Both the position numbers and the translations under genes were made by a program. This document shows positions 1 to 64,000 of a DNA stretch of 64,000 nt, piece by piece. The DNA comes from a virus. The notes under the pieces were generated by a model. It made no database searches, was not told the origin of the DNA, and saw only the letters and a program-made list of their open reading frames with translations. Each line of letters begins with the position of its first letter. Within the stretch, counting starts at the first letter, position 1. The stretch is taken from positions 1 to 64,000 of the IMG/VR virus record IMGVR_UViG_3300029957_000007. The stretch is one strand, 5' to 3'.

Positions 1-1
1 T

Positions 2-142
2 ATTAGCATCGACATCGATGCCAAGAACAAGACGGAAGCTAAGAAGAAATTGGCTGCCTTCAATAAGTTCTTGAAAGCTCAAGCATTTGAGGGTTCTCGC
101 ATTGAGACCTTCTCTCCTCAAGTCTTCGAAGAGGAGAACTGA
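2..142 (+). CDS. 3' end of a hypothetical protein (5'-truncated by window edge)
   Basis: Frame open from base 2 (ISIDIDAKNKTEAKKK...FEEEN) to TGA at 140-142, TGATG overlap with the next gene. Confidence 0.7.
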   Translation: MSIDIDAKNKTEAKKKLAAFNKFLKAQAFEGSRIETFSPQVFEEEN

Positions 143-978
143 TGAGACCACTTTGCATCTATCACAGCAGCTGCACTGATGGTTTCGGAAGCGCGTTGAT
201 CGTCCACAATCACTTCAAAGGTGATGTGGACATTTGGCGTGGTCGGTACCAAAGTGAGAAGCTGCCAAGCACCAAGGATCGCGATGTCTACATCGTCGAC
301 TTCTCGTACAAGCCGAGCGACATGTACAAGTTGCAGATGATGTCGAAGAAGATCATCTGGCTGGATCACCACGTCAGTGCCATCGAAGCGATGAATGACT
401 TCCAATGGCGAGGTCAGGATGTGAATGGCTCTAGTCTCGATCCGATGAAGAGCGGTGTTGGACTGACGTGGAATCACTTCTACCCTGAAGATCCGATGCC
501 AGCTCTTTACGAGAACATCCAGGATTGGGACACTTGGCAGTTCAAACTGCACAATACTCGCAAAGTGCATTATGCTCTGCACTCTCATGAGCAAGACTTT
601 ACGATCTGGAATAAGTTCTTGGACGATGAAGGCTATCGTCAGCTCGTTGTTGATGGCGTTGCTCTTGAGCGCAATCACAATCTTAAAGTCGTTGCATTGG
701 TGAGACAAGCCTTCATGATGAGCATCGCTGGCTATCAAGTGCCAGTGGTGAATGCTTCTCCCGATATGGCTTCTGATGTTGGGAACGAGCTGAGCAAAGG
801 TCAGCCTTTCGCCGGGATCTGGTTCGAAACGGAGAAGGGCATGAGCTTCAGCCTCCGCTCTCAAGAGAATGGTCAAGATGTTTCCAAGATCGCTGCCATG
901 TTCGGTGGTGGTGGTCACAAACGCTCTGCTGGATTCCAGATCTTAAAAGGCAGAGCTCCTATCGAGGTGAGGAAATGA
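142..978 (+). CDS. DHH/DHHA1 family phosphoesterase
   Basis: Motifs YH..CTDGFGS, IVDFS, WLDHH, DWD and C-terminal SLRS...DVSKIAAMFGGGGHKRSAGF (DHHA1 GGGH). Confidence 0.9.
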   Translation: MRPLCIYHSSCTDGFGSALIVHNHFKGDVDIWRGRYQSEKLPSTKDRDVYIVDFSYKPSDMYKLQMMSKKIIWLDHHVSAIEAMNDFQWRGQDVNGSSLDPMKSGVGLTWNHFYPEDPMPALYENIQDWDTWQFKLHNTRKVHYALHSHEQDFTIWNKFLDDEGYRQLVVDGVALERNHNLKVVALVRQAFMMSIAGYQVPVVNASPDMASDVGNELSKGQPFAGIWFETEKGMSFSLRSQENGQDVSKIAAMFGGGGHKRSAGFQILKGRAPIEVRK

Positions 979-1370
979 ACAACGCATTACCTGAAGGACC
1001 TGGTACCATCATCACTCACGAAGTAGAGTTAACAAAGCTTCATTACGAAAGGCTTGTTGGAATGTATGCCATTCGAGCCACTGTATTCTTGAATCAGTCG
1101 GTCGAAGCCAATAAGAAATTGAAAGAGTCAGAAGACGTCAAGATGAAGGCGTTGATCGCTTTGAATGCTGAACAGCTCTATTCTAGCAGAATGGCATCGG
1201 CAGTTGAAGAACTGCTTAAAGACATCCATCACAAACTTGAGCATAACGGAATTCCGAATGAGGAATGGCTCAAAGATCTCTATTACAGATTTGGCAGTAA
1301 GATCAATATGGTCAACACACTCAAGCCGAATCGCAAGGACTTTACAGAAGAGGTACAACTAGCAAACTGA
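975..1370 (+). CDS. hypothetical protein
   Basis: 131-aa ORF, ATGA overlap with upstream gene. Confidence 0.7.
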   Translation: MNNALPEGPGTIITHEVELTKLHYERLVGMYAIRATVFLNQSVEANKKLKESEDVKMKALIALNAEQLYSSRMASAVEELLKDIHHKLEHNGIPNEEWLKDLYYRFGSKINMVNTLKPNRKDFTEEVQLAN

Positions 1371-1396
1371 ACACTACTCACTCACTAGAGGATCGC

Positions 1397-1657
1397 ATGG
1401 TAATGACGTTGAGGGGCAATGCGAAAGGAGTCGGCTTGAGCCGTGGCGCTTCATTTGTGAGCGACTGGCTAGACATGCGTGATCCAGAGAACAAGAAACA
1501 CTTCGGTCATGGTGAAGTCAAACGAATCACGTCACCAAAGGATTTGAAGAAGGAAGAAAAGCGCATCCAAGAGATGGAAGCTGCTCTTAGAGAAGAGCGA
1601 CTCAAACTCGAGGGTAAAAATGCAGATCTTCGTTCCGTTCGCAAATCCAAAGTTTAA
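1397..1657 (+). CDS. hypothetical protein
   Basis: 86-aa ORF, GAGG SD upstream, preceded by ACTCACTCA motif. Confidence 0.65.
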   Translation: MVMTLRGNAKGVGLSRGASFVSDWLDMRDPENKKHFGHGEVKRITSPKDLKKEEKRIQEMEAALREERLKLEGKNADLRSVRKSKV

Positions 1658-2159
1658 TGCTCTCTGTCTTGACGACAAGCGAGTTGTCAAGATGTGCACT
1701 GAAACAGCGCAGATCCTGTCGACCGTCATGTACTTAAACGAGATGAGCAATCTCAAGGCTCCATATAAGCCAACACACATTTTTCATCCATGTGTCAAAT
1801 GGGCCGCTGCATCAGTTGAGAATTATGCATGGCTCTGCGACTACTTCGTTGCACTTCACAATGTGTACACAGAACGATATCACAAGATCCATGCTTGTGC
1901 ACAACATGCAAAAGTCTTTTACGACTACTGCATGTTCATGAGAAGTAGGAACCATCCGGTTCCTTTGACACCGTTCGCTAATGTGACAAAGGACTTTAAA
2001 CACATCGAAGATGTACATGAAGCCTACCGTCGTCAGTTAGTTAGAAAGTGGAGAAATGATAAGCGAACTCCACGGTGGAGAAAGCATTCGCTTCGAACTA
2101 AACTAGCGACTGGTGATCGTATCAAATCGTTCACGGCTTGGCTCGAGGTATTCAAATGA
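1620..2159 (+). CDS. pyrimidine dimer DNA glycosylase / endonuclease V-like family protein
   Basis: MQIF...LDDKRVVKMCTETAQILST...YKPTHIFHPCVKWA...NYAWL...Y..RY.KIH pattern of the Pyr_excise family. Confidence 0.8.
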   Translation: MQIFVPFANPKFNALCLDDKRVVKMCTETAQILSTVMYLNEMSNLKAPYKPTHIFHPCVKWAAASVENYAWLCDYFVALHNVYTERYHKIHACAQHAKVFYDYCMFMRSRNHPVPLTPFANVTKDFKHIEDVHEAYRRQLVRKWRNDKRTPRWRKHSLRTKLATGDRIKSFTAWLEVFK

Positions 2160-2650
2160 GTGAAGACAAAGAAGAGCTGTGGATGATCCCAGTCATGGTG
2201 ATCATTAAGAAGAAGGATGCCATCAATGCTTTTGAAGCCTTTCAAGATGGCTTCATCGAGCCAATGGTTGAGGTGTTAGAAGGCAATGATGATCTGCTGT
2301 TCATGTTCAATCACGGTGACATGGTCAAGCATGTTCACGACGACAGTGGTTGCATCAAAACGCCTATCAGCAAAGAAGATACGACACTCATTGAGAAGCT
2401 CACGCTGCCTCTTGAGGTACTGCAGAAGATCGATGCAGTGCGCAATAGATTCAATGAAGTGAAAGGCAAAATCGTTGCTCAGAAGATCCTTCACAAAGAC
2501 GATTGTGTGAGATGTGAAGGGAAAGGAAAGGTGAAAGAAGGAATGCCTCCAATCGTTGAGATCAGAAAGTGCCCAGACTGTGATGGGACTGGAAAGAAAA
2601 AACTCACTCATGGAGAAGCTGATGGCTCCCAGAAAGATCAAAGCAGCTGA
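2156..2650 (+). CDS. hypothetical protein with C-terminal DnaJ-type Zn finger
   Basis: CVRCEGKG...CPDCDGTG; ATG at 2156 (ATGA overlap). Confidence 0.7.
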   Translation: MSEDKEELWMIPVMVIIKKKDAINAFEAFQDGFIEPMVEVLEGNDDLLFMFNHGDMVKHVHDDSGCIKTPISKEDTTLIEKLTLPLEVLQKIDAVRNRFNEVKGKIVAQKILHKDDCVRCEGKGKVKEGMPPIVEIRKCPDCDGTGKKKLTHGEADGSQKDQSS

Positions 2651-3023
2651 GCAGATAGACAACGCATTGGTGAGGCTTCGAGTTGCAAAGCTCGATGCGA
2701 TGAAATTCCCACAGACTCCGCCAATGGCAGATGAACGCATGAAGCAGATGCAAGAGGAAAGTGAGAAGAACAATCGGCTCATAAGTTGGATGGCTGCTCA
2801 CGATCTTCACATCACAATGAAGACACACGTCATTCGCATGAGAAAAGAGGATGGTGGTCTCTTCGTTGGCTACTCATCTGTTGTTGATGAGTTAGCCGAT
2901 AAGACGATCATCGGCATTGGTCTTTCACCAATGAGATCATTGATAGCCCTCTGCGAGATCTTGAACCAAAAGATCGTAGTCACTGCCTACTTCAATGGCA
3001 AATCTGCTCGAGTCAAGTTCTGA
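2610..3023 (+). CDS. hypothetical protein
   Basis: ORF in operon; start chosen at ATG 2610 (uncertain). Confidence 0.6.
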   Translation: MEKLMAPRKIKAAEQIDNALVRLRVAKLDAMKFPQTPPMADERMKQMQEESEKNNRLISWMAAHDLHITMKTHVIRMRKEDGGLFVGYSSVVDELADKTIIGIGLSPMRSLIALCEILNQKIVVTAYFNGKSARVKF

Positions 3024-3382
3024 TGCTCACCAAAGTGCCGAAGTGCAATCGCATAGCAGAGTGCATGGAAAACAAGCGATGCGTTTGGCAAGGAAATCCG
3101 GCGAACAAGGATCTCAAATGCGCTTTCTTTGAGAACAAACTGAAGAAAATGCAGGAAGAGCAGTTGAGACAGAAACACAATCCGGAGTTCAAGACTCTCA
3201 CTCGAGTCACTGAACGCATTACAAAGCTCACTGAAGAAAAGAATAAGCAAGTGAACGCGCTCAATTCGAAAGTCGAGAAGGTGAAGATCGAGTACAACAC
3301 CAAGATCGAACGGCTGAAGGGACAGCAAGAGAAGTTGAAGCTGTCCATCTATGGAAGTGAGAAACAAGGAGGAACACTGTGA
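3023..3382 (+). CDS. hypothetical coiled-coil protein with Cys-rich N-terminus
   Basis: 119-aa ORF, TGATG overlap. Confidence 0.65.
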   Translation: MLTKVPKCNRIAECMENKRCVWQGNPANKDLKCAFFENKLKKMQEEQLRQKHNPEFKTLTRVTERITKLTEEKNKQVNALNSKVEKVKIEYNTKIERLKGQQEKLKLSIYGSEKQGGTL

Positions 3383-3690
3383 GCACACCGCAAGCTCCCA
3401 GACACGACATCGTTGTTGGTCAAGTCCTTGAGTCAGACACAAAGGGCAAGCCAATTGCGTTGTTCAAGGGACAGAAGAAGGATTCGTTCGCTAAGGCATA
3501 TAAGCGAGACGAAGTTTGGGTGTTAGTCTCGGATGAGACATACACTGGTGGTGGACTGATCATCTTCATCAATGATAAAGAGGATGTTGGAATAGTCAAG
3601 AAAGCAATTGACGCCATCACTCACAAACGACCAACGCGTTTGAAGATCCAGAAGACGCTTCCTCACGTTGCTTTTGGAGAAGTGCTCTGA
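3379..3690 (+). CDS. hypothetical protein
   Basis: GGAGG SD, GTG start, 103 aa. Confidence 0.65.
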   Translation: MSTPQAPRHDIVVGQVLESDTKGKPIALFKGQKKDSFAKAYKRDEVWVLVSDETYTGGGLIIFINDKEDVGIVKKAIDAITHKRPTRLKIQKTLPHVAFGEVL

Positions 3691-3711
3691 ACTCACTCAT
3701 GGAGGGCATGA

Positions 3712-4095
3712 ATGTTTCGACTGCCTGAATCAGAAAGGAAAAAGCTCGAAGGATTGAGAACAGTGCTCGACCCATTGCTCAAAGTCAAGTTCCTGATGAA
3801 AGACTCATCCTTCATCTACAACTTGTACTTGAGCGTTGCAACAGGAAAGTACGGCTATGAAGCAGTAGACTTTGAGAAGGTGGTCAACGATCCTCTCGCT
3901 TATCCTTCACCAAGCGAAAAAGATCGCATCATCAAGCTCATCACACAACGAGGCAAAGCAGAAGCGAATGACCTTCTCAATTTGCTGTTCAAAGTCGAGA
4001 AAGGCAAATGGGTTGCAAACGGATGGGAGATCGATAAGAATTATCTCAGCATCAAGAAGAGGATGTGGTTCAAGTTCCATAACACTAAAGCTTAG
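3712..4095 (+). CDS. hypothetical protein
   Basis: 127-aa ORF, GGAGG SD, ACTCACTCA upstream. Confidence 0.7.
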   Translation: MFRLPESERKKLEGLRTVLDPLLKVKFLMKDSSFIYNLYLSVATGKYGYEAVDFEKVVNDPLAYPSPSEKDRIIKLITQRGKAEANDLLNLLFKVEKGKWVANGWEIDKNYLSIKKRMWFKFHNTKA

Positions 4096-4103
4096 GAGGA
4101 GGC

Positions 4104-4961
4104 GTGGCTAAGTTCCCTGGTAAAACAAAGGACAAGCCAATAGTCCTCCAGATCTTCTTCTTCAAAGCATACTTCAAATCCAAGAAGAACCCAGACAAAT
4201 TGAAAAACAGGGTCTTCAAGGTGTACGCAACGAAGTTTGCTAGAGCTAAGTTGAGAGTGGAGAACTACTGCGAACGAGAAAAGATCAAGGTCATCAACGT
4301 GGCTGGCATTGAACCACGTCAAGCGCAAGATCGTGAGTGGATTGAGTTGGGACTTCCGAAAGACAAGAAAATCCGACTCGACAAACTCGAACTCAAGCGA
4401 CTCATTAAACTCAAGCATAACACTTTTGGATTCATTTGGATCGCTGATCCATTATTGCCAGTGACGAAGAGGTTGGTTGGTAATCCAGTCGCCTTCTTTG
4501 TACCGCAGGGCAAGGATCATGTGATGGTGAAGACGATCAAGTTTGAGCCTCAGTATTTTGATCTCAAAATTGACGTCAAAGAAAAGTTGAACATCGGTGC
4601 TCAACAAGAACGCAAGTCGAAGATCAATACCATTCGACAGCACTTGGCGATCCTTGAGCTCAACTGTGAACGAGCTACCGATGTGGATCTCGACGTGATC
4701 AATGACGTCATCTGTGATCAAGTGAAGTTCACAGCTAAGCAAAATAAGAAGTACTCAACTGAAGTCGCTAAACGGATCGTTGAAGACTTCCATCGTCTTC
4801 GCAAGATCAAGCAACAAGGGAATGTGAAGTACTCAGTTCCCTACGCTCTTCGTAAAGCCTTCAGAAAAGACATCGACAACACGATCCAAGATCTTGAAGT
4901 TGCCTGTGAACTACTGAGGAAGGAAGGCTACAAGATCATGGATCCACAATCCATCTTCTGA
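4104..4961 (+). CDS. hypothetical basic protein
   Basis: 285-aa ORF, strong AGGAGGAGG SD, GTG start. Confidence 0.75.
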   Translation: MAKFPGKTKDKPIVLQIFFFKAYFKSKKNPDKLKNRVFKVYATKFARAKLRVENYCEREKIKVINVAGIEPRQAQDREWIELGLPKDKKIRLDKLELKRLIKLKHNTFGFIWIADPLLPVTKRLVGNPVAFFVPQGKDHVMVKTIKFEPQYFDLKIDVKEKLNIGAQQERKSKINTIRQHLAILELNCERATDVDLDVINDVICDQVKFTAKQNKKYSTEVAKRIVEDFHRLRKIKQQGNVKYSVPYALRKAFRKDIDNTIQDLEVACELLRKEGYKIMDPQSIF

Positions 4962-4968
4962 GGCGCTG

Positions 4969-5322
4969 ATGAAAGGTGGAAAAAGAAAAAATAGCAACTC
5001 AGCGCAGAAGTCATGGAAGAAAAACTTCCACATCATTCCGTGTTGCAACTGTCAGAACCCAACAAAGGCTTCTGCAGAAGCGGATAAGATCTTGTGTGGA
5101 GACTGCGTTGTAAATGATCCTTTGAATGGCTTTGCGAGATACTACAACAAACCGTTCAAAACATTCAAGATGGCCTCCAGGTATTTGGAAGCCACGACAG
5201 AAGTGGAATATCAACCTTCCAAGAAGGTTGTCCCTAAAGCCAAATCGAGTGGTCCTGCACCGCTGAATAAGATGCAGCTGTGGTACAGAGCCCACAAGAA
5301 TCTGAGTGGAGATAGGTTATGA
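4969..5322 (+). CDS. hypothetical protein with Zn finger
   Basis: CCNC...CGDC motif. Confidence 0.65.
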   Translation: MKGGKRKNSNSAQKSWKKNFHIIPCCNCQNPTKASAEADKILCGDCVVNDPLNGFARYYNKPFKTFKMASRYLEATTEVEYQPSKKVVPKAKSSGPAPLNKMQLWYRAHKNLSGDRL

Positions 5323-5648
5323 ACGAGAAAAAAAGCTTTGAACAGCAAGTCGAGGACGCTGTCAAGTCGTCAGCATTGAAAAGCCATTTGGCTGAGGTGA
5401 TCCAAAAGGTTGTGAAGGAACAAGCTCGTGAGACGATCGAAGACATGATCAAGTCCCGAGTGAAGAAGGAATTCGAATTGATCATCGCCAGTGATCAATT
5501 CAAGAAGGCATTCAACAAGCATGTTGAAGAGGAAATGTGGGAGTACATTCGCAATGCAGAGATCATGGAACTGATCCCGAAAAAGACGTGGGATAAGATG
5601 TTGAACCACATGATCAAGTCGGTGCTGAACCCCCGAGTTGTTCAGTAG
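5319..5648 (+). CDS. hypothetical protein
   Basis: 109-aa helical ORF in operon. Confidence 0.65.
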   Translation: MNEKKSFEQQVEDAVKSSALKSHLAEVIQKVVKEQARETIEDMIKSRVKKEFELIIASDQFKKAFNKHVEEEMWEYIRNAEIMELIPKKTWDKMLNHMIKSVLNPRVVQ

Positions 5649-5991
5649 CGTGTGGGTGCTTTCTGCCTATCTTCATTGGATGAAAGAAAAGAAAGTCGGC
5701 TTCACTCTCCAATGGGATCATCAGCAACAGTACTTCAGCGGGATGGTCGAAGGGATTGACTTTCCAAAGATCAACAGCGAGAATCCGTACGAGATCATGA
5801 TGCTCACCTTTCGTACTCTCAAAGGGCGAGTACTTCATATCAAACGTGAGTTTGGTACTGAAGCAATTCGCATTCCAGATCTTTTTGAGGCCTCAGATGC
5901 CGACCATCTCAGAACAAGCGCTAAGAGAATTAACAGCAGCAAGGTTGCTGACGATACTCAAGGAGATCCAAACAAAGCGACCGTTCACTGA
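5638..5991 (+). CDS. hypothetical protein (start uncertain, possibly 5650 or 5680)
   Basis: ORF filling the gap in the operon; overlaps next gene. Confidence 0.5.
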   Translation: MFSSVWVLSAYLHWMKEKKVGFTLQWDHQQQYFSGMVEGIDFPKINSENPYEIMMLTFRTLKGRVLHIKREFGTEAIRIPDLFEASDADHLRTSAKRINSSKVADDTQGDPNKATVH

Positions 5992-6127
5992 GATCCAAGT
6001 TCGAACGGTTCAGAATGTGAACATTGGAAAGTTCGATGGTGAAGAAGTGATCGATGTAAAGACAGAGAAAGGACGATTGACCATCACAACTCCTGTATTC
6101 GTGGAGAAGGAGAAAGCCAATGGCTAA
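5897..6127 (+). CDS. hypothetical protein
   Basis: GAGG SD then ATG 5897 (MPTISEQ...). Confidence 0.6.
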   Translation: MPTISEQALRELTAARLLTILKEIQTKRPFTEIQVRTVQNVNIGKFDGEEVIDVKTEKGRLTITTPVFVEKEKANG

Positions 6128-6461
6128 AGACAAAGTGGTGGATACGAAAGGTGATCGCAAACCGATCGAATACAAGTTGCTTCACGAGTTCGAAACGCTT
6201 TCAGACGGTGAGAACAGGAAACGGATGGTGACAATCGGACAATGGGGTTCCAATCCTCCGAAGGTTGACATCCGAGTCTGGAAGCGAGATCGTGAAAGTG
6301 GAGCTTGGTCGCCTGGTAAGGGCGTCTCATTGTCCTATGAGGAATGGACAATGATGATGAGCAACAACATGATGGAGAAGGTCGAAGAGAAGATCGCAGA
6401 AGAAGAGCAAGCCTTCGAAAAGAAGCAGAAGAAGGGTGACAAAGATAAGAAAGCGAAATAG
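6120..6461 (+). CDS. PC4/YdbC-like ssDNA-binding protein (transcriptional coactivator p15 family)
   Basis: VTIGQWGSNPPKVDIRVW...WSPGKGVSLSYEEW matches the PC4-family pattern. Confidence 0.75.
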   Translation: MAKDKVVDTKGDRKPIEYKLLHEFETLSDGENRKRMVTIGQWGSNPPKVDIRVWKRDRESGAWSPGKGVSLSYEEWTMMMSNNMMEKVEEKIAEEEQAFEKKQKKGDKDKKAK

Positions 6462-6463
6462 CT

Positions 6464-7069
6464 ATGTTCTCAAAATACCACGGACCAAATAGGATCGGAC
6501 CGAACCTCGTCAGAAGAGCAAGGCGCAGTGATGATGCATTCGAAGATCTGTTGAAGATCGCAGATCGACTCATCATTGCCTTTGCTCTCCGCAGTGGAGT
6601 TCGTGGTGAGAGCATCGATGATCTATTGCAAGATGGACGCATCGTTGCTTGGAACTGCGTTCAGAACTTCGATCCAAAGGCTGGAGCAAAGTTCACAACA
6701 TTCTTGGGTACGTCACTCAAGAACAGGTTCAATCAACATCACTACAGTCAATACACCTACAAACGAAAAGTTCGATCGTCTAGCGTGTCACTGGACGATA
6801 TGAGGGAAGACAAGCCACAGATGATCAATGGCATTAGTGATCATAAGAGCGATGATCAATTCAATCTTAAGAACACTGAGATCTTCCTCTCAGAGTTGAT
6901 GGACATCCTTCCAGAAGAAGGAAGGAAGGTCTGCCAACTGATGATGAAAGGCCTGACACAAGAGCAGATCGCAAAGAAGATGCATCTCACGAAAGCAAAG
7001 GTCAGATCCATCTTTGACCGTAAAGTTCGTGATCGCATCATCGATGCACAACAGAACAATTTCCTTTGA
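6464..7069 (+). CDS. RNA polymerase sigma-70 family sigma factor
   Basis: Region 2 DDLLQDGRIVAWNCVQNFDPKAGAKFTTF; region 4 HTH EGRKVCQLMMKGLTQEQIAKKMHLTKAKVRS. Confidence 0.85.
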   Translation: MFSKYHGPNRIGPNLVRRARRSDDAFEDLLKIADRLIIAFALRSGVRGESIDDLLQDGRIVAWNCVQNFDPKAGAKFTTFLGTSLKNRFNQHHYSQYTYKRKVRSSSVSLDDMREDKPQMINGISDHKSDDQFNLKNTEIFLSELMDILPEEGRKVCQLMMKGLTQEQIAKKMHLTKAKVRSIFDRKVRDRIIDAQQNNFL

Positions 7070-7234
7070 AGTGCAGCATTGGATCAGGCTTTCCGGATAC
7101 TATATCTTCGAGTTTGATTCACTCACTTCACAGGTCTACTGACGGAGGTGGACTATCGGTTTATGACGGCGAGCAGAAACGAGGCTGATCTACGTCAACT
7201 TTCACTTTTCAATCATCACACAGAAGGAGCCACC

Positions 7235-8200
7235 ATGGCCAAGGATAAGAAGAAGGACGAGGAACTGGAAGAGGACGAGAAGGACATCAAGAAGAAGGGC
7301 AAGAAGAAGGAAGATGAAGAGGACGAGGACGACGAGAAGCCGAAGAAGAAGGGCAAGGCAAAGGACGACGACGAAGATGAGGACGAAGACGAGGAGGAAG
7401 ACGAGAAGCCTTCCAAGAAGAAGTCCAAGTCTGACGACGAAGACGAAGATGATGATGACGATGACGACGAGAAGCCTTCAAAGAAGAAGTCCAAGTCCGA
7501 TGACGAAGACGAGGATGAAGACGAGGATGAGGATGACGACGACGATGAGGACGACAAGAAGTCCAAGTCGAAGAAGAAGTCCAAGTCTGACGACGAAGAC
7601 GAAGATGAAGACGAGGATGACGACGACGAGGAAGATGAAAAGCCTTCCAAGAAGAAGAAGTCCAAGTCCGATGAGGACGATGAAGACGACGACGAGGATG
7701 AGGACGAAAAGCCCAAGTCCAAGAAGAAGTCGAAGAAGTCCGATGACGAAGACGAAGATGAGGAAGACGAGAAGCCTTCCAAGAAGAAGTCCAAGAAGTC
7801 CTCTGATGACGATGAGGATGACGAGGATGAGGACGAGGAGAAGTCCTCCAAGTCCAAAAAGAAGTCCAAGTCCAAAGATGACGAAGAGGACGAGGACGAC
7901 GAGGAAGACACCCCCAAAGGAAAGAAGGAGAAAACCATGGCTAAGAAAGAGAAGGACGTGAAGAAGAGCAAGAAGGAGAAAGAGGAGAAGAAGGAGAAGA
8001 AGAGCAAGCGAGGCAGCGGTGGTGAGCGACTGGTGAAGCATTGGTCGGGAGTCGCTGAGCGGCTGGCCAAGCGCTTGGCCAAGAACGCCAAGAAGCTGAC
8101 CAGCGAGCTGAAGAAGGTGAAGGACGACAAGGAGTCCAGCAAGGCGCTGAGCTCTTTGGGAGAGTCCTTCGAGAAGGCTGCCAAGGTCTTGGCGGACTAA
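7235..8200 (+). CDS. D/E/K low-complexity protein with C-terminal helical domain (paralog of 56716-56988)
   Basis: AAGGAG SD before ATG 7235; alternating poly-D/E and KPSKKKSKS blocks; C-terminal RLAKRLAKNAKKL...KVKDDK. Confidence 0.85.
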   Translation: MAKDKKKDEELEEDEKDIKKKGKKKEDEEDEDDEKPKKKGKAKDDDEDEDEDEEEDEKPSKKKSKSDDEDEDDDDDDDEKPSKKKSKSDDEDEDEDEDEDDDDDEDDKKSKSKKKSKSDDEDEDEDEDDDDEEDEKPSKKKKSKSDEDDEDDDEDEDEKPKSKKKSKKSDDEDEDEEDEKPSKKKSKKSSDDDEDDEDEDEEKSSKSKKKSKSKDDEEDEDDEEDTPKGKKEKTMAKKEKDVKKSKKEKEEKKEKKSKRGSGGERLVKHWSGVAERLAKRLAKNAKKLTSELKKVKDDKESSKALSSLGESFEKAAKVLAD

Positions 8201-8217
8201 GCAACGAGTAAGACTTG

Positions 8218-8248
8218 AGGAGAGGCGCCGAGAGGCGCCTCTCCTTTT
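8218..8248 (+). terminator. Rho-independent terminator
   Basis: 12-bp stem aggagaggcgcc / ggcgcctctcct, GAGA loop, followed by a T-run. Confidence 0.85.
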
Positions 8249-8306
8249 ATGGTCGAGCGCAGGTGAAACTCCGAGCGTCGACCTACACCTTTCAGAAAGG
8301 ATTCAC

Positions 8307-9047
8307 ATGTTCTTCTACGAAGCCTTCAGCACTTTCGATGGAGCCTATCGATCTGTGTTGAGAGACATCCTAACGAAGGCAAAGTACAGTCCTTCGTCTA
8401 GAGGCCGAAAGTTCTTTGAGATCCCACAGTACACATTCGTACTGGAGAATCCAATGAACAACGAAGTCTCAGCGACACCGCGAGGCTTCAAGAGAGAATT
8501 CGCTCAGAAGTTCTTTGAGTGGATCTGGAATGGTGAGTCAGACATCACCAAGCTCTTTGGTGTGAATGACAACGCCAAGAAGTTCAGCGACGAAGATATG
8601 AAGGGACGCAACACAGCATATGGACCTCGCTTTGTCGAACAGAGAGAGCGAATCATTGCTGAGCTGAAGAGAGATCCAGACACCAGACGAGCTGTGATCA
8701 ATATCCTCTATCCAATAGACTCAGAAATGCTGGAAGACTCGTTCAATGGGCTCACAAAGGTCGAGTACCCATGCACGATCGCACTGCAGTTCATGATCAG
8801 AGACAAGCAACTCAATCTTCATGTTCTGATGCGTTCGAACAACGCAGTCACAACGCTCTGCTATGATGTGTACAACTTCACACACATCCAAATGGCAGTA
8901 CTGCAGAGACTTCAGAACGAAGGAATGGAGATCGATCTCGGACATTACTATCACTCCGCAGTTTCGATGCACATCTTCGAAGATGAGATGAGCTTAGCGA
9001 AGAAGATCTTGAACTGGTACGTTCAAAGACAAGGCATCAAAATCTGA
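8307..9047 (+). CDS. thymidylate synthase-fold enzyme, dCMP hydroxymethylase-like (Asp at the pyrimidine-specificity position)
   Basis: AYGPR, DPDTRRAV, YPCT (catalytic Cys), LQFMIR, RSNNAVTTLCYD, YYHSAVSMHIF. Confidence 0.85.
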   Translation: MFFYEAFSTFDGAYRSVLRDILTKAKYSPSSRGRKFFEIPQYTFVLENPMNNEVSATPRGFKREFAQKFFEWIWNGESDITKLFGVNDNAKKFSDEDMKGRNTAYGPRFVEQRERIIAELKRDPDTRRAVINILYPIDSEMLEDSFNGLTKVEYPCTIALQFMIRDKQLNLHVLMRSNNAVTTLCYDVYNFTHIQMAVLQRLQNEGMEIDLGHYYHSAVSMHIFEDEMSLAKKILNWYVQRQGIKI

Positions 9048-9056
9048 GGAGGAAGC

Positions 9057-10127
9057 GTGCTCAAACTAATGGTTGGCAGCAACTACGACCCAGCGTTGCC
9101 TGAGGCTTTCAGAGCTCTCAACGAGAAGTATGCTGGTAATGGCATACAGATCCATGAGATCTATGGTTCAGTGCAAAGCGTTAAGGTGTTTGGTTCAGCG
9201 CGTCCTGACTTCCGTGTTCCTAAAACGGATGTTGAGACGTTCGGCAAGACGGTGAAGCAATTTGTTGATGCAGGAATCTTGGTGAACTACACCGAGAATA
9301 TTCCGATCGTCAAGAAGAGCGACATCGACAAGGTGTTGATCAAAGAGAAACTCGACATGCTGAAGAGCTTTGGCGTTGGGCGATTAACGATCAGCCATCC
9401 TCTTGCGATGGAGTTGGTTCAAGAGCTGTGCGACATTCCGATCGAGATCAGCACCATCTATCGAGCGAATACAGCGTACCAGCTGCGTGAGTTAAAGCGA
9501 CGGGCACCCAACATTAACAAGATGTGCTTGGATGTTGCTCAGAACCGGAACTTCAAACTCATCTTCAAGCTTCTCGAGGAAGCAAAGAAGCTCGGTATCG
9601 ACATCGAACTTCTGGCCAATGAGCTTTGCATTGCTGACTGCGCTGATCGAGTGCAGTGCTACAACGATCATGCTCAAGTGGCTGATGAGAAAGAAGCAGC
9701 TCAACAGAAGAGTTATCCGATGGGACGGTGCACTTATCTTCGCAATGCGATGAGTCCAGTTGAATGGACTCGTGCTCGCTTCATCTTGCCTCAGACGATG
9801 AAGTTCTACGAGTCAGTCACTGGCATCGATCATTTCAAGATCACTGGTCGTACTCACCCAACCAAGTACATCCTTTGGATCGTTGAGGAGTACTTGAAGC
9901 AAGACTTCCACGGTAATCTGCTTGGTCTTTGGGCTGATGTGAAGAACATTCAGCGCATTGCAAGAGGAGCAGAGGACTTCTTAGAACCTAACTTCTACAT
10001 TGACTCAGAACCATATGGCAGCGAGTTCATTCGCAGATATTTGAATGACCCGATGCTCATCGACTTGGATCTTGATCATGAGTATGACATACTCAACAAG
10101 ATCTTGGAGACGTCCCTACAGAAGTAG
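9057..10127 (+). CDS. U32 peptidase-family protein (probable Fe-S hydroxylase, UbiU/V/TrhP/RlhA-like)
   Basis: IEISTI, ELLANELCIADCADRVQC, YPMGRC, FIxPQ, FKITGRT (U32 KIEGR-like). Confidence 0.75.
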   Translation: MLKLMVGSNYDPALPEAFRALNEKYAGNGIQIHEIYGSVQSVKVFGSARPDFRVPKTDVETFGKTVKQFVDAGILVNYTENIPIVKKSDIDKVLIKEKLDMLKSFGVGRLTISHPLAMELVQELCDIPIEISTIYRANTAYQLRELKRRAPNINKMCLDVAQNRNFKLIFKLLEEAKKLGIDIELLANELCIADCADRVQCYNDHAQVADEKEAAQQKSYPMGRCTYLRNAMSPVEWTRARFILPQTMKFYESVTGIDHFKITGRTHPTKYILWIVEEYLKQDFHGNLLGLWADVKNIQRIARGAEDFLEPNFYIDSEPYGSEFIRRYLNDPMLIDLDLDHEYDILNKILETSLQK

Positions 10128-10151
10128 GGCACACACTGACGGAGGTATGTA

Positions 10152-10490
10152 ATGAGCAAGAAAACCAAGAATGGCTTCAAGAAGCTTGAGAGCGGTGATC
10201 TGTCGTTCCGCTTCGAGCACTTTGAAGGTGGAGTGATCAAAGGTGGAGATGAGGTCAATGGTGACACGTTCACAGCTAGGATCTCGATGAGTGGAGCTGG
10301 TGAGGCTCCCGGTGTTTACAAGTCGGAGAAGAAAGCAAAGCAGCACATCATCGACTTCGTGAAGAAGCAGTTGAAGAGGACCTTGAAGGAATTCGAGAAG
10401 CGGTTGAAGGAAACCAAAGCTGATTTGAAGAGCGATGAGAAGGAAGTCGAGTTCCAGCAGAAGCTCCTCAAGAAACTGAAGAAGGTGTAG
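10152..10490 (+). CDS. hypothetical protein
   Basis: GGAGGT SD, 112 aa, C-terminal coiled coil. Confidence 0.75.
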   Translation: MSKKTKNGFKKLESGDLSFRFEHFEGGVIKGGDEVNGDTFTARISMSGAGEAPGVYKSEKKAKQHIIDFVKKQLKRTLKEFEKRLKETKADLKSDEKEVEFQQKLLKKLKKV

Positions 10491-10494
10491 AGAC

Positions 10495-10956
10495 ATGAAG
10501 GACAAGAATGCTCTTTGGACTGATCTGCTGCTTCGCTTTGCAGCACAATCAGAATGCAAGTCGAGGCAGATCGGAGCAATCATCCTTGTAGAAAACCGTC
10601 TGGTCTCACAAGGGTGGAACAGTCCGCCACCTCATGTGAGCACAGACGACTGTTTGCGGTGTCAGTGTAAAGACAAGCCGCATGAGTCAGGAAAGAACCT
10701 TGACAATGCGATCTGCATTCATGCAGAACAAAACGCTATCATGAATGCTGTATACAACGGCATAGCATTGAACGGCGCTGAGATGTGGTGCACCAATAAG
10801 CCTTGCGATATCTGTGCTGCAATGATCTGCCGGTCTGGGATCAAGACAGTCATATACCTCAATGACTACCCATCTCAATACGCAGACATGTTCTTTGCTA
10901 AGTCGAACATCCGGGCGTTCTCAATCGAACAATACTCCAAATGGAGCAGTCAATGA
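10495..10956 (+). CDS. dCMP deaminase (ComEB-like)
   Basis: QIGAII, GWN, HAEQNAI, PCDICA Zn-binding motifs. Confidence 0.9.
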   Translation: MKDKNALWTDLLLRFAAQSECKSRQIGAIILVENRLVSQGWNSPPPHVSTDDCLRCQCKDKPHESGKNLDNAICIHAEQNAIMNAVYNGIALNGAEMWCTNKPCDICAAMICRSGIKTVIYLNDYPSQYADMFFAKSNIRAFSIEQYSKWSSQ

Positions 10957-12248
10957 AGATCCTTTACGCAGTGCAAGTGTCCAACACAACGAAGATGCCA
11001 GACGGTTCTATGAAATGGTTGCTTCGCAATGATGCATGTGTCAACATCATGCGTGGCATCTTGATCGCTGTGTTGAAGAAGAAGCCTCAATGGCAGTTCG
11101 TCGTGAAGTTGCCAAGGTTGAAGGACATCGCAGACATGAAGTCGTATGCTGAGCTCTTCCCTGAAGAGATTCGCGACAACATCATGATCTATGAGGACGA
11201 CATCCCGATCTCACCTGTGACCAGTCGCTTCCACTTCGACTTCTTGCGTAGAAGGAAAGAGTTCCTCATCAATCCATTCCTTCATGGCATTGATGTCATG
11301 ATCAATGATGAGAACACTCACACAATGAGCTGGAAGGTCGTGTTCCACGATCTCGGCTTGAGCATTCCGATGATCAGTACCAATTACTTCTTCGACAATC
11401 CTATTGGGAAGAAGACACCGAAAGGTGTTTGGTACTTCGATCGTCAAGTGGAGAGCTTCATTCACTCTGAGATCACAGCTTTCCAATGTGAAGCTACGAA
11501 AGATGAGACGATCAGAGTCCTTGATCAGCATCTCACAAGAAAAGGCGATTACACAATGCATTGGAAGCCTTCGATCTGGGGCATTGGATGCAGCGCCACT
11601 GAAGTGCTTGACAAGAGGATCCAAGCTTTTGAATTTCATTCTCTTAGCTTGAGACCAATCATCTATTTTGGCAATCGAATCACAGAGACCGCTGGTCGAT
11701 ATACCAACTGGGATGATTTTGCTTATGGCATTGGAAAGTTGCTAGCGATCAAAGATCACACTCAATTCTCTGCTTACATGCTTGATCCAACTCGTAAAGT
11801 GACACGAGAACAACAAAACGTCATTGATGACGGTTCAGATCATCGGATCACTTTGCTTCATCTCAACAGAGAGCAGTATCTTGGTTTCATTCGCGGTCAG
11901 CACATCAGCTGCAACCTCTTCGTCAATGAGGTACATGGTGGCGTGACTCACGCAGAAGCCATGTTGGCTGGCAACTTGATCATCTGCCCTCGAGTCAACA
12001 ACTACAAGATCAAGATCGAGAAATATGCGAAGAACTATCCGCTCTTCGTGAAGCACAAAGGCTTCAAGATAGATACCACTGACCTTGCGAAGAAGATGCA
12101 TTTGGCTCTCACCATGCCGAAGGCTGAGCAATTGAAGTGGAGGAAAATGCTTGTCAAAGCTGCAATGGAGAACGAGACGTATGAGTCAGCGGCTCCACGC
12201 ATCATCGCTGATATCACAACTGCCAGCAAGATGGAGCTGATGCCATGA
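10953..12248 (+). CDS. GT-B fold glycosyltransferase (GT4-like)
   Basis: C-terminal IIYFGNR...EVHGGVTHAEAMLAGNLIICP resembles the GT4 E-x-FG-x3-EAM-x2-G-x-P motif; start at ATG 10953. Confidence 0.7.
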   Translation: MKILYAVQVSNTTKMPDGSMKWLLRNDACVNIMRGILIAVLKKKPQWQFVVKLPRLKDIADMKSYAELFPEEIRDNIMIYEDDIPISPVTSRFHFDFLRRRKEFLINPFLHGIDVMINDENTHTMSWKVVFHDLGLSIPMISTNYFFDNPIGKKTPKGVWYFDRQVESFIHSEITAFQCEATKDETIRVLDQHLTRKGDYTMHWKPSIWGIGCSATEVLDKRIQAFEFHSLSLRPIIYFGNRITETAGRYTNWDDFAYGIGKLLAIKDHTQFSAYMLDPTRKVTREQQNVIDDGSDHRITLLHLNREQYLGFIRGQHISCNLFVNEVHGGVTHAEAMLAGNLIICPRVNNYKIKIEKYAKNYPLFVKHKGFKIDTTDLAKKMHLALTMPKAEQLKWRKMLVKAAMENETYESAAPRIIADITTASKMELMP

Positions 12249-12424
12249 GCTTCACAGTGACGACGATCAAAGGAACTGACATCGTCAAAGCTGATATGGT
12301 GGATGTGAAAGATGGTATTCTTGAGTTTCAAAAAGAGACCAAGAGTAGCAGTCTTCGTTTTGGAAATTACAAAGTAGTTGCATCGTACAATATGAAGCAC
12401 GTCATCAAATGGGTGGAGAGATGA
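12245..12424 (+). CDS. small hypothetical protein (59 aa, not in ORF track)
   Basis: MSFTVTTIKGTDIVKADMVDVKDGILEF...WVER; ATGA overlaps at both ends. Confidence 0.65.
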   Translation: MSFTVTTIKGTDIVKADMVDVKDGILEFQKETKSSSLRFGNYKVVASYNMKHVIKWVER

Positions 12425-12696
12425 TAAACTCAATTCGTATTTCACTTCACAATCTTTTAGTTCGATTGGCGATGTGGATTCATCCAAGTAAACAGACGGC
12501 GCAAGAAATGATATTGGATCTTCGAAGAGAGCGATTGATCTTTGGTGAATCGTTTTATACGATCGTAAAGATCGATCCATACAAAGTGTTCATCAAAGCT
12601 TCAATCAACAATGACAAGGTACCTACTACTGCTGAGATCGCCGATATCTTTAGTGGCGCTGGGACACGACACATTTATGAGAGGGTAGAACAATGA
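12421..12696 (+). CDS. hypothetical protein
   Basis: ATG 12421 overlaps the upstream stop. Confidence 0.6.
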   Translation: MINSIRISLHNLLVRLAMWIHPSKQTAQEMILDLRRERLIFGESFYTIVKIDPYKVFIKASINNDKVPTTAEIADIFSGAGTRHIYERVEQ

Positions 12697-13265
12697 AGAT
12701 CATATTTGAAGGTGCAGACAAAACAGGCAAGACGACATTGGCCAATCTTCTCTCGAAGAAACTTGGCATGAAGATGTTCTATCCTCCGAGAGCAACTGAC
12801 AACGTGAGCTTCCCGGAAGGTGGAAAGATAGAGCACTACTTCTTAGGCATCAACAAAACAATGCTTGAGATGTTCAAGATGTTCGACAACTTCATCTGCG
12901 ATCGTTTCTTCATATCGGACGCAGTGTACTCTAAGATCTACGGAAGAACACAGAACATCAGCACGCCAATGATCACAAGCATCGAAGGCGATGTCTTAGT
13001 CGTTGTCACAACGTGCTCTTCTGCAACGAGAATGGAACGATTGATCGCAGAAAGTCCAGACGACACTGGACCAGAGTTTGATGAACATCTTCATGGTGTG
13101 ATGTTCACCGAGTACGTGAAGTTCTATGCTCCAAAGTTTCCAGCCAACTTCAGGTTCTTGATCGTTGACACTGGTCGTCACAATGAGAAGCAATGCATTG
13201 AGATGATAGAGGCAAAGATCAAGTTCATAAGGGCAATGCGCCTTAACAAGAAAAAGAAGTCGTGA
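12693..13265 (+). CDS. deoxynucleoside monophosphate kinase (thymidylate kinase-like)
   Basis: MKIIFEGADKTGKTT P-loop, ICDRF motif. Confidence 0.85.
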   Translation: MKIIFEGADKTGKTTLANLLSKKLGMKMFYPPRATDNVSFPEGGKIEHYFLGINKTMLEMFKMFDNFICDRFFISDAVYSKIYGRTQNISTPMITSIEGDVLVVVTTCSSATRMERLIAESPDDTGPEFDEHLHGVMFTEYVKFYAPKFPANFRFLIVDTGRHNEKQCIEMIEAKIKFIRAMRLNKKKKS

Positions 13266-13825
13266 ACTTAAAGCTGATCAACGCAAAAGTCGAACTGTGT
13301 AATAAATGTAAGCTGTCACCAAACAGAGGTCTTGGTTATGGTGATGGAAAATCAAAGATCATGTTCATCGCTCAAAACGCTGGATGGCAACCGAAGTCTC
13401 GCACAGCAGACATCATCCCATTCGGTTTAGATGATGGTGGCAACAACAGTGGTAGAACACTCGTCAAGTTGTTCAAAGATGTAGAGATGAATGCACCATA
13501 CTACATCACCAACGTGATGAAGTGCCCGACACCAGACAATAGGCCTCCTACAGATGATGAGATCTTTCGATGCATAGACTTTCTTCGCTTAGAACTAGAG
13601 AGTCAGAAGCCGAAGTTGATCTTCGTCATGGGCAACGTGGCTAAGCACTCCTACAACTTCTACATGAAGCGGTTGTTGAAGAAATTGTTGGATGATGGTC
13701 ACTGCTGGTTTGTGCATTACATGTGGCATCCACGAGCAGTGATGAGGAATCCAAAGCTTTACGCACAATGGAAAACTGAGTTCGATGCGTTCTGGACTCA
13801 GTACAAACATCTGGTGAAACAATGA
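13262..13825 (+). CDS. uracil-DNA glycosylase superfamily protein (family 4-like, divergent)
   Basis: CNKCKL, IMFIAQNAG, YITNVMKCPTPDNRPPTDDEIFRC, KPKLIFVMG, WHP. Confidence 0.85.
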   Translation: MNLKLINAKVELCNKCKLSPNRGLGYGDGKSKIMFIAQNAGWQPKSRTADIIPFGLDDGGNNSGRTLVKLFKDVEMNAPYYITNVMKCPTPDNRPPTDDEIFRCIDFLRLELESQKPKLIFVMGNVAKHSYNFYMKRLLKKLLDDGHCWFVHYMWHPRAVMRNPKLYAQWKTEFDAFWTQYKHLVKQ

Positions 13826-16800
13826 GCTTTGTCAACTTGCATATACACAGCGAGAACTCCTTACTCGATGGAGTTGGAACGATCAAAGAGATCGTGAAGA
13901 AAGCCAAAGAGCAAGGTTCACCTGCCATTGCTGTTACTGATCACGGTAATGTCAATGGTGCTGTGCAGCTCTATCAAGAATGCAAGGAAAACGGCATCAA
14001 ACCGATCTTTGGATCAGAGTTCTATTTCGGTTATGATGCTGAGAAGAAAGAGAAGAATACCGGCAACATGCACCTCATCGTGCTGGCTAAGAACAAGCAA
14101 GGCTTTGAGAATCTTCTGCGTCTCAACGGATGGGCCCACAAACACGGGTTCTATCGCAAGCCTCGCATAGACTTCGCTCATTTGAAAGAGTTGAAGGAAG
14201 GATTGATCGTTCTCTCTGGTTGTACTTCTGGTGTCATCGCCAAGAAGCTGATTGCCAAAGATTACGATGGAGCTTTAGAATGGGCAGAGAAATTCAAGAA
14301 GGTCTTTGGTGAAGACTACTATCTTGAGATGCAAGTGCACGACTACAAAGAACAAAGGGTCGTGAACAAAGGCATCATCAAACTCAGCGCAGAGTTGAAG
14401 ATCAAAACAGTCATCACCAATGATGCTCACTATGTCAACGAGGATGATGGTCTCCTCCAAGATGTGATGGCACTCATCAAGCAGAAGAAGACGTGGAAGG
14501 ATCGAAAGGAGGCTCTGGAAAGAATCAAACGTGGTGAGCCATCCAAAATGCCTTGGGAGCTTGGCTGCAAGCAACTGTGGATGAAGAGCGAAGACGAGAT
14601 GTTAGCGAGTTGGAAGGAATGGCATAAGGACTACATGGATCGTAAGATCTTTGAACGTTCTGTCGCTGAGACTGCGAAACTCTCGGAGAAGATAGACAAT
14701 GTCGCTATCGATTCATCTTACAAGTTTCCAAACATCGACTCTAAAAAGAGCGTTGAGGATACCTTTCAAGAAATGCTTGATGAAGGCTTTAAGAAACGAG
14801 GCTTCAAAGATTCAAGCAAAGATGAGAAAGCAAGAATCAAGTATGAACAGAAGATCCTTCAGGATTTAGGACTCCTGCCATACTTCGTGATCTTGGCCGA
14901 TGCAATCAAAGAAGCAAGGAAGCGTGGGATCATGGTTGGCATTGGTCGTGGTTCAGCCGCTGGTTCTCTCATCTGCTACTGCCTCGGCATCACAGGTGTC
15001 AATCCTCTGATCCACGGTCTGATGTTCGAAAGGTTCATCAGTCCAGCCAGAAAAGACATGCCTGATATTGACGTGGACTTCGAATCTGAACGCAAAGGCG
15101 AGATCGAAGAATACCTCATCAGCAAGTATGGTGAGGATAAGGTTGGACACGTTGCAACATATGGCATGATGCAGTTGAAGTCCTCCATCAAAGACGTTTC
15201 ACGTGTGATGGGTGGAGATCCAAAAGCTACCAACGATTTCACGGCTGTCTTCCCGAAAGACATTGACAAAGAAGTGAAGACGAAGTATCCGAAGCTTTCT
15301 GATTTTAAGGAAGCCTTCGCTGAGCACGTCGACAAGTTCTTGTCAGCACACGAGAAACATGAGAAGATCCTCAAAACAGCTTGGAAGCTCAAGGGTAGGA
15401 TTCGGCACATCAGTCAACATCCAGCTGGGATCGTCATCACTCCTAAGCCATTGGATCACTTGGTTGCGGTACAGCGACACGGTGGTAAGCTGTTGATTGG
15501 CTGGACAGAAGGTCAGAGGAAGGAACTGACTCCTTTCGGCTTTGTGAAGTATGACGTGTTGGGCATCAAAACGCTCGACATCTTGAAGAGAGCTTTGCAG
15601 CTTATCAAGAAGCGTCATGATAAAGACATCGACATTGAGACCATTCCGCTGACAGACAAGAAAGTCTACAAGAAAATGAGCAAGGGACTTTCACTCGGTT
15701 CCTTCCAGTTTGAAACTGACATCATGGCGATGATGCTCAGAGAACTTAAACCGGATTGCTTCGATGATCTTGCAGCTCTCAATGCTCTCGATCGACCTGG
15801 TCCGTTGCGAATGAAGATGGACAAGGTCTTCTATGATCTCAAGCATGGTGTTGAGAACAAGAATACGAAGAAGATGGTGAAACAGATCATGCGTAAGATG
15901 TTCCCTGAAACATACGGCGTTGTGCTGTATCAGGAACAAGTGATGATGGCTGCAATGCAGCTGTCAGGATTCTCAGTCATTGAAGCTGATGATATGAGAA
16001 GGACGATCACGAAGAATGTCGGTAAGTTCGACAAGCCAGAAGTCAAGAAACTGCTTGATGAAGTGAAGCATAAGTTCATCAGTCGTGCAACAAAGAAGAT
16101 CGGCGAGTCAGATGCTAAGTTCGTTTGGGAGATCATCTTCAAGTTCACTGAGTACGGCTTCAACAAGGCTCACTCAGTTTGCTATGCGATGATTGGCTAT
16201 CAATGCATGTATTTGAAAGTCAACTACCCAATCGAGTTCTACACAGCGATCCTTCAATGGTCCAGTGGCACTGACACTGAGGTCTACATTGAAGACGCTT
16301 TGAAGAACGGCATCAAGATCTTGCCAGTGGATATCAACAAGTCGAAGCTTCGCTTCAAGCCAGAAGGCGATGGCATCAGATATCCATTGGGTCACATCCG
16401 TGATGTGAAGAAAGCAGCCGTGAGGATCGTTGAAGAGAAATACAAAAGCTTCGACGACTTCCTCAAGAAGATAACAGGAAAGCGAGTCAACAAGAAGTCG
16501 ATCATGTCACTCATCAAGGCTGGTGCATTTGACTCGATGGATCCAAAGATCAAGCGTGACAAGCTTGCCTATCTCTACACTAAGATGAAAGCCAAACCAA
16601 AAGAGAGAGAGGCTATTGAACGAGAGAGGTGGGATGTTTCAAAGCTCCTGAAGATGGAGAAAGAAGCTTATGGCTTTGAATTCTCTGTCCATCTGTTCGA
16701 TGATATGCTCGTCAAGCTTGGAAAAGATCACGGCCTAGAACATTTAGAAAAGGTTTTCGAGAATGACGCCGGTTACCAAGCTCACGTTGGTGGTATCATT

Positions 16801-17037
16801 CGTTCAGTGAGAGAACATCGAGCCAGAAATGGTGTGATGGCCTTCGTTGACTTTCAATTCGGAAAGAAGAAGGCTTCACTTACGATCTTTGGTGATCGAT
16901 GGCAGACGTACAAACACTTCGTCAAGCCAGGTGCATTGTTCTATGGAGATCTCACAGTTTCAGAATATCGTGAGAAGAAGAACTTCGTGCTTTCTGGGCG
17001 TGGTGGAGCAGATAACTACATGAAAGTTGTAGATTGA
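13822..17037 (+). CDS. dnaE: DNA polymerase III alpha subunit (PolC/DnaE family C)
   Basis: PHP LHIHSENSLLDG/TDHG/TNDAH, GRGSAAGS, PDIDVD, HPAG, KYDVLG, YQEQVM, YGFNKAHS. Confidence 0.97.
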   Translation: MSFVNLHIHSENSLLDGVGTIKEIVKKAKEQGSPAIAVTDHGNVNGAVQLYQECKENGIKPIFGSEFYFGYDAEKKEKNTGNMHLIVLAKNKQGFENLLRLNGWAHKHGFYRKPRIDFAHLKELKEGLIVLSGCTSGVIAKKLIAKDYDGALEWAEKFKKVFGEDYYLEMQVHDYKEQRVVNKGIIKLSAELKIKTVITNDAHYVNEDDGLLQDVMALIKQKKTWKDRKEALERIKRGEPSKMPWELGCKQLWMKSEDEMLASWKEWHKDYMDRKIFERSVAETAKLSEKIDNVAIDSSYKFPNIDSKKSVEDTFQEMLDEGFKKRGFKDSSKDEKARIKYEQKILQDLGLLPYFVILADAIKEARKRGIMVGIGRGSAAGSLICYCLGITGVNPLIHGLMFERFISPARKDMPDIDVDFESERKGEIEEYLISKYGEDKVGHVATYGMMQLKSSIKDVSRVMGGDPKATNDFTAVFPKDIDKEVKTKYPKLSDFKEAFAEHVDKFLSAHEKHEKILKTAWKLKGRIRHISQHPAGIVITPKPLDHLVAVQRHGGKLLIGWTEGQRKELTPFGFVKYDVLGIKTLDILKRALQLIKKRHDKDIDIETIPLTDKKVYKKMSKGLSLGSFQFETDIMAMMLRELKPDCFDDLAALNALDRPGPLRMKMDKVFYDLKHGVENKNTKKMVKQIMRKMFPETYGVVLYQEQVMMAAMQLSGFSVIEADDMRRTITKNVGKFDKPEVKKLLDEVKHKFISRATKKIGESDAKFVWEIIFKFTEYGFNKAHSVCYAMIGYQCMYLKVNYPIEFYTAILQWSSGTDTEVYIEDALKNGIKILPVDINKSKLRFKPEGDGIRYPLGHIRDVKKAAVRIVEEKYKSFDDFLKKITGKRVNKKSIMSLIKAGAFDSMDPKIKRDKLAYLYTKMKAKPKEREAIERERWDVSKLLKMEKEAYGFEFSVHLFDDMLVKLGKDHGLEHLEKVFENDAGYQAHVGGIIRSVREHRARNGVMAFVDFQFGKKKASLTIFGDRWQTYKHFVKPGALFYGDLTVSEYREKKNFVLSGRGGADNYMKVVD

Positions 17038-17058
17038 GATCTAACTCATGGAGGTGGA

Positions 17059-17538
17059 ATGCTAAAGCCAGTGTTCGATATGACCGTGATCAAAAAGCTC
17101 TTGAGAGTCGTGGTGTTCAACATGCCTTTCAAGAACAAGTTCGTTCACGTGATCGTTGGTGACGCTGAGTCTGGTTTTACACCGGACACAAGTGACATCA
17201 CAAACGCTCTTCACGAGATGGCGACAAAGGATCAGAAGAACTTCGGTGACACAGTCTTCCTCACTACAAACGCTGGTATCAAGTTCAGACCAATGAGGAT
17301 CGAGAGCTTGAAGAAGAAGATCACCTTCGTGATCGTTGGTGATGAGAACACAAAGTATGACGATGTGGAGTTCAAGAAGATCGAGTTAGAAGTGAAAGCC
17401 GCTTTTGAATCTGCGAAGCTCAGCACGACAAGGGTCGTTGTGTTGAGGTATCCAGTGCAGATGGTAAGCGGTGACGATGTCGAGGAGGCTCCACATGTCG
17501 AAGTTCGGAAACCAGGAGTTGATACAAAAGCTTCGTGA
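17059..17538 (+). CDS. hypothetical protein
   Basis: GGAGGT SD, 159 aa. Confidence 0.75.
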   Translation: MLKPVFDMTVIKKLLRVVVFNMPFKNKFVHVIVGDAESGFTPDTSDITNALHEMATKDQKNFGDTVFLTTNAGIKFRPMRIESLKKKITFVIVGDENTKYDDVEFKKIELEVKAAFESAKLSTTRVVVLRYPVQMVSGDDVEEAPHVEVRKPGVDTKAS

Positions 17539-18055
17539 CAAGATAGGCGGTGAGGAGTTCAGCATCAGCATCAATGCATTGCAGTACAAAGGCAATGTGC
17601 TTGAGATGCTGATCTCCTACGATCCAGACGACTACGATTCTCTTCAACGTGAGTTCCTCCTTCAACCAACGCGTTTTGCAAAGTTTGGTATCTTCTTAGC
17701 TAAAGCAAAAGACATGCTGAGTGATACTGAACGGCAATTCAAGAAGTGGAAGCGAAGCAAGCGACGCGTAGCTATTGAACGGTTGCATCGTCGATTCAAA
17801 GAGGATGGCATCAAACGTGGTATCACAAACGACGACATTGATGCCTACATCGAGGAGAAGTTCGCTGATGAACATGAAGAATTCGAGAGAAAGCTTCAGC
17901 GTTGGAGGAAGAATGTCGACATTCTGGAGGTAATCAAAGACTCGTTCAAGCAGAAGAAGGACATGCTAGTTAGCGCTGGTATGCTCTTCAATAAGGCCAT
18001 CGACCTCGGCTTCATTGAGGTCAAGAAGCGCAAACTCATCAATCATTCAAACTAA
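17495..18055 (+). CDS. UvsY-like recombination mediator (helical)
   Basis: Long helices, ITNDDIDAYIEE motif, position directly before SSB and recA; GAGGAGG SD at 17482. Confidence 0.55.
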   Translation: MSKFGNQELIQKLRDKIGGEEFSISINALQYKGNVLEMLISYDPDDYDSLQREFLLQPTRFAKFGIFLAKAKDMLSDTERQFKKWKRSKRRVAIERLHRRFKEDGIKRGITNDDIDAYIEEKFADEHEEFERKLQRWRKNVDILEVIKDSFKQKKDMLVSAGMLFNKAIDLGFIEVKKRKLINHSN

Positions 18056-18064
18056 GAGGTAACC

Positions 18065-19165
18065 GTGGGTAACAAGTGGCAAGACGCAATCGCAAACAGC
18101 GGTGGTGACGATATCCGCCGTTTGAAGGTCAACGCTCCAGCCAAGGGTGAGAAAACGAAGCTCAGGATTCGCATCATCGACAACAACTTCGAAGATGCGT
18201 GGGTTCACTTCTTCCCTGGCTTCAAAGAGAACGGTGAGAAGGGAGTTCGCTTTGCCGTGTGTCATGGCAAGGGCAAGTGCCCTATCTGCGCCAAGTTCGA
18301 GGAGAGCGGAGACGAGGACTTCAAGGCGAAGCGTCAGTTCTACATGAACGTGATCGATCGCAAGGCTGAGAAGCCTCAGGTCATGGTCTACCAATGCGGT
18401 TTCGGTACGTTCAAAGACATCGCTGCTCTCACTGATGAGGATTCCGGTCTCACGGATCCCAGCGAGTTCGATGTGATCATCACTCGTGTCGGTAGCAAGA
18501 AGACCGACACACGCTACACGATCAAGCCGTTCATGAAGGATGGCGTGGTCGTGAAGAAGAAGTTGCCTTCCGACCTGCGTGAACTGATCGCTGCCAAGAC
18601 GGAGGACGGTGGTCCTTATGATCTCTCCAAGTTCGTCGAGAAGGTTTCGATCGACGACATCGAAGAGATGCTGACTGGCAACTTCTCGTCCAAGGCCAAG
18701 GGCAAGAAGAAGGACGATGACGAGGATGACGAAGACGAGAAGCCGAAGAAGAAAGGAAAGAAGTACGCCGCTGATGACGATGAGGACGAGGACGACAAGC
18801 CGAAAAAGAAGAAGAAGTCGTCTGATGACGATGAGGATGATGAGGACGAGGACGAGAAGCCGAAAAAGAAGTCCAAGAAAGACGAAGATGAGGATGACGA
18901 TGAGGACGAGGACGAGAAGCCCAAGAAAAAGGGCAAGAAGAAAGATGATGAGGACGAGGACGAAGATGAGAAGCCTCGGAAAAAGTCGAAGAAGAAGGAT
19001 GATGACGACGAAGACGAGGATGAGGACGAAGATGAGAAGCCCAAGAAAAAGGGCAAGTCCAAGTCTGACGATGACGACGAGGACGAAGATGAAGACGAGG
19101 ATGAGAAGCCTCGCAAGAAGTCGAAGTCCAAGAAGGACGACGACGATGATGAGGATGAAGACTGA
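18065..19165 (+). CDS. gp32-like single-stranded DNA-binding protein with very long D/E/K tail
   Basis: KLRIRII...WVHF...CHGKGKCPIC...KAKRQFYMNVIDR...TDP..FDVIITRVG...TRYTI; ~150-aa acidic/basic tail. Confidence 0.8.
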   Translation: MGNKWQDAIANSGGDDIRRLKVNAPAKGEKTKLRIRIIDNNFEDAWVHFFPGFKENGEKGVRFAVCHGKGKCPICAKFEESGDEDFKAKRQFYMNVIDRKAEKPQVMVYQCGFGTFKDIAALTDEDSGLTDPSEFDVIITRVGSKKTDTRYTIKPFMKDGVVVKKKLPSDLRELIAAKTEDGGPYDLSKFVEKVSIDDIEEMLTGNFSSKAKGKKKDDDEDDEDEKPKKKGKKYAADDDEDEDDKPKKKKKSSDDDEDDEDEDEKPKKKSKKDEDEDDDEDEDEKPKKKGKKKDDEDEDEDEKPRKKSKKKDDDDEDEDEDEDEKPKKKGKSKSDDDDEDEDEDEDEKPRKKSKSKKDDDDDEDED

Positions 19166-19166
19166 T

Positions 19167-19204
19167 CTTGTTCGGCTGAGGTACCCCCACTTCAGCTGAA
19201 CGAG
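19167..19204 (+). terminator. 14-bp hairpin after SSB gene (terminator or processing stem)
   Basis: cttgttcggctgag / ttcagctgaacgag with GU pairs; no T-run. Confidence 0.45.
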
Positions 19205-19205
19205 T

Positions 19206-19382
19206 GCAATGATGAGTCGAAAGACAGGTTGGACAAGCAGAGTTGAGTTGTCGGGACGATGTTGCCATCCGCTCAACTTCTCCTTCTGTCGTGGAAAGGT
19301 CAGGTCAGAGAGAAACTGATCCCGGGAATCGACTACTGGTTACGTGCCATCCTACACAATGGGCCACGCAGATCATCATTGT
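19206..19382 (+). ncRNA. candidate structured ncRNA / cis-regulatory RNA
   Basis: 10-bp closing stem gcaatgatga / tcatcattgt enclosing several nested helices. Confidence 0.45.
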
Positions 19383-19400
19383 TTTCTTTTCGGAGCTACA

Positions 19401-19769
19401 ATGCAGGCTGGATTCAATGAATTCGGAAAGCTCTATATCAAGTTCGCTATGAACTTCGCGATCCCGTTAGCAAAGGGAAGCCAAGACTTCATCTCACCAA
19501 CAGTTGGTGGAATGAAGAACATGGCTGAAAAGTTCATTGGCAAAAAGTTCGTGTTGCATGGTGGTGGACCAGAGATCGGAACGTGCACTGATGTTGAGAA
19601 CCCTGTGTTCGGTCACTACATCTTTGTGGTGACTGTCGACGACAGGTACAAAGACATCGTGCTCAAGATCCTGCAGCTCAATCATCCATCCATCAGTTCA
19701 AAGCTACACGATGCTAAAGGTGAACTGACCTTAGAGCAAAAAGAAGTCTCAGTTACAAAGCCCACCTAG
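19401..19769 (+). CDS. hypothetical protein
   Basis: GGAG SD then ATG 19401. Confidence 0.65.
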   Translation: MQAGFNEFGKLYIKFAMNFAIPLAKGSQDFISPTVGGMKNMAEKFIGKKFVLHGGGPEIGTCTDVENPVFGHYIFVVTVDDRYKDIVLKILQLNHPSISSKLHDAKGELTLEQKEVSVTKPT

Positions 19770-19867
19770 GGCAGTACCGTTTATCCTTACGTATCTGCAA
19801 GGATCGACGAGCCTAGGCCAACCTGTGTGGTTCCGGAAATGCCGTAGGGATCAACTTGAGGCACTAA

Positions 19868-20920
19868 ATGCCCATCGAAAAGACGTCCAAAGAGAAGAAG
19901 CACGCAGAGAAGGTAGATAAGGACTTCGACAAGATCATAGCTGATTTGAACAAGGACTACGGTCAAGGCTCTGTGATGCGATTGAGAGCAGATAAGATCG
20001 CTGAACAGAAAGCTGGTCGTATCGTCATACCAACTGCTTCACTTGAACTTGATCGAGCGACTGGCGTTGGTGGTCTCATGACTGGAACGGTCGTTGAGAT
20101 CTACGGCGGAGAGTCCAGTGGTAAGACCACAACGGTTTTACAAACACTGGCCAATGCACAACGCATTGCAAAGAAGAGAGAACTGGCTTGTGCTTTCATC
20201 GATGCTGAGCAGTCATATGACTTCGAATATGCTGACGCACTTGGTGTCGTTCAAGAAGACTTGTTCTTCTCTCAGCCAGACAACGGTGAACAAGCAATCA
20301 ATATTGCTAGGACGATGATCCGCAGTGGAAAGTTTTTGTTCATTGCCATCGACTCCGTTGCTATGCTGGTGCCAAAGGCTGAACTAGAAAACCCGATGGA
20401 CAAGGAAACAATGGGTGGTCTAGCTCGGTTGATGGGCAAGACAGTGCGTAAGCTAAGACGCATGGCTCGCAAGTACAATGTTTGCTTGGTGTTCATCAAT
20501 CAAACACGCACCAAGTTCAACGTCATGTTTGGAGATCCCGAAGACACGCCTGGTGGTAAGGCACTTCGCTTCGCCGCCGACATGCGCATTCAATTGAAGA
20601 TGATGGGTGCCATCAAGAAGGGCGATGACAAGATCGCGAACAAGACTCAAGCATACTTGAAGAAAAACAAGTGCGCTAAGCCTCACCGCAAAGCATTGTT
20701 TAACATTCACTATGGCAAAGGTGTTGATAAGGTTCTAGACCTTTGGAACTGCCTCGACTCAACTGGCATGGGTGAATGGATCAAGAAGAAGAACAAAGCG
20801 AAAAAGTTTTATGTTGGCGACTATGCCTTCAACGACTACGATGAATTCAAAGATCGCATGGAGATGGATCCAAAGGTCAAGAAGATCTTCATCAAGATGC
20901 TACGTACATCTTGGCAATAG
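19868..20920 (+). CDS. recA: RecA recombinase
   Basis: EIYGGESSGKTT, FIDAE, QPDNGEQA, IAIDSVA, FINQ, TPGGKALRFAA. Confidence 0.97.
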   Translation: MPIEKTSKEKKHAEKVDKDFDKIIADLNKDYGQGSVMRLRADKIAEQKAGRIVIPTASLELDRATGVGGLMTGTVVEIYGGESSGKTTTVLQTLANAQRIAKKRELACAFIDAEQSYDFEYADALGVVQEDLFFSQPDNGEQAINIARTMIRSGKFLFIAIDSVAMLVPKAELENPMDKETMGGLARLMGKTVRKLRRMARKYNVCLVFINQTRTKFNVMFGDPEDTPGGKALRFAADMRIQLKMMGAIKKGDDKIANKTQAYLKKNKCAKPHRKALFNIHYGKGVDKVLDLWNCLDSTGMGEWIKKKNKAKKFYVGDYAFNDYDEFKDRMEMDPKVKKIFIKMLRTSWQ

Positions 20921-20933
20921 GAGAAAGATAACA

Positions 20934-21293
20934 ATGCCCATCGATGATGCATTGATCGCTGACACGGTTCAAAGCTTAAGAGTGCATGGGCTTCATTGTG
21001 TCAAGCCTGATTCGAGACTTGCTTGCTACGTCTCTTGCAAGGTAAGAACACCTCTTGGCTTTGTGTTCCTCAACAGCATAGCACTTGTTCAAGGCGACAA
21101 CGGCTTCTACATCTCGTTCCCTTCGAGAGAGAAGAACAGCGTTGAACAAAAGAAGAAGGATTTTTTCTTCATTGAGTCAGGCTTCAAAGAGATCCTGACC
21201 AAGCTCGCTGTGCAGGCATACAAGGACTATGTTGCCACCATCACAAGTGCAGCATCAGCTCATAACGCAAGACTTGAGCATCAACCACAGTAA
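20934..21293 (+). CDS. SpoVG-like nucleic-acid-binding protein
   Basis: FVFLNSIALVQGDNGFYISFPSRE...KDFFF...AVQAY matches the SpoVG pattern; start ATG 20934. Confidence 0.65.
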   Translation: MPIDDALIADTVQSLRVHGLHCVKPDSRLACYVSCKVRTPLGFVFLNSIALVQGDNGFYISFPSREKNSVEQKKKDFFFIESGFKEILTKLAVQAYKDYVATITSAASAHNARLEHQPQ

Positions 21294-21604
21294 TGCCACG
21301 CTCACCACTCAAACAAGGTGGTGACGAGAACTATGTGATGGAGCAGATGTTGTTGATCTCACAGACAACATCTGCTCCCACATTTTTCGACGTTGCACAG
21401 AAGCTCAATGAGTCAGTAAGACGTAAGGCACTCAACGGTTTAATAAAGAAAGGCTTGGTTGGAAGGATAAATGGAATGGATGAACACGTTGTCTTTGGCA
21501 AAACGCCAGTGACAACAACATTCGAACAATTCTACATCACTGAATATGGCTACAAAATCATAGGAGAAACGCCATGGATCAAAAACAAGATACTCAAGCA
21601 GTAG
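21293..21604 (+). CDS. hypothetical protein, possible winged helix
   Basis: RKALNGLIKKGLV...YITEYG. Confidence 0.55.
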   Translation: MPRSPLKQGGDENYVMEQMLLISQTTSAPTFFDVAQKLNESVRRKALNGLIKKGLVGRINGMDEHVVFGKTPVTTTFEQFYITEYGYKIIGETPWIKNKILKQ

Positions 21605-21981
21605 AGCCGATCGATGCTCCTGCAGAGGCTCAGAAACAAGAGGAACAGAAAGGCATGACGTTGGAGCAATCAACAGCCATCGCTGAGATGATCAAAAGCG
21701 TGATGACTGCTGTGTCCATGCACTTCTTCAATGTCACAAAGGACGAGTTGGTCTTAGCTCGGCAGACGATGGTCGATCGTCGCAGCAAAGCTGAGGCACT
21801 TGGTCCAATGTTCAATCCGCATTCTTGGCAAAGCAAAGTCGAGTTCTTCGATCAAGGGATCAAGAAGCTCGATGCTTTGATCATGCTCTACGAGGCTGAA
21901 GAAGCCTACCAGAAAATGCAGCAGACGAAGATCAAAGAAGAACAAGGGGCTGCTGTGATGCGCTCCATTCTTGGGATCTGA
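21574..21981 (+). CDS. hypothetical protein
   Basis: 135-aa ORF. Confidence 0.7.
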   Translation: MDQKQDTQAVEPIDAPAEAQKQEEQKGMTLEQSTAIAEMIKSVMTAVSMHFFNVTKDELVLARQTMVDRRSKAEALGPMFNPHSWQSKVEFFDQGIKKLDALIMLYEAEEAYQKMQQTKIKEEQGAAVMRSILGI

Positions 21982-21982
21982 C

Positions 21983-22225
21983 ATGTATTATGATAGCTAC
22001 GTCTATCCAAATGGTGACGTAAAAGGATTCACTCAATCACAAATAACCGGTCTCCCGCTTCGCAATGCAAACAGACATCCATCAAATATAACGGATGCTC
22101 TTCTACTGCTGTGTTACACAGATTGGTTTGGCGAAAAATACGCTGGAGAAAAGAATAATCTGTTGTCTTATATCACTACAAAAAATTTTTATAAGAGAAC
22201 AACTGGAAGCTATGAATTTCAATAG
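21983..22225 (+). CDS. hypothetical protein (AT-rich)
   Basis: ATG 21983 right after the upstream stop. Confidence 0.55.
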   Translation: MYYDSYVYPNGDVKGFTQSQITGLPLRNANRHPSNITDALLLLCYTDWFGEKYAGEKNNLLSYITTKNFYKRTTGSYEFQ

Positions 22226-22233
22226 GAGTTCTA

Positions 22234-22431
22234 ATGGCTAGAAGTCTTCGCTTGAATTTGATGATTGCTGCTGGTCTCTTTGGTGATTTAGCCAGAGAAC
22301 AAGAAGAACAACGATTGAAGCTTCAGGAATTTTATCCAAAGGCAGATAAAGACCAGCGTGATGATGAGAATAGAGCTGAAGCAATGAAACACTTGGCAAA
22401 GGGTCACCAGCGAAAATCTAAGAGGCGATGA
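22234..22431 (+). CDS. hypothetical protein
   Basis: AGGAG SD, 65 aa. Confidence 0.6.
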   Translation: MARSLRLNLMIAAGLFGDLAREQEEQRLKLQEFYPKADKDQRDDENRAEAMKHLAKGHQRKSKRR

Positions 22432-22751
22432 TGCGAAACTTGACTCGTGAAGAATTTTTAAAAATGCCAGAAGGTACATTGTTCTGGACATATCATCAAC
22501 TTAGTTTTTCTGAACTGGGAATCAAAGGTAAAACATATACAATGGAAAAAAGCCCTAGAGGACCATTTGAAGATTTTTATTATGTTCCATTAATACCACA
22601 CATGTATAGTGATGGTGAACATCCGGAATTCATTGGTGAATGTGAGATGCAATTTCATGGGTGGACAGATGAAGATACTCTGTTCACTGTCTTTGATTAC
22701 AAAGACTTCAATCACTTCATCGAGCTGCTATCACGTGGAGTCAGTATATGA
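22428..22751 (+). CDS. hypothetical protein
   Basis: 107 aa, overlapping start/stop. Confidence 0.65.
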   Translation: MMRNLTREEFLKMPEGTLFWTYHQLSFSELGIKGKTYTMEKSPRGPFEDFYYVPLIPHMYSDGEHPEFIGECEMQFHGWTDEDTLFTVFDYKDFNHFIELLSRGVSI

Positions 22752-23869
22752 TCTCAGCAGTTGCGACTGGCGACATTCACATTGGCAAGCACAAATATGG
22801 CGTCACCAATCCTAAAAGCGGATTGGACACCTCTGTTGAAAGCGTGTTGAGATGCTTTGACCATTTGGTCTACTACTGCATTCAACACAAAGTGACGTTG
22901 GTCACCATCAACGGCGACTTGAGCAAAGGCAAGACACTGAGCGAAGAAGAGCGAGCTGAGTTCTATCGCCGTGTGAAGAAGCTTAATGACAATGGAATCA
23001 CGGTGGTCATCCTCAAAGGGAACCACGATGGCTCATTTGCCAAGCAGAACTCATTCAATATCCGGAGCTTGAAGGTGTTGAATCTCAAAAACACGCATGT
23101 TGTTGATGAGCCAACACTGATAAAGAAGGACAACTACTACATCATTGCGATGCCGTACATAGAATCGGTTGATGACTGGGTCGAGCAGTACAAAGCAATT
23201 CGCAAGAAAGTTTGGGGCACAAAGAAGAAGATCATTGTCTGTCTCCACGGGAATGTTGAAGGCATCAAGCATCACTACTCAGAATTGTTGGAGTCTGACG
23301 AGCCAAAAGACATTCCACTGTCAATCTTTAAAAACGATGACGGAGTGATCGCTGTCTGTTGTGCTCATCAGCATGAGCATCAAGTTATCCTTGAAAAGCC
23401 TTTCGTGTTTTACTCTGGCTCTTTGGATCGAGTGTCGTTCGCTGAACGAGACCAACCAAAGGGCTTTGTGCATTTCAAGTACTCAGATTCTAAACTCACC
23501 AAGAAGTTCGTTGAAGTCGATGCCAAACGCTTCATTCAGATCGAAGTGAAAGGCAAGGCGATTCCAAAATTGGACTACAAAAACGCCATTGTCAAAGTGG
23601 TCGTTGAATCCAATGGTGAGAAGGTCGATGTGTTTGACGTCGACTATGTTGAGTCGAAACTTCGTGAACTCGGTGCTCAATTCGTCACTGTCTCACGTCG
23701 AACACTTGAGATGGATGGAAAGAAAGTCTTCAACACGATCAAGAGCGCTGGGCTGTCGTTCAAGAAACGAGTTAGCGCTTGGACAGAGCGATTCATTGAA
23801 CCGCGCAGTAGAGACAATGTGAAACGCTTGGGCATTGAGCTCATTGAAGAGGCTCAAGAGGAGAGGTGA
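22748..23869 (+). CDS. sbcD: SbcD/Mre11-like metallophosphoesterase nuclease (gp47-like)
   Basis: GDIH, NGDL, GNHD, LHG, AHQH, YSGSLDRVSFAE..QPKG. Confidence 0.92.
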   Translation: MISAVATGDIHIGKHKYGVTNPKSGLDTSVESVLRCFDHLVYYCIQHKVTLVTINGDLSKGKTLSEEERAEFYRRVKKLNDNGITVVILKGNHDGSFAKQNSFNIRSLKVLNLKNTHVVDEPTLIKKDNYYIIAMPYIESVDDWVEQYKAIRKKVWGTKKKIIVCLHGNVEGIKHHYSELLESDEPKDIPLSIFKNDDGVIAVCCAHQHEHQVILEKPFVFYSGSLDRVSFAERDQPKGFVHFKYSDSKLTKKFVEVDAKRFIQIEVKGKAIPKLDYKNAIVKVVVESNGEKVDVFDVDYVESKLRELGAQFVTVSRRTLEMDGKKVFNTIKSAGLSFKKRVSAWTERFIEPRSRDNVKRLGIELIEEAQEER

Positions 23870-24252
23870 TGCCATACAACAAAACAGACAAGTCTGAATG
23901 GCCTTGCACTTGTGGCAAGGTGTACAAATCTTCCCTTGCCAAAGAGATCTGCGCAGCCAGAAAACATGTCGAGTTGGTTGTATATGTTCCTCCGGTTGAG
24001 ATCGTAGTTGTCAAGAAAAAAGAGAAGGTTCAAAAGAGTATTAAACTGTACGAAAGGACGAGTAACGAAATAGAGAAGATCCTATGCGTTGATTGTGGCA
24101 GGGAATTGTTCAGGACTGGGAGAAAAGGACCACCTCCATCGAGATGTGAAAGCTGTAAGAAAGGTCATGTCAAGCTCCAGCTACTACATCGCAGAAATCA
24201 AGTGGCCTTAGAAAAATTCTCAAACCAAGAGAAACCAGATGGAACTGCTTAG
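23866..24252 (+). CDS. hypothetical Zn-finger protein
   Basis: CTCG...C and CVDCG...CESC. Confidence 0.65.
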   Translation: MMPYNKTDKSEWPCTCGKVYKSSLAKEICAARKHVELVVYVPPVEIVVVKKKEKVQKSIKLYERTSNEIEKILCVDCGRELFRTGRKGPPPSRCESCKKGHVKLQLLHRRNQVALEKFSNQEKPDGTA

Positions 24253-26296
24253 CGCTGTCTATCATAACTATGGCCCACACTCGCATTCAGTGATAGACTT
24301 CACTGAATTCCGTGTTGCTGCTATTCTCGGTAGGAAGAAAAAAGACTACCGCAGATCGAACGGCACCGGCAAGAGCCATATCTTTGATGGTATCAGCTGG
24401 TGCTTCTTTGAGACTCCGCGTGATGAAGAAGAAAAGAACAACGATCTTCTGAAATGGGGAGAGAACAAAGGGTTCGTGAAGATCAAGTTCTTAGAACGTG
24501 GTGAGAAGTACTTGGTCAAACGAACTCTCGTTCGTCGTGGTGAGCGCATTCATAGCGCTCTCTTCTTGAAGCATTGGAAGAATGGCGAATGGCAGAACAT
24601 CAGTGAGACAGGCATTGGTGGCAAAGCTGCAACTCAAAAGAAGATAGAAGACATCATCAAAGCAAACGAAGAAATATTCCTTCACACATGCTACATCAGA
24701 CAAGACGAGATCAGTGCGCTGATGAAGATGCGTCAAGGTGAGAGGCGTGAGGTATTCAGTAGACCTGAAGGCTTGCTGATGTACCAAAAGGCTTTGAAAC
24801 TCGGTAGAAAGCGGATGACCAATGTGAAGACTGAGTTGCAAGTCGCTATCTCAAGGGTGAAAGATCTCAAACTTGAGTTCAAAGAACTGTTTGGTGACTC
24901 AGCCAACATCAAAGATCTGCAGGAAGAACTGCGCTCCAAGCAAGATCGCCGTGATGAGATCAAAGACACCATCACGACTTTGGAGAAAGAAAAAGAGAAG
25001 AACGCACAAAGTGAGAATGCGAAGGAGAAGATGAAGATCCTTCGCAAATCGATCGATGATGCGAAAGCCGCAGTCAGAGCGATTGAAGATCCTAACGCCG
25101 ACATCCTTGAAGGTGGGAAGCGAGCAGAAGAACGCATCGCTGAGATCGATAAAAAGCTGAGGAAGCTTGACAGCGACAAGCTACACGCAGACAAAGTTCA
25201 GCTCACAAGTGCTTTGGATAAGGCGACTGACTCCATCGCCAATTTCAAGCAGTTGATGAGCAAAAGCCAAGGGCGTTTAGACAAGGTCAAGCGTGTTTGC
25301 GACTCATGCGGAAATGAATTGACGGAGGATCAGTTCTTCGAGAAGAAGCGTCAGTTGAAAGCTGATGTACGTTCTTACGACAAACAACTCGAAGATCTAT
25401 ACCAAGACAAAGCGAAGCTGGACGAAGAACTTGAAGGTGTCAACACTGGCCTAGCTCAGGTGAAGACGCTAGACAAAGAGAAGACGAAGTTCAAAGATCA
25501 GCTTGCCAGCTACAATGCGATTTGGAACAAACTCGATCAAGCACGTATCAATCATCGAAAGGTTCGTGATGACAACGAGCCTAAGATCAGAGATCTGGAA
25601 AAGAAGGTTGTCAACACTGATGGCGTTGATGAGCAGATTGCTGATCAAAAGGAACGCTATGATCGCATCACACAGAAAATTGGAACGCTGACAGAGCGAA
25701 TTGCAAATGCGAAAGAAAACGACACGGCGAAGCAGGACAAGCTGAAAGATCTACGCAAAGCCATTCGCTCAAAGCTCAAGATCAAGCGATCATATGTCGA
25801 ACTTGCTAAAGTGCTGGAGATGCTGAAGCTACTTCCGAATGAGATCGTGAAAGAAGCGGTTCCAGAGATTCAGCAGTACAGCAACGAGATCTTGGCTCGC
25901 TTCGATCAGAGTGACATCACACTCGAGATCTTGACAGAAGACGAGAAGGGCAATGAGATCTTCGACTTCCGTGTGACAGTGGATGGAGAGAAGACCGGGT
26001 TCAAATCGATCAGTGGTGGTGAGAAGATGAGAGTGAGTTTCGCATTCCGCATTGGCAATGCTATTCGACTCTCTCATGCTCGTGGATGTCAATTCGATTT
26101 CCTACTCATCGATGAAGTGAATGCACTCGATGACGCTGGAATTGAAGAGTTCACTGACATGATCGACAAATTGAGCACAATGTTCAAGCACATCATCGTG
26201 GTCTCGCATGAAGAGAACATCAAGCAATACTTCACCAACCACTTGGTAGTAACCAAGAAAGGTCGAGATGCCGACGTCCAACTCATCAAAGGCTAA
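24239..26296 (+). CDS. sbcC: SbcC/Rad50-like SMC ATPase (gp46-like)
   Basis: Walker A SNGTGKS, Q-loop, coiled coils, Zn hook CDSCG, signature SGGE, Walker B LLIDE, VVSH. Confidence 0.95.
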   Translation: MELLSAVYHNYGPHSHSVIDFTEFRVAAILGRKKKDYRRSNGTGKSHIFDGISWCFFETPRDEEEKNNDLLKWGENKGFVKIKFLERGEKYLVKRTLVRRGERIHSALFLKHWKNGEWQNISETGIGGKAATQKKIEDIIKANEEIFLHTCYIRQDEISALMKMRQGERREVFSRPEGLLMYQKALKLGRKRMTNVKTELQVAISRVKDLKLEFKELFGDSANIKDLQEELRSKQDRRDEIKDTITTLEKEKEKNAQSENAKEKMKILRKSIDDAKAAVRAIEDPNADILEGGKRAEERIAEIDKKLRKLDSDKLHADKVQLTSALDKATDSIANFKQLMSKSQGRLDKVKRVCDSCGNELTEDQFFEKKRQLKADVRSYDKQLEDLYQDKAKLDEELEGVNTGLAQVKTLDKEKTKFKDQLASYNAIWNKLDQARINHRKVRDDNEPKIRDLEKKVVNTDGVDEQIADQKERYDRITQKIGTLTERIANAKENDTAKQDKLKDLRKAIRSKLKIKRSYVELAKVLEMLKLLPNEIVKEAVPEIQQYSNEILARFDQSDITLEILTEDEKGNEIFDFRVTVDGEKTGFKSISGGEKMRVSFAFRIGNAIRLSHARGCQFDFLLIDEVNALDDAGIEEFTDMIDKLSTMFKHIIVVSHEENIKQYFTNHLVVTKKGRDADVQLIKG

Positions 26297-26414
26297 GTGT
26301 CCATACTGTGACAAGGGTAAAGTGAAGGTGAAGACAAAAGGCATCAAACCATTCACTGAGCCATGTCTCATTTGCCTTGGACCAGAGCCAAAAACCAAAG
26401 AGAAGAAGCGATGA
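26268..26414 (+). CDS. small Zn-finger protein (48 aa, not in ORF track)
   Basis: MPTSNSSKAKCPYCDKG...CLIC; ends in ATGA overlap. Confidence 0.55.
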   Translation: MPTSNSSKAKCPYCDKGKVKVKTKGIKPFTEPCLICLGPEPKTKEKKR

Positions 26415-26605
26415 AGGTCACAACAGTCAAACACCTTTGCGATCGATGCAATGCAGAAATGGGTGAAAACTACTACAGCCAAGTTTCAAGACGCATTGGC
26501 TATTGGTGCATTGGTTGGATGGTGACAAAGGATATATGTCGAAAATGCAGAGACGAATTCGACGACTGGTGGAGAGCCAAAACGCCACCCAAGGCACCAA
26601 CCTGA
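26411..26605 (+). CDS. small Zn-binding protein
   Basis: CDRC...CRKC; ATG 26411. Confidence 0.6.
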   Translation: MKVTTVKHLCDRCNAEMGENYYSQVSRRIGYWCIGWMVTKDICRKCRDEFDDWWRAKTPPKAPT

Positions 26606-26681
26606 TTATCCTAACGGATATGCCAGGAACCATCAAGCACGACCCACCTGTGTGGAACTGGGAACGACGTAGAGGTGTGAT

Positions 26682-26885
26682 TTGAATGACCTGACGCAGT
26701 TTGAATTCGCATTTGAACAGCTTTGCCAACAGCACGGACAACACAAAGTCGTTTTGGTCTGTGAAGATCAAGCTACCAAGTACAAAGCATTGGTCACCAC
26801 ACCGCAATGCGGAAGCCAATGGTTGATCGATGCTGCAACAGAGGTGATCAGCAAAGCGGATGAGCGCAGAAAGAGAGGCTTATGA
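26682..26885 (+). CDS. hypothetical protein
   Basis: GAGGTG SD, TTG start. Confidence 0.55.
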   Translation: MNDLTQFEFAFEQLCQQHGQHKVVLVCEDQATKYKALVTTPQCGSQWLIDAATEVISKADERRKRGL

Positions 26886-27018
26886 TGGTAAACCAGCAAC
26901 GCCGCCGCACGACGCTCAGCGCTTAGATCCGTCCCAGACGCCTGTTAACAGTTAAGGTTTCTGATAAACAGAAGCATAGTAGAAGCAATAAGGCGAGCGA
27001 CACACAATTACACTGGAG

Positions 27019-27393
27019 ATGAATATGACGACTGGAACGATTTGCACTGAGATCGCAAAGACCAGCGGCTTCAGCCTCATCACCGTGGCTGAAGCGAAAC
27101 TGGAATCGGACACAACAAAGTTCTGGTGCGAGTTTTGTGCCAAACAGTTCGACTTCATAAAAGACGGTATGGAACAGGTTGTTGTGGAGCCGTTGATCGA
27201 TGAGCACTATCACAATCGCCATCCATCCTCCGCTATGCGATGCAAAAGGTGCAAGGCCAGGAATCGGCAAAAGACATTCAATGGTCGTAAGTTGATCGAT
27301 CCAGAGAAATACGGTCAGATGGATGAGACAGATTTAAAAGTCAACGTGATGCCCAAGAGAAAGGTGGTTGGACTCCATGGCTGGCATGACTGA
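27019..27393 (+). CDS. hypothetical Zn-binding protein
   Basis: CEFC...H...H, CKRC; GGAG SD. Confidence 0.65.
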   Translation: MNMTTGTICTEIAKTSGFSLITVAEAKLESDTTKFWCEFCAKQFDFIKDGMEQVVVEPLIDEHYHNRHPSSAMRCKRCKARNRQKTFNGRKLIDPEKYGQMDETDLKVNVMPKRKVVGLHGWHD

Positions 27394-27622
27394 GAAGATG
27401 AAGCAAGTGCAGATCAATCTGCGAATGGCAGACACGCATCACATTGATGTCGATGGTGTGAACTACCTCGCAACGATGTATCAGATCCAGCGACTGTGCA
27501 GCGGTATCACAGTAGAGCTTTGCAAGTCTTCAATCGCCAAACAAGAAGAGATGGTGAACGGTGAAGCATTCAAACGCATATGTTTCGACACTGGCACTGG
27601 CAAGTTCCATGTTGCCAAATAA
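27377..27622 (+). CDS. hypothetical protein
   Basis: ORF in operon; start uncertain (27377 or 27386). Confidence 0.6.
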   Translation: MAGMTEKMKQVQINLRMADTHHIDVDGVNYLATMYQIQRLCSGITVELCKSSIAKQEEMVNGEAFKRICFDTGTGKFHVAK

Positions 27623-27654
27623 CTTCGGTCCTCACTGTTTCTTCTCGGTGTTCA

Positions 27655-28212
27655 ATGTCTAAAGGCGCTGGCAAGCAATTCGAGTTTGAGATCAAGAACT
27701 TCCTTAAGTCGGCTGAAGACCAGCGCCTTCTGACTTTTGGTAAGAACGAAGCGCTTGGTGGACGCTTCAAACGCATCCCACAACTCCACCCGGACTTCTA
27801 TGTTTTTATTCATGAGACTGGTCAATTCTTTTACCTAGAAGCGAAGTCCACGCAAAACAAGAATTCCTTCCCATTCAAGAATATCAAGAAGCACCAGATC
27901 AGAGACCTACGTCGAACTGACAAGTCACCAAATGGCCACGGGTGGTTCATCATCAACTTCAGAAGTTCATGGCGAGTTCCACGTCGTGATAGGGTGAATG
28001 ACACGTTCATCATTCCGGTCAAGCGGTTTGTTGAGTACCGTGAAACGACTGGACGAAGTTCGATGACGAAGAATTATTGCGAACAGTTCGGCATCAAGAT
28101 CAAAATGGCGAAGATCAAGAAGTACAATGCCAAAACAGACAAGTGGTACACAGTCGATGGATGGGACCTTTCACCTCTGATGGAGAGCAAATGGACGACC
28201 AAAAAGAAGTAG
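27655..28212 (+). CDS. Holliday junction resolvase, RecU-like PD-(D/E)xK nuclease
   Basis: GKQFE...PDFY...YLEAKST...FPFKNIKKHQI...GWFIINF. Confidence 0.8.
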   Translation: MSKGAGKQFEFEIKNFLKSAEDQRLLTFGKNEALGGRFKRIPQLHPDFYVFIHETGQFFYLEAKSTQNKNSFPFKNIKKHQIRDLRRTDKSPNGHGWFIINFRSSWRVPRRDRVNDTFIIPVKRFVEYRETTGRSSMTKNYCEQFGIKIKMAKIKKYNAKTDKWYTVDGWDLSPLMESKWTTKKK

Positions 28213-28601
28213 CAGTGGAAGAAACGAAAAAGCAGGAATTGGAGATCGATCCTGCAGTGAAGGCCGTGAAGGAAATGACGGATTCTCGCTATTTGAAGGA
28301 TCCATTCAAGGATCGTGTGTGCCCATTGATCAATGGGGCGTGTCTAAAGGAAGGTTGCATGGCCTACACTTCGTCAGTCGTTGAGTGGGACGATACGAAG
28401 TTGGAAGATGCTGAAGGTGACGTTGATGGCGTGATGGTCACCAAAGCAACTGAGACGATCACTGGCGTGAGATACAAAGGTACAGTGCATCAATGCACGG
28501 CTGGGATCTTCGATCGTAAGGTCACTGACGTTGAGATCATCAAGGAAGAATCACATGAGATCACAGCTCCTTCTTCTATCATACTCACATCTCAAGGATA
28601 G
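28191..28601 (+). CDS. hypothetical protein
   Basis: CPLINGACLKEGC motif; ATG 28191 after GGAG. Confidence 0.65.
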   Translation: MDDQKEVAVEETKKQELEIDPAVKAVKEMTDSRYLKDPFKDRVCPLINGACLKEGCMAYTSSVVEWDDTKLEDAEGDVDGVMVTKATETITGVRYKGTVHQCTAGIFDRKVTDVEIIKEESHEITAPSSIILTSQG

Positions 28602-28604
28602 ACC

Positions 28605-28805
28605 ATGGGTGAGATCAGTGACTTCCTTCACAATGAGAAAGTCGCTAAGCTAGAGCCTAAGCTCAAGACGTTATGTGAGCGCATTGGCAGAGTGGATCAC
28701 ATGCATCATCAAAGACTGGTGACCATCAATGCCAAATTTAAGGCTGGCGAGCACTTGACCGACAAGGACGTAGATTTCATAACAAGGTTGTACGACACCA
28801 TTTGA
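28605..28805 (+). CDS. hypothetical protein
   Basis: 66-aa ORF, last gene before a non-coding gap. Confidence 0.6.
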   Translation: MGEISDFLHNEKVAKLEPKLKTLCERIGRVDHMHHQRLVTINAKFKAGEHLTDKDVDFITRLYDTI

Positions 28806-28882
28806 AAATGCGGAATCATTAAATCTTTTTTACCTTCATAGAGTAACCACCCCTGTAATGAAAATGAGCTGACTCTTGCAGA

Positions 28883-28935
28883 CCAGGCGGGAAGTGCCTG
28901 AGCCTCCGCCTGGCGTAGGAAAAACCGGATATAAT
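28883..28935 (+). promoter_or_regulatory. hairpin plus TATAAT box in the gap before the packaging module
   Basis: ccaggcgg / ccgcctgg 8-bp stem (28883-28913); TATAAT at 28930-28935; no clear -35. Confidence 0.35.
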
Positions 28936-29001
28936 CATCTTATCAGGAACAACAAAGGCCGCACTCAAACGCTTCACTAACAAACTTCAAGGAGGTCTCT
29001 C

Positions 29002-29679
29002 ATGCTGCAGCGCCATGCTGAAGCGACGCTAATGGAGTTGACTCACGGCTTGATGGACGCAAAGCCGATTCAGAGATCAGCTCAAAAGAAACGCATCATG
29101 AAGTCCGCTGCCAAGAGAGCTGGTTTCATCGAGGCAGGATCAGGGCTAATGATGAGTGTCGCCAATGAGAACCTCGGAACTAAGGATGGACAGTTCTGGG
29201 AAGTCAAAGGTGATGTTGATGGTCAGCCATATCTCGAGAGAATGAGCTACGACACTGACCTGAACGATGGTGACAAAGGTGAGGCCTTCGAGAAGAAGCA
29301 AGCCTCAGCTGCACCAGAGTCCTTCTCAACAAGTGCTGAGCTCTACGAGTGGTTCGAAGATCACGGTGGTCGTGTCAGTGGCATTGGTGAGAACCTCTAT
29401 CGAGCCGTTGATGATACTGGCAACGTGACTCAATACGAGGATCGTGATGGTGCCATGATGCGTGTTGGTGGCGACCAAGAGGAAGACATGCAACGTCGAG
29501 CCGACAGCGGTGAAGAGCCTCCGATGAAGACCCTTCCAGAGAGTGTTGAGCTCGATGTGAGCAACAAGTACAAGGAGCAAGGCAAGACTCGTGAGCTCTC
29601 ATTGTCAGAGCAAAGCGACGAGAACCTGGTCGATGAGAGCCTTGAGCGGAAAGGCTTGACTGGGCTGGAATTCGACTGA
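29002..29679 (+). CDS. probable virion/head-associated protein with basic-x-Ala linkers
   Basis: GGAGG SD; acidic modules separated by KSAAKRA, KKQAS, QRRAD. Confidence 0.7.
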   Translation: MLQRHAEATLMELTHGLMDAKPIQRSAQKKRIMKSAAKRAGFIEAGSGLMMSVANENLGTKDGQFWEVKGDVDGQPYLERMSYDTDLNDGDKGEAFEKKQASAAPESFSTSAELYEWFEDHGGRVSGIGENLYRAVDDTGNVTQYEDRDGAMMRVGGDQEEDMQRRADSGEEPPMKTLPESVELDVSNKYKEQGKTRELSLSEQSDENLVDESLERKGLTGLEFD

Positions 29680-29686
29680 GGAAGTC

Positions 29687-30547
29687 ATGCCATCTTTCGA
29701 CAGAGCCAAGCAACGTCTCAAGGAAGAAGAAAACGGTCCCAAACAATTAGATCTTCAAGATGATAAACTGAAAACGGTTGAACATCAACTGAAGAATCTT
29801 TTTGCTAGTGTCAAGAACCCTGGTAAACTTCGTGATTGGACAAAGGGTGACAACGGGATCGTTGGTACCAAATATGAGAAGATGCTTCAGGATCTGATCG
29901 CAAGAGGCTATCCATTGTACACGATCATCCGTGAGATGAAACGTGTCTATGGCAACAAAGATCTGTTCAGAGCTAGGAACATCCTCGGCTACATCAAATC
30001 CCAAGTTCTTAACAAAGCCGACAACTTGAAACTCATCGCACAGATGAGCAAGCACTACAAACTTGGTAGGACGGATGCTCACGAGCTCATTGAGAAAGAG
30101 GCTCTGTCCATTCGAAAGGAATTGACGGACGAAGAAGATCAGATCAAAAAAGACATCAACGAATTGTATGTGAGAAACGAGATCATCAAGAATGAGAACA
30201 AGGATTTCTTCTCACCTACAAATGAAGGACAGATCTCACGGAACCTCGAGATCATTGATGGCCTTCGCCAAAAGCTTCGTCTAATTCAAGCTCAGAAGCA
30301 AGGCTTCCTTGTTGATGCAGAAGAAATGCGATCAGAAATGCTTGAAAGGGTTGTTGGTATCTGCATCAAAGTGATGTTGCCAAAGATCAGCAAAGAGGAT
30401 CGAGAAGGAGTGAAGATCTCATTGAGGCAGGAATTGCAGCAGTGGGTGAACACGGAAACACGACTCAACAAACTTGAGCAATTCAAGAAGGACTTATCTT
30501 TACCTGGAAAACAATCGACGAAAGTCCTTGACGCAAGGAGGAAGTAA
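29687..30547 (+). CDS. hypothetical helical protein, possible terminase small subunit
   Basis: Position upstream of TerL only; no motif recognised. Confidence 0.45.
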   Translation: MPSFDRAKQRLKEEENGPKQLDLQDDKLKTVEHQLKNLFASVKNPGKLRDWTKGDNGIVGTKYEKMLQDLIARGYPLYTIIREMKRVYGNKDLFRARNILGYIKSQVLNKADNLKLIAQMSKHYKLGRTDAHELIEKEALSIRKELTDEEDQIKKDINELYVRNEIIKNENKDFFSPTNEGQISRNLEIIDGLRQKLRLIQAQKQGFLVDAEEMRSEMLERVVGICIKVMLPKISKEDREGVKISLRQELQQWVNTETRLNKLEQFKKDLSLPGKQSTKVLDARRK

Positions 30548-30780
30548 TGGACAACGAGAAGAAATTGCGTGACATCAAAACCGAAGTGGAAGTTGTTGAT
30601 GGATCAGTTTCCGTCAAAGGCTCCACCTTCCAGCAAGGTAAGAAGATGCAGGACGAAGGTGTTGAACCTCATGAAGTCTCCAAAAGTGTGATGACCACTT
30701 GTCGCAATGGCGCTTGTGGGATGGAGTTCATGAATGGCGTTGACCGCTGCCCGTATTGCGGGACCCGACACAAGAAATAG
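30547..30780 (+). CDS. small Zn-ribbon protein
   Basis: CRNGACG...CPYCG. Confidence 0.65.
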   Translation: MDNEKKLRDIKTEVEVVDGSVSVKGSTFQQGKKMQDEGVEPHEVSKSVMTTCRNGACGMEFMNGVDRCPYCGTRHKK

Positions 30781-30786
30781 GAGTTG

Positions 30787-32874
30787 ATGGTGAGCAAGCC
30801 ATTCTTCGACGTCGGAGAAATGATCGACAGACAAGAGAAACAAGTTGATGACCCATACCACGGCATTTGGGTAGACATTCCACTTTCCTTTGGCAAGTTC
30901 TGCAAGAGTTCCCGTCACATGAATTTCCCTCCATTATCAGAGAAGCAGTTGGATGCTGCTTATGTACTCTGCTATGGAGTGAAGTACAAGAAGTTCATGA
31001 CATGGCCTACTGACAAGCGTCGTCGTAGGATCTCACGGATGTGGAATAAAGACTACAACAAAGTCAGCTGTGCAGTTCTTGAATGGGGCAAAGGCAGTGG
31101 TAAGGATACGCTTGCTTCGATCATCATTTGTTACTTGGTCTACACATTGCTTATGTTGAGAGACCCACAAAGCTATTTCGAGATGCCGGCTGGTGAAGCT
31201 CTTGACATTATCAATGTGGCCTACTCTTCAGATCAAGCTCAGAAAGTGTTCTTTGAGAAGTTCAAGCAAAGAATTCTTCACTGGGAATGGTTGAGAGAAC
31301 TCTACTCAATTAAGCAATCTGGTAAGGTGGTCAGCGCTGTTGATGAGCCTGATGGAAACACAGTGAACATCGGTCTCAATGGCATCACCTTCCCAAAGTA
31401 CATTCGCACTTTCTCAAGACACTCAGAACAGGAATCTTCTGAAGGTCTCAATCTCATCGCTTGGGTCGCTGATGAGATTGCTGCTTTTTCTGATAAGACG
31501 AAAAAGCAGAATGGAAAGAAAATGTACAAAATGCTCCGCACCTCTGCTCATTCTCGTTTCCCAGGTGTATGGCGAGGCATGGCTATCAGTTATCCTCGTC
31601 ATGAGAATGATTGCATTGAATGGCTCTACAATTTGGGCCAAGGTAAGCAGAGCTTTTACTGCGACAAAGCTTCGACCTTTGAAGTCAATCCTACCAAGTT
31701 TGAAAAGGACTTTGAGGAGGAGAAGGAACTCGATCCAGAAGATTTCCTTCAGAAATACTACTGCATCCCGCCAAAGACGCTGGATGCCTTCTTCAAGTTC
31801 CCAGCAAGAATTCTTGAGTGCATTGATAAGGATCTCAAATCGATCGCAATGATCGAAGAGATCCTAATTGAGCATCAGGTAGTCGATGCTGCCACAAAGC
31901 AGCCTACCGGTGAGGTCAAACACTTCGTTGGCAATCAGATCGAGCGCTTCTTGCTAAAAGGCGACGATCTAAAGGTTCCACGAGTAGCTCACTTGGATGC
32001 TGGTCTTGTGCGAGATAGAGGCGCTTTGGTCGTTGCACATGGCGTTCCAGTCATATTGAAGATGTACGATGCTGAATCAAACGAAGTGAAGGATGTGGTT
32101 GTCAACCAGGTGGTTGAGGATCTCATCGTTACTTGGCAACCAGATAAAAAGCGAGATCTCCAAGTTTCAGTGAACAACATGGAGACGATGCTGACTGATC
32201 TGATCAAGCTTGGTCTTCGCATTAGACATGTCACATATGATCAGTGGAACAGTGCTTCAGCTATTGAATCGCTTGCAAAGAGCGGTGTCAAGGCTTCTCA
32301 ACACACGATCAACACTGATGATTACAAGCTACTTCGCAATCTTGTTTATGCTGGTGGTGTTAGATTACTCAACCATCCAGTACAACGCAAAGAGCTTGAG
32401 CAGTTGCAGTTGAAGAATGGAAAGAAGGTTGATCACCCTCCAGAAGAGGACGGTGGTTCAAAGGATATCTCTGACTGTTTAGCTGGTGTAACTCGCTTGC
32501 TGAATGACCCAGAGATCAGGCATGAGATCAGTAAGAAGATGCCAAGATCAACAATTGGTTCTTCTTTGATGGGATCTAAGCCAAGACCATTTGGACCAGA
32601 AATGGTTCCAGAACTTGGTGGCTCACATCCTTTGGCTGGTCATCCAGGTGTTGGTGTCAACACACGCATCACACCAACAAGAGAGATCGAATGGGAAGGA
32701 AAGAAAGTCGTCAGAGTCCTTGAAGATAGCTATGGACAAGGCATGAGGAAACGAATGCCTAGATCTTCAACTACTTCTGGGACTGGTTCTCTCACTGGTC
32801 ACGGTGGTAATCTAGGAAACAGAGCTCCATCGCCAGTAGAACTTGCTCAACGAATTCGAAGCTTTGACTCTTAG
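30787..32874 (+). CDS. terL: terminase large subunit
   Basis: Walker A WGKGSGKD, INVAYSSDQA, Walker B WVADE, ISYPR, nuclease HLDAG..RD, TYDQWNS, DHP...SKDISD. Confidence 0.9.
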   Translation: MVSKPFFDVGEMIDRQEKQVDDPYHGIWVDIPLSFGKFCKSSRHMNFPPLSEKQLDAAYVLCYGVKYKKFMTWPTDKRRRRISRMWNKDYNKVSCAVLEWGKGSGKDTLASIIICYLVYTLLMLRDPQSYFEMPAGEALDIINVAYSSDQAQKVFFEKFKQRILHWEWLRELYSIKQSGKVVSAVDEPDGNTVNIGLNGITFPKYIRTFSRHSEQESSEGLNLIAWVADEIAAFSDKTKKQNGKKMYKMLRTSAHSRFPGVWRGMAISYPRHENDCIEWLYNLGQGKQSFYCDKASTFEVNPTKFEKDFEEEKELDPEDFLQKYYCIPPKTLDAFFKFPARILECIDKDLKSIAMIEEILIEHQVVDAATKQPTGEVKHFVGNQIERFLLKGDDLKVPRVAHLDAGLVRDRGALVVAHGVPVILKMYDAESNEVKDVVVNQVVEDLIVTWQPDKKRDLQVSVNNMETMLTDLIKLGLRIRHVTYDQWNSASAIESLAKSGVKASQHTINTDDYKLLRNLVYAGGVRLLNHPVQRKELEQLQLKNGKKVDHPPEEDGGSKDISDCLAGVTRLLNDPEIRHEISKKMPRSTIGSSLMGSKPRPFGPEMVPELGGSHPLAGHPGVGVNTRITPTREIEWEGKKVVRVLEDSYGQGMRKRMPRSSTTSGTGSLTGHGGNLGNRAPSPVELAQRIRSFDS

Positions 32875-32883
32875 GAGAAGCCA

Positions 32884-33162
32884 ATGCCATTGGACACTGA
32901 ACCGGTATTGCAAAGTGAGAACATCACCAAAGATGAAGATCTGAACATGCACATCATCACACGGCCAACGGATCCAGAGAAGCTTGACAGTCAGCAAGCC
33001 TTGAACAATAAGGCCGCTCAATTGTCAGTTCTCGGTTTTCATACATCGTGGATCTATGATCCTGGTTTCTCTTCTGGGGTGAAAGGCTTAGTTGCCGAAA
33101 AGGTGATGGGTCCAGATCTCATGAAGCGATTGACCTTCTCTACAGAAAACAAAAAGGGGTAA
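32884..33162 (+). CDS. hypothetical protein
   Basis: AGGAG SD, 92 aa. Confidence 0.65.
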   Translation: MPLDTEPVLQSENITKDEDLNMHIITRPTDPEKLDSQQALNNKAAQLSVLGFHTSWIYDPGFSSGVKGLVAEKVMGPDLMKRLTFSTENKKG

Positions 33163-33165
33163 TCG

Positions 33166-33492
33166 ATGGCTGCTGCAAAGAAGATCTATGGTGCTGATGA
33201 TCGTCTTTTGTGTGTTGTGTGCAATGAAAACAACGCAACATCAGAGGACATTCCATACTGCATTCTCTGCAGCAGCAAATGCGATGGCTTGCTTTTTGCT
33301 CAAAACAAAGTCAGCAACATCGAAAATGGTGTTGCTGACTTGATTATGGGCTTCCAACAGAGAGGCTTGAACGAAATTGCTTTAGATTTCCAAAGAGCTT
33401 TAGAGTCCCTCGACATAGCAAAAAAGAAACTCGACAAGAATCCTTTACTTCGCCTCGAACAATTGAAGCGAGGAATGACTACGGAGCTTTGA
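33166..33492 (+). CDS. hypothetical protein with Zn finger
   Basis: CVVC...CILCSSKC. Confidence 0.65.
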   Translation: MAAAKKIYGADDRLLCVVCNENNATSEDIPYCILCSSKCDGLLFAQNKVSNIENGVADLIMGFQQRGLNEIALDFQRALESLDIAKKKLDKNPLLRLEQLKRGMTTEL

Positions 33493-33493
33493 C

Positions 33494-34033
33494 ATGATCT
33501 TCGCACAACGTAAGGGAGCTGACTATAAAGCTGAAGAGATCTTTCGTAAGATCAGGCTTGAAGAGAATATTGGAGCTCGAGACAAGAACGTTCGAAAGAG
33601 TGGCTTGATCTACAATGAAGATCCTTGGGGTAAGAAGAAGATCGTTACTCCAGACGACATTCGCAAACAAAAGATGAATCTGAATGGTCACCTCCTTAAA
33701 GATGGAGATTTCAGGCTTCGTTGTTCTGAATACCTAGCTGAAGTGTACGAGGAGTTTCTTCGCATGTATCAGTTAGCTTCTGAAATGGCGAAGTCAGGGA
33801 AGGTGATGAGAACAGCAACTGGTCGAGCTGTTACTGGCATCTCCTTCAACGATTGGATCTTTGAGAATAAGCTCACTTTGATGAGCAGAAAGAAAGAATT
33901 GAAGCGAGCATTTCAACACGGGAAGATCAGCAAAGAGATGTATGACTTCCATGAAGAGATCCGTAGAAAGAGCATTGAATACTGCGATAAATACATTTCT
34001 GCTGGCAAAGCCACGCAGATAACGATGGTTTGA
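33494..34033 (+). CDS. hypothetical protein
   Basis: 179-aa ORF. Confidence 0.7.
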   Translation: MIFAQRKGADYKAEEIFRKIRLEENIGARDKNVRKSGLIYNEDPWGKKKIVTPDDIRKQKMNLNGHLLKDGDFRLRCSEYLAEVYEEFLRMYQLASEMAKSGKVMRTATGRAVTGISFNDWIFENKLTLMSRKKELKRAFQHGKISKEMYDFHEEIRRKSIEYCDKYISAGKATQITMV

Positions 34034-34043
34034 GGAGAACATC

Positions 34044-34799
34044 ATGGCATCCGCGATTCCGAGAGATAGGCTTCGTAAAGAAGCGATGAATTTCATCCCG
34101 GCAACAAGCGTTGGTAAGATCAATCGCTATGCTGGTGGTGGACATGGTGGTGGAGCCAATGTTCATGCGGAAGAGATTCCGATGATGGATGCTGCACAAT
34201 TAGCGAGGATGGAAGAAGATCAGATCCTCGAAGGCATCGAGGAATTCGCGGATGGTGATCCAAGGCATGGCTCTACGCACTTCAAAGCTTATTTCCAGAA
34301 GAGCGCTAGAGAGAATCAGATGCCTACTGACATGATGGAAGCTCTTGCTGAGGAGCAAGAACCTACACTCACACAGCAAGATCGTGGTGAAGATCAAGAG
34401 AGAGATGGATATGGTGATCTCGACACGACTCAGCAAGGTGAGAGCCCAGCGTCAGGTCATCGACCAGTTGCTGCTGGAAAGCTGAACTTCAAACAGCGAG
34501 TGTACATCGCTTCACTTGATGTCCTTGGTTCTGTGTACGAGGACAATGGGAACACTGTGACTGTGAAGACAGTTCACGGCAAGTGGATCGATGTAAGCAA
34601 GAAAGATGTTGAAGTGATCAATGCTGGTATCAACGATGGTGGAACTGGCACACCCACATTATCTCCTCGTAAAGTCAATCAAGAGGATGGCGATGGGGAA
34701 GTGCGAGATGAAGACAATGGTCAAGATTCAATGTCGGCTTTCAGTGAGCGACGCGTAGAAAGCGGGACCTATGCGGACAGGCGAAGAGCACGCCGCTAA
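34044..34799 (+). CDS. probable head-associated modular acidic protein
   Basis: GAGGAG SD; acidic composition; SH3-like module near the C-terminus. Confidence 0.7.
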   Translation: MASAIPRDRLRKEAMNFIPATSVGKINRYAGGGHGGGANVHAEEIPMMDAAQLARMEEDQILEGIEEFADGDPRHGSTHFKAYFQKSARENQMPTDMMEALAEEQEPTLTQQDRGEDQERDGYGDLDTTQQGESPASGHRPVAAGKLNFKQRVYIASLDVLGSVYEDNGNTVTVKTVHGKWIDVSKKDVEVINAGINDGGTGTPTLSPRKVNQEDGDGEVRDEDNGQDSMSAFSERRVESGTYADRRRARR

Positions 34800-35661
34800 A
34801 CGTCGCCTAGCGTACATTGAGAATGAGTCATTAGCTCCAGACAATGATGATAGCTTTCTCTTTGAGCGCGATGTCGACAAAGTCGGACCAGAGAACATCG
34901 AGTTCGAAACACAATCGCAAGTTCCAGGCATCGACCAAGCACCCATCGAGAGAAAAGACAATCCCTTCAGGGAGCCTATTATGGGCAGTGAGAGAAACGC
35001 GTCAGAAGATGACGGTAGCTACAATGTCGGGGAGAAGCTCCTTGATGAAAAGACAGGTGAGATTTGGACTGTCAAAGAAGTGAATGGTGAGGATGAATGG
35101 CTTGATGCGACCTGTGGTGAGACAAAAGGTCAACCAAGAACACAGACATTCACCTTTGATCAGGCAGACAACATGCAGAGAACAGCATCAACAAGAGAAG
35201 CAAAGAAGGATTCGCTGGATCTTCTGAACGTGAAGAACAGAAAGGTGAAGCAACCTTTCGACACAGAAGAGAATCGTACCATGGTGGATCGCTCACCTGG
35301 TGATTCTCTTTTTGGCGATGATAAACAGACGCAAGGTCGCCACATCACGAACATGAAAGGTCCCGGTGGTCTCAAAACAGGAATGGTGAAGAAAGCTGAA
35401 TTGAACATTGGTGATGATGTACTCGTTGGTTCATCGACCTATAAGGTCGCTGAGATCAAGAGCAATGGCATCATCGCTCGTCATGCTTTCACTTCATCTG
35501 ATCATTTCTTCGACGCTCCTCAATTCAACAGAATTGCGGTGGCAGCTTTTGTACCGGGCGATGGCACGGTGCAAGAAGCCGAAGCACCGAAGTTGTTCTT
35601 TGAAGGCAGTGCTGAAGCTGGTCTATTTCCAATCGGTGGTGACGACACCATCCCAGAATGA
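34771..35661 (+). CDS. probable head-associated modular protein (SH3/KOW-like modules, QRTAS/KKAE linkers)
   Basis: YNVGEKLLDEKTGEIWTVKEV; LNIGDDVLVGSSTYKVAEI. Confidence 0.7.
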   Translation: MRTGEEHAAKRRLAYIENESLAPDNDDSFLFERDVDKVGPENIEFETQSQVPGIDQAPIERKDNPFREPIMGSERNASEDDGSYNVGEKLLDEKTGEIWTVKEVNGEDEWLDATCGETKGQPRTQTFTFDQADNMQRTASTREAKKDSLDLLNVKNRKVKQPFDTEENRTMVDRSPGDSLFGDDKQTQGRHITNMKGPGGLKTGMVKKAELNIGDDVLVGSSTYKVAEIKSNGIIARHAFTSSDHFFDAPQFNRIAVAAFVPGDGTVQEAEAPKLFFEGSAEAGLFPIGGDDTIPE

Positions 35662-35670
35662 GGTGTCGTC

Positions 35671-36183
35671 ATGTCGAAAGAAGAAGATCTGATCGCTGAA
35701 GCATTTTCTGGAGACATGGAATTCGTAGGACACAGCGAACCAAGACTTGTGCAATCTGAAAACGAAAAGCGAGTACGACTGATGACGGGGAAGAGCGAGC
35801 TAATTGATCTGGCCGCTCAGATGATTCAGACAAAAATGGCATCTCTTGCTGATGTCGTTTATGTCTATCAATATGTTCTGACGAGGATCTCGTCAAAGCA
35901 TGTTGCAGACAACGGAGCTATCCTTGACGGTGCTGTAGACTTCAGTATGACGCTTGGATCTTTCCGTTCACGGAGAAAGATGAGCATTTCGGTTTCTTTC
36001 CCTGTGATAGACGGTAAGCTAAGAGATACGAACCAGTTTTCGACATCAACTGGCGCCGCCCATCTCTTGACGAAAGAGGCAGTCAAGAAGTTTTTGGGCG
36101 TTAAAGAGTCAGACACTCAGATCATGAAAGCACGTGAAGGCTTCATGAGAACCATGCAGTGGTCTGCTAACTTTAACAACTGA
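35671..36183 (+). CDS. hypothetical protein
   Basis: GAGGTG SD, 170 aa. Confidence 0.7.
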   Translation: MSKEEDLIAEAFSGDMEFVGHSEPRLVQSENEKRVRLMTGKSELIDLAAQMIQTKMASLADVVYVYQYVLTRISSKHVADNGAILDGAVDFSMTLGSFRSRRKMSISVSFPVIDGKLRDTNQFSTSTGAAHLLTKEAVKKFLGVKESDTQIMKAREGFMRTMQWSANFNN

Positions 36184-36212
36184 GCCTCTCATCCTCGTAC
36201 TTTGGTGAGATC

Positions 36213-37073
36213 ATGTCGTATCCTCCGTACAGCGGCACTACCAGCAAGCAGTTCAATGATGCGCCAATCAAGGCTTCCAACAACGGTGCCAACCAGTTGG
36301 CTTACCAGAAGTCGTTGATCTACTCAACGCCTGGTCTCGTCACCAATGTGACTGGCGTTGTGTTGAATTTCACTGGTCTGACGCTTGCTCAGATTCCACA
36401 ACCAGGTGCAAACGCTCTGGTGTACACCGCTTCAGGCACATTGCTGTCATGGAATGGTGGAGCTGGTGTGAACGTCGGTGCTGGTGGCACATTCGTGTTG
36501 ACCGGCCAAGATGGTCGTGTGATCAATGCCGTGGTCACAGCTGGTTCGCTGCCATCAGGCAACCAGACTGATTCGATCGTGGTGAGCAGCCCGATCAACA
36601 TCGACGACAAGCGTGTGGTTTACGCTGAGGCTGGTTTCAACCGCATCATGCAGTCAGCGCCTTGGGTGGATGTGAACAACACCCATGCTGGAACCTTCGA
36701 TACGGTGATGTCGAATGTCAACACCAACAAGATCACAAAGCAGCCTTCGAACATCACTGGCGTCGTGTTGAGCAATGATGGCATCGCTCTTGGCAGTCAG
36801 CTGGTTGTGGGTTCACACAGCCTCGCTTACACTGCTTCTGGAACGCTGCTCGCTGTTGATGGTGGCACTGGCGTGAATGTTGGCGCTGGTGGCACCTTCA
36901 CTCTCACGGCTCCGAATGGTTCCACTGTCAAGGCGATCGTCACTGCCGCCAACCTTCCAGTTGGCAATCAGTCAGACAGCGCTTTGACTGTCACTGCCTT
37001 CCCAACTCAAGCCCTGGTCAAGACAGACACGAGCTTGCGCAACAGCTTGGCCGCTGTTTACAACGCCCTTTAA
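36213..37073 (+). CDS. probable structural protein with a duplicated ~70-aa beta-rich repeat
   Basis: Two copies of (N)xTGVVL...YTASGTLL..xGGxGVNVGAGGTFxLT...VTAxxLPxGNQxDS; C/G-ending codons typical of highly expressed genes here. Confidence 0.75.
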   Translation: MSYPPYSGTTSKQFNDAPIKASNNGANQLAYQKSLIYSTPGLVTNVTGVVLNFTGLTLAQIPQPGANALVYTASGTLLSWNGGAGVNVGAGGTFVLTGQDGRVINAVVTAGSLPSGNQTDSIVVSSPINIDDKRVVYAEAGFNRIMQSAPWVDVNNTHAGTFDTVMSNVNTNKITKQPSNITGVVLSNDGIALGSQLVVGSHSLAYTASGTLLAVDGGTGVNVGAGGTFTLTAPNGSTVKAIVTAANLPVGNQSDSALTVTAFPTQALVKTDTSLRNSLAAVYNAL

Positions 37074-37082
37074 GGATCACAC

Positions 37083-38282
37083 ATGCCAAGGATCGAACAA
37101 CCACGCTCACCGATCACTGGTGAGATCCTTACAGCTGATTCGCTCGAGATCGCTGCTCAAGAACACGGCATCGATCTCGCGTCTACATCAGTTGGGCGGA
37201 TGTTTGACATGGGTGTTGAGAAGCTTGCCGCCAAAAAGCGGCAAGCTTCTCTCACTCGTAAGCCGAAGCGCATTGCTGCCATCAAGAAACAAGCAGCTGA
37301 AGGTGATCCTATTCAGATCGAGTTCGAAGGCAAGATCTACACGGCGACTCCTGAACATGAAGGTGGTTACTACATCTTCAATGATGGATCTGGCCGTGAT
37401 GGTCTGTGCTTTGCTTATGACGACATCAGTCACGGAGTCGTTCAGATCTACGATTCTGGTGACGAAGTCGATCTGGCGAAGGTTATCAAAGAAGGTGCGC
37501 TCAAGCAGAAGGCTGACAATGGCTGGACGAAGACATACAACGATCCTGAAGTCGGTGACAGAGTCACTTTCGATCTCCATGGTGAGATGAAGGAAGGTAT
37601 CTGCACAGAGCCTTGGGATGAGTCTTCTGACTATTGCCGTGTGAAGACGAGCGATGGACAAGAGGAGATCGTCAACGTCAGTCAAGTGAAAGACGTCTTC
37701 GTCAAGACTGCTGGTTTGATGAGCGGCAATTTCAGCGAAGATCATGAAGAGGAAAACAAAGAGAATGAAGAACCAAAGTACGATCGCTATGAAGATGAGA
37801 ATGGCAAAGGTGGGAAGCCTATCACCGCAGCACTTCCGAATGGAATGCGTTTCTACAATGAAAAGAAGCAGAGCTATATGACGTTGGATCATAGCGACTC
37901 TGACTCATATACTTTCGCCTTAGACAGCGGAAGTATGTTGACATATACAAAGGAACAGTTCTCTGATCGCTTAAGAGATGGTATTGTCACAAAAGCTTCA
38001 ATGAAGCGTAAGGATGGAGCTACAATCACAGCTGCTCGTAAGATCACGATCAAATACAAAGGCGAGGAGATCGAAGCAAAACAAGGCTCGAATTCTGACG
38101 AATGGAACTTCAGCTACAATGGTCAGAAGCTTGGTTTGATCTTGGGTGAGGACGAAAAGGCTGGTGGCGTTGTCGATGAACAAGGCAATGAAGCTGGAAC
38201 TGCTCGTTTGATCTCACCATCGAACACATCAGAAGCTGCAAAGAGAACAGCTTACGCTGCAAAGCGTAGAGCCAGAGCTTAA
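37083..38282 (+). CDS. probable head-associated modular protein with KRTA-type linkers
   Basis: KKRQAS, KKQAA, KQKAD, VKTAG, TKASMKRK, AAKRTAY; module EVGDRVTFDLHGEMKEG. Confidence 0.75.
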   Translation: MPRIEQPRSPITGEILTADSLEIAAQEHGIDLASTSVGRMFDMGVEKLAAKKRQASLTRKPKRIAAIKKQAAEGDPIQIEFEGKIYTATPEHEGGYYIFNDGSGRDGLCFAYDDISHGVVQIYDSGDEVDLAKVIKEGALKQKADNGWTKTYNDPEVGDRVTFDLHGEMKEGICTEPWDESSDYCRVKTSDGQEEIVNVSQVKDVFVKTAGLMSGNFSEDHEEENKENEEPKYDRYEDENGKGGKPITAALPNGMRFYNEKKQSYMTLDHSDSDSYTFALDSGSMLTYTKEQFSDRLRDGIVTKASMKRKDGATITAARKITIKYKGEEIEAKQGSNSDEWNFSYNGQKLGLILGEDEKAGGVVDEQGNEAGTARLISPSNTSEAAKRTAYAAKRRARA

Positions 38283-38289
38283 AAGAAGC

Positions 38290-38341
38290 TGGTGGCTCAC
38301 AGCCTACCAGTGAGAAATCGCTGGTAGGATGATTGCCATCA
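38290..38341 (+). other. intergenic extended hairpin before portal gene
   Basis: cctaccagtga-GAAA-tcgctggtagg (11 bp) plus outer tggtggc / gccatca stem. Confidence 0.6.
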
Positions 38342-38356
38342 ACCATGGAGTAATCA

Positions 38357-40057
38357 ATGCCTCGCATCCCTTCAGATGATAAGCGAATTATCATGGCATC
38401 GAAAGGATTGGAAGGCGAGATGCGTCAAGCTCAGTCAGTGAGGCGAGTGCCAGGTTCAGCTGGTATTCATCACGGTCTTGGGAGACGCAAAGCTAATTTC
38501 GCCGACGTTACCCTTTCAGCGCCTGAAGTTCGCAACCCTCTCCTCAACATCGTCAACTTCTATCTTCCGCAGAATTACAAGGTCCTCAATCAATGGGTGC
38601 GTTACTACGACACCTTCAATGAGCTCATTGGTAACTGCGTTGATGCTCACGCTGAATACCCAATCTCTCAATTTCATTTCGATGGCATTGATGATGAGGT
38701 GATCTTAAGAGCGTATGACGAACTCGCTGAGGAGCTTGATCTTTTCAATGTGATCTTGGCTATGTCTCGTGAATATGAGCTCATCGGTGAGACGTTCCCA
38801 TTTGCTCATTGGGACAAGAACCTGAATCGTTGGGACAAGATCACGATCTTGAACCCGGATTATGTGGTCATCAATCAAGCCTATCTCGCTTACAAGAACG
38901 AGATTAAGGTTGAGCTAGAGCCAGATGAAGACACTAAACGTTTGGTGCACTCAACCGATCCACGAGATCTTGAGCTTAGAAGTGGTTTGGATCCAATGAT
39001 CATTCGTGCTGTGGAGGAAGGGACTAACATCCCAATAGATTCCTTCTCAGTAGCTCAGATCGCAAGAAAGTCTTCACCATACGAACCAAGAGGCAAGACG
39101 CCAATCTTGAGAGCGTTGAAGACATTGCTCTATGATGACAAACTGATCGAGCTGCAGCAATCAATCGCTGACAACATGATCACACCTCGTCAGATCTGGA
39201 AACTTGGCGATCCACAGAACGACTACATGCCAGGCGACGAGGAGATCGAGGACTTCAGAGCACTGTTGGATCGACTGCATGGTGATCCAAATGCTCAGAT
39301 CGTTACGCACTACGGTACTCAGTTAGAGCTGATCGGTTATAATGGTAAGATCCAACCGATCATTCAAGAGCGCCAGTACAATGAAGAGCGCATCTTGATG
39401 GCGATGTACACTAACAAGTCGGTACTGAAGGGCGAAGGCCCAGGTTTCTCGTCAGGTCCTCAGGTTGCTTTCCAATACCTGCAAGGACGCTATATGTCGA
39501 AGCGCCACAAGATCGTGGCTTACCTTCGAGACAAGATCTTCATTCCATTCGCTATTGCAAATGGCTTCTGGAAGAAGACTGATAAGGGTCGCGAGCTCAT
39601 TCTGCCTGAATTTGTTTGGGATCAGAAACTCGATCTTGTGGAAGACACAGCGAAGAAGCAGTATGTTATGCAGCTTCGTGATCGTCTACAAGTTTCGGCT
39701 CGCACTCTGTACGAAACGCTTGGGATGGATGCCAAGCAGGAGATCAAACGTCTCGGGGAGGAACGTGGCACTCCGATCGATCCTGTCGAGATTGAAAAGT
39801 ACAAGAAGCAAGGTGCGATGGACAGCGCTACTCAACTTGAGAAGAAACTTCCCGGCGTTGACAAGGATCCATCGGTTCAACAAGAGATCGTGAAACAAAC
39901 GCTAACACCAAGCAAAGAGCCAAGTGGTAGCGCTCCAAAAGCTCCTTCTGATGAGAGCAAGATCAAGGCGCCAAACACGCCAGGTCAGAAAGAAGGAGCT
40001 AAAGCAAATTTTCTGAAGGTGAGTCGGGCTTCGCTTTTCGCTTCGGAAGAAGTCTAA
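38357..40057 (+). CDS. portal protein
   Basis: 566 aa, between TerL and the MuF-like gene; wing/stem-like pattern (RG.TPILRALK, RQIWKLG.P, F..LL...) and charged C-terminal crown. Confidence 0.75.
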   Translation: MPRIPSDDKRIIMASKGLEGEMRQAQSVRRVPGSAGIHHGLGRRKANFADVTLSAPEVRNPLLNIVNFYLPQNYKVLNQWVRYYDTFNELIGNCVDAHAEYPISQFHFDGIDDEVILRAYDELAEELDLFNVILAMSREYELIGETFPFAHWDKNLNRWDKITILNPDYVVINQAYLAYKNEIKVELEPDEDTKRLVHSTDPRDLELRSGLDPMIIRAVEEGTNIPIDSFSVAQIARKSSPYEPRGKTPILRALKTLLYDDKLIELQQSIADNMITPRQIWKLGDPQNDYMPGDEEIEDFRALLDRLHGDPNAQIVTHYGTQLELIGYNGKIQPIIQERQYNEERILMAMYTNKSVLKGEGPGFSSGPQVAFQYLQGRYMSKRHKIVAYLRDKIFIPFAIANGFWKKTDKGRELILPEFVWDQKLDLVEDTAKKQYVMQLRDRLQVSARTLYETLGMDAKQEIKRLGEERGTPIDPVEIEKYKKQGAMDSATQLEKKLPGVDKDPSVQQEIVKQTLTPSKEPSGSAPKAPSDESKIKAPNTPGQKEGAKANFLKVSRASLFASEEV

Positions 40058-40110
40058 CAGTCGACAGCCACGGTGAAGCGATTTATCGCTCAGCAGCGTG
40101 GTATGATCGA

Positions 40111-41478
40111 TTGAAGCAGACTAAGATCGATGAGAAAAGCAAGGGTCTGATTCAAGACCTTGAGGAAGCCTTACTCACCAAACTCGAGAAGAATGGTAAT
40201 CCATTCGTCAAAGGGCTCGTTGATCAAGATACGATCACAGTCAATGATTTGACGAATGGAGTTCTTCAATCGTGTGAGGATAACTCAGTTGGCGTGAAGG
40301 AAGTGCTAGATGACTACCTTCAAAAGATCCGACTGAGAGCTAAAGAGCACGCTTTGAAGATGATTGGCAAGCCTAAAATCGCTGGTATTGTTCGTACTGC
40401 TGCCAGCAGTTTTGAGGACTCAGTCAATCAAGCTTTCGAAGCAATTGATGGTATCCCTGCAGAGATCGTTGAGAAGATCAAGGCCGAATGGCTTGAGTCA
40501 GGCGGCGAGAACAACATGATCCCTCAATTGATCAAGAAAGAATTGTCAGAGTTCAAAGATGAAGGCTTCAGCAAGAAGGAACTGCGTGAAGCGCTCTATG
40601 AACTCTGGGAAAAGCAGAAAACCGTCTACAAACGAATTGTGCGAACGACAACGATCAACGCATATGCTAAGTCACAGCTCGAAGAATGGGATGCACAAGG
40701 CATTGCTGAAGTGGAACGGCATTGTATTGATGATCACAGAACTTGTCAGATCTGTAGGATGCTGTGTGCACCTGGCCGTAATCGGTATACCATCAAAGAG
40801 TTGCTTGGCTTTGATGATCCGATTACTTATGCCTCACATCCTCAATGCAGAGACTTCTACACTCCAGTTGTTGATTGGCAATCACTCGACGAGTACTTCA
40901 CTGAGCCATTGGTTGATGTAGACGTCGACGATGCTGAGATCTCGAATCTTCCAACTTCACTGCAAGAGCAAGTTGAAGAGCTAAGCAAACGTGTTGATCT
41001 TGAAGGTGTGATTGAATTCGTGCCTGACATTGTCGACACAGTTGAATGGCAGGAAGATAGATTCAATGAGCATCGTGATGCTGGGTATGGACAACGTGAA
41101 GCATTGCAAATGGTTGAGATGGAGAAGGAAGATCTTCGCGGGACACTCATCACATATGAGAATCCTGAGAAGATGCTGATCTCTGGACAAGCCGTTGATG
41201 CTTCATCGTTTGCCTACAGCATGGTGGTCTCACAAGCTTCACAAGCTTGGAGAGATGCAGACAAAGGTGAGTGGCGCACTATGTACGAAGAACATCTCGC
41301 ACATGATCTTCCATTCATCACGTTCGATGCTGAACAGAACGCTGAAGCGTACTTTGTAGAATGCTTCATTGCATTCGTCACCAACCCATATAGGTTGCTA
41401 ACCATAGACGAAGAAGCCTACACAACCATGACGGAAGTGACTGGCAAGGACTTCTTCGAGTTAGGAGCTGTACGGTAA
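40111..41478 (+). CDS. head morphogenesis protein (MuF/SPP1 gp7-like) with C-terminal extension
   Basis: RIVRT...D.RTCQICRML...HPQCR after the portal gene; C-terminal EAYFVECFIAFVTNPYRL. Confidence 0.8.
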   Translation: MKQTKIDEKSKGLIQDLEEALLTKLEKNGNPFVKGLVDQDTITVNDLTNGVLQSCEDNSVGVKEVLDDYLQKIRLRAKEHALKMIGKPKIAGIVRTAASSFEDSVNQAFEAIDGIPAEIVEKIKAEWLESGGENNMIPQLIKKELSEFKDEGFSKKELREALYELWEKQKTVYKRIVRTTTINAYAKSQLEEWDAQGIAEVERHCIDDHRTCQICRMLCAPGRNRYTIKELLGFDDPITYASHPQCRDFYTPVVDWQSLDEYFTEPLVDVDVDDAEISNLPTSLQEQVEELSKRVDLEGVIEFVPDIVDTVEWQEDRFNEHRDAGYGQREALQMVEMEKEDLRGTLITYENPEKMLISGQAVDASSFAYSMVVSQASQAWRDADKGEWRTMYEEHLAHDLPFITFDAEQNAEAYFVECFIAFVTNPYRLLTIDEEAYTTMTEVTGKDFFELGAVR

Positions 41479-41771
41479 TGGACATCGACTCAGAGGCAAG
41501 GGCCTTTGCTGCCAGGAAGGATCGCCGAAAGGTATTCCTTCCTGGCAGAAGGCAAGACATCGATCTCGAAACTGTGAGAGAAACACTCATCAAGCTTCGA
41601 GAAGTAAAGGATGGGATGTGGAAAGAGAAAGTGATCACATCCGATCCGAAACATGCTGCAATGATCGTTGAGGCTATTAACGAGGTAAACCTCAAGATCG
41701 CTGACTATGAAAACCAACTCAAGGTGCTCAATGCTAGACCTCGAACAGGTGAACGACAAACTGGTCGCTAA
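41478..41771 (+). CDS. hypothetical protein
   Basis: TAATG overlap, 97 aa. Confidence 0.6.
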   Translation: MDIDSEARAFAARKDRRKVFLPGRRQDIDLETVRETLIKLREVKDGMWKEKVITSDPKHAAMIVEAINEVNLKIADYENQLKVLNARPRTGERQTGR

Positions 41772-42150
41772 GGTGGCCAATCATCGTGCGCTCATTCTTC
41801 GTCTCAGTAAGATGAAGAATGAAGATGTGTACGACAAACGATCTCGCTGCAGACTTTGCGGTAAGACAGTGAAGTCACGCAAGCTAGAAGATCATGCACA
41901 TCCATGCCTTTACGTACTTGCTCATCACGTTCCGAAGACCAATCGGGACCTCAAAGCAATGACCTGGCGTAAGATACACGTCAGGCTGAGCAGATTGAAG
42001 CCTGAACCGTCCTGGGTGGAAAGAATAGTGCTCCAGGGACTGGTTTGGATGGACAAAATTGATCATTACCGCACAGTTGATGCGATGGTCAAATGGTTAG
42101 AGCTTCATGGCTTCATCGTTTACGGAGTGCGAAAAAATGCGCGTTCCTAA
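41707..42150 (+). CDS. hypothetical protein with CxxC/HxH motif (start uncertain)
   Basis: CRLCG...HAH. Confidence 0.55.
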   Translation: MKTNSRCSMLDLEQVNDKLVAKVANHRALILRLSKMKNEDVYDKRSRCRLCGKTVKSRKLEDHAHPCLYVLAHHVPKTNRDLKAMTWRKIHVRLSRLKPEPSWVERIVLQGLVWMDKIDHYRTVDAMVKWLELHGFIVYGVRKNARS

Positions 42151-42376
42151 AGCTGATCTCAAGATCACGCAACAAGCGATTGAAGACGAGCTGTGGAAGA
42201 CTCTCCACAAATACGTAGGCAAGCCTAACAGCGAAGCAACGCAGCGGAAGATCATTAAGCTCACAGCAAAGATGATCGCCAATGGCATTCGTTTCAGAAT
42301 CGGTGTAAGCAACTCCGATACGAACCCTGGCAAGATCACTCTTGCTATTGAAGCCTACTTCAAAGGATCTTTCTGA
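42137..42376 (+). CDS. hypothetical protein
   Basis: ATG 42137 after GGAG. Confidence 0.6.
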   Translation: MRVPKADLKITQQAIEDELWKTLHKYVGKPNSEATQRKIIKLTAKMIANGIRFRIGVSNSDTNPGKITLAIEAYFKGSF

Positions 42377-42585
42377 TGGCAAAGCGAGAAAGTCTGCATG
42401 ATGCAGTCGCTGAGTTTAGAGAGAAACATAAACCGGTGCGTACAACGACGTGGGAGCTTCAGTTCAACTTCAGAAACTTGTGGATTGGTATCTATTGGGA
42501 GACGCATCCCAAACCTTACCGCAAGGACTTGTTCATCTGCTTCTTCCTCTTTGCGATTCACATCGTAACGAAGGAAGGGATCTGA
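42376..42585 (+). CDS. hypothetical protein
   Basis: TGATG overlap; hydrophobic C-terminus. Confidence 0.6.
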   Translation: MAKRESLHDAVAEFREKHKPVRTTTWELQFNFRNLWIGIYWETHPKPYRKDLFICFFLFAIHIVTKEGI

Positions 42586-42599
42586 CTAAGAGGATTGGC

Positions 42600-43019
42600 A
42601 TGACTGACAAAGCGCAGTTCAAACGCTACGACCCAGATGCGAGTGCGAAAGAGGTGCTGTACGTCAATCCGTACCTTGAAGCTCAATTCGCCAAGCTCAA
42701 AACTGATGATGAGAAACGAGCATTGTTGGAGAAGCTGAAGGACGAGTGCAATGCACAGGTCTTTCGTTTCTTCAGTCGTTTCTACACATTGCAACACTAC
42801 GAAGAAACAGGCACAACATTTCGCCCAGAGACGATGCACACTGAGATGCTCATTGGTGAACCGATCATGGCTGCACCTATCTTAGTCGATCGCATCCTCT
42901 CACTCAAAGGCGACAAAACAAAGCTGAACACCAGAAATGGACGATTAGACTTCGGTGAGCGTGTGAACGACTACGGTTACCTGGAGTTCTACATCTTTTG
43001 GCATGGATTCTGGTCATGA
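42600..43019 (+). CDS. hypothetical protein
   Basis: GAGG SD, ATG 42600. Confidence 0.65.
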   Translation: MTDKAQFKRYDPDASAKEVLYVNPYLEAQFAKLKTDDEKRALLEKLKDECNAQVFRFFSRFYTLQHYEETGTTFRPETMHTEMLIGEPIMAAPILVDRILSLKGDKTKLNTRNGRLDFGERVNDYGYLEFYIFWHGFWS

Positions 43020-43210
43020 TCATAGACCAGATCGTAATCGACGACAAGATGCACAACTACACGCAAACAAGCGGTGGTAGCATTGTGCTCCTCGGTACTC
43101 ACAGCGAGGAAGAAGCTGCGATGGTGAAACAGAAGATCAGAACACAGATCAGTACAAAGAAACGCAGGCCAATCGTCACTACAGAGTTTTTTTACGGTCG
43201 AGTTTGGTAG
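43016..43210 (+). CDS. hypothetical protein; may extend to 43283 via a frameshift at a T7 run
   Basis: ATGA start overlap; the +1 frame after T7 (43187-43193) ends in a TGATG overlap with the next gene. Confidence 0.5.
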   Translation: MIIDQIVIDDKMHNYTQTSGGSIVLLGTHSEEEAAMVKQKIRTQISTKKRRPIVTTEFFYGRVW

Positions 43211-43282
43211 GCGATCAGGTAAGAGCAATGACTTACGAGATGCTCTTGCATATGCGTTTGGAATACCAGAGGAGATGCTTTG

Positions 43283-43786
43283 ATGTACAAGCCTGATTGG
43301 GGCTCTCCATTTCGTGATCAGAACAGCGAAGAATATGAGGCTAAGCCGGAATTCGTTCCTCGCCTCTTCACCTTCGACTGGATCATACACCTGAAGAACA
43401 TGCTTTTTGGCTATACGATCAATGCAACACTGAAAACTATCCTCTACAAGAGGAGACAGATGAGCAAGGAAGACGAGCTGAGAGAAAAAGAACGGCTTCT
43501 CGCTGCCGCTTTAAGCACGCAATCAGGCATCAAAAAGATAGGTGATGTGATTCACAAGCATATGGTTGGCGATTGGAAGAAGCTTGAGAGTCCAATACCC
43601 TGTCCTGACTGCAAATCGTTGAACACTGAGCATCGACTCGGACTCATGCAACACTGGTCTGGAGCTGCACATAGATGCCTCGACTGCGGACACTTCCATG
43701 TTGGATTACAGCCGATAAACAGAGGCTTCCTCATCGTAGAGAAGCTGGAAGATCAGAATGTGAAGGTGGACTATGAATACCCATAG
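43283..43786 (+). CDS. hypothetical protein with Zn ribbon
   Basis: CPDC...CLDCG. Confidence 0.65.
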   Translation: MYKPDWGSPFRDQNSEEYEAKPEFVPRLFTFDWIIHLKNMLFGYTINATLKTILYKRRQMSKEDELREKERLLAAALSTQSGIKKIGDVIHKHMVGDWKKLESPIPCPDCKSLNTEHRLGLMQHWSGAAHRCLDCGHFHVGLQPINRGFLIVEKLEDQNVKVDYEYP

Positions 43787-43943
43787 GCATGACCTCCTCA
43801 CACGTGATGGTGAACAGATCTTATCGCACCAATCAGAACCTGCAAACATTATCATCACAGCTCTACCTGGAAAGAGCATGATAGCAAATGTGTACGCCGT
43901 GCCTCACAAAGTAGAGTGGCTACATCTGAGCTTAAGCATATGA
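43773..43943 (+). CDS. small hypothetical protein (56 aa)
   Basis: Manual translation MNTHRHDLLTRDGEQI...; ATGA junction with the next gene. Confidence 0.45.
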   Translation: MNTHRHDLLTRDGEQILSHQSEPANIIITALPGKSMIANVYAVPHKVEWLHLSLSI

Positions 43944-44104
43944 GAGCCTTCAACACCAAAGAAGAAGCACTACGCACAAGAGACGGACAGGTAATAGAGA
44001 GGATAGATTATAAGAACAGAGAGATATGGGTGCAGGTAGGGTTCAATGCATTCGGTATATTCGGTAAGAGAGTAGTAGTGCGGACAGATACGTTGTTGCG
44101 CTAG
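43940..44104 (+). CDS. small hypothetical protein
   Basis: ATG 43940. Confidence 0.5.
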   Translation: MRAFNTKEEALRTRDGQVIERIDYKNREIWVQVGFNAFGIFGKRVVVRTDTLLR

Positions 44105-44272
44105 TCGCTCGTTTGCCTTAATTAGCGCTGTAAACGTGTGGAATGTGTGTGTGCAATCAAGACAAGACGATCACTGTAGGCAGGCGTAGGCGTTAGGACT
44201 GGGCATTCTAACGTTTTGTTGTTTTACAAGCACTGTACATGGGAAGACCAAGACAACTGGAGCTATACTGAC

Positions 44273-44635
44273 ATGACGGACAAACAACTGAAATTGCAGG
44301 ATGTGAAGGCTCTCGTCTTCCAATGGTTAGACGGTATGAAGTATCGTCGAGCTGATTGGAAGGACTACGTCACATTCGAAGACGAAGTGAAGGGGTTCTT
44401 TAAGATCACACTGTGGACAAACGAGTTCAAGTACACGATCACAGTGTCGGCCGAAAAGAACTACATCGCTTGTTACGCTCAACATCGAAAGATCAGGCCA
44501 GGCGATACGACTCCGAAAGCAAATGATCTACACAGCGGTAAAGTCGAAAAAGCAACATTCGATCAGATCATGCTGGACATCGTCTCTTACGAGCTGGTGA
44601 GCATCTTCAAAAAGCCTAAAGCCGAAGAGGTGTAG
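44273..44635 (+). CDS. hypothetical protein
   Basis: GGAG SD, ATG 44273. Confidence 0.7.
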   Translation: MTDKQLKLQDVKALVFQWLDGMKYRRADWKDYVTFEDEVKGFFKITLWTNEFKYTITVSAEKNYIACYAQHRKIRPGDTTPKANDLHSGKVEKATFDQIMLDIVSYELVSIFKKPKAEEV

Positions 44636-44637
44636 CG

Positions 44638-45087
44638 ATGAGCGACGAGACGAAAGGCGATTTGAACCTGCCTGAGATATTCCACGACATGGACGGATCT
44701 TCACACACAGCGGCGTTCAGTTCAAGACCAAATCTGCAAGAGGAGATCGTTGGGTTTGGTGACACATCGGTAGAAGCGGTAAAGAACTTGCTAGAGCAAT
44801 GCTCACAATCTCTTCAACAAACAGAAATTGCTGCATGCAGAGCTTGGTTGAGGATCAACGCTCCACCTGAAAAGGGTGTGATGACGATCAGCAACATGAT
44901 CAAGCAGCTTGAGTACGTGAAGAATACATACGGCGATGGAAAGGTTGTGTTGGTGTACGATCACTCAAAAGGTGGTGCACCTTCTGACACTCCTGAGAAC
45001 TGCACTCAAGACGAGAACATCTTCTTCTCGAGTGTCGGACAGCCGGACGGATCGTTTGAGTTGTGGCTTCAGAACTTTCCGTACTGA
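44638..45087 (+). CDS. hypothetical protein
   Basis: 149 aa, GAGGTG SD. Confidence 0.7.
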   Translation: MSDETKGDLNLPEIFHDMDGSSHTAAFSSRPNLQEEIVGFGDTSVEAVKNLLEQCSQSLQQTEIAACRAWLRINAPPEKGVMTISNMIKQLEYVKNTYGDGKVVLVYDHSKGGAPSDTPENCTQDENIFFSSVGQPDGSFELWLQNFPY

Positions 45088-45088
45088 C

Positions 45089-45385
45089 ATGTCTGTACTT
45101 CTTCTTTTCATCCTCATCGGATTCATCGCTGGTTTTGTCGTTGGAGCGATACACGAAAGACGTGATGCTAGAGAGCGTAGCAGAGCGGTGTACCCACACG
45201 ACATATTTCCAGTTGGGAGCATGACGACGCTCAAACAGCTAGAAGACGACATGAAAGCAGAGCGAGAAACACACAAGCCATGCGGTTGTTTACGCAATGG
45301 TGAATGCATTCATGTAGGCAGGCCTAAGCACAAACAAGCTTCTGCTCATGAGATCTTCAAAGCACTCGGTGGCAAAGACATGTAG
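45089..45385 (+). CDS. membrane-anchored hypothetical protein
   Basis: N-terminal TM helix VLLLFILIGFIAGFVVGAI. Confidence 0.65.
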   Translation: MSVLLLFILIGFIAGFVVGAIHERRDARERSRAVYPHDIFPVGSMTTLKQLEDDMKAERETHKPCGCLRNGECIHVGRPKHKQASAHEIFKALGGKDM

Positions 45386-45394
45386 GAGGCGGCA

Positions 45395-45508
45395 GTGTAC
45401 AGCATTGAAGTTGTACATGCAATGAGGCTTGGTTTCGTTTTAGGCTTCATCGCTGGAGCACTGCTGATCGGATTCATCTGGTTTGTGAGATCTGACCCGG
45501 AAAACTAA
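45395..45508 (+). CDS. small membrane protein (37 aa)
   Basis: GGAGG SD, GTG start, LGFVLGFIAGALLIGFIWFV. Confidence 0.55.
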   Translation: MYSIEVVHAMRLGFVLGFIAGALLIGFIWFVRSDPEN

Positions 45509-45534
45509 ACGCACCACTGACTAAGGAGAACGAC

Positions 45535-45972
45535 ATGAAAATCGGAGAGCTGCCAAAGACGCTGGAAGACAAGAGGAAATGGTTTGAGCATTACACACGA
45601 GTCGATGTGATCGCTCACATCCTCAACAACGAACGCTGCACCACGTTCGACGACATCACGAAAGACGAGCTGATGACGCTCTTCCTCGCCAAATGTGCAA
45701 TGGCGGCAGAGGATCAAGATCTCCTCACTAAGATGACGACCAGCAACAACGCCAATGCTAAGAACTTTGAAGCATCGCAAAGAGAAGTAAGAAACATGCA
45801 CCAAAGAATTGCTGATGCTCAAGATCTTTGCAAGTCGCAAGCAGTATTGCAAAGTGAGAACATGTTCCTGCGTGGCTTGGTGGAGAAGCTGACAGACAGA
45901 GAATTTAGCTTCGAGGACAGCGGCCTCAAGTTCAAGCTTGGTAGCAACGACAAGAAAGTGGAGCCGTCGTGA
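45535..45972 (+). CDS. hypothetical coiled-coil protein
   Basis: AAGGAG SD. Confidence 0.7.
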   Translation: MKIGELPKTLEDKRKWFEHYTRVDVIAHILNNERCTTFDDITKDELMTLFLAKCAMAAEDQDLLTKMTTSNNANAKNFEASQREVRNMHQRIADAQDLCKSQAVLQSENMFLRGLVEKLTDREFSFEDSGLKFKLGSNDKKVEPS

Positions 45973-46427
45973 TAAGGCTGCTGAGCGACTTGCTTTGGAC
46001 ATACCGCTTCCAACGCTTTGCGACAGAGCGCATCATTCATACGTTGGAACAGAGCCACACGTTAGAAAGCTTTGAAACTTCGAAGGAAAAGGCGGTGCGT
46101 GTTGCATCAGCACTGCAAACGCAAACAGGTTGCTATATGCTGTTGAACAAGATGTTGATGCCTTATCATTTTTACAACAGCGAACACCGCAAGATCGAGA
46201 GACGTGAGACGTACCTCGAAACGACGCTTGGTTGGTGGATCGTGTTGTACCGTATCAACAACTGGAAGCGTGATAACGAATGTGCATGGCAATGCATCTT
46301 CCTTCCAACACGCAAAGAGGAAGACCTTGACGAATCTGCACAACAAGCAGTAGAACAGATCAGAACTGCAGCGCAGATACAACGTGAAGCTGAAGCCTTT
46401 CACACACCATCGAAAGCAGGTGGATGA
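45969..46427 (+). CDS. hypothetical protein
   Basis: GTGA overlap, 152 aa. Confidence 0.65.
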   Translation: MIRLLSDLLWTYRFQRFATERIIHTLEQSHTLESFETSKEKAVRVASALQTQTGCYMLLNKMLMPYHFYNSEHRKIERRETYLETTLGWWIVLYRINNWKRDNECAWQCIFLPTRKEEDLDESAQQAVEQIRTAAQIQREAEAFHTPSKAGG

Positions 46428-46834
46428 TGAGCATCCTTGACACATTACAACAAGAGCTCAACGAACTGCCTAAGATCGGTACTGACGAGCAATGGGCAGA
46501 ATTCGTTAGACAGAAGATAAGAAGCTGGAAACGTGAATTCGTTAGCAACAGACTGCACGATGTGTTGTCAAACGAATTCGGAAAGATCGAGAAAGAGCGA
46601 GAGCCGGTAGATGAGATGATCATCTCTCCTTTTGCAACATCGGTGTTCAGAGAATTTGACATGCTTGATCCTCACTCGATGGAAGCAATGCAAGAGGTGA
46701 GGAAGACAGGCATCCTCGGTAAGTTCTGGCAAGCACTGTTGAAGGTAGATGATAAGATGTCGAGAACTGAGATCAAGTTAGTTGGAAGAAAAGGAACGGT
46801 GAGGATTGTGAACATCGCTGAGTTCATGCAGTGA
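46424..46834 (+). CDS. hypothetical protein
   Basis: 136 aa. Confidence 0.65.
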   Translation: MMSILDTLQQELNELPKIGTDEQWAEFVRQKIRSWKREFVSNRLHDVLSNEFGKIEKEREPVDEMIISPFATSVFREFDMLDPHSMEAMQEVRKTGILGKFWQALLKVDDKMSRTEIKLVGRKGTVRIVNIAEFMQ

Positions 46835-47061
46835 TGGGCACTCTGCGAGTTCAAACAAGCAAGCCGATTGATGGGACAACAAAATGGATAGGTTTACCCG
46901 TCAGTCGCAACTTCAAAGAACGCATTGGGACAGTGGTTGCAGAGTCAGGCGACACATTGACGCTGGAGATCACAGACGCAGCGGTCATCAAAGAGATGGA
47001 AGCGAATGTGAAGATCAGCATGGGGACATCGTTTGACATCACTACTTCTCAGAGGCAGTGA
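46834..47061 (+). CDS. hypothetical protein
   Basis: TGATG overlap. Confidence 0.6.
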   Translation: MGTLRVQTSKPIDGTTKWIGLPVSRNFKERIGTVVAESGDTLTLEITDAAVIKEMEANVKISMGTSFDITTSQRQ

Positions 47062-47070
47062 TGATTTCAA

Positions 47071-47100
47071 TTGACATCAATCATCAGCACACAGTATTGT
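47071..47100 (+). promoter_or_regulatory. sigma70-like promoter
   Basis: TTGACA (47071-76), 18-nt spacer, TATTGT (47095-100), in an intergenic gap. Confidence 0.5.
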
Positions 47101-47172
47101 GTTGGTTGAAGATGTTAAGCTGGAATCCACAACCATGTACGTGTAAACAACCCAAATAAAAGGAGGCTGACA

Positions 47173-47361
47173 ATGCGGTGCTGTGAACTTGGCTCGTGCC
47201 ACAAAGCGGCTGAGTGGAGAGAGAAGAAAACGATCTTTGCTACCAACCACAACAATGCCTACTGTTCAGCTTGCAAAGAAGTCGTGAAGAGCAATGAGGG
47301 CACGACTGATGAGGACTTTGTCGCTATCGGAATGCAATTGGTCCTCGCCAAAGCTGCATAG
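47173..47361 (+). CDS. small Cys-rich protein
   Basis: AAGGAGG SD; CCELGSC...CSAC. Confidence 0.65.
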   Translation: MRCCELGSCHKAAEWREKKTIFATNHNNAYCSACKEVVKSNEGTTDEDFVAIGMQLVLAKAA

Positions 47362-47370
47362 GAGATATAA

Positions 47371-48573
47371 ATGAAAAAGTATACGCTAGTAATTTTGTTC
47401 ATGCTGCTCACAACTTGTTTGTATGCAGCGAGTCCTTTGAATGGTGTAAGAATTTCAGAATGTTTTATCAATAGAAACACTGGTGCTGGGTACGATCATA
47501 GCTATATTACATTGTTCAATTCTACAACGTATACTGTGAATGTGAGTGGTGGAGCCGTTGAAACTGCTTTCAGTCTTGGTTCATATGTGCATTTGGTAAC
47601 CAACTTAACTGGTTCCATTGCCGCGCATAGCTTCTACTTGATTCAATTCGGGCCAACACTTGCAGGTACGGCATTACCAACACCAGATCTGATTGAAACT
47701 GCAACTTCAACAGGCTGGTCTCACGGGAATGGTCTTAACAGGTATGTCTTGCTTCTTGATACACAGGTTGATTCAGCTTGCGCCGATCCAAACGTTGTCG
47801 ACGCTGTTGGATTTGGATTATCACCTTGTTTTCAAGGTACCGCATCTTCGTACATTGCGAACCTTGGTGCGAACTCGATGCTTCGAACAGATCTGTGTTT
47901 GACTACAAACAACAATACAACAGATTTTTCTTCAATACCGGCGAATCCAAGAAATTCTTCCAGTTCCACGTGGGATTGCTCTGTACCTTCTGCTACACCA
48001 ACATCGACATTCACACCAACACCATCATTTACAGACACGCCACAAGATACAGAAACAGACACACCGACTCCAGTCGACACCGATACAGCTAGTCCCACCG
48101 CCACGCCTACAGAAACACCATCTGTTACGTTGACAGTCACATCAACGTCGACATCAACAGCAACTGCAACACCAAGTCCTACAGCAACATTCAATCCAGC
48201 AACGCAATGTGGGAACGTGACAACGCAGTACAACGTGGTGAAGAACTACTTCTCACATAACGCTTTCAACATTACGATCTTGACACCTGGTGGGACTGCA
48301 TTCGTTCCGCCGTTCAGTGATGCAGTCGCTACGCAATTGAACTACTTCAGGAACTACGGCAACAAGTACTTCATCGTCGACATGAGGAACCACTCATGCT
48401 TCTCCGATGCTGCACTGCTGACTTTCAAGAATGCAGCGAGAGGAAGTCAAACGTTCGTTGCAATCGATTCAACAACCGACGCAGTGTGCTTGAAGCACAT
48501 GAAAGTGTTGAACAGTGGAGTTTGGCAATTCTGTTCAACACCAGACGCATGCAACCATCTGATCATACACTGA
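47371..48573 (+). CDS. secreted lamin-tail-domain (LTD) protein with Thr/Pro linker and C-terminal alpha/beta domain
   Basis: Signal peptide; VRISE...YITLFN...GSIAAHSFYLIQ...VDAVGFG...TNNNTTDF..NPRN; TPTxTPT repeats. Confidence 0.75.
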   Translation: MKKYTLVILFMLLTTCLYAASPLNGVRISECFINRNTGAGYDHSYITLFNSTTYTVNVSGGAVETAFSLGSYVHLVTNLTGSIAAHSFYLIQFGPTLAGTALPTPDLIETATSTGWSHGNGLNRYVLLLDTQVDSACADPNVVDAVGFGLSPCFQGTASSYIANLGANSMLRTDLCLTTNNNTTDFSSIPANPRNSSSSTWDCSVPSATPTSTFTPTPSFTDTPQDTETDTPTPVDTDTASPTATPTETPSVTLTVTSTSTSTATATPSPTATFNPATQCGNVTTQYNVVKNYFSHNAFNITILTPGGTAFVPPFSDAVATQLNYFRNYGNKYFIVDMRNHSCFSDAALLTFKNAARGSQTFVAIDSTTDAVCLKHMKVLNSGVWQFCSTPDACNHLIIH

Positions 48574-48584
48574 CGAGGAACCAC

Positions 48585-49238
48585 ATGCAGTATCCTGGCA
48601 AACTGACAAAGAAAAAGGCAGAAGAGCTTCGCATAGAAGAAGAGATCAAGCTGCGAGTGAAACAGCAATGGCACTGGAACATGGTGGTCGCCGTTCTTGT
48701 CGCCGTGTTGTTCATCGGCTTGATCATGCTGAAGAGCAATCAAGTCGATGCATATAAACAGGAAGTCAAAGAGCTCAAGCAAGAGGTCGCTGATGCTGAT
48801 GTTCAAAAGCAAGCGGCCGTTGATGCACTCACTGCAAATGAGCTCGCTACGCAAAAGCGAATTGCTCATCACCGCAAGCACAAGCATGTTGCAGTGAAAG
48901 CGAAGTACAAGTTGGAAGACGCACACTTCGACTACATCACTTCTGTCGATCTGAAGCCGATCACCACCACATCGATCACAACACCTGTCGACATGTTCTT
49001 AGTCGTGAGAGTTGAGGAGAACAACGCAGCGGCATGGCCAGTGAAGATCGTGCAGAAAAGTGACAACGTGATGTCGATCAGATGCAAGGTGACGAACGTC
49101 GCTGATGTGCCATCTCGTAAGATCGACAACAAGATGGCGACTGTAGGATTCAGAGCTCAGCCAATCAGAACTGCGAAACAAGGTGAAGCTGCATACAACA
49201 TCATCATCGATGGTACTTACGAACCGGCGGTGCAGTGA
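48585..49238 (+). CDS. membrane-anchored coiled-coil protein
   Basis: TM helix VVAVLVAVLFIGLIML followed by coiled coil; GAGGA SD. Confidence 0.7.
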   Translation: MQYPGKLTKKKAEELRIEEEIKLRVKQQWHWNMVVAVLVAVLFIGLIMLKSNQVDAYKQEVKELKQEVADADVQKQAAVDALTANELATQKRIAHHRKHKHVAVKAKYKLEDAHFDYITSVDLKPITTTSITTPVDMFLVVRVEENNAAAWPVKIVQKSDNVMSIRCKVTNVADVPSRKIDNKMATVGFRAQPIRTAKQGEAAYNIIIDGTYEPAVQ

Positions 49239-49987
49239 TGAGCATGAACATTGCACAAGACGTTCGCATCGGCGATCAAGTTGATCTACAACTCAACAAT
49301 GCAACGCTGATGAGCGGCATTGTTCACGACATGGATCCTGACAATATGTCGCTGCTTCTTGGTAGCAAGAAGATCTTGTTCCAAGACATCGTTGGATGGA
49401 CGGTCACATCTCACGTAATGCGTGATGTCTATCAAACGCAGCACCAGGACGATGTGCGCTTTGCTCATAACACAGAACAGCGAATGCTTCGCACAATTGG
49501 CGCATATCTTGCGAATAACGGCTTCACTGTCGAGCAGCTACCCGATGGTTTACCGCATTGGTCTCGTAGTGAGATCATGGAATATGCGTTGATCACGAGC
49601 GTAAGCAAGCATTTCATCGCTGAAGAATTCGCTGATCTATTCGTCAAGAACATGTTGCGACATGGCAAGAGCACAAAAGGCAAGTTCATCACTTTCCGTA
49701 AACGAGTTGGTGTACTGCCAGTGCCACGTGGTTTGAATAAAGAACTCGAACTCATCGCTTACGTGTTGTTCTATAGAGATGAATATCGAGCCGATCACTT
49801 CGAAGTCGGACAAGAAGTTCGAGTGAAGGTTCCGCAATCTATTCAAGTCGGAGATAGATGCTACCTTGAGATCAAGCAAGGTGAGGTGGTAACCATCATG
49901 CAGAAGTTGAACAACGATCAGTACTTCATCAGAACACAAGGCAATCAGAAATGGTCACTGCTTGCCTCACATCTCGAGAGGATATAA
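49235..49987 (+). CDS. hypothetical protein with N- and C-terminal SH3-like modules
   Basis: VRIGDQVDL...; FEVGQEVRV...GEVVTI. Confidence 0.65.
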   Translation: MMSMNIAQDVRIGDQVDLQLNNATLMSGIVHDMDPDNMSLLLGSKKILFQDIVGWTVTSHVMRDVYQTQHQDDVRFAHNTEQRMLRTIGAYLANNGFTVEQLPDGLPHWSRSEIMEYALITSVSKHFIAEEFADLFVKNMLRHGKSTKGKFITFRKRVGVLPVPRGLNKELELIAYVLFYRDEYRADHFEVGQEVRVKVPQSIQVGDRCYLEIKQGEVVTIMQKLNNDQYFIRTQGNQKWSLLASHLERI

Positions 49988-49990
49988 GCG

Positions 49991-50311
49991 ATGGAACAGC
50001 CATTCACAGCAGAGCATTTCGTCGATGCAGACAAGAATCCCGCTGGTGGCTTGAGTGAAGCCACAGGCATTCGGATCCAATGGCAACACGGTCCGCTGAA
50101 GGTTGGTGGAGTACAACGCGATCCAAACGGTGCTTTTGTTGAGACTGTTCTGCACATCGCAAAGAACAGGCTGGATTTCTATCAAGGCAGCAAGTTCAAT
50201 TGCGCCGACAACCAAGAGGCGATCGATCACATCCTCAAAGCCATTGAAGCGCTGAATAGACGGACAAAGAACAGAACTGAACGCGGTGTTGAAGGCACTC
50301 ACAAGGTTTAG
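49991..50311 (+). CDS. tad1: Tad1-like anti-defence signal-sponge protein
   Basis: IQWQHGP...NGAFVETVL.IAKNRLDFYQGSKFNCADNQEAIDHILKAIEALNRRTKNRTERGVEGTH aligns by eye with the Tad1 family pattern. Confidence 0.75.
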   Translation: MEQPFTAEHFVDADKNPAGGLSEATGIRIQWQHGPLKVGGVQRDPNGAFVETVLHIAKNRLDFYQGSKFNCADNQEAIDHILKAIEALNRRTKNRTERGVEGTHKV

Positions 50312-50323
50312 AGGTACAACAAC

Positions 50324-50692
50324 ATGATCGATCTCATTGCAATCCTCAAGAACGACGAAGGTGACGTGACACGGCATGGTTGCATCGCTTTAGACCATAA
50401 CGGGTCTGTAGCCATCTTTTCAGACACCAACATGGTGGATGCAATGAGCGCAATGTTCCGTGACACCAAATCGCTGTTTCGTACAAGCAACCGCGATCGA
50501 CATCTTGTTCGTGAAGAGATCTTAACCAACGAACGAGGTGCTTGGCTCTCGGAAATGCGTCGTCAGCTGCCTTCACCTTACTACGGTGGTCCGATCACAA
50601 GCTCTATGTATTCACTCGATCAGATCGAAGGTGAGTATGTAGGCATTGACGGTGAAGACAAAAGCAAGTACACCTACAAGAGGTTCACATGA
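50324..50692 (+). CDS. hypothetical protein
   Basis: 122 aa. Confidence 0.65.
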   Translation: MIDLIAILKNDEGDVTRHGCIALDHNGSVAIFSDTNMVDAMSAMFRDTKSLFRTSNRDRHLVREEILTNERGAWLSEMRRQLPSPYYGGPITSSMYSLDQIEGEYVGIDGEDKSKYTYKRFT

Positions 50693-50901
50693 GTGAGGCG
50701 ACAATGGAGCGTGTGATCGTTGTTCGAAGAGCTGAGTTCCACGAAAAGGTCGGTGGAAGATACTACAGCTACTCGACAAACACACGCATCGATGCAAAGA
50801 TCGCTGAGATGTTAAGGGAGTTCATCGCGACAGGGAAGAACAGTGAGCACTTCCTGTTGGTCGATGAACAAGGACTAGAGGTGAAGGACAATGATCGTTA
50901 A
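50689..50901 (+). CDS. hypothetical protein
   Basis: ATGA overlap. Confidence 0.6.
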   Translation: MSEATMERVIVVRRAEFHEKVGGRYYSYSTNTRIDAKIAEMLREFIATGKNSEHFLLVDEQGLEVKDNDR

Positions 50902-51163
50902 AATCGGAGACAAGAAGTTCGACTCAGAAAAAGAGCCCATCATGATCGAGCTGAGTTTGGAAGAGCGAGATCTGATCGCCAACATGGATCAGGCAGCTAC
51001 CAAGTATTGCAGCTATCCACTTGGCATGGAAGCGAACGATGTTGCCAAGTTCATGGAGATCGAGCTTGGTGAGGAGTTGGAAGAAAAGACGGAGGATCCG
51101 GATGGGAAAGCCGACGATCAAGCAGCAGATGGAACAGCACAAGGAGACGTGCCCAAAGTGTGA
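50891..51163 (+). CDS. hypothetical protein
   Basis: GAGGTG SD. Confidence 0.65.
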   Translation: MIVKIGDKKFDSEKEPIMIELSLEERDLIANMDQAATKYCSYPLGMEANDVAKFMEIELGEELEEKTEDPDGKADDQAADGTAQGDVPKV

Positions 51164-51296
51164 TCGTGAAATGCAGAGGGTAGAAAACACGTACAAATGC
51201 TTGAGCTGTGGCTTCATGAAACACAAACGAGGTACATCGCAAGATCATGGAGTCGATGGTCGACTCTACGACAAACAACGAGGCCTGTACCTTTAG
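51129..51296 (+). CDS. Zn-ribbon protein
   Basis: CPKC...CLSCG. Confidence 0.6.
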   Translation: MEQHKETCPKCDREMQRVENTYKCLSCGFMKHKRGTSQDHGVDGRLYDKQRGLYL

Positions 51297-51325
51297 GTAC
51301 TGACTCATAAAACAAGGAGCTCGAC

Positions 51326-51799
51326 ATGAGCATCGCGTCATGGTTTTCAGGTTTGTGGAATGCGATCAAAGGCAATGCTGGCAAGGCTGAGAGCATTGCT
51401 GCTAAGATCGGAGCTGGAGCCGCAGTGGTTGGGCGTGATGCTGCTATCGTCGCTCAGAATCCTGTGACCATCGAGGTCGCCAGTGGCGCACTTACAGCGA
51501 TGGGTCACCCTGAGATGGCGAATGCGCTGAATGCAGTGCAGGCCGCAATGCAGCAGGTCAATGCTGCTCGTCAGACGATCGTCACAACGGATCTGAGCAA
51601 GCCGATGACAGCTCAAAGCGCTGCGGCTTTGGTTGGCAGCGTTGCTGATGCTACCCAAAAGGTCGCAGCTGCCACTCAGGCTGCTGCCGGTGCCGTGGCT
51701 GCTGTTCCTTCCGCCGCTCCTGCTCCGGTTCAACCTGCTGCCCAGCCTGTGGCTCCTGCCGCAGCTCCGGTGGTGGTTCTGCCGTCATCGCAAGGCTGA
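51326..51799 (+). CDS. Ala-rich protein with amphipathic N-terminus (virion or membrane associated?)
   Basis: AAGGAG SD; MSIASWFSGLWNAIKG; Ala/Pro-rich tail. Confidence 0.7.
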   Translation: MSIASWFSGLWNAIKGNAGKAESIAAKIGAGAAVVGRDAAIVAQNPVTIEVASGALTAMGHPEMANALNAVQAAMQQVNAARQTIVTTDLSKPMTAQSAAALVGSVADATQKVAAATQAAAGAVAAVPSAAPAPVQPAAQPVAPAAAPVVVLPSSQG

Positions 51800-51871
51800 A
51801 AACACGATGCAGATCTACTAGCGGCGTTGTGATGTGCAACGCCGCTAGATCCATTCGACTTTGGAGCAGAA

Positions 51872-52261
51872 ATGCTACGAAAGAAACAAGAGGATTTGAC
51901 TGAGAAAGAAACGTACTTCGACAACGTAAAACGCTGCATACAACTGATCGATGCTCGAAAGCGTTTGGGCATGCCAGTTGGTGGGACACTACAATCGCTG
52001 GAACGGCTACTCAAGATCAATGTGAATTGCGAGGATGTTCACACAGACGACTACATCTGCGCTGTGATGATCGATGGTTTCTTAGCAGAGGCTGTGAAAC
52101 CAACAGAGGATCCTGAGCTCAGCGATGAGATGCGTCCTGCGACGTACCTTAGCACGAAGGAGCACATCACGTTCTATTCTGAACGGATGCTTCCTGCCAA
52201 CAGCATTGTGATCTTCACTGATCAACGCGTTCTTTACGCTAAGTGGAAGCACCAGCGATGA
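51872..52261 (+). CDS. hypothetical protein
   Basis: GGAG SD. Confidence 0.65.
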   Translation: MLRKKQEDLTEKETYFDNVKRCIQLIDARKRLGMPVGGTLQSLERLLKINVNCEDVHTDDYICAVMIDGFLAEAVKPTEDPELSDEMRPATYLSTKEHITFYSERMLPANSIVIFTDQRVLYAKWKHQR

Positions 52262-52578
52262 ATGTGATCTCCGTCACCTTCAACTGCGATGTCGACATAT
52301 CATTGCTTCGACAGTTTAAGGAGATCGTGAAGTTCGCAAAGAAAGTAGGCAAGCACTGCTTTGTTGTGAACCTCACAACGCATTTCATTCCTGAGAACTT
52401 CATCACATATGTGAAACAAGAAAACAGGTACTTGAAAGACTACAAAGGCGGCATCAAACTCGTGTCGCAACATGGTAGCATCAGACGACAAATGCGCTAC
52501 CACGACCCAGTCATTTCAGTGCAGGTGTTCGATCACGAACAACAAGCACTTGACCAATTTGCTCTTGAGGCTAGGTAA
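52258..52578 (+). CDS. STAS-domain (anti-sigma antagonist-like) protein
   Basis: CDVDISLLRQF...GKHCFVVNLT.HFI...RYLKDYKGGIKLVSQ..SIRRQM...VQVFDHEQQAL follows STAS secondary-structure pattern. Confidence 0.55.
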   Translation: MNVISVTFNCDVDISLLRQFKEIVKFAKKVGKHCFVVNLTTHFIPENFITYVKQENRYLKDYKGGIKLVSQHGSIRRQMRYHDPVISVQVFDHEQQALDQFALEAR

Positions 52579-53057
52579 TGGCCGGACCTAAGGAACTACA
52601 AGACAGAATGAAGATGATTAAGAACAACGAGCTTCGCACCAAGTTGAATGGCGAAGCTAGAGACAAGATGAATGCGTTGTTTGCAACCATGAACAAGCTC
52701 GACTACGCTGCTTACAAATTGCTACTTGGTCTAGCATTTGTAGACGACGACGTCAAGCAAATGGTGAGAGAGCTTTCGAATCTGAATGAGGACTCGAAAG
52801 AGTGGAGTGACAAGTACTTCCACATCCACTGGTGGGTCAAAGGCGTGATCGATGCTCGACGTGGTGAGATCAACAAAGCTACGAGAGAGAACAATACACG
52901 AGAGCTTGCCACATTCACAACTACGATCTTGGACGACGCTTGTGTGAGCCTCATGATCTCAACACATGTGAACGTCTTGAAGATCTACATCGCTACAGAG
53001 GATGCCATCAAAGCTGCGGAGGCTGTGAGCCATGAAACTGACCAGCCTGCTCAGTAG
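52578..53057 (+). CDS. hypothetical protein
   Basis: TAATG overlap. Confidence 0.7.
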   Translation: MAGPKELQDRMKMIKNNELRTKLNGEARDKMNALFATMNKLDYAAYKLLLGLAFVDDDVKQMVRELSNLNEDSKEWSDKYFHIHWWVKGVIDARRGEINKATRENNTRELATFTTTILDDACVSLMISTHVNVLKIYIATEDAIKAAEAVSHETDQPAQ

Positions 53058-53535
53058 CCAAAGCATTGTCGACAAGCTTCGTGCTGAAGAACTTGAACGC
53101 GTTGAGTCCATTCGACGTAAAGCTGAAAAGGACTCACGTGTAAAGCACTGGTACGACAAGCTGTTGCTTCGATGGTACATCACACTGGTCAAACTGTTGT
53201 GGTGGACACAGAAGGCACTTCAACGTGCAGTCAATCACCGCAACAAGTACAGCGAGACATGGATCACACACGAGTCAACACGCATCTTCGCTGAGATGCT
53301 GCAAGGCGATCAGTTAGACGTGCTGAAGGAGCTCAACATCCTTCGAGCATGGAAGATCGACGACTCGAAGCTGATGATCACATTCGGCAAGATCGAAAGA
53401 GATGAAGAGAAATACGTATTCCCTGACGAGGGCATGTTCATTGTCGTTGAAGCTGTGAACGACCATGACGCTACATTCCTGAAAATTGGAATGGACACGT
53501 GGGAGAAGGAAAATGATTCAGCAAGAAGAAATTAA
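53032..53535 (+). CDS. hypothetical protein
   Basis: 167 aa. Confidence 0.65.
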   Translation: MKLTSLLSSQSIVDKLRAEELERVESIRRKAEKDSRVKHWYDKLLLRWYITLVKLLWWTQKALQRAVNHRNKYSETWITHESTRIFAEMLQGDQLDVLKELNILRAWKIDDSKLMITFGKIERDEEKYVFPDEGMFIVVEAVNDHDATFLKIGMDTWEKENDSARRN

Positions 53536-53797
53536 GCAAGATGTGCTGAATGCTTTACAGCTTCTGAAACCTGAGAGAGAAGAGCAGTTTGATACGACTT
53601 GGGAGATCTTCACCAAGAAGTATTCGCTTCACTCAGTTGAAGCAAGTGGGAACGGGATTGGTCAACACGTTCTTGCTGATCTGCTGCGACCAATTGCACA
53701 GGGTCATCACGAAAGGCACATTCACATTTTCTACAAGCATTTGGTGACAGTGAATGGCGGCATCGTTGAAGTGGACTTCTTGTTCAAGTGGTTCTAA
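53513..53797 (+). CDS. hypothetical protein
   Basis: AAGGA SD, ATG 53513. Confidence 0.6.
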   Translation: MIQQEEIKQDVLNALQLLKPEREEQFDTTWEIFTKKYSLHSVEASGNGIGQHVLADLLRPIAQGHHERHIHIFYKHLVTVNGGIVEVDFLFKWF

Positions 53798-53800
53798 AGA

Positions 53801-53966
53801 CTTGCGGTTGCAGTTGGTGCAAGAGCCAAAGGGCCCAGGACTTGAGCATCGGCCCCCTCGTTCCTTTGCTCAAGTATGACCACCCTAATGCGAATGGGAA
53901 ATCGCATCGTAGGCTGAGCGAGTTTGGAGTCATGCCTCCAATGTAGCAATCCTACACAACCGCAAG
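53801..53966 (+). ncRNA. candidate highly structured ncRNA with pseudoknots (strand inferred)
   Basis: Perfect 10-bp terminal stem cttgcggttg / caaccgcaag; H-type pseudoknot; three more hairpins; fills an ORF-free gap. Confidence 0.65.
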
Positions 53967-53987
53967 GTTTCTTTGACGGAGAGATCC

Positions 53988-54467
53988 ATGCTGAAGAAAG
54001 TTGACACGCTACTCAAGCAGTGCAAGGGTAAGACGACTGTGCATAAGTTTGAGAATCTACTCACGAAACTCGATGGTCTATGCAGAATGGACTTCGACTT
54101 CTTGATGAGAGGCAACCTCATTCCTTACCGAGTCACATTCGCAAATGGTGTGAGTAAAGAGGAGTGGGATGCGACACCAGATAAAAGTAAGGTAGTGACG
54201 ATCGAACATCAGGATCCTGACCAACTCGGCAAGTTGTTCTTCGCAGCAGTGATGGACACACGTCGTCCTCATGATACCACACTGACATTCGTTGATTACT
54301 ACTCGAAAACGATTTCAGTGCGAGTTAAGGGCGATGACTATCACAATCCGATTTTTGTGGCAGAAGGAAGGATCCTCTGGAATGGGGCTCTCGAAGATCA
54401 TCTTCGTGAACAAGAACACGAGGCGATCAAGGAGAAAAACAAAGAGAAGTGGAGAAAGTCACTATGA
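53988..54467 (+). CDS. hypothetical protein
   Basis: GGAG SD, ATG 53988. Confidence 0.65.
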   Translation: MLKKVDTLLKQCKGKTTVHKFENLLTKLDGLCRMDFDFLMRGNLIPYRVTFANGVSKEEWDATPDKSKVVTIEHQDPDQLGKLFFAAVMDTRRPHDTTLTFVDYYSKTISVRVKGDDYHNPIFVAEGRILWNGALEDHLREQEHEAIKEKNKEKWRKSL

Positions 54468-54772
54468 GCGACGCCAACAACGTGGTGGAGGGAAAGGCTG
54501 CGGACCACGATGAGCATGTGAAGTTCTTCTCCAAGTTCATCTTTCGCAGATTGAAGCAAGCAAATCAACCGCAGATCTTGACAATAGATCAAGCGAAGCA
54601 GGTTGAAAAGGATGAAGTGTTAGTTCGCAAGTTCCTTAACAGACTCGTGGAATATGATGTGGTCCATCGAGCCGGATGGTTGGGGAACATCGAAGCCTAT
54701 GCAATAAAGGAAGAAGCTTACAAAGGTGAGCTCACACTTGACGAGATCAAAAAGATCCTAAGCATCATCTGA
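54464..54772 (+). CDS. hypothetical protein
   Basis: ATGA overlap. Confidence 0.65.
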   Translation: MSDANNVVEGKAADHDEHVKFFSKFIFRRLKQANQPQILTIDQAKQVEKDEVLVRKFLNRLVEYDVVHRAGWLGNIEAYAIKEEAYKGELTLDEIKKILSII

Positions 54773-54783
54773 CAGAGGTCGAC

Positions 54784-55152
54784 ATGCAATTGCCTGAAGT
54801 AGCGCCTCCATCTGCTCTACAAACAGAGAAACTAGAGGTTGGCTTCAAATTCATTCGCTGTTTTGCCGAAGTACTCAAGCACCAGAAAGTTCCTTATCGT
54901 CCTGTGAACGAACTGACAGACGAGTTCGTGAAGATCGAAATAGCAAATGTGACTCGCGACAACGCTGAGATGCAAGCTGGTCGTGCAGCAGCGTTTGTCA
55001 TGAACAAGAAAGAAGGCGCTCAAAACGTCTTTGAGTTCAGTCGCATGGCTGTTGCTACAGAGGAAAGCCGCGACCATCAGTTCACACTCAACTTCTATGG
55101 TAGATGGAAGGTTGAAGAACTGAAGGAGATCGGTGATGAAGTTCAAAACTAA
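54784..55152 (+). CDS. hypothetical protein
   Basis: GAGG SD. Confidence 0.65.
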   Translation: MQLPEVAPPSALQTEKLEVGFKFIRCFAEVLKHQKVPYRPVNELTDEFVKIEIANVTRDNAEMQAGRAAAFVMNKKEGAQNVFEFSRMAVATEESRDHQFTLNFYGRWKVEELKEIGDEVQN

Positions 55153-55369
55153 GGAAGACATTCACTTTGGCGACATTCGAATCCCAAAAGACACGACACT
55201 GGTCCTTGTGGAAAAGAAAAACAAGGTTGGTTACCACACACCACCCAATATCGTGTATGGGCAACGCCCAGAAAGATACAGCTTTGAGATGTTCTATTGC
55301 ATCTTAGAGGGAACAGGTATCCCAATTCAATTCGGTTTTAGAGAGCATCAGATAGAGGTGATGTCGTGA
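55133..55369 (+). CDS. hypothetical protein
   Basis: 78 aa. Confidence 0.6.
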   Translation: MMKFKTKEDIHFGDIRIPKDTTLVLVEKKNKVGYHTPPNIVYGQRPERYSFEMFYCILEGTGIPIQFGFREHQIEVMS

Positions 55370-55839
55370 CGGAGCCTCGAAAACTTACAGAGAAGTTCAT
55401 GGATGAACATGACTTTCTCATGCTTGTACCAGAGTTCCTTGTTCGTGGCACTGGCAAAGATCCAGACACACTCATCATGGAATTGGCGAACAAGGACCTT
55501 CACTCATTTGAGATCTTCGCAAATGCGGACGACATCAAGTGGGGTTTGAAGAGAGGCGACATCAAGTACTACAAGCCTTACATTCTGCCGATTCAAGAGA
55601 ATCCTCTACGCTATGAAGCATTGAAGCGTTATGTAGAGGAAACAGTTACCCAAGCGAGTGCAAGTAAGAAGATGGATTTCAATGCTGATAACTTTTCATT
55701 CCAGTTCGATGAGCCAACCATTTCAGATGTTCAAATGGTTGGAATACCGAACATCAAGTACTTCCGAATCGTGAGGCTCTTGAAAGAGGGAGAGCCCATG
55801 AAGCAAGAAGTACCTGATCCTTCATTTTTCTGCAAGTAA
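55366..55839 (+). CDS. hypothetical protein
   Basis: GAGGTG SD, GTG start. Confidence 0.65.
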   Translation: MTEPRKLTEKFMDEHDFLMLVPEFLVRGTGKDPDTLIMELANKDLHSFEIFANADDIKWGLKRGDIKYYKPYILPIQENPLRYEALKRYVEETVTQASASKKMDFNADNFSFQFDEPTISDVQMVGIPNIKYFRIVRLLKEGEPMKQEVPDPSFFCK

Positions 55840-55853
55840 CTATCGCAGAAGAA

Positions 55854-55935
55854 CAACGTTGACTTGGGCGAAGAGAAGCCGCTGAAGGTGTCCGTAGGAG
55901 ATGCATGAGAGAATCACTCATGCAGATCAACGTTG
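55854..55935 (+). ncRNA. candidate multi-stem structured leader or small RNA
   Basis: caacgttga / tcaacgttg closing stem; internal tgcatgag / ctcatgca 8-bp hairpin. Confidence 0.35.
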
Positions 55936-55962
55936 AAATTGAAAAGAGAGGAGGTGAGACGA

Positions 55963-56187
55963 ATGGTTAAGATTGGTGATCACGTAGTGTACATCGATCC
56001 TACTCGAATCGAGCGACAAGCATTGGTGACTGCAGTGTTCAGTCAAGACTGCATCAACATCATGTTTGCATCTGCTGATGAGAACAAGCAGGATTCGTAC
56101 GGACGGCAACTTGAACGTGCAACATCGCTGCCACGTGAAGGCGCTTGGAACAATGGCGCTGGTAATTGCTGGAGAGAAGTGCAGTAA
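55963..56187 (+). CDS. small SH3-like hypothetical protein
   Basis: GGAGGTG SD; KIGDHVVY...ALVTAV. Confidence 0.7.
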   Translation: MVKIGDHVVYIDPTRIERQALVTAVFSQDCINIMFASADENKQDSYGRQLERATSLPREGAWNNGAGNCWREVQ

Positions 56188-56249
56188 CGACTCAACGCCG
56201 GTCTTGGAACCGATGAGGAACCTACAATGGACCGGTAATCAATGGGCAT

Positions 56250-56323
56250 CGGGATGTAGCGGAGTGGTACCGCACCTGCTTTGGGAGCAGGGGATCGTGA
56301 GTTCGAACCTCACCATCCCGACC
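56250..56323 (+). tRNA. tRNA-Pro (anticodon TGG), CCA encoded
   Basis: Cloverleaf: CGGGATG / CATCCCG, D-arm GCGG / CCGC, anticodon stem CCTGC / GCAGG with loop TTTGGGA, T-arm GTGAG-TTCGAAC-CTCAC, ACCA. Confidence 0.95.
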
Positions 56324-56340
56324 AATCGACGGAGAAAGCT

Positions 56341-56655
56341 ATGCAGTGTCCTATCTGCACGAAAGAGATGAAGCACATCGAGACACAGAAACTGGTCGAA
56401 CGAACACGTGAGATCTTTGGACGTGAATCGGAGTCGAGAGAAGAGAAACATTTCTGCACTGACTGCGGTGTAGGTGTTACCGCTCTACTGACCATATCAC
56501 GGCCATTGCTGAATGCTGCTCGAACCCCACAGGTGGTTCCTCAGGACGGCCACCGGTCGAAGACGATTGATCCATTACCACATCAAGAGACACACGCCGT
56601 AGGCCAAAGGCGGCTTGGTCAACCAAAGGATCCTACTGATCCAATGCGGACGTAA
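56341..56655 (+). CDS. Zn-ribbon hypothetical protein
   Basis: GGAG SD; CPIC...CTDCG. Confidence 0.6.
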   Translation: MQCPICTKEMKHIETQKLVERTREIFGRESESREEKHFCTDCGVGVTALLTISRPLLNAARTPQVVPQDGHRSKTIDPLPHQETHAVGQRRLGQPKDPTDPMRT

Positions 56656-56689
56656 AAAGAAACTGCTCTCCCTTTCGGGAGAGCAGTTT
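56654..56689 (-). terminator. Rho-independent (probably bidirectional) terminator
   Basis: 13-bp perfect stem aaactgctctccc / gggagagcagttt; GAAA loop and T-run on the - strand, downstream of the 56716-56988 gene. Confidence 0.85.
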
Positions 56690-56715
56690 AACAGGGAGGA
56701 AGTCGTTGTGGTGGG

Positions 56716-56988
56716 CTAGATCTTCACGGCCTTCGCAGCCTGCTCGAAGGAGGCCTTGATGGCGTTGAGCGCCTTCACAGCGTCCTTGTCGTCCTTGACC
56801 TTGGCGATCTCCTTGTCGATCTTCGCAGCGTTCTTCGCCAGCCGCTTGCTCAGCCGATCGCTGATGCCGTTGAACCAGGCAACTCGGCCCTGACCGAAGG
56901 ACTTGCGCTCCTTCTTCGGAGCCTTGACCTTCTTCTCGGCCTTGGAAGCGGTGGCCTTCTTAGCGGTCTTCTTGTCGGCGTTCTTCAT
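56716..56988 (-). CDS. small Lys/Ala-rich (histone H1-like N-terminus) protein, paralog of the 7235-8200 C-terminal domain
   Basis: Only convincing - strand gene; GAGG SD; MKNADKKTAKKATASKAEKKVKAPKK...RLSKRLAKNAAKI..EIAKVKDDK. Confidence 0.85.
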   Translation of the reverse strand: MKNADKKTAKKATASKAEKKVKAPKKERKSFGQGRVAWFNGISDRLSKRLAKNAAKIDKEIAKVKDDKDAVKALNAIKASFEQAAKAVKI

Positions 56989-57160
56989 GGTGAACCTCGT
57001 GAATGAGTGAGCCATTGTGGCTCTGAGCGAACTGGCTGATCCAGTAGGCTCACTGCCAGTTTACTACAATGCGGTAAACGTGTATACAGAAAAGTGCGGT
57101 AAACCTCAACAAGGAAAACGTATAGCTTGTAATGGCTTTCCAGCACAAGCAGAAATAAGT

Positions 57161-57247
57161 GGAAGGGTGGCTGAGTGGTTGAAAGCACCTGACTTGAAAT
57201 CAGGCGATCCAGCAATGGATCCGTGAGTTCGAATCTCACCTCTTCCT
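57161..57247 (+). tRNA. tRNA-Ser (anticodon TGA), long variable arm, CCA not encoded
   Basis: GGAAGGG / CTCTTCC, anticodon stem CCTGA / TCAGG with loop CTTGAAA, variable arm GATCCA-GCAA-TGGATC, GTGAG-TTCGAAT-CTCAC. Confidence 0.92.
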
Positions 57248-57272
57248 AAGATGCAGAAAACTGGAGGCCGAC

Positions 57273-57644
57273 ATGAGCTACATCATGGTTGAGCCCGGAC
57301 ACGTTGGATACGAGTTGATGGTGGTCAAAGCGATCTACTACTCAAACTACGGTATCTTGAGAATCGATGGCCACTTCATCAACCGCATTCGTACACCACA
57401 ACGAGTGCTTGACATGATGAAGAAGAAGCGGATCAATCGCATTGGTCTCTTCTCACATGACGTGCTGGAGCTCGGTAAACTGAACAAGATCAAGAACAAA
57501 CCAGCGACCATGAATCAGTGGTTCAAAGATGTTTCGTCGGCCGAACGTTTCTTGAGACGCTGCAACATCACTGTGCCCATTGAGCAGCGTATCATCGAGG
57601 TGAAGGATGAAGAAGCCAGAAAAGCAAGAGAGATCAAATGGTGA
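57273..57644 (+). CDS. hypothetical protein
   Basis: GGAGG SD. Confidence 0.7.
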   Translation: MSYIMVEPGHVGYELMVVKAIYYSNYGILRIDGHFINRIRTPQRVLDMMKKKRINRIGLFSHDVLELGKLNKIKNKPATMNQWFKDVSSAERFLRRCNITVPIEQRIIEVKDEEARKAREIKW

Positions 57645-57650
57645 TGAGAC

Positions 57651-57866
57651 ATGATCACAGCCGCTGACGTGATGAACGCTGTCGATGCTGAGACGCTAAG
57701 CGCTGGCAAAGTACATGCTATCCCGTTTCAGAAGATCGTTGACCGCTGTGAAGTGATGAAAGACTCAGCCGACTTCGTGTTGCTTGGAAATATCCTCGAC
57801 GTCTTGTGCAGCACCAAAAAGCTGAAGCGGATCAATGGTAATCCGCCGATGTACATCAAGATCTAG
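57651..57866 (+). CDS. small hypothetical protein, possible winged helix
   Basis: 71 aa; helix-helix then LKRING.PP.YI. Confidence 0.6.
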   Translation: MITAADVMNAVDAETLSAGKVHAIPFQKIVDRCEVMKDSADFVLLGNILDVLCSTKKLKRINGNPPMYIKI

Positions 57867-57881
57867 CGGAGGAGAACCACC

Positions 57882-58052
57882 ATGTCTCTTGAAGAAGGCA
57901 AGGAGACCTTGGATTCAACGCTTGTTCAAGCGTTCCAAGGGATCTCAAGCTTTTCAGAAGAACTGGCGAAGTTTAAAGCTCAAGCATTGAGCCTCGCCTT
58001 ACCCATTGGAGAACGACATGAGAACCAAGCTTTGCATCGCCCTGCTCTTTAG
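57882..58052 (+). CDS. small hypothetical protein (56 aa)
   Basis: GGAGGAG SD; manual translation MSLEEGKETLDS... Confidence 0.5.
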   Translation: MSLEEGKETLDSTLVQAFQGISSFSEELAKFKAQALSLALPIGERHENQALHRPAL

Positions 58053-58413
58053 CACAGCATTGATCGGATGTGCTTCTGCCATGAAAGAAGGCAAGAAGCT
58101 GCCTGGTCAGTATGTCGCTTCTGAGAGCGATCTGAAGAAGGAACTCACTGCCAAACCTGTGTTGAGTGAGTCAAACACTTTTGTTGCTCAACCGGTTTAT
58201 ACCGTGGTCAAAGGTGACTGTTTGTGGAGAGTATCGGAAAAGGTGTACGGTGACCCTTTCCTATGGCCTTCACTCGCAATGAATATCTCAAGCGCTGACT
58301 GCATAGTTGCTGGTCAGCAGTTGTTCTACCTCAAAAGCCTTGGTACTGAGACGCAGCACTTTGTGCAAGAGGCGAAAGATCGGAAGCCATACACTTCCAA
58401 ACCATGTAAATAG
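58018..58413 (+). CDS. LysM-domain lipoprotein
   Basis: Signal peptide II with lipobox LIGC; [24 protein letters not shown]. Confidence 0.85.
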
Positions 58414-58424
58414 GAGGCACGGCA

Positions 58425-59774
58425 ATGCGCTTGCTCTTAGCACTTCTGCTCTCGCTATTCATTGGAGCTTCAGCGCATGCTGATACTCCTACTTCGACGA
58501 ACAGCCCATCACCAACGATCACACCAACTTCAACGATCACACCGTCACCTACGCCAGGTGCCATCGTTGCGTTCTATGCCGGAGACGTCGGTTGCCAGTT
58601 GTGCAACACGATTGGTTCAACGGCTTTGGTGCTGACGACATCCAACGGTGCCGTCCCACCAACAACCAGTCCCGCTGCACCAATTGGTTCTCAGAACTTG
58701 GGCACGAACTTCGCTGCATTGAACAGCTACTTCGTTGCACCAGCGGCTGTGATCACACAGAATGGCAGCATTGCGTTGTACTACTACGCTTATGCTCAAG
58801 TGCTACAGCCTTCTGTTGAAACGGTGTTGGAGGTTCGAGGCGTTTCAGTTGGCAACAACCTGACACTGGTCTACAACTACAGTCAGAAGAACATGCGGAT
58901 CTATTACAACGGCAAGCCAGGCGGTGCTGCTGTTTACATCGATTCGCCGTTGTTGAATACGTCTACTTGGAACATCGTGCAGATCAATCACAACGAGAAC
59001 GGCGTTGGGATCAGCATCAACGGAAGCCTCTACGCTACCAACTCAACAGTTTGGCAAACTGGAACTGTGAGCCAAGTGAACATCGGTGGTTCAGCTTCCT
59101 ACTTCCCGATGACGTCAACCAACATCATCGACTCAGTGTTGTTCAGCAATGAGATCAATGAGGGTTACCCACCTACCCTTGCGACTCCGACGAACACACC
59201 AACAATCACAAAGACAAGTACACCAACAGCTACGAACACGTTCACGTTCAGCCCAACAACTACACCAACACCTACGATCAGCAATACGTTCACGATCTCA
59301 CCGACGTTCTCTGCGACTTTGACGATCAGTCAAACGATCACGCCAACCAACACACCAACTGCGACACCGACGATCAGTCAGACAGCAACACCAACAGCGA
59401 CGCCTTCTTCAACGCCAACAGCTACACCAACACAGATTCCGAGCTACAGCAGCCTTTCGCTTGTGCAGGAATCTGCGATCTTGAACTTCCCAGGGACTGG
59501 GACGCAGTACAAGACGCACTTCTCACGTAACATCGTTCAAGTGATCAACGTGTACTTCAGAGATACGACGGTGGCTGGCTATCCGAACATTGGTTCGGAC
59601 TTGACAGTGGCTGGTCCAGTTGACTCGGTGGATGCATTCACCTACTCAACTCCACATCAAGTCGTGTCATGGGATACCAACAAAAACATGATCTTCAGTT
59701 CGAGCGGTGGAAGCGTGATGAACTCATCACACACGTACATCGTCACATTGCAGTACTTGACTGATAACCGCTAG
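58425..59774 (+). CDS. secreted protein with LamG/concanavalin-like domain and Thr/Pro-rich linkers
   Basis: Signal peptide; [19 protein letters not shown]...IGGS...IDSVLFSN; long TPTxTPT tract (~59180-59440). Confidence 0.7.
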
Positions 59775-59783
59775 GAGGCTGAC

Positions 59784-59954
59784 ATGACACTCGTTCGCTA
59801 TGGCGTCAACAAAAGCGTGAAGAAGCCTGATCTTGCGTCAGATCTTCCTAGCACTGCTAAGAAGCACGTTGCTGAGGTCAAGCAAGCTGAACTGAAAGGA
59901 GATAAGCATGGCAAAGCCGCTGAACGACCTGCTGGCGAGCTTCGCAGAGGCTGA
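59784..59954 (+). CDS. small hypothetical protein (56 aa)
   Basis: AGGAGG SD; manual translation MTLVRYGVNKSVKKP... Confidence 0.5.
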   Translation: MTLVRYGVNKSVKKPDLASDLPSTAKKHVAEVKQAELKGDKHGKAAERPAGELRRG

Positions 59955-61680
59955 GCAAAAAGTCGCTGACATGGCTCCTTCGGTGAACATGCCTCAGAAC
60001 GATTCGCTGCAGAACACGACTGGGATTGAGGATCATGACGATCAAGATCCCAATCACAAGATCGAAGAGTTCCGCGAGGATGCGCAGGACGAACCAACCA
60101 ATCTTCGTCGTAACGACTTAGATGAAGAGATCAAGCTCCTCGAAGCAGCGATCAAGAAACTCGCCGCGTACGTCCTGCAGACGAACGACCCGGACGCATT
60201 CATGATCTATAGGACAATCAAGCGATTGCTCACAGACATGAAGCTGAAAGAAAAAGCGGCAGCTGTTGATCTCGAGCAAGGTCGCTACGATCATGAATCA
60301 CAAGAACGCTATGGCTCGAAGAAGTTTAAGCGAGTTGCTTTCTTCAAGCCTGGGACGATGATCGACTTCAAGCACAACGATGAGATCTGGACTGGAACTG
60401 TCATTGGTAATGATGGCGTCATGTTGTTGGTTGATCATCCGCCGACAGATGCCGCTGGGCCAATGAAGGTCGATCCGTACTCAGTTGTCGATCATGGTGA
60501 AGAGGATGACGAAGCAGAAGAGGTTCTTGAGTACAACAAGAGGCAGGAACTTTTGGATTGGCCTGACCGCGATCATTTGTACGTTGGGTCTCGTCACTTC
60601 AATGCTGAAGAACTGTCTGACCTCAATGGCGAAGCTCAAACAGATAAGACGAAGGCTCCACAGCCAGTTGATATGCGAGCCAACTCACAGCATACACCAA
60701 CTGATTCGAATCCAAAGGCTTCAATCGGCATGAAGCGAAAAGCTGACATCACAGACATGCAAGGACAAGACATCGATGTTCATGACGTTGTTGAGTGGGA
60801 AGGAAAACAAGTTGAAGTTGTTGATGTGATGGACAGTGGGAACATCATGATCTCATACGACGACAAGCTTGTTGGTGTGCACCCTCAAGAGACAGTGAAA
60901 GTCGGCTTCTACAAGAAGTCAGAGAAATTCGTCAAAGCTTCATTGGCCAAGCGATTGGCCTATGATATTGGCGATGGTGCTGACATCAAAGATAAGGTAG
61001 ATCAGTTCCGTAACAGCGAGAAGAACGGCTCAGTCAAGACGGCTGAAGAGACGTTCAAGCACGGTGAAGTCGTCACCGTCGATGGTGAGAAATTCAAGGT
61101 CGTTCAGCAAGATCAAAACGGCGATCTCGATCTCATGGCCATTGATGACGACACAGACGTCATTACCGTCAATCCAAGTGAAGTCATCAGATCAGCATCA
61201 AAGAGGATTGCAATGAAGCGAACTGCGAACGACAAGCTGATGAAGCATGTCGACTTTGACGACATTTCCTGCGGTGTGGAATGGCCGAAGGATACAATGC
61301 GTCAATACAGCGATGGCTTCAAACAGCACATGAAATGCGATTATGGCTACGTTCGCAATTCGCTTGGCGATGATGGCGAAGATCTTGATTGCTACATCGG
61401 CGATCCGCAAACGCAGAAAGTACATCGCATCGATCAGTTGGTTCCAGAAACTGGAGAACATGACGAGTACAAGTACATGCTTGGATTCCCAGACACCAAA
61501 GCTGCTGTCGGCATGTATCTGCAACACATGCCGCTCGAGCATTTTGGTGGGTGTGATGAACTGAGCATGGATCAATTCAGACACATCGCTCGAACTGGTG
61601 ATGAGGAACTGCAACAGTACCAAGAACCAGTGAAGGAAGGCGCTGAAGACATTTCCCACATGGAAGGCGAAGGAGCTTAG
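59908..61680 (+). CDS. polyvalent protein: SH3-like modules, KRxA linkers, C-terminal inorganic pyrophosphatase-like (InPase) domain
   Basis: CGVEWPKDTMR...MKCDYGYVRNSLGDDGEDLDCYIG...IDQ...TGEHDEYKYMLGF. Confidence 0.8.
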   Translation: MAKPLNDLLASFAEAEQKVADMAPSVNMPQNDSLQNTTGIEDHDDQDPNHKIEEFREDAQDEPTNLRRNDLDEEIKLLEAAIKKLAAYVLQTNDPDAFMIYRTIKRLLTDMKLKEKAAAVDLEQGRYDHESQERYGSKKFKRVAFFKPGTMIDFKHNDEIWTGTVIGNDGVMLLVDHPPTDAAGPMKVDPYSVVDHGEEDDEAEEVLEYNKRQELLDWPDRDHLYVGSRHFNAEELSDLNGEAQTDKTKAPQPVDMRANSQHTPTDSNPKASIGMKRKADITDMQGQDIDVHDVVEWEGKQVEVVDVMDSGNIMISYDDKLVGVHPQETVKVGFYKKSEKFVKASLAKRLAYDIGDGADIKDKVDQFRNSEKNGSVKTAEETFKHGEVVTVDGEKFKVVQQDQNGDLDLMAIDDDTDVITVNPSEVIRSASKRIAMKRTANDKLMKHVDFDDISCGVEWPKDTMRQYSDGFKQHMKCDYGYVRNSLGDDGEDLDCYIGDPQTQKVHRIDQLVPETGEHDEYKYMLGFPDTKAAVGMYLQHMPLEHFGGCDELSMDQFRHIARTGDEELQQYQEPVKEGAEDISHMEGEGA

Positions 61681-61681
61681 C

Positions 61682-62653
61682 ATGAAGCGCATTGAAGGTG
61701 AAGGTGGTGAAGGACAGAGTTCTCAATCTGTTCCTTATTCTTCTGAACATTGGAAAGAGCTGAAGGATCGTGGTCTCACTACCTCCACACCTTCGCCTTC
61801 GATGCGTCAAACTGACTACAAGCAAGTGAATGCAGGGGATAAGTTCACCAGCTTAATTGCTGGTGAACTTACCGTTGCTTCAGTCACTGGTGAGATCACA
61901 CACGTCGCTGACAAGAAAGGTCAGACGTTCATGGTCTCTACGGCGAGATTGAAAGAGCTCAAAGCCAAGCGTAGAAGCGTGAGCTTTAATATCGGTGTGA
62001 ATCACGGTATGGTCATGATCTCATCTGAAGACGATCGTGACTCAGACCTGTGGAGATCAATGTGCGAGATATTCAAACGCAATGGCTACACACCTGACAG
62101 CGGCTATACGATGTTCCAGAAGCTTGACACGAACATTGAAGACGAAACTGCAAAGCTGATCGCTGAGTTCGAGAAGGAAGGATACAAAGTTCATCAGGAT
62201 TCTAGCGGTGGATTGAACAGCACTTTCTACATCTACTTCGATTCTGAAGATGCTGAGAGAGCCGCATCAAAAAGGAAGATCGTTGCAGTAATGAAAGAAA
62301 AGACGAAGACGCTGGTCTTCGATTTCGATGGCACTATCACATCGGAAAATACCTTCCCTGAGATCGCCGATCCTAATGAAGAGATCGTTGCGTACATGGA
62401 AGAAGCGAAACAGCTTGGGTTTGAGATCATCATCCATAGCTGCCGAACATCGTCTGAGCTGAATGATCAGAGCACTGCTGCTGAGCAACTCAAAGCGATG
62501 ACTGACTACCTTGCACTGCACGATATTCCTTATGATGAGATCTGCACATCAGACAAGCCATTGGCCGTTGCTTACATCGACGACAAAGGCTGCAATGTGC
62601 TGGATGCGCAACGTCTTCGAAGCATCATTCATACTTCAAAGAGGATTCGATGA
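61682..62653 (+). CDS. modular protein with C-terminal HAD-superfamily phosphatase
   Basis: LVFDFDGTIT, IIHSCR, DKP.AVAYIDDK. Confidence 0.8.
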   Translation: MKRIEGEGGEGQSSQSVPYSSEHWKELKDRGLTTSTPSPSMRQTDYKQVNAGDKFTSLIAGELTVASVTGEITHVADKKGQTFMVSTARLKELKAKRRSVSFNIGVNHGMVMISSEDDRDSDLWRSMCEIFKRNGYTPDSGYTMFQKLDTNIEDETAKLIAEFEKEGYKVHQDSSGGLNSTFYIYFDSEDAERAASKRKIVAVMKEKTKTLVFDFDGTITSENTFPEIADPNEEIVAYMEEAKQLGFEIIIHSCRTSSELNDQSTAAEQLKAMTDYLALHDIPYDEICTSDKPLAVAYIDDKGCNVLDAQRLRSIIHTSKRIR

Positions 62654-64000
62654 GCAAGATCAAGACAACGGCTGATGCCGACAACTTCGATTTGACTGAA
62701 GGGATTTTGAACGACGCTCAAGTTGCTGCTTATGGCGAGCATGCGCCGAACAAGATCGATCAGCCGAATGATTTTGCTTCGCCAGGAGAAAAAGCTCCTG
62801 ATGGTTTCACAGCCTCAAGACGAGCTGCTGTGCGAACAAATGCCCCAGAAGAATTCAACAATGAAGATGAGCTGATCGACTACTTCACTGATGTCAATCG
62901 CACTGGCGATGCGTACATGGTGAGAGCGATCATTGATGGTGCCACCACCTACGTCAAGTACCAGCGGGATGGCAACGTCATCAAGCGTCAAGCCTCAAAG
63001 CGAACTGCTGAGTCCTATCGTGTCACGGTGGAAACTGAGAGCGGCACCGAAGAGAAGATCCGTATCCTCGATGCTACTTCAGAGGATGATGCGAAAGAAA
63101 AAGCAATGAAGCAATACAACAACTTAAAAGGTGTCATTAGCGTTGAGAAGGTAGCTTTTAAACGCACTGCTTCAGGCGACTACGAAGTTGGTGACATCTA
63201 CACCGATGTCAATGGCAACAAGTATACGATCAAGTCTTCAACAGAGGAATCGTCAGTTGCAGATGAGTATGATGAAGCCTTCTTCAAGGTGGAAGTCAAC
63301 CAAGCTGTTTTTTATGATGGTCCAAAAGTTGTTGACATGGAGATGAGTGAATCAGCGTTGGACGATCTTGGCTTGGTTCGAGTCGGTTCAAAGCGCACTG
63401 CTTCACGATACAAGGACTGGAATGGCAGAGAATTTGATGTGCTCAATGGCATCGAAGATGACGACACAGTCACCGTCAAGTACGTTGATGACGGCAGTGA
63501 ATCGAATGTCGATGCAAGGTCTCTCGCCAATTCGGTCAAAAAAGGAGACGTCGTGAAAGTCGCTTCAAAGCGCAAGGCTTCAATCGATAATGACGATGAG
63601 AGACAGAAATATCTTGCCTACATCAAGCATAACTTAGTCAGCTCACCGCCAAATGAGATCAAGAATGATCTGCGCAAAGATGGCCTCTCAGAAGAAGAGA
63701 TTAGCGGTCTCTTTGAAGAACTGAGAAACACTGTGACTGGTGCCAAAGGCATTCGTGTTGGCAAGCTTAAGCGCAAGGCGTCTTTTCAAGTTGGCGATCT
63801 TGTGAAGAACAAGATCGGTGAAGAAGGAAAAGTTGTTGAAGGTGATGAAGGCGATGGAATGGTTGGTGTTGATTTTGGTGGGCCAATTGAGCTTATCGAA
63901 GTCACCGACCTACAGGCGTGGAATCCTTCAGGAACCGAGAACGACGTTGACAGCTTCACGGAGAAGGGTACTTACGGTGTCAAGAGCAAGAACGCTCCAG
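62650..64000 (+). CDS. large modular protein with KRTAS linkers (3'-truncated; missing from ORF track)
   Basis: Manual translation from ATG 62650 (MSKIKTTADADNF...) shows no stop to the window end; linkers KRQASKRTAE, AFKRTAS, GSKRTAS, ASKRKAS, KRKAS. Confidence 0.85.
   Translation, partial: MSKIKTTADADNFDLTEGILNDAQVAAYGEHAPNKIDQPNDFASPGEKAPDGFTASRRAAVRTNAPEEFNNEDELIDYFTDVNRTGDAYMVRAIIDGATTYVKYQRDGNVIKRQASKRTAESYRVTVETESGTEEKIRILDATSEDDAKEKAMKQYNNLKGVISVEKVAFKRTASGDYEVGDIYTDVNGNKYTIKSSTEESSVADEYDEAFFKVEVNQAVFYDGPKVVDMEMSESALDDLGLVRVGSKRTASRYKDWNGREFDVLNGIEDDDTVTVKYVDDGSESNVDARSLANSVKKGDVVKVASKRKASIDNDDERQKYLAYIKHNLVSSPPNEIKNDLRKDGLSEEEISGLFEELRNTVTGAKGIRVGKLKRKASFQVGDLVKNKIGEEGKVVEGDEGDGMVGVDFGGPIELIEVTDLQAWNPSGTENDVDSFTEKGTYGVKSKNAP

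Follow-up and report, generated by a model that had tools for sequence, protein, structure and literature searches.

The genes immediately upstream of dnaE in this viral DNA probably specify a pre-replicative cytosine hypermodification of the glycosylated 5-hydroxycytosine (5hoC) kind, with a U32 protein as a putative second route; from sequence comparison and analysis of related loci, we put the probability of this reading at about 0.7. The initial annotation had presented the cluster as a candidate new pathway. The glycosyl-5-hydroxycytosine pathway was published in 2025-26, so the pathway is not new; as read from its genes, the system is of this kind, carried by a phage that has DnaE and lacks arabinose genes. 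The predicted order, from hydroxylated dCMP through the kinase and replication to a GT4-like GT-B enzyme, matches the established pathway of RB69, DLP3, HY126 and RL38JI (PMC13326640).

A nine-gene row running into dnaE

Metagenomic sequence is the sole source for this virus. Its record (IMG/VR IMGVR_UViG_3300029957_000007) is 122.8 kb long and 76% complete, and the window is the whole stretch analysed, positions 1 to 64,000. The features of the locus are as follows.

8230..8243, + strand: terminator-like hairpin, then a T-rich tail (consensus scan; pattern match only)
8307..9047, + strand: thymidylate synthase (TS)-superfamily protein, 246 aa (PF00303)
9057..10127, + strand: Peptidase-U32-family Fe-S-type protein, 356 aa (PF01136, phrog_5757)
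10152..10490, + strand: small lysine-rich ORF, 112 aa (sub-threshold DUF5659 match only)
10495..10956, + strand: dCMP deaminase, 153 aa (PF00383, E 1e-18; phrog_174, E 5e-34)
10941..12248, + strand: GT-B glycosyltransferase, 435 aa (predicted fold, profile comparison)
12245..12424, + strand: small ORF, 59 aa (ORF list)
12409..12696, + strand: small ORF, 95 aa (ORF list)
12693..13265, + strand: Tmk-like P-loop nucleotide kinase, 190 aa (PF02223 P-loop; phrog_761, E 4e-19)
13262..13825, + strand: family-4 UDG-like protein, 187 aa (PF03167, E 4e-16; TIGR00758)
13822..17037, + strand: DnaE-type family C replicative polymerase, 1071 aa (PHP, DNA_pol3_alpha, finger, HHH_6; phrog_405, E 5e-285)

The row from 8307 to 13825 is co-oriented, mostly overlapping and runs into dnaE, as the initial annotation had described. 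Its count of six genes holds for the nucleotide-handling ones; the row comprises nine in total, with the three small ORFs interleaved. The 59-aa and 95-aa ORFs have no family match in Pfam, PHROG or NCBIfam. Intergenic gaps measure 4 to 24 bases, and overlaps of 4 or 16 bases occur at six junctions, including the junction with dnaE. The hairpin is located in the 106-base gap 5´ of the cluster and probably marks the 5´ limit of the transcription unit. Three viral loci (L018, L019 and L030) repeat the order TS-like gene, U32 gene, one ORF, GT gene, UDG-like gene and dnaE although their proteins share just 27-37% identity with those of the window, which indicates that the arrangement is not due to chance. 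The TS-like, GT, Tmk-like kinase and U32 genes are likewise grouped in RB69, HY126 and Thanatos-2.

Predicted synthase, glycosyltransferase and kinase

The TS-like protein matches PF00303 weakly (47 bits). Its top PDB matches are 9iqu and 9iqc (E 2e-26), the latter being 100% identical to the TS homolog of phage HY126, a flavin-bound hydroxylase (Lee et al.), and it shares 31% identity with RB69 gp48 (E 2e-33). The motifs EYPCT and RSNN..(8)..D correspond to E143, C146, H147T, D169N and N177D. Four of these (E143, C146, D169N and N177D) are common to RB69, HY126, Thanatos, Acinetobacter AM101 and a Rhizobium Pootjesviridae phage, and D169 is retained in an aligned hmC enzyme, in an hmU enzyme and in the ThyA encoded by the genome of the window. 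D169N is the diagnostic residue for 5-hydroxy-dCMP synthases, and every tested homolog that carries it produced 5hodC (PMC13326640). Synthases of this signature depend on flavin and O2. The isolate homologs most similar to the window protein include PAU gp182 (32.5% identity). The signature has exceptions: two related viral TS-like proteins (L011 and L018) carry Ser instead of Asn at residue 169. Because a tree of the TS homologs gave poor resolution, the assignment rests on the signature residues and the best PDB match. On this basis, the TS-like protein is a predicted 5-hydroxy-dCMP synthase, homologous to those of RB69 (gp48), HY126 and DLP3 (gp80).

Two other roles were considered for this enzyme. 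If it were a T4-type dCMP hydroxymethylase, the DNA would carry glycosylated 5-hydroxymethylcytosine. The Asp at N177 and the acidic residue at L143 are also found in hmC synthases and MilA, and hmC would be an equally possible substrate for the GT-B enzyme. We nevertheless consider this unlikely: the aligned hmC enzyme, Aeromonas 44RR gp42, and an Enterococcus 9183 homolog with hmC-type residues keep D169 where the window has Asn, the HY126 5hodCMP synthase is the closer match (E 2e-26, compared with 1.5e-6 for T4 gp42), and by profile comparison the GT is related to the family found in 5hoC clusters. The second role is an ordinary thymidylate module, in which the deaminase yields dUMP, the TS homolog dTMP and the kinase dTDP, with the U32 and 435-aa proteins as passengers. 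Database names (thymidylate synthase, dCMP deaminase, thymidylate kinase) agree with such a module, which is common in phages. This reading has very little to recommend it, given the 47-bit score, the substitutions at N177 (Asp), D169 (Asn) and H147 (Thr), and a true ThyA (393 bits; G000:110420-111307) elsewhere in the same genome. Furthermore, RB69, HY126, Thanatos and viral loci encode the supposed passengers as conserved partners of such a TS. The initial annotation had named a homolog that simply makes dTMP as the outcome that would count against modification; with 5hodCMP-type residues and a separate ThyA, this outcome is not favoured.

The 435-aa protein has no match in Pfam, PHROG or NCBIfam and 81 relatives among 1.84 billion representatives. 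Its AF2 model (pLDDT 93) has a GT-B fold, with sucrose-phosphate synthase (6kih), MshA (3c4q) and OtsA as Foldseek matches, which confirms the earlier call of a glycosyltransferase despite the missing family match. Both 6kih and 3c4q were reported as matches for RB69 gp46:47, and 6kih for DLP3 gp79 (Lee et al.). In a profile comparison, the protein is distantly related to the RB69 gp46:47/HY126-type GT family (probability 99.2%, E 2.5e-19), the predicted first DNA arabinosyltransferase (Lee et al.). The model and the profile match point to a predicted DNA 5-hydroxycytosine glycosyltransferase for the base-proximal sugar.

The Tmk-like kinase is 30% identical to RB69 gp45 across 82 aa (E 2e-5). 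Such kinases flank the synthase and GT in DLP3 (gp78), RB69 (gp45) and RL38JI (gp214) (Lee et al.), and one was found in about 10 of 37 viral U32 loci. By homology, the kinase is predicted to phosphorylate 5-hydroxy-dCMP, and possibly dTMP as well. The deaminase, a clear family member (PF00383), had been suggested as a route to 5-hydroxy-dU, to which nothing points. T4 cd, a dCMP deaminase, feeds dUMP to TS, and the window enzyme is more simply explained in the same way, as supplying dUMP to the canonical ThyA.

The UDG-like gene had been counted as part of the modification chemistry. The nearest PDB relatives of its product are family-4 UDGs (4zbx, 1ui0); all four Fe-S cysteines are retained, as is the HP of motif B, but motif A reads AQNAG where GE[AG]PG is expected. 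The gene overlaps dnaE by 4 bases, in many U32 loci a gene of this type adjoins or is fused to the DnaE gene, and phrog_4335 matches both proteins. We therefore assign it to the DnaE replicase module rather than to the modification chemistry; its product is probably a DnaE partner, with an uncertain glycosylase activity.

The U32 protein

The U32 protein scores 23.1 bits against PF01136 (cut-off 22.4) and matches phrog_5757 with E 3e-51. It shares 36% identity with RB69 gp50 (E 1.5e-55) and has homologs in 222 isolate phages, which verifies the link to RB69-type arabinosylated cytosine that the initial annotation had drawn. The top Foldseek match of its AF2 model (pLDDT 94) is the U32 structure 5d88. 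C191, C201, C225, N188, E189 and R198 are invariant in the alignment, C157 occurs in 42 of 43 sequences, and the motif NE[FL]C..C..R..CY retains C195. The conserved Glu and Cys residues align with the essential E162, C170 and C177 of TrhP. Known U32 enzymes work without O2 and draw on prephenate; their targets for hydroxylation are quinones and the C5 position of cytidine or uridine (PMC6599085; PMC6747719, PMC10990095). Like RlhA and TrhP, which target C5 of a pyrimidine, the phage proteins conserve the motif Glu and Cys, but they are single-domain, have a different Cys spacing (E-x6-C-x3-C-x5-C) and match RlhA and TrhP weakly (18-21 bits).

RNAs are the only known nucleic-acid substrates of U32 proteins, and we know of no U32 protein shown to act on a deoxynucleotide or DNA. 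The window protein could accordingly be a TrhP/RlhA-type modifier of host or phage tRNA or rRNA, beside DNA genes by coincidence. We regard this as highly improbable, since the phage proteins have neither Peptidase_U32_C nor RNA-binding extensions, lack the domains found at the C-terminus of RlhA and TrhP, and are consistently encoded among replication and dNTP genes; in 22 of 38 loci their genes adjoin those for the DNA GT and the kinase.

It is a possible, though rather doubtful, alternative that glycosyl-5hoC is made and the U32 protein serves in some redox or auxiliary step, such as reducing a sugar or heterocycle, reducing the flavin of the synthase or tailoring the attached sugar. RB69 gp50 was named a "sugar or heterocycle reductase", and the RB69 TS homolog with the kinase suffices to place 5hodC in DNA aerobically (Lee et al.). 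BASEL-collection records label the homolog "putative enzyme involved in UDP-arabinose biosynthesis", and in RB69 and eight viral loci it lies beside sugar-nucleotide genes, abutting an NTP-transferase/kinase gene, in most cases together with SIS and 16-type genes. Conversely, the U32 gene is present without sugar-nucleotide genes in the genome of the window and in complete records G011, G019, G027 and G034. Acinetobacter AM101 has arabinose-type genes syntenic with the RB69 cluster and no U32 gene, which makes it improbable that this sugar pathway requires U32.

Moreover, seven viral records with a completeness of 90% or more encode U32 within about 3 kb of the GT family of the window and have no TS homolog for it to assist (PF00303 search; custom profile at E<=1). 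Six of the seven loci also include a Tmk-like kinase, as a gene or as a domain. NTP-transferase and SIS sugar genes are absent from four of the seven, as from the genome of the window. In G019, a complete record of 48.9 kb, no further base-modifying enzyme is among the 25 of 32 Pfam families listed for the non-structural half. The occurrence of U32 also follows host oxygen use, a pattern that involves few independent lineages: all those listed among the 222 isolates infect Enterobacterales or Shewanella, which are facultative anaerobes, whereas a genome-wide search found no U32 in the 5hoC-type phages of Acinetobacter (AM101), Rhizobium (RHph_I1_9), Sphingomonas (PAU) and Tenacibaculum (PTm1), whose hosts are aerobes. 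The initial annotation had taken the U32 protein for the base hydroxylase. In the relatives that have been tested, hydroxylation is carried out by the TS homolog and not by U32; the comparative data nevertheless strengthen the idea and keep it a live hypothesis. We propose that U32 is an O2-independent pyrimidine C5 hydroxylase, which these data support but do not prove.

Predicted pathway and related systems

By homology, the TS homolog would hydroxylate C5 of dCMP with flavin and O2, the Tmk-like kinase would form the diphosphate and host NDP kinase the triphosphate. 5-Hydroxy-dCTP would replace dCTP in synthesis by the phage DnaE, which would have to accept the modified nucleotide, and the GT-B enzyme would then glycosylate the 5-hydroxyl once the base is in DNA. 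As in T4, dTTP would come from the deaminase and the separate ThyA. A PRA-PH/MazG-like pyrophosphatase (a weak call) adjoins ThyA and may serve as dCTPase; a dUTPase-type dCTPase was not found in the 76%-complete record. The sugar donor may be a host NDP-sugar, possibly tailored by an NAD-dependent sugar epimerase/dehydratase encoded at G000:111680-112759. The window itself holds no sugar-synthesis genes, as had been noted. Arabinose-5-phosphate isomerase, the bifunctional kinase/uridylyltransferase and the HAD phosphatase are absent from the window, so the sugar is probably not arabinose.

The closest comparison is with the arabinosyl-5-hydroxycytosine clusters of the Escherichia phages RB69 (gp45-gp55) and HY126 and the Shewanella phage Thanatos (all Straboviridae), which share a 5hodCMP-synthase-type TS (31%, same signature), U32 (36%), a Tmk-like kinase and a first GT from the same distant family, next to replicative polymerase and recombinase genes. 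The window differs in its family C DnaE (T4-type family B in those phages), its 435-aa GT (about 300 aa in those phages) and its gene order, with the deaminase and three small ORFs interleaved. DLP3/AM101, RL38JI-type phages and PAU have the same trio of 5hoC-type TS, GT and Tmk-like kinase; in the window, unlike AM101, RHph_I1_9, PAU and PTm1, U32 lies directly downstream of the synthase. The glucosyl-hydroxymethylcytosine pathway of T4 (gp42, gp1, gp56, cd and alpha/beta-GT) has the same logic, in which a TS-superfamily enzyme acts on dCMP, followed by the kinase, replication and later glycosylation, with dCMP deaminase and a true TS providing dTTP. In contrast to its folate-dependent hydroxymethylation, the window would use flavin/O2 hydroxylation; it has a Tmk-like kinase instead of gp1, and the GT family and polymerase also differ.

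Escherichia coli pairs O2-dependent enzymes with U32 proteins that give the same kind of product, TrhO with TrhP (tRNA ho5U34) and UbiI-H-F with UbiU-V, and its RlhA makes ho5C2501 in 23S rRNA (PMC6599085; PMC6747719, PMC10990095). The window likewise places a U32 protein alongside a predicted O2-dependent enzyme. More speculatively, from the family chemistry and comparative genomics, U32 may be an Fe-S- and prephenate-dependent second route to the same 5-hydroxypyrimidine nucleotide. If so, it would make this product without oxygen and would keep the phage DNA modified during oxygen-free growth of the host.

A co-oriented gene cluster with a predicted 5hodCMP synthase

The window spans positions 1-64,000 of a 122,758-base IMG/VR record (G000, estimated 76% complete) and carries nearly all of its genes on the + strand. 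Nine consecutive ORFs, each separated from the next by 4–24 bases or overlapping it by 4 or 16, run into dnaE, which the ninth overlaps. The row of nucleotide-handling genes described in the initial annotation was recovered by the ORFs and by Pfam, PHROG and NCBIfam names, together with three extra small genes.

Features of the cluster and its borders
8230-8243, 5´ of the cluster: terminator-like hairpin (consensus pattern and sequence)
8307-9047, +: thymidylate synthase (TS)-like protein
9057-10127, +: U32-family protein
between U32 and dCMP deaminase, +: 112-aa ORF, unnamed by Pfam, PHROG and NCBIfam
10495-10956, +: dCMP deaminase (Pfam, PHROG, NCBIfam)
10941-12248, +: 435-aa GT-B protein, a name unsupported by Pfam, PHROG and NCBIfam
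between the 435-aa protein and the kinase, +: ORFs of 59 and 95 aa, unnamed by Pfam, PHROG and NCBIfam
12693-13265, +: Tmk-like kinase
13262-13825, +: family-4 UDG-like protein
13822-17037, +: DnaE

No prominent sigma-70-like promoters were detected in a consensus scan (5 found versus 12 expected), and the early-gene box ACTCACTCA is absent upstream of the cluster, with an overall frequency no higher than chance. The lack of a host-type promoter before 8307 may be because the phage encodes its own sigma-70-family factor, and such a factor, with regions 2 and 4, is located at 6464-7069 (+), two genes 5´ of the cluster. The gene directly 5´ of the cluster (7148-8200, +) encodes a 350-aa product that consists almost wholly of D/E runs alternating with KPSKKKSKS-like basic blocks, followed by a short helical C-terminal tail, and has no family match; AT and GC skew are extreme in this region, and the opposite strand contains long shadow ORFs. 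Searches of 50,697 phage records, by megablast with the whole cluster and by tblastn with the 435-aa protein, returned no match.

The TS-like protein belongs to the TS superfamily (PF00303, 47 bits, a poor thymidylate synthase match) and keeps the catalytic Cys146. The PDB entries 9iqu and 9iqc rank first (E 2e-26), the latter with a sequence that matches the Escherichia phage HY126 TS homolog at 100% identity; CMP hydroxymethylase MilA (1e-19), T4 dCMP hydroxymethylase (1.5e-6) and true TS (~1e-4 and weaker) follow. In Lee et al. (NAR 2026, PMC13326640), the TS homologs RB69 gp48 and DLP3 gp80 are flavin-bound enzymes that convert dCMP to 5-hydroxy-dCMP with oxygen from O2. This activity is marked by D169N, N177D and an acidic residue at L143, of which D169N is diagnostic for hydroxylases versus hydroxymethylases and TS; all nine further D169N homologs tested yielded 5hodC (PMC13326640). 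In the window protein, EYPCT aligns with RB69 and HY126 and places a Glu three residues before the Cys (acidic at L143), D169N is present in the stretch RSNN-x7-D, and the motif RSNNAVTTLCYD closes with Asp at the N177 site (dCMP specificity). The combined EYPCT and RSNN-x7-D pattern is common to the window, RB69, HY126, Thanatos-2 and Acinetobacter AM101, and also occurs in a Rhizobium Pootjesviridae phage, Sphingomonas PAU and Tenacibaculum PTm1. The controls, 44RR gp42 (hmC), an SPO1-type hmU enzyme and the genome's own ThyA, retain D169 (RS.D). In a maximum-likelihood tree of the TS homologs, resolution was insufficient to position the window protein. Its D169N and its Asp at N177 would be explained by membership in the published 5hodCMP-synthase class.

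Two other functions were weighed for this protein. D169N and the PDB ranking (9iqc/9iqu at 2e-26 versus the T4 enzyme at 1.5e-6) speak against a T4-type hydroxymethylase. An ordinary dTMP module, in which the TS homolog would make dTMP, is unlikely because of the active-site residues and because the same genome encodes a second, canonical ThyA (393 bits, G000:110420-111307). The sequence evidence favors, with a probability of about 70%, a glycosyl-5-hydroxycytosine (glycosyl-5hoC) pathway in which the TS homolog would act as an O2-dependent dCMP hydroxylase.

TS-like proteins adjoining U32 in two other viral loci (L011:8886-9917 and L018:7236-8255) carry Ser169 where the signature has Asn (RSQS...D), and they are extended by ~100 aa at the C-terminus. 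The part of Lee et al. used here (PMC13326640) describes no signature with Ser169.

Glycosyltransferase, kinase and sugar genes

The 435-aa protein has 81 relatives among 1.84 billion representative proteins, and a few members of this family match Glycos_transf_1 or Glyco_transf_4. Its AlphaFold model (pLDDT 93) adopts a GT-B fold of the GT4/MshA/sucrose-phosphate-synthase type, with Foldseek matches to sucrose-phosphate synthase 6kih, MshA 3c4q and OtsA (E ~1e-12). According to PMC13326640, 6kih and 3c4q are matches for RB69 gp46:47, and 6kih for DLP3 gp79; these proteins are predicted to be the first, base-proximal arabinosyltransferases. A profile comparison (hhalign) of the 435-aa family with glycosyltransferases (GTs) of the RB69 gp46:47/HY126 XAN60474 type, collected from viral loci, gave a probability of 99.2% (E 2.5e-19, 316 columns). 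This relation is distant, because pairwise BLAST of the 435-aa protein against RB69 gp46 and gp47 was not significant. Fold and profile together suggest that the 435-aa protein is a distant member of the predicted first-DNA-glycosyltransferase family. A 329-aa family, which adjoins U32 in TS-less loci, was at first considered a highly diverged TS, but its syntenic position in L016 and a BLAST match to HY126 XAN60474 identified it as the RB69 gp46:47-type GT.

The Tmk-like kinase is homologous to RB69 gp45 (E 2e-5), and a Tmk-like 'nucleotide kinase' flanks the synthase and the GT in DLP3, RB69 and RL38JI (PMC13326640). Synthase, kinase and GT of the window all lie inside 8307-13265. The RB69 genes are arranged as polymerase, API, NTP-transferase/kinase, phosphatase, U32, gp49, synthase, GT, kinase and uvsX; the cluster of Acinetobacter phage AM101 is syntenic with it except that U32 is missing. 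The window shares the four conserved non-sugar components with RB69 (synthase, kinase, GT and U32), although its phage replicates with DnaE and RB69 with a family B polymerase. Since all four components are present, the cluster belongs to the published kind of system, and the proposal of a new pathway in the initial annotation does not stand. The link to RB69-type phages made there proved correct: the window U32 is 36% identical to RB69 gp50 (E 1.5e-55), and U32 homologs are found in 222 isolate phages, including HY126, Serratia LC53 and Shewanella Thanatos-2.

G000 gave no SIS or NTP_transferase match, and tblastn with RB69 gp51-55 gave no match either. In the absence of API/SIS, kinase-uridylyltransferase and HAD phosphatase, the cluster is not assigned to the arabinosyl subtype, and a different sugar adduct is therefore likely. 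The earlier observation that the window has no sugar-synthesis genes thus holds, with no arabinose-gene homologs and an SDR sugar epimerase/dehydratase located outside the window, near ThyA. This block (L039, G000:109776-112759) comprises a pyrophosphatase, the canonical ThyA, a 138-aa ORF and the NAD-dependent SDR sugar epimerase/dehydratase, which is a candidate sugar-donor tailoring enzyme. The PRA-PH/MazG-like pyrophosphatase beside ThyA (G000:109776-110507; PF01503, E 7e-9) is a candidate dCTPase. No dUTPase match was found in G000, a 76% complete record, and the dCMP deaminase is best explained as the supplier of dUMP for ThyA.

The UDG-like protein contains the four Fe-S Cys residues (CxxC, KC, RC) and the HP of motif B (HP[SA]). 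Its motif A reads AQNAG versus GE[AG]PG of family 4, and its NCBIfam scores fall far under the equivalog cut-offs. UDG-like genes accompany DnaE in many loci and are sometimes apparently fused to it; we treat the protein as a part of the replicase module and a putative glycosylase for uracil or 5-hydroxyuracil.

Sphingomonas phage PAU (JQ362498.1 132242-138913, L068) encodes gp182 with the full 5hoC-synthase signature, flanked by 385-410-aa proteins and a 180-aa protein, in a region that adjoins dTDP-glucose 4,6-dehydratase and 3,5-epimerase. PAU DNA may carry deoxyhexose-decorated 5hoC, of which we found no published mention.

The phage U32 protein

The window U32 protein matches PF01136 at 23.1 bits (cut-off 22.4), and its model is a TIM-barrel whose top Foldseek match is the U32 structure 5d88 (E 1.4e-7). 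The phage family comprises 69 relatives, the closest at 80-87% identity, and its profile matches RlhA and TrhP weakly (21 and 18 bits). Five Cys residues are conserved: C191, C201 and C225 are invariant, C157 is found in 42 of 43 sequences and C195 lies inside the U32 motif; E184 is kept in 37 of 43. The conserved Glu and Cys residues match those essential in TrhP and RlhA (TrhP E162, C170, C177). The Cys residues, whose spacing differs from that of the E. coli paralogs, are candidate 4Fe-4S ligands. No C-terminal Peptidase_U32_C or RNA-binding extension of the kind present in RlhA and TrhP was found; PF01136 is the sole domain and the protein terminates ~90 residues past the barrel, which defines a separate phage subfamily rather than an RlhA or TrhP ortholog. 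In many phage U32 proteins of the family alignment, the C-terminal tail is rich in Cys (C-x4-C-x3-C-x2-C in RB69 gp50, L054:5517-6686). Such a tail suggests a second metal or Fe-S site and is absent from the window protein and its closest relatives.

RlhA forms 5-hydroxycytidine in 23S rRNA and TrhP forms 5-hydroxyuridine in tRNA, both without O2 and in a prephenate-dependent manner, and TrhP has an O2-dependent partner, TrhO (PMC6599085). Prephenate also donates the oxygen when UbiU/V hydroxylate quinones under anaerobic conditions (PMC6747719, PMC10990095). By analogy, the phage U32 may be a second, O2-independent hydroxylase that acts on a deoxypyrimidine nucleotide or on DNA, a possibility that we put at somewhat below even. 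Equally tentatively, the window U32, RB69 gp50 and some 70 metagenomic relatives could represent the first prephenate- and Fe-S-dependent, O2-independent deoxynucleotide or DNA hydroxylases, with 5-hydroxy-dC or 5-hydroxy-dU as the product. The discussion of other pyrimidine hydroxylation routes in Lee et al. makes no connection to gp50 (PMC13326640), and the Thanatos paper does not mention the U32 protein. Among the papers searched, a set without the HY126 paper of He et al. and the study of Serratia LC53, none links phage U32 to DNA hydroxylation.

U32 neighbourhoods and the biology of the predicted modification

A scan of IMG/VR with the single U32 sequence gave no match; an alignment-based scan gave 37 loci. 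U32 lies inside replication or nucleotide-metabolism modules in all 37, with DnaE and/or UDG-like genes in 22, a GT of either of two related families in 21 and Tmk-like kinase or deaminase genes in 14. Only 8 of the 37 contain TS-like genes. Eleven U32-bearing records reach 90% completeness or more, and in seven of them neither PF00303 nor a custom profile at E<=1 gave a TS homolog. Each of these seven encodes a GT within ~3 kb of U32, and in six the locus also contains a Tmk-like kinase, as a gene or a domain. One of the six, the terminally repeated G019 (48.9 kb), shows the order primase, one ORF, kinase, GT, U32, DnaE; 25 of the 32 Pfam families of its non-structural half were listed, and among them is no TS, methyltransferase or dioxygenase that could create a GT acceptor.

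These genomes also bear on another accessory or sugar-related redox role for U32. Such a role would agree with the only entry for RB69 gp50 in Lee et al., where it is tabulated as 'sugar or heterocycle reductase' (PMC13326640). However, NTP-transferase and SIS genes are absent from four of the seven TS-less records and from the window's genome, so that U32 is not tied to sugar synthesis. We regard this role as less likely than not, and a little below the hydroxylase reading.

Several loci differ in gene content. L014:5342-6994 and L022/L037:5231-7051 come from large, near-complete records whose genomes have no TS homolog; here a single protein of 550-606 aa joins the RB69-type GT and a Tmk-like P-loop domain, and SIS, NTP-transferase/APH kinase, a 200-aa protein and U32 follow on its 3´ side. 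In L004/L005/L006 (e.g. L004:6648-9971), DnaE, a radical-SAM/SPASM protein, a GT of the 435-aa family and a small ORF precede a fused Tmk-like kinase and dCMP deaminase, after which comes U32; these fragments contain no TS-like gene. L010 has a radical-SAM gene and a GT near DnaE. The radical-SAM genes beside a GT hint that the base or sugar may receive another, different modification. The complete DnaE phage G019 (L061-L063) also encodes an OGG_N (8-oxoguanine glycosylase N-terminal) domain protein and a dUTPase.

Among the matches listed, all isolate phages with U32 infect Enterobacterales or Shewanella. U32 is absent genome-wide from four phages with 5hoC-type synthases, those of Acinetobacter, Rhizobium, Sphingomonas and Tenacibaculum, hosts that are obligate aerobes. 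Among the isolates checked, U32 thus occurs only in phages of facultative anaerobes, a pattern of few contrasts that are not phylogenetically independent. If U32 is a hydroxylase, it would stand in for the O2-requiring flavin enzyme when phages like that of the window infect anaerobically, and would be the sole route to the glycosylated base in small DnaE phages with only kinase, GT and U32.

The predicted pathway would extend glycosyl-5hoC modification beyond T4-like and Pootjesviridae phages to a large DnaE-replicating phage without arabinose genes, and a family C polymerase would need to accept 5-hydroxy-dCTP. U32 is a conserved gene in many such clusters for which we found no published explanation, and its pairing with a GT, usually with a kinase, persists in near-complete phage genomes without the known hydroxylase. 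Because the known 5hodCMP synthase needs O2, how phages of gut or sediment maintain DNA modification in the absence of oxygen becomes a directly testable question. The answer would matter for the evasion of restriction and CRISPR, for phage therapy where oxygen is absent and for the range of reactions that U32 hydroxylases catalyse.

Follow-up and report, generated by a model that had tools for sequence, protein, structure and literature searches.

The open reading frame (ORF) at positions 8307-9047 of the window raises the question of which reaction is carried out by a thymidylate synthase (TS) homologue that seems to combine specificity for dCMP with the loss of residues needed for folate chemistry, as was proposed in a preliminary description of this DNA. 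The window is the stretch that was analysed, namely the first 64 kb of the 122,758-bp IMG/VR record IMGVR_UViG_3300029957_000007. CheckV estimates this record to be 76% complete, which, together with its length, gives a phage genome size of roughly 160 kb. The ORF has a ribosome-binding site, AAAGGA, 5 nt upstream of its ATG, and its product was recognised as a member of the thymidylate synthase superfamily by Pfam (PF00303, E 2e-12, 47 bits) and PHROG (phrog_160, E 3e-34), with a best NCBIfam thymidylate synthase score of 65 bits, far below the cut-off of 175. No match was obtained when the 6 kb around the ORF were compared by megablast with 50,697 phage records, and the phage thus lacks a close cultured relative among them. 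The nearest PolIII-alpha sequences come from human faecal 'Bacteriophage sp.' records and are 32% identical. Residue pattern, fold, clade and gene context all support the reading that the product of ORF 8307-9047 is a dCMP 5-hydroxylase (5hodCMP synthase) with the fold of thymidylate synthase, to which a probability of about 0.85 is assigned.

Enzymes of this type were described by Lee et al. (NAR 2026, PMC13326640), who showed that RB69 gp48 and DLP3 gp80 convert dCMP to 5-hydroxy-dCMP. Expression in E. coli of RB69 gp48, either alone or with its dNMP kinase, yields 5hodC, the oxygen of which is derived from O2. An 18O label from 18O2 is incorporated by the 5hodCMP synthases, and an FMN-like flavin is loosely bound by them. 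Nine further diverse D169N homologues (from Thanatos, RL38JI and IMG/VR) all gave 5hodC. The verified 5hodC makers carry the combination D169N, N177D and L143E, and D169N was put forward as the diagnostic residue of 5hodCMP synthases. For a crystal structure of the HY126 enzyme with flavin, Lee et al. cite He et al. (Nat Chem Biol 2026). In the characterised systems, sugars are put on the DNA by separate glycosyltransferases (PMC13326640). The D169N/N177D signature and its chemistry are already published, and the family itself is no longer new.

The window protein was placed in this framework using three alignments: a MAFFT L-INS-i alignment of 19 sequences, including E. coli ThyA, the phage's own ThyA, T4 gp42 and RB69 gp48; a MAFFT alignment of 173 family members; and a profile-profile alignment by hhalign of 60 relatives of the window protein with 32 ThyA, gp42 and MilA-like sequences (probability 100, E 4e-61). 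All three yielded one identical residue map relative to E. coli ThyA. The strings quoted in the preliminary description, MRSNNAVTTLCYD of the window protein, QRSCDVFLGLPFN of E. coli ThyA and MRSNDVVFGFRND of T4 gp42, are present and align as was stated there. The catalytic Cys is C156 (C146 in E. coli ThyA), and the nucleotide-phosphate ligands R126/R127, R166 and S167 of ThyA correspond to R127/R128, R176 and S177, respectively; C156 and these four ligands are each kept in at least 93% of 163 relatives. Y105 and H222 occupy the positions of Y94 and H207. D187 is located at N177, the site of cytosine specificity, while E153, N179 and T183 align with L143, D169 and G173, and F69 aligns with E58. 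The retained Cys and Arg pair, the Asp at the specificity site, the Asn at D169 and the Phe at E58 had all been pointed out earlier, and the three alignments bear them out. A proper alignment that restored Glu58 or Asp169 had been named as an outcome that would speak against the proposal; neither residue was restored in any of the three. T157 does align with His147 as had been claimed, but it is no sign of lost folate chemistry, because the folate-dependent T4 gp42 has Thr at this position too. Placing FFEW on ELLW, by which E71, two residues after F69, would become the equivalent of Glu58, was rejected by all three alignments and by the clade consensus, and E71 is not a conserved residue among the clade members.

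The replacements in the window protein recur throughout its relatives. Asn169 is present in 66 of the 173 sequences, none of which has Glu58. Phe is the commonest residue at position 58 in these sequences (49/66), followed by Met, Leu and Tyr, and position 143 is Glu in all except one of them (65/66). Glu58 and Asp169 are paired in 97 of the 173 relatives. In the group of 97 relatives with Asp169 and Asp177, to which T4 gp42 belongs, Glu58 and Asp169 are each found in 98-100% of the sequences and position 143 is Asp in 93%. Only three columns separate both groups cleanly, namely 58 (Glu to Phe), 143 (Glu versus Asp) and 169 (Asp to Asn); Gly173 changes along with them, to Thr or Val. Judged from these sequences, the Phe69/Asn179 pattern is a family signature and no alignment slip. 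The loss of Glu58, usually to Phe, is a second marker that accompanies D169N in every sequence of the family sampled here, and it could sharpen annotation since the labels thymidylate synthase and dCMP hydroxymethylase persist on many such genes. Together with the lead on the U32 protein discussed below, this marker residue is the main addition to what has been published. Three members of the 173-sequence set (P0239, P0288 and P0290) show the pattern E58N, L143D, D169S.

In a FastTree phylogeny, in which support is SH-like only and branches are long, the window protein falls in a clade of 72 rows (SH-like 99), 65 of which are D169N. A nested set of 64 rows (SH-like 96) contains the window protein together with RB69 gp48 and a Pootjesviridae homologue, and T4 gp42 branches in another clade, the members of which have retained Asp169. 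Position 169 does vary within the 72-row clade, as two of its members have Asp and five have Cys or Ser. The best PDB sequence matches of the window protein are 9iqu, 9iqc and 9ir2 (E 2e-26). Its AF2 model (pLDDT 94.3) gave as top Foldseek matches 9iqc, titled 'Monooxygenase dependent on riboflavin with dCMP and FAD', and 9iqu, titled 'phage HY126 dCMP hydroxylase-AfhB', with TM scores of 0.82-0.92 and an rmsd of 2.1-2.2 Å in what is a fold-level comparison rather than a residue-by-residue superposition. MilA came next in this structural ranking, and ThyA and T4 gp42 were clearly behind. The window protein shares the TS fold, the catalytic Cys, N177D, L143E and D169N with AfhB, RB69 gp48, DLP3 gp80 and RL38JI gp216; the loss of Glu58, the clade and the best structural match also place it with the AfhB/RB69 gp48 family, albeit at an identity of only 27-32% to any characterised member. 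The cytosine-specific CMP 5-hydroxymethylases MilA and BcmA are the next best matches (E 1e-19, TM 0.82-0.84). Both differ in acting on a ribonucleotide and in carrying a C-terminal extension; MilA keeps the Asp169 equivalent, in a RAND motif, and the MilA-like relative P0023 keeps Glu58 as well.

The criteria by which ThyA (EC 2.1.1.45) is recognised point away from this protein, as F69, N179 and D187 replace Glu58, Asp169 and Asn177. As a folate-dependent enzyme of the T4 gp42 type, a dCMP hydroxymethylase, it would make 5hmdCMP for the glycosyltransferase to decorate. The window protein resembles gp42 in fold, in the catalytic Cys, in Thr at His147, in Asp at N177 and in an acidic residue at L143. 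It would also share with gp42 a role, putative in the window phage, in supplying modified dCMP for glycosylated phage DNA, and relatives of the window protein are labelled dCMP hydroxymethylase in many database records. RB69 gp48 was itself formerly assumed to be a hydroxymethylase before its product was shown to be 5hodC (PMC13326640). T4 gp42 uses CH2-THF and keeps Glu60 and the Asp169 equivalent, the two residues that are nearly invariant in its group of 97 and that are Phe and Asn in the window protein, which moreover branches away from gp42 and together with verified 5hodCMP synthases. A hydroxymethylase is therefore considered highly improbable. A different, undescribed C5 reaction, or another substrate such as CMP or dUMP, is suggested by the identity of only about 30% to tested enzymes, by the CMP enzyme MilA being nearly as close structurally and by the Cys and Ser residues found at position 169 in the wider clade. 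Every published diagnostic residue is, however, present in the window protein, all nine of the diverse D169N homologues tested by Lee et al. made 5hodC (PMC13326640), and a location among replication genes, along with those of a dNMP kinase and a glycosyltransferase, suits a deoxynucleotide bound for DNA, which makes this alternative very unlikely as well.

For the 5hodCMP synthase that is preferred here, the characterised relatives suggest a mechanism in which Cys156 would attack C6 of dCMP, Asp187 would select cytosine and the activated C5 would be hydroxylated by loosely bound reduced flavin and O2, no methylene being taken from CH2-THF. It is proposed that the replacement of Glu58 and Asp169 by Phe69 and Asn179 goes with this change from methylene transfer to flavin- and O2-dependent hydroxylation. 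The preliminary description had the enzyme activate C5 of dCMP for the addition of something other than a methylene group, either a hydroxyl or a sugar. The hydroxyl agrees with the homology to RB69 gp48, DLP3 gp80, the RL38JI enzyme and AfhB; direct addition of a sugar is not supported, as separate glycosyltransferases do this elsewhere and a GT-B protein is encoded three genes downstream here. The features of the locus are listed in Table 1.

Table 1 Features of the modification cluster and related genes in record IMGVR_UViG_3300029957_000007
Feature	Position	Strand	Size	Basis and remarks
PC4-like ssDNA-binding/transcription-coactivator domain protein, followed by a sigma-70-like factor	6120-7069	+		PC4-like domain, PF02229 E 3e-9
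Acidic-run protein	7148-8200	+	350 aa	Gene ends at the hairpin below
Terminator-like hairpin, 3' of the acidic-protein gene	8220-8249			Sequence itself, plus strand: perfect 10-bp GC-rich stem, 4-nt loop, CTTTTA
Ribosome-binding site	8296-8301			AAAGGA
Putative TS-fold dCMP 5-hydroxylase (5hodCMP synthase, AfhB / RB69 gp48 family)	8307-9047	+	246 aa	See text
U32-family protein	9057-10127	+	356 aa	phrog_5757 E 3e-51
Small basic ORF, no assigned family	10152-10490	+	112 aa	
dCMP deaminase	10495-10956	+	153 aa	PF00383 E 1e-18; phrog_174 E 5e-34
GT-B fold glycosyltransferase	10941-12248	+	435 aa	No Pfam model; AF2 pLDDT 88.4, Foldseek
dTMP-kinase-like nucleotide kinase	12693-13265	+	190 aa	PF02223; phrog_761 E 4e-19
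Family-4 UDG-like protein	13262-13825	+	187 aa	PF03167 E 4e-16; NCBIfam UDG family 4 below cut-off
PolIII-alpha	13822-17037			UDG-like gene runs into it
Nucleotide pyrophosphohydrolase (outside the window)	109776-110507			phrog_671 E 3e-35
Canonical ThyA (outside the window)	110504-111307			393 bits

The neighbours of the putative 5hodCMP synthase parallel the products of RB69 genes 45-50, with a kinase, a GT-B glycosyltransferase and a U32 protein. The kinase is the counterpart of RB69 gp45, DLP3 gp78 and RL38JI gp214 (Table 1 of PMC13326640). A sequence search of the PDB gave no match for the GT-B protein, the model of which matched OtsA, MshA (3c4q), SPS (6kih) and BshA (3mbo) in Foldseek at E about 1e-12; Lee et al. 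list the same PDB matches for arabinosyltransferase 1 of DLP3 and of RB69 (PMC13326640). On the strength of this model, the protein is a candidate DNA 5-hydroxycytosine glycosyltransferase, and its family comprises at least 160 homologue clusters at 90% identity. For the small basic ORF no Pfam match was found at cut-off (DUF5659 reached 20.4 bits against 23.6), and none in PHROG or NCBIfam. The phage's own canonical ThyA is encoded elsewhere in its record, directly preceded, with a slight overlap, by the gene of a pyrophosphohydrolase that is a candidate dCTPase. A search of the record, which is 76% complete, showed neither a dUTPase domain nor homologues of RB69 gp51-55, nor any SIS, NTP_transferase or Glycos_transf_1 domains. 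The lack of a sugar-nucleotide or arabinose pathway is provisional, since the record falls short of the full genome by about a quarter.

From this gene neighbourhood, a pathway can be envisaged in which the pyrophosphohydrolase would convert dCTP to dCMP, the dTMP-kinase-like kinase would take 5hodCMP towards the triphosphate, and the PolIII-alpha polymerase of the phage would incorporate the 5-hydroxy-dC nucleotide. The GT-B enzyme would subsequently glycosylate the 5-hydroxyl on the DNA. As no phage sugar-nucleotide pathway was found, a host NDP-sugar would be the donor; the sugar probably comes from this source and need not be arabinose. The dCMP deaminase and the canonical ThyA would supply dTMP. 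The end product is likely glycosyl-5-hydroxycytosine DNA. The window phage differs from RB69, DLP3 and RL38JI in that it is uncultured, has a PolIII-alpha replicase and lies outside the Straboviridae and Pootjesviridae. It also differs from the characterised 5hodC phages in that neither an arabinose nor a galactofuranose pathway was found in its record and in that its glycosyltransferase belongs to a different family, one that has no Pfam model. By its sequence, the window gene adds a distant member to the 5hodCMP synthase family, from a new lineage of phages in which the glycosyltransferase differs, and the family now reaches an uncultured lineage that replicates with PolIII-alpha. The pairing with a large uncharacterised glycosyltransferase family, and the lack of arabinose genes, suggest that more kinds of glycosyl-5-hydroxycytosine DNA probably exist. 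As DNA of this type resists restriction enzymes and CRISPR, this matters for phage biology and for the choice of phages for therapy.

The product of the gene directly downstream, 10 nt from that of the TS-like protein, scores 23.1 bits against PF01136, a narrow margin over the cut-off of 22.4, and is 32-36% identical to RB69 gp50. A sequence search of the PDB gave no match for it, and a literature search on U32 together with phage produced nothing further. PF01136 is common to the bacterial proteins RlhA, TrhP and UbiU/UbiV, all of which are very distant from the phage U32 proteins, as is evident from the weak profile scores (RlhA 18.5, TrhP 18.2, UbiU 6.4 and UbiV 1.0 bits). RlhA is required for ho5C2501 in 23S rRNA and TrhP for ho5U34 in tRNA, both of which are C5 hydroxylations (PMC10990095, PMC6599085). 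The U32 members are required for O2-independent hydroxylation, with prephenate shown to be the oxygen donor for UbiU/V; it is the requirement that was shown for these proteins, direct hydroxylase activity in vitro having been shown for none (PMC10990095). Cys157, Cys191, Cys201 and Cys225 are invariant in the phage U32 subfamily, C157 having been checked in 37 phage homologues. C191, C201 and C225 align with C169, C176 and C193 of UbiU and with C170, C177 and C193 of TrhP, and are thus the three canonical cluster cysteines. The phage proteins differ from RlhA, TrhP, UbiU and UbiV in that the fourth canonical position is empty and the fourth Cys, the invariant C157, is placed elsewhere. The window U32 protein is probably an Fe-S protein.

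The preliminary description had the TS-like enzyme act in partnership with this U32 protein. If the two formed an obligate two-component enzyme, the U32 protein could, for instance, deliver electrons or reduced flavin. A reductase has to come from somewhere, as the flavin is only loosely bound in the characterised enzymes, and RB69 gp50 was labelled 'sugar or heterocycle reductase' by Lee et al. (PMC13326640). The two genes are immediate neighbours in the window and are separated by one small ORF in RB69 and other Mosigvirus phages. However, RB69 gp48 and DLP3 gp80 make 5hodC in E. coli without a U32 protein, and none is listed for DLP3 or RL38JI (PMC13326640). U32 is also absent from 12 of the 13 other records with a D169N gene; the 12 include Sphingomonas phage PAU and a Rhizobium phage, and four of them are complete genomes. 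Conversely, five U32 phage genomes that are 97-100% complete are devoid of any TS-family gene and keep the rest of the module; in three of these genomes (G025, G023 and G031) the absence was confirmed by an unfiltered hmmsearch of all six frames. A partnership in the obligate sense is not supported by these observations and is regarded as improbable.

Among the 37 IMG/VR loci of this U32 subfamily, a TS-family gene is found within 10 kb in only ten. Over the same distance, genes were found for a UDG-like protein in 15 loci, a dCMP deaminase in 14, a glycosyltransferase in 14, PolIII-alpha in 12 and a kinase in nine. U32 sits consistently in nucleotide and replication modules. Its occurrence here without arabinose genes argues against the older label of RB69-like U32 homologues as UDP-arabinose biosynthesis proteins. 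In eight IMG/VR loci (L028, L029, L030, L034, L035, L037, L044 and L058), a protein of about 330 aa in which a deoxynucleotide kinase is fused with a dCMP deaminase is encoded directly upstream of U32, typically about 9 nt away, which points to a role for U32 at the level of deoxynucleotides. An unfused dCMP deaminase in L036 belongs to the same gene cluster as the fused proteins. The UDG-like gene goes with the module of U32, glycosyltransferase, deaminase and kinase, and is also present at L036:12756-13982.

The distribution of the two genes beside the 435-aa glycosyltransferase family follows an either/or pattern in a small sample of nine informative IMG/VR viral loci, taken with flanks of 10 kb on either side. 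A D169N TS-like gene upstream of the glycosyltransferase gene, in most loci directly beside it, occurs without U32 in eight of these loci, U32 without a TS-like gene occurs in one, and no locus lacks both; the window has both beside the glycosyltransferase. The genome G023 (99.7 kb, with terminal repeats and 100% complete) carries a row of genes for U32, a homologue of the 435-aa glycosyltransferase, dCMP deaminase, a UDG-like protein and a dTMP-kinase-like protein without a TS-family gene, and this cluster is the module of the window minus the TS-like gene. The 164-kb genome G025 (IMGVR_UViG_3300045988_126789; L038, L075-L083), 100% complete by CheckV, encodes an arabinose-5-phosphate isomerase, an AfhE-like bifunctional nucleotidyltransferase-kinase, a glycosyltransferase and U32, with no TS-family gene in any frame. 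Two ORFs of about 236 aa that follow U32 in this genome were considered as hidden TS homologues and are not related to TS.

This gene distribution, a matter of comparative genomics, allows a tentative suggestion: the phage U32 protein could be an O2-independent C5 hydroxylase of a deoxypyrimidine nucleotide or of DNA that serves as an alternative to the TS-like enzyme and probably takes its oxygen from prephenate. It is put forward with some reserve, given that it follows from the distribution of genes at a few glycosyltransferase loci. If true, phages that have both genes, such as this one and RB69-like phages, could modify their DNA with or without oxygen, and this choice between two enzymes would mirror those of bacterial TrhO/TrhP and UbiIHF/UbiUV. 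The either/or pattern bears on the function of RB69 gp50 and on anoxic base modification in phages of facultative anaerobes.

A TS-family variant of about 343 aa is encoded directly upstream of U32 in three loci (L042:7224-8252, L043:8933-9961 and L054:8933-9961), with a homologue of the 435-aa glycosyltransferase downstream. Its motif places Ser at the D169 position, and it may carry out yet another C5 chemistry.

Upstream of the modification cluster in the window, the gene of the PC4-like protein precedes that of a sigma-70-like factor (regions 2 and 4), and the gene of the acidic-run protein comes shortly after. The strong hairpin at the end of the acidic-protein gene marks off the modification cluster as a unit of its own. 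The acidic-run protein adjoins this cluster on its upstream side and consists almost wholly of alternating acidic (D/E) runs and basic patches of the KKKSKS type; possible roles are those of a DNA mimic, a histone-like protein or a packaging protein.

Follow-up and report, generated by a model that had tools for sequence, protein, structure and literature searches.

Bacteriophage T4 encodes two small stable RNAs, rnaC (species 1, 139 nt) and rnaD (species 2, 119 nt), and to our knowledge neither has been given a function in decades. The prohead RNA (pRNA) of phage phi29 is about 174 nt long; a helix closes its 5' and 3' ends, and its loops pair between molecules. The lysine riboswitch is built on a five-way junction. 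Here, we describe an element from the IMG/VR virus record IMGVR_UViG_3300029957_000007 (122,758 nt), the first 64 kb of which is the window analyzed. Like T4 rnaC and rnaD, the element would be a phage-encoded structured RNA other than a tRNA, in the range of about 120 to 170 nt, apparently within a transcription unit and with its 5' and 3' ends paired. The closest cultured relative of the virus is Bacillus phage G, with a portal identity of just 32%.

The non-coding gap and its neighboring genes

Nearly all genes of the window are on the + strand, overlapping or abutting, and this makes the 190-nt non-coding gap conspicuous; the element fills this sole long spacer of its operon. The upstream gene (53513..53797, +) is a 94-aa ORFan with a codon score of +0.195. 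Its exact protein is already a called gene (P0007) and occurs identically in JGI, ENA, and Logan assemblies; zero relatives were found anywhere. The downstream gene P0001 (53988..54467, +) encodes 159 aa and belongs to a family of five, i.e., P0001 itself and four relatives found in Logan only (P0002-P0005, 54-71% identity, on contigs of 3.7-38.6 kb), and a profile search of representatives of 1.84 billion proteins gave no further member. The AF2 model of the 159-aa protein has a pLDDT of 77, and Foldseek returned no fold match in the PDB. Both flanking proteins came out blank against Pfam, PHROGs, and ESM Atlas. The Shine-Dalgarno sequence GGAGAG (53978-83) and the ATG at 53988 of the 159-aa gene (together 53978..53990, +) begin 4 nt past the stalk of the element and are not sequestered: the region from -14 to +3 has an unpaired probability of 0.44, compared with 0.17-0.54 for neighboring genes.

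The earlier sequence-only reading had placed the element in a tRNA-containing region, which is a loose description; the nearest tRNA is a tRNA-Pro at 56250, 2.3 kb away. Between the two tRNAs of the window, an ORF on the minus strand (56716-57015) has a codon-usage score of +0.50, the top of the whole block, which supports a real antisense gene. At the scale of the record, the first 296 nt (1-296) match the last 296 nt (122463-122758) at 99.3%. This overlap of the ends may mean that the genome closes into a circle, or has a terminal repeat, at about 122.5 kb; the record itself, however, is listed as linear with a completeness of 76%.

Three of the six frames are open over most of the gap (52 aa on the + strand; 49 and 51 aa on the - strand), and this is the one point in favor of a small protein gene inside it, a reading we regard as extremely improbable. 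The codon-usage scores of these ORFs are negative (-0.04 to -0.2), against +0.19 to +0.47 in typical neighboring genes, and their ribosome-binding sites are missing or misplaced. None of them occurs in a collection of 15 billion proteins and none has been called as a gene; the longest has no relatives, and a search for spurious ORF translations of the gap in relatives gave no candidates. The gap is non-coding.

Predicted fold and its departure from chance

On the + strand the predicted fold is nested, with a stalk and four arms, in which five helices (P1-P5) meet at one junction; the linkers of 3, 0, 1, 1, and 1 nt make this a tight five-way junction. The closing stem P1 is a perfect 10-bp helix between CTTGCGGTTG (53801..53810) and 53957-66, which the sequence-only reading had described as closing the gap. 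Its pair probability is 0.94-1.0, and within 381 nt of context the unpaired share of its 5' strand is about 0%. P1 is lengthened into a 15-bp stalk by P0, in which the minimum free energy (MFE) structure joins AAAGA (53796..53800) to 53970-74 and leaves a 3-nt bulge (53967-69), with pair probabilities of 0.6-0.78. The 3' side of the stalk (53957..53974), which consists of the P1 strand (53957-66), the GUU bulge, and the P0 strand (53970-74), is U-rich (GUUUCUUU). The TAA stop of the 94-aa gene (53795-97) falls within P0, and the stalk would thus bring the upstream stop codon close to the downstream ribosome-binding site.

Of the four arms, P2 (53814..53829) is a hairpin of UUGGU and GCCAA with the loop GCAAGA in the pair-probability fold; GCAAG of this loop repeats GCAAG of the P1 3' strand, and an alternative pairing with 53801-05 is possible. 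The P3 arm (53830..53886) starts with an outer helix of AGGG (53830-33) and CCCU (53883-86) and has pair probabilities of 0.91-1.0. It is capped by the perfect 9-bp helix P3a (53840-48/53867-75) with an 18-nt pyrimidine-rich loop (53849-66). P4 (53888..53907) pairs AUGCGA with UCGCAU around the 8-nt purine-rich loop AUGGGAAA (53894-901), which is 92% unpaired. The P5 arm (53909..53955; pair probabilities 0.89-1.0) consists of GUAGG/CCUAC (53909-13/53951-55), GC/GC (53918-19/53946-47), and, within the arm, P5b (UUGGAG/CUCCAA, 53924-29/53936-41) with the loop UCAUGC. Nearly every helix has a pair probability above 0.9 on the + strand and the fold is the same in 301-nt and 381-nt contexts, a self-contained structured domain with a predicted size of about 166-179 nt.

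All complementary segments that had been listed from the letters (ttgg/ccaa, gggcc/ggccc, acttgagca/tgctcaagt, atgcga/tcgcat, ttggag/ctccaa, and tgtag/ctaca) are present at their positions, but not all of them form the helices proposed. The tgtag/ctaca hairpin competes with GUAGG/CCUAC (53909-13/53951-55), which has a probability of 0.98. The proposed first pseudoknot (53831-35/53851-55) needs G31-G33, which are already paired with 53883-86 at 0.91-0.97; it is geometrically possible but excludes the outer P3 helix AGGG/CCCU, and 4.5% of shuffles contain a 5-bp helix of this loop-to-flank kind when the definition is tightened to exclude large loops. The second, between the P5b loop and 53876-80, is only 4 bp long and has such a match in 26% of shuffles. 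The pseudoknots are at chance level or compete with better helices; the nested architecture is thus confirmed, but the label "pseudoknotted" is not.

The 168-nt core has an MFE of -64.4 kcal/mol, compared with -49.3 +/- 4.2 in dinucleotide shuffles, none of 400 being as low (z -3.6); a 181-nt + strand version gives z -3.4. The ensemble diversity of the + strand is 7.1, compared with 37.1 +/- 12.7 in shuffles (0/150 as low), and that of the - strand is 24.9, a value equally low in 19% of shuffles; the fold of the - strand is not well defined. Among 500 random 168-nt windows of the genome, four are as stable and three as well defined as the element, and none is both. The closing stem is also unusual in that its 10 bp bracket the gap, compared with 3-7 bp in the other long gaps (>=110 nt, 26 compared); the chance expectation for a stem of 10 bp that spans the gap exactly is about 0.001 per gap. 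The energy is less distinctive after correction for G+C, which is higher in the element: the + strand then ranks 175 of about 3065 windows and the - strand 17, and the MFE of the - strand is lower than that of the + strand (z -5.3). There is one G-U among 50 pairs (P<=0.0075 in shuffles, 0.043 in genome windows), so the helices amount to ordinary inverted repeats, able to form in DNA as well, on either strand. Since the element is a single pick, chosen by eye from 64 kb, a multiple-testing discount applies to these values. The predicted orphan fold in the non-coding gap is nevertheless statistically solid and strand-specific.

Two other stretches of the window also gave fold scores. The strongest structure among the genome gaps is at 41479-41706 (z -8.1 on the + strand and -6.5 on the - strand), where two long perfect hairpins directly follow the minor head protein gene, probably as a strong terminator region. 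At 19206-19382, a 10-bp stem closes a domain that is likewise followed by a U run and CGGAG ahead of the next ATG; this domain was considered as a paralogue and rejected, because its structure is not significant (z -0.9 on the + strand, -1.5 on the - strand).

Known families, relatives, and rival explanations

The statement that the RNA matches no recognized family agrees with our searches. Rfam 15 (4227 models) at gathering thresholds reports two tRNAs only in the window. For the element the scan is empty of matches even at E<=10, where permissive runs on 601 nt and 191 nt gave noise only (E=6-7, human lncRNA and snoRNA). RF00005 has no match at the element at E<=10, there is no cloverleaf, and ARAGORN, which covers tRNA- and tmRNA-like genes, gives nothing there by default and only implausible calls with 200-nt "introns" at 60-80% thresholds. 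Y RNA or YrlA was rejected: a bulged stem is present but the tRNA-like module is absent, and the 122.8-kb record (possibly incomplete) contains no Ro60/Rsr gene (TROVE, PF05731), although positive controls were detected in it. A retron msr-msd was rejected since the closing repeats are present but the reverse transcriptase PF00078 is absent from the record. A MITE-like element was rejected as well: there is a 10-bp terminal repeat, but the sequences on its two sides (AAAGA / GTTTCTTT) repeat in inverted and not in direct orientation, which leaves no target-site duplication, and the genome has a single copy. As regards an intrinsic terminator, P1 is followed by GUUUCUUU, but the "loop" would be a 146-nt branched domain and a terminator scan gives no call; the clear terminators of this genome are simple long hairpins, unlike the element.

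No DNA homologue was found either. Blastn against GenBank phages and against plasmids, tblastn of two neighboring proteins against phages, and protein-seeded scans of IMG/VR, JGI metagenomes, and GTDB genomes were all empty, and so were IMG/VR, metagenomes, and GTDB when searched for exact 20-23-mers taken from four parts of the element. A covariance model of the element (R1) detected no second copy in the phage's own genome and no match in five portal relatives, phage G, Rctr197k, a 485-kb uncultured phage, and the T4 tRNA region. The five IMG/VR relatives share 71-78% identity in the MCP and 46-54% in the portal, and they are missing a block of about 26 kb (41.5-67.4 kb of the record) that contains ORFans, tRNA-Pro, tRNA-Ser, the element, a gene for a basic protein on the minus strand, and modular head proteins; in these relatives, the genes for protease, scaffold, and capsid come almost directly after the portal and minor-head genes. 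The element appears to be restricted to a single, small uncultured lineage and, as far as sequence and model searches tell, it matches nothing described and is novel in that sense. We consider it a candidate, not a discovery, with a well-supported predicted fold from one genome.

Short repeats were also examined. Exact copies of the 10-mer AAGACTTGAG are all intergenic (window positions 8210, 21269, and 126 on the - strand; record position 122588 on the - strand), and its one-mismatch copies at 53797 and 53837 are the 5' strands of the two longest helices of the element; with so small a sample we do not call it a signal. A 12-mer common to the element and 21271 is at about chance level and was set aside, and ACTTGAGCA is not enriched in the window.

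Our preferred reading, held tentatively and at less than even confidence, is a real, co-transcribed orphan RNA domain that occupies a tRNA-like slot of an operon and is probably released as a stable RNA. Within 3 kb, neither strand has a sigma70-like promoter, and an ordinary terminator is likewise absent; thus the element is probably transcribed within the operon, and the + strand would be read as part of a polycistronic mRNA from the tightly packed ORFan operon. The tRNAs of this phage are embedded in operons in the same manner, with the next Shine-Dalgarno sequence 4-20 nt past the tRNA 3' end. The slot common to the element and the phage tRNAs is an upstream gene, a paired-end RNA, and the Shine-Dalgarno sequence of the next gene within a few bases. 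The octamer GACGGAGA has two + strand copies only in the window, one after tRNA-Pro (56250-56345) and one after the element (53957-53990). From this tRNA-like slot we infer that the RNA is excised from the transcript at or near the stalk, e.g., by a double-strand-specific or tRNA-processing host nuclease, although no nuclease site can be named in the element. Once excised, the product would remain as a small, stable RNA, and its working surfaces may be the exposed loops, i.e., the pyrimidine-rich 53849-66 and the purine-rich 53894-901. The accessibility of the downstream Shine-Dalgarno region (0.44) is typical of its neighbors, which counts against a simple translational switch. More speculatively, and rather doubtful in our own estimate, the element could be the first member of a new phage class of about 165-nt five-way-junction RNAs, excised like tRNAs and acting in trans through two large loops of complementary flavor as a decoy, as a scaffold for phage or host proteins, or as a catalytic RNA.

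Several other readings have to be weighed against that of a released RNA. A spacer at a recombination joint with chance inverted repeats, or a set of young duplications, would have no RNA function at all, and we regard this as a serious possibility, though an improbable one. It accords with the mosaic joint on which the element sits, as judged from an upstream gene with 0 relatives and a downstream gene with four, and with the location inside the ~26-kb block that the five relatives lack. The helices are almost purely Watson-Crick, P1 and P3a have ACTTG(C/A)G in common, which hints at duplication, and the G+C-corrected energy rank is modest for a stretch chosen by eye from 64 kb. Such a spacer, however, is hard to reconcile with a closing stem expected about 0.001 times per gap, or with shuffles none of which is as stable (0/400) or as well defined (0/150). 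Strand asymmetry in definition would be unexpected for neutral palindromes, and tightly packed phage operons would rarely keep 190 idle bases. The same inverted repeats raise the question of a signal at the DNA level, recognized in either double- or single-stranded DNA, e.g., as an array of protein-binding sites or as a site of priming, replication, or recombination. The single G-U in 50 pairs agrees with this, both DNA strands fold (z -4.7 and -5.1, one per strand), and the genome-wide density of CNCAAG/CTTGNG has its maximum here, with 5 in 250 nt. We think that it is quite unlikely, given that four of these five hexamers are merely the two strands of P1 and P3a, that operators and iterons are not usually branched nested repeats, that no replication or recombination gene lies beside the element, and that the DNA fold is unlike the RNA fold and less defined.

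The element could also work in place, as a cis-acting leader of the 159-aa gene (a riboswitch-like aptamer, or an element of mRNA stability or translation) that is never released. It stops 4 nt before the Shine-Dalgarno sequence of the sole flanking gene with relatives, a multi-helix junction closed by P1 is the usual layout of aptamers, a U-rich run follows P1, and a ribosome terminating at 53795-97 would, judging from the size of its footprint, need to open P0/P1. We nevertheless find a leader rather unlikely: the known riboswitch classes are unmatched even at E<=10, the gene under control would be an ORFan that has no link to metabolism, and no expression platform is visible, the accessibility of the Shine-Dalgarno/AUG region being ordinary and a separate terminator hairpin being absent. 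The sequence-only reading had proposed a novel ncRNA or ribozyme; this is supported in part, in that the gap is non-coding and strongly structured on the sense strand, but nothing points to catalysis. A self-cleaving ribozyme of a new class seems very unlikely to us, even if the predicted fold is compact, a crossing helix is possible, and small ribozymes are frequent in phages. The hammerhead, twister, pistol, hatchet, and HDV-like models gave zero matches at E<=10, and an HDV-like nesting is impossible, since the 2-nt spacer 53849-50 leaves no room for P3 between 53848 and 53851. The pseudoknots are unsupported, and a conserved core is not definable from a single sequence.

Comparison with known systems

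With riboswitch aptamers that have multi-helix junctions, the element shares a size of about 170 nt, a predicted five-helix junction closed by P1, and a position just upstream of a start codon; it differs from them in having no model match, no visible expression platform, and an ORFan downstream. The phi29 pRNA likewise comes from a phage, matches the element in size, and has its 5' and 3' ends closed by a helix; our element is moreover located inside a head-gene region. However, the Rfam pRNA family is unmatched, this phage has a conventional large terminase, and the element is in a block that is absent from relatives.

The comparison with processing signals concerns the stalk. Its 15 bp with a bulge resemble the RNase III processing stems of rRNA and of T7 early mRNAs, but this putative processing stem is shorter than classic RNase III substrates of about 20 bp. 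The element also recalls tRNA punctuation, in which an RNA with paired ends lies between cistrons and the next Shine-Dalgarno sequence follows a few bases on, as after tRNA-Pro of this phage; the element is without a cloverleaf.

The closest likeness in kind is to the T4 RNAs. The single-sequence fold of rnaC has z -4.6, a significance similar to that of the element. T4 rnaC, however, has a tRNA-like T arm (GGGUUCGAAUCCC) and abuts a tRNA cluster, whereas the element has no T arm and is 2.3 kb from a tRNA, and the T4 locus is unmatched by model R1. If the element is real, it would represent a new family of structured RNAs in a phage lineage that has hardly been sampled, and a further case of a phage stable RNA, other than a tRNA, in a tRNA-like operon slot; a second, unrelated example beside the T4 RNAs would make the function of phage stable RNAs more tractable.
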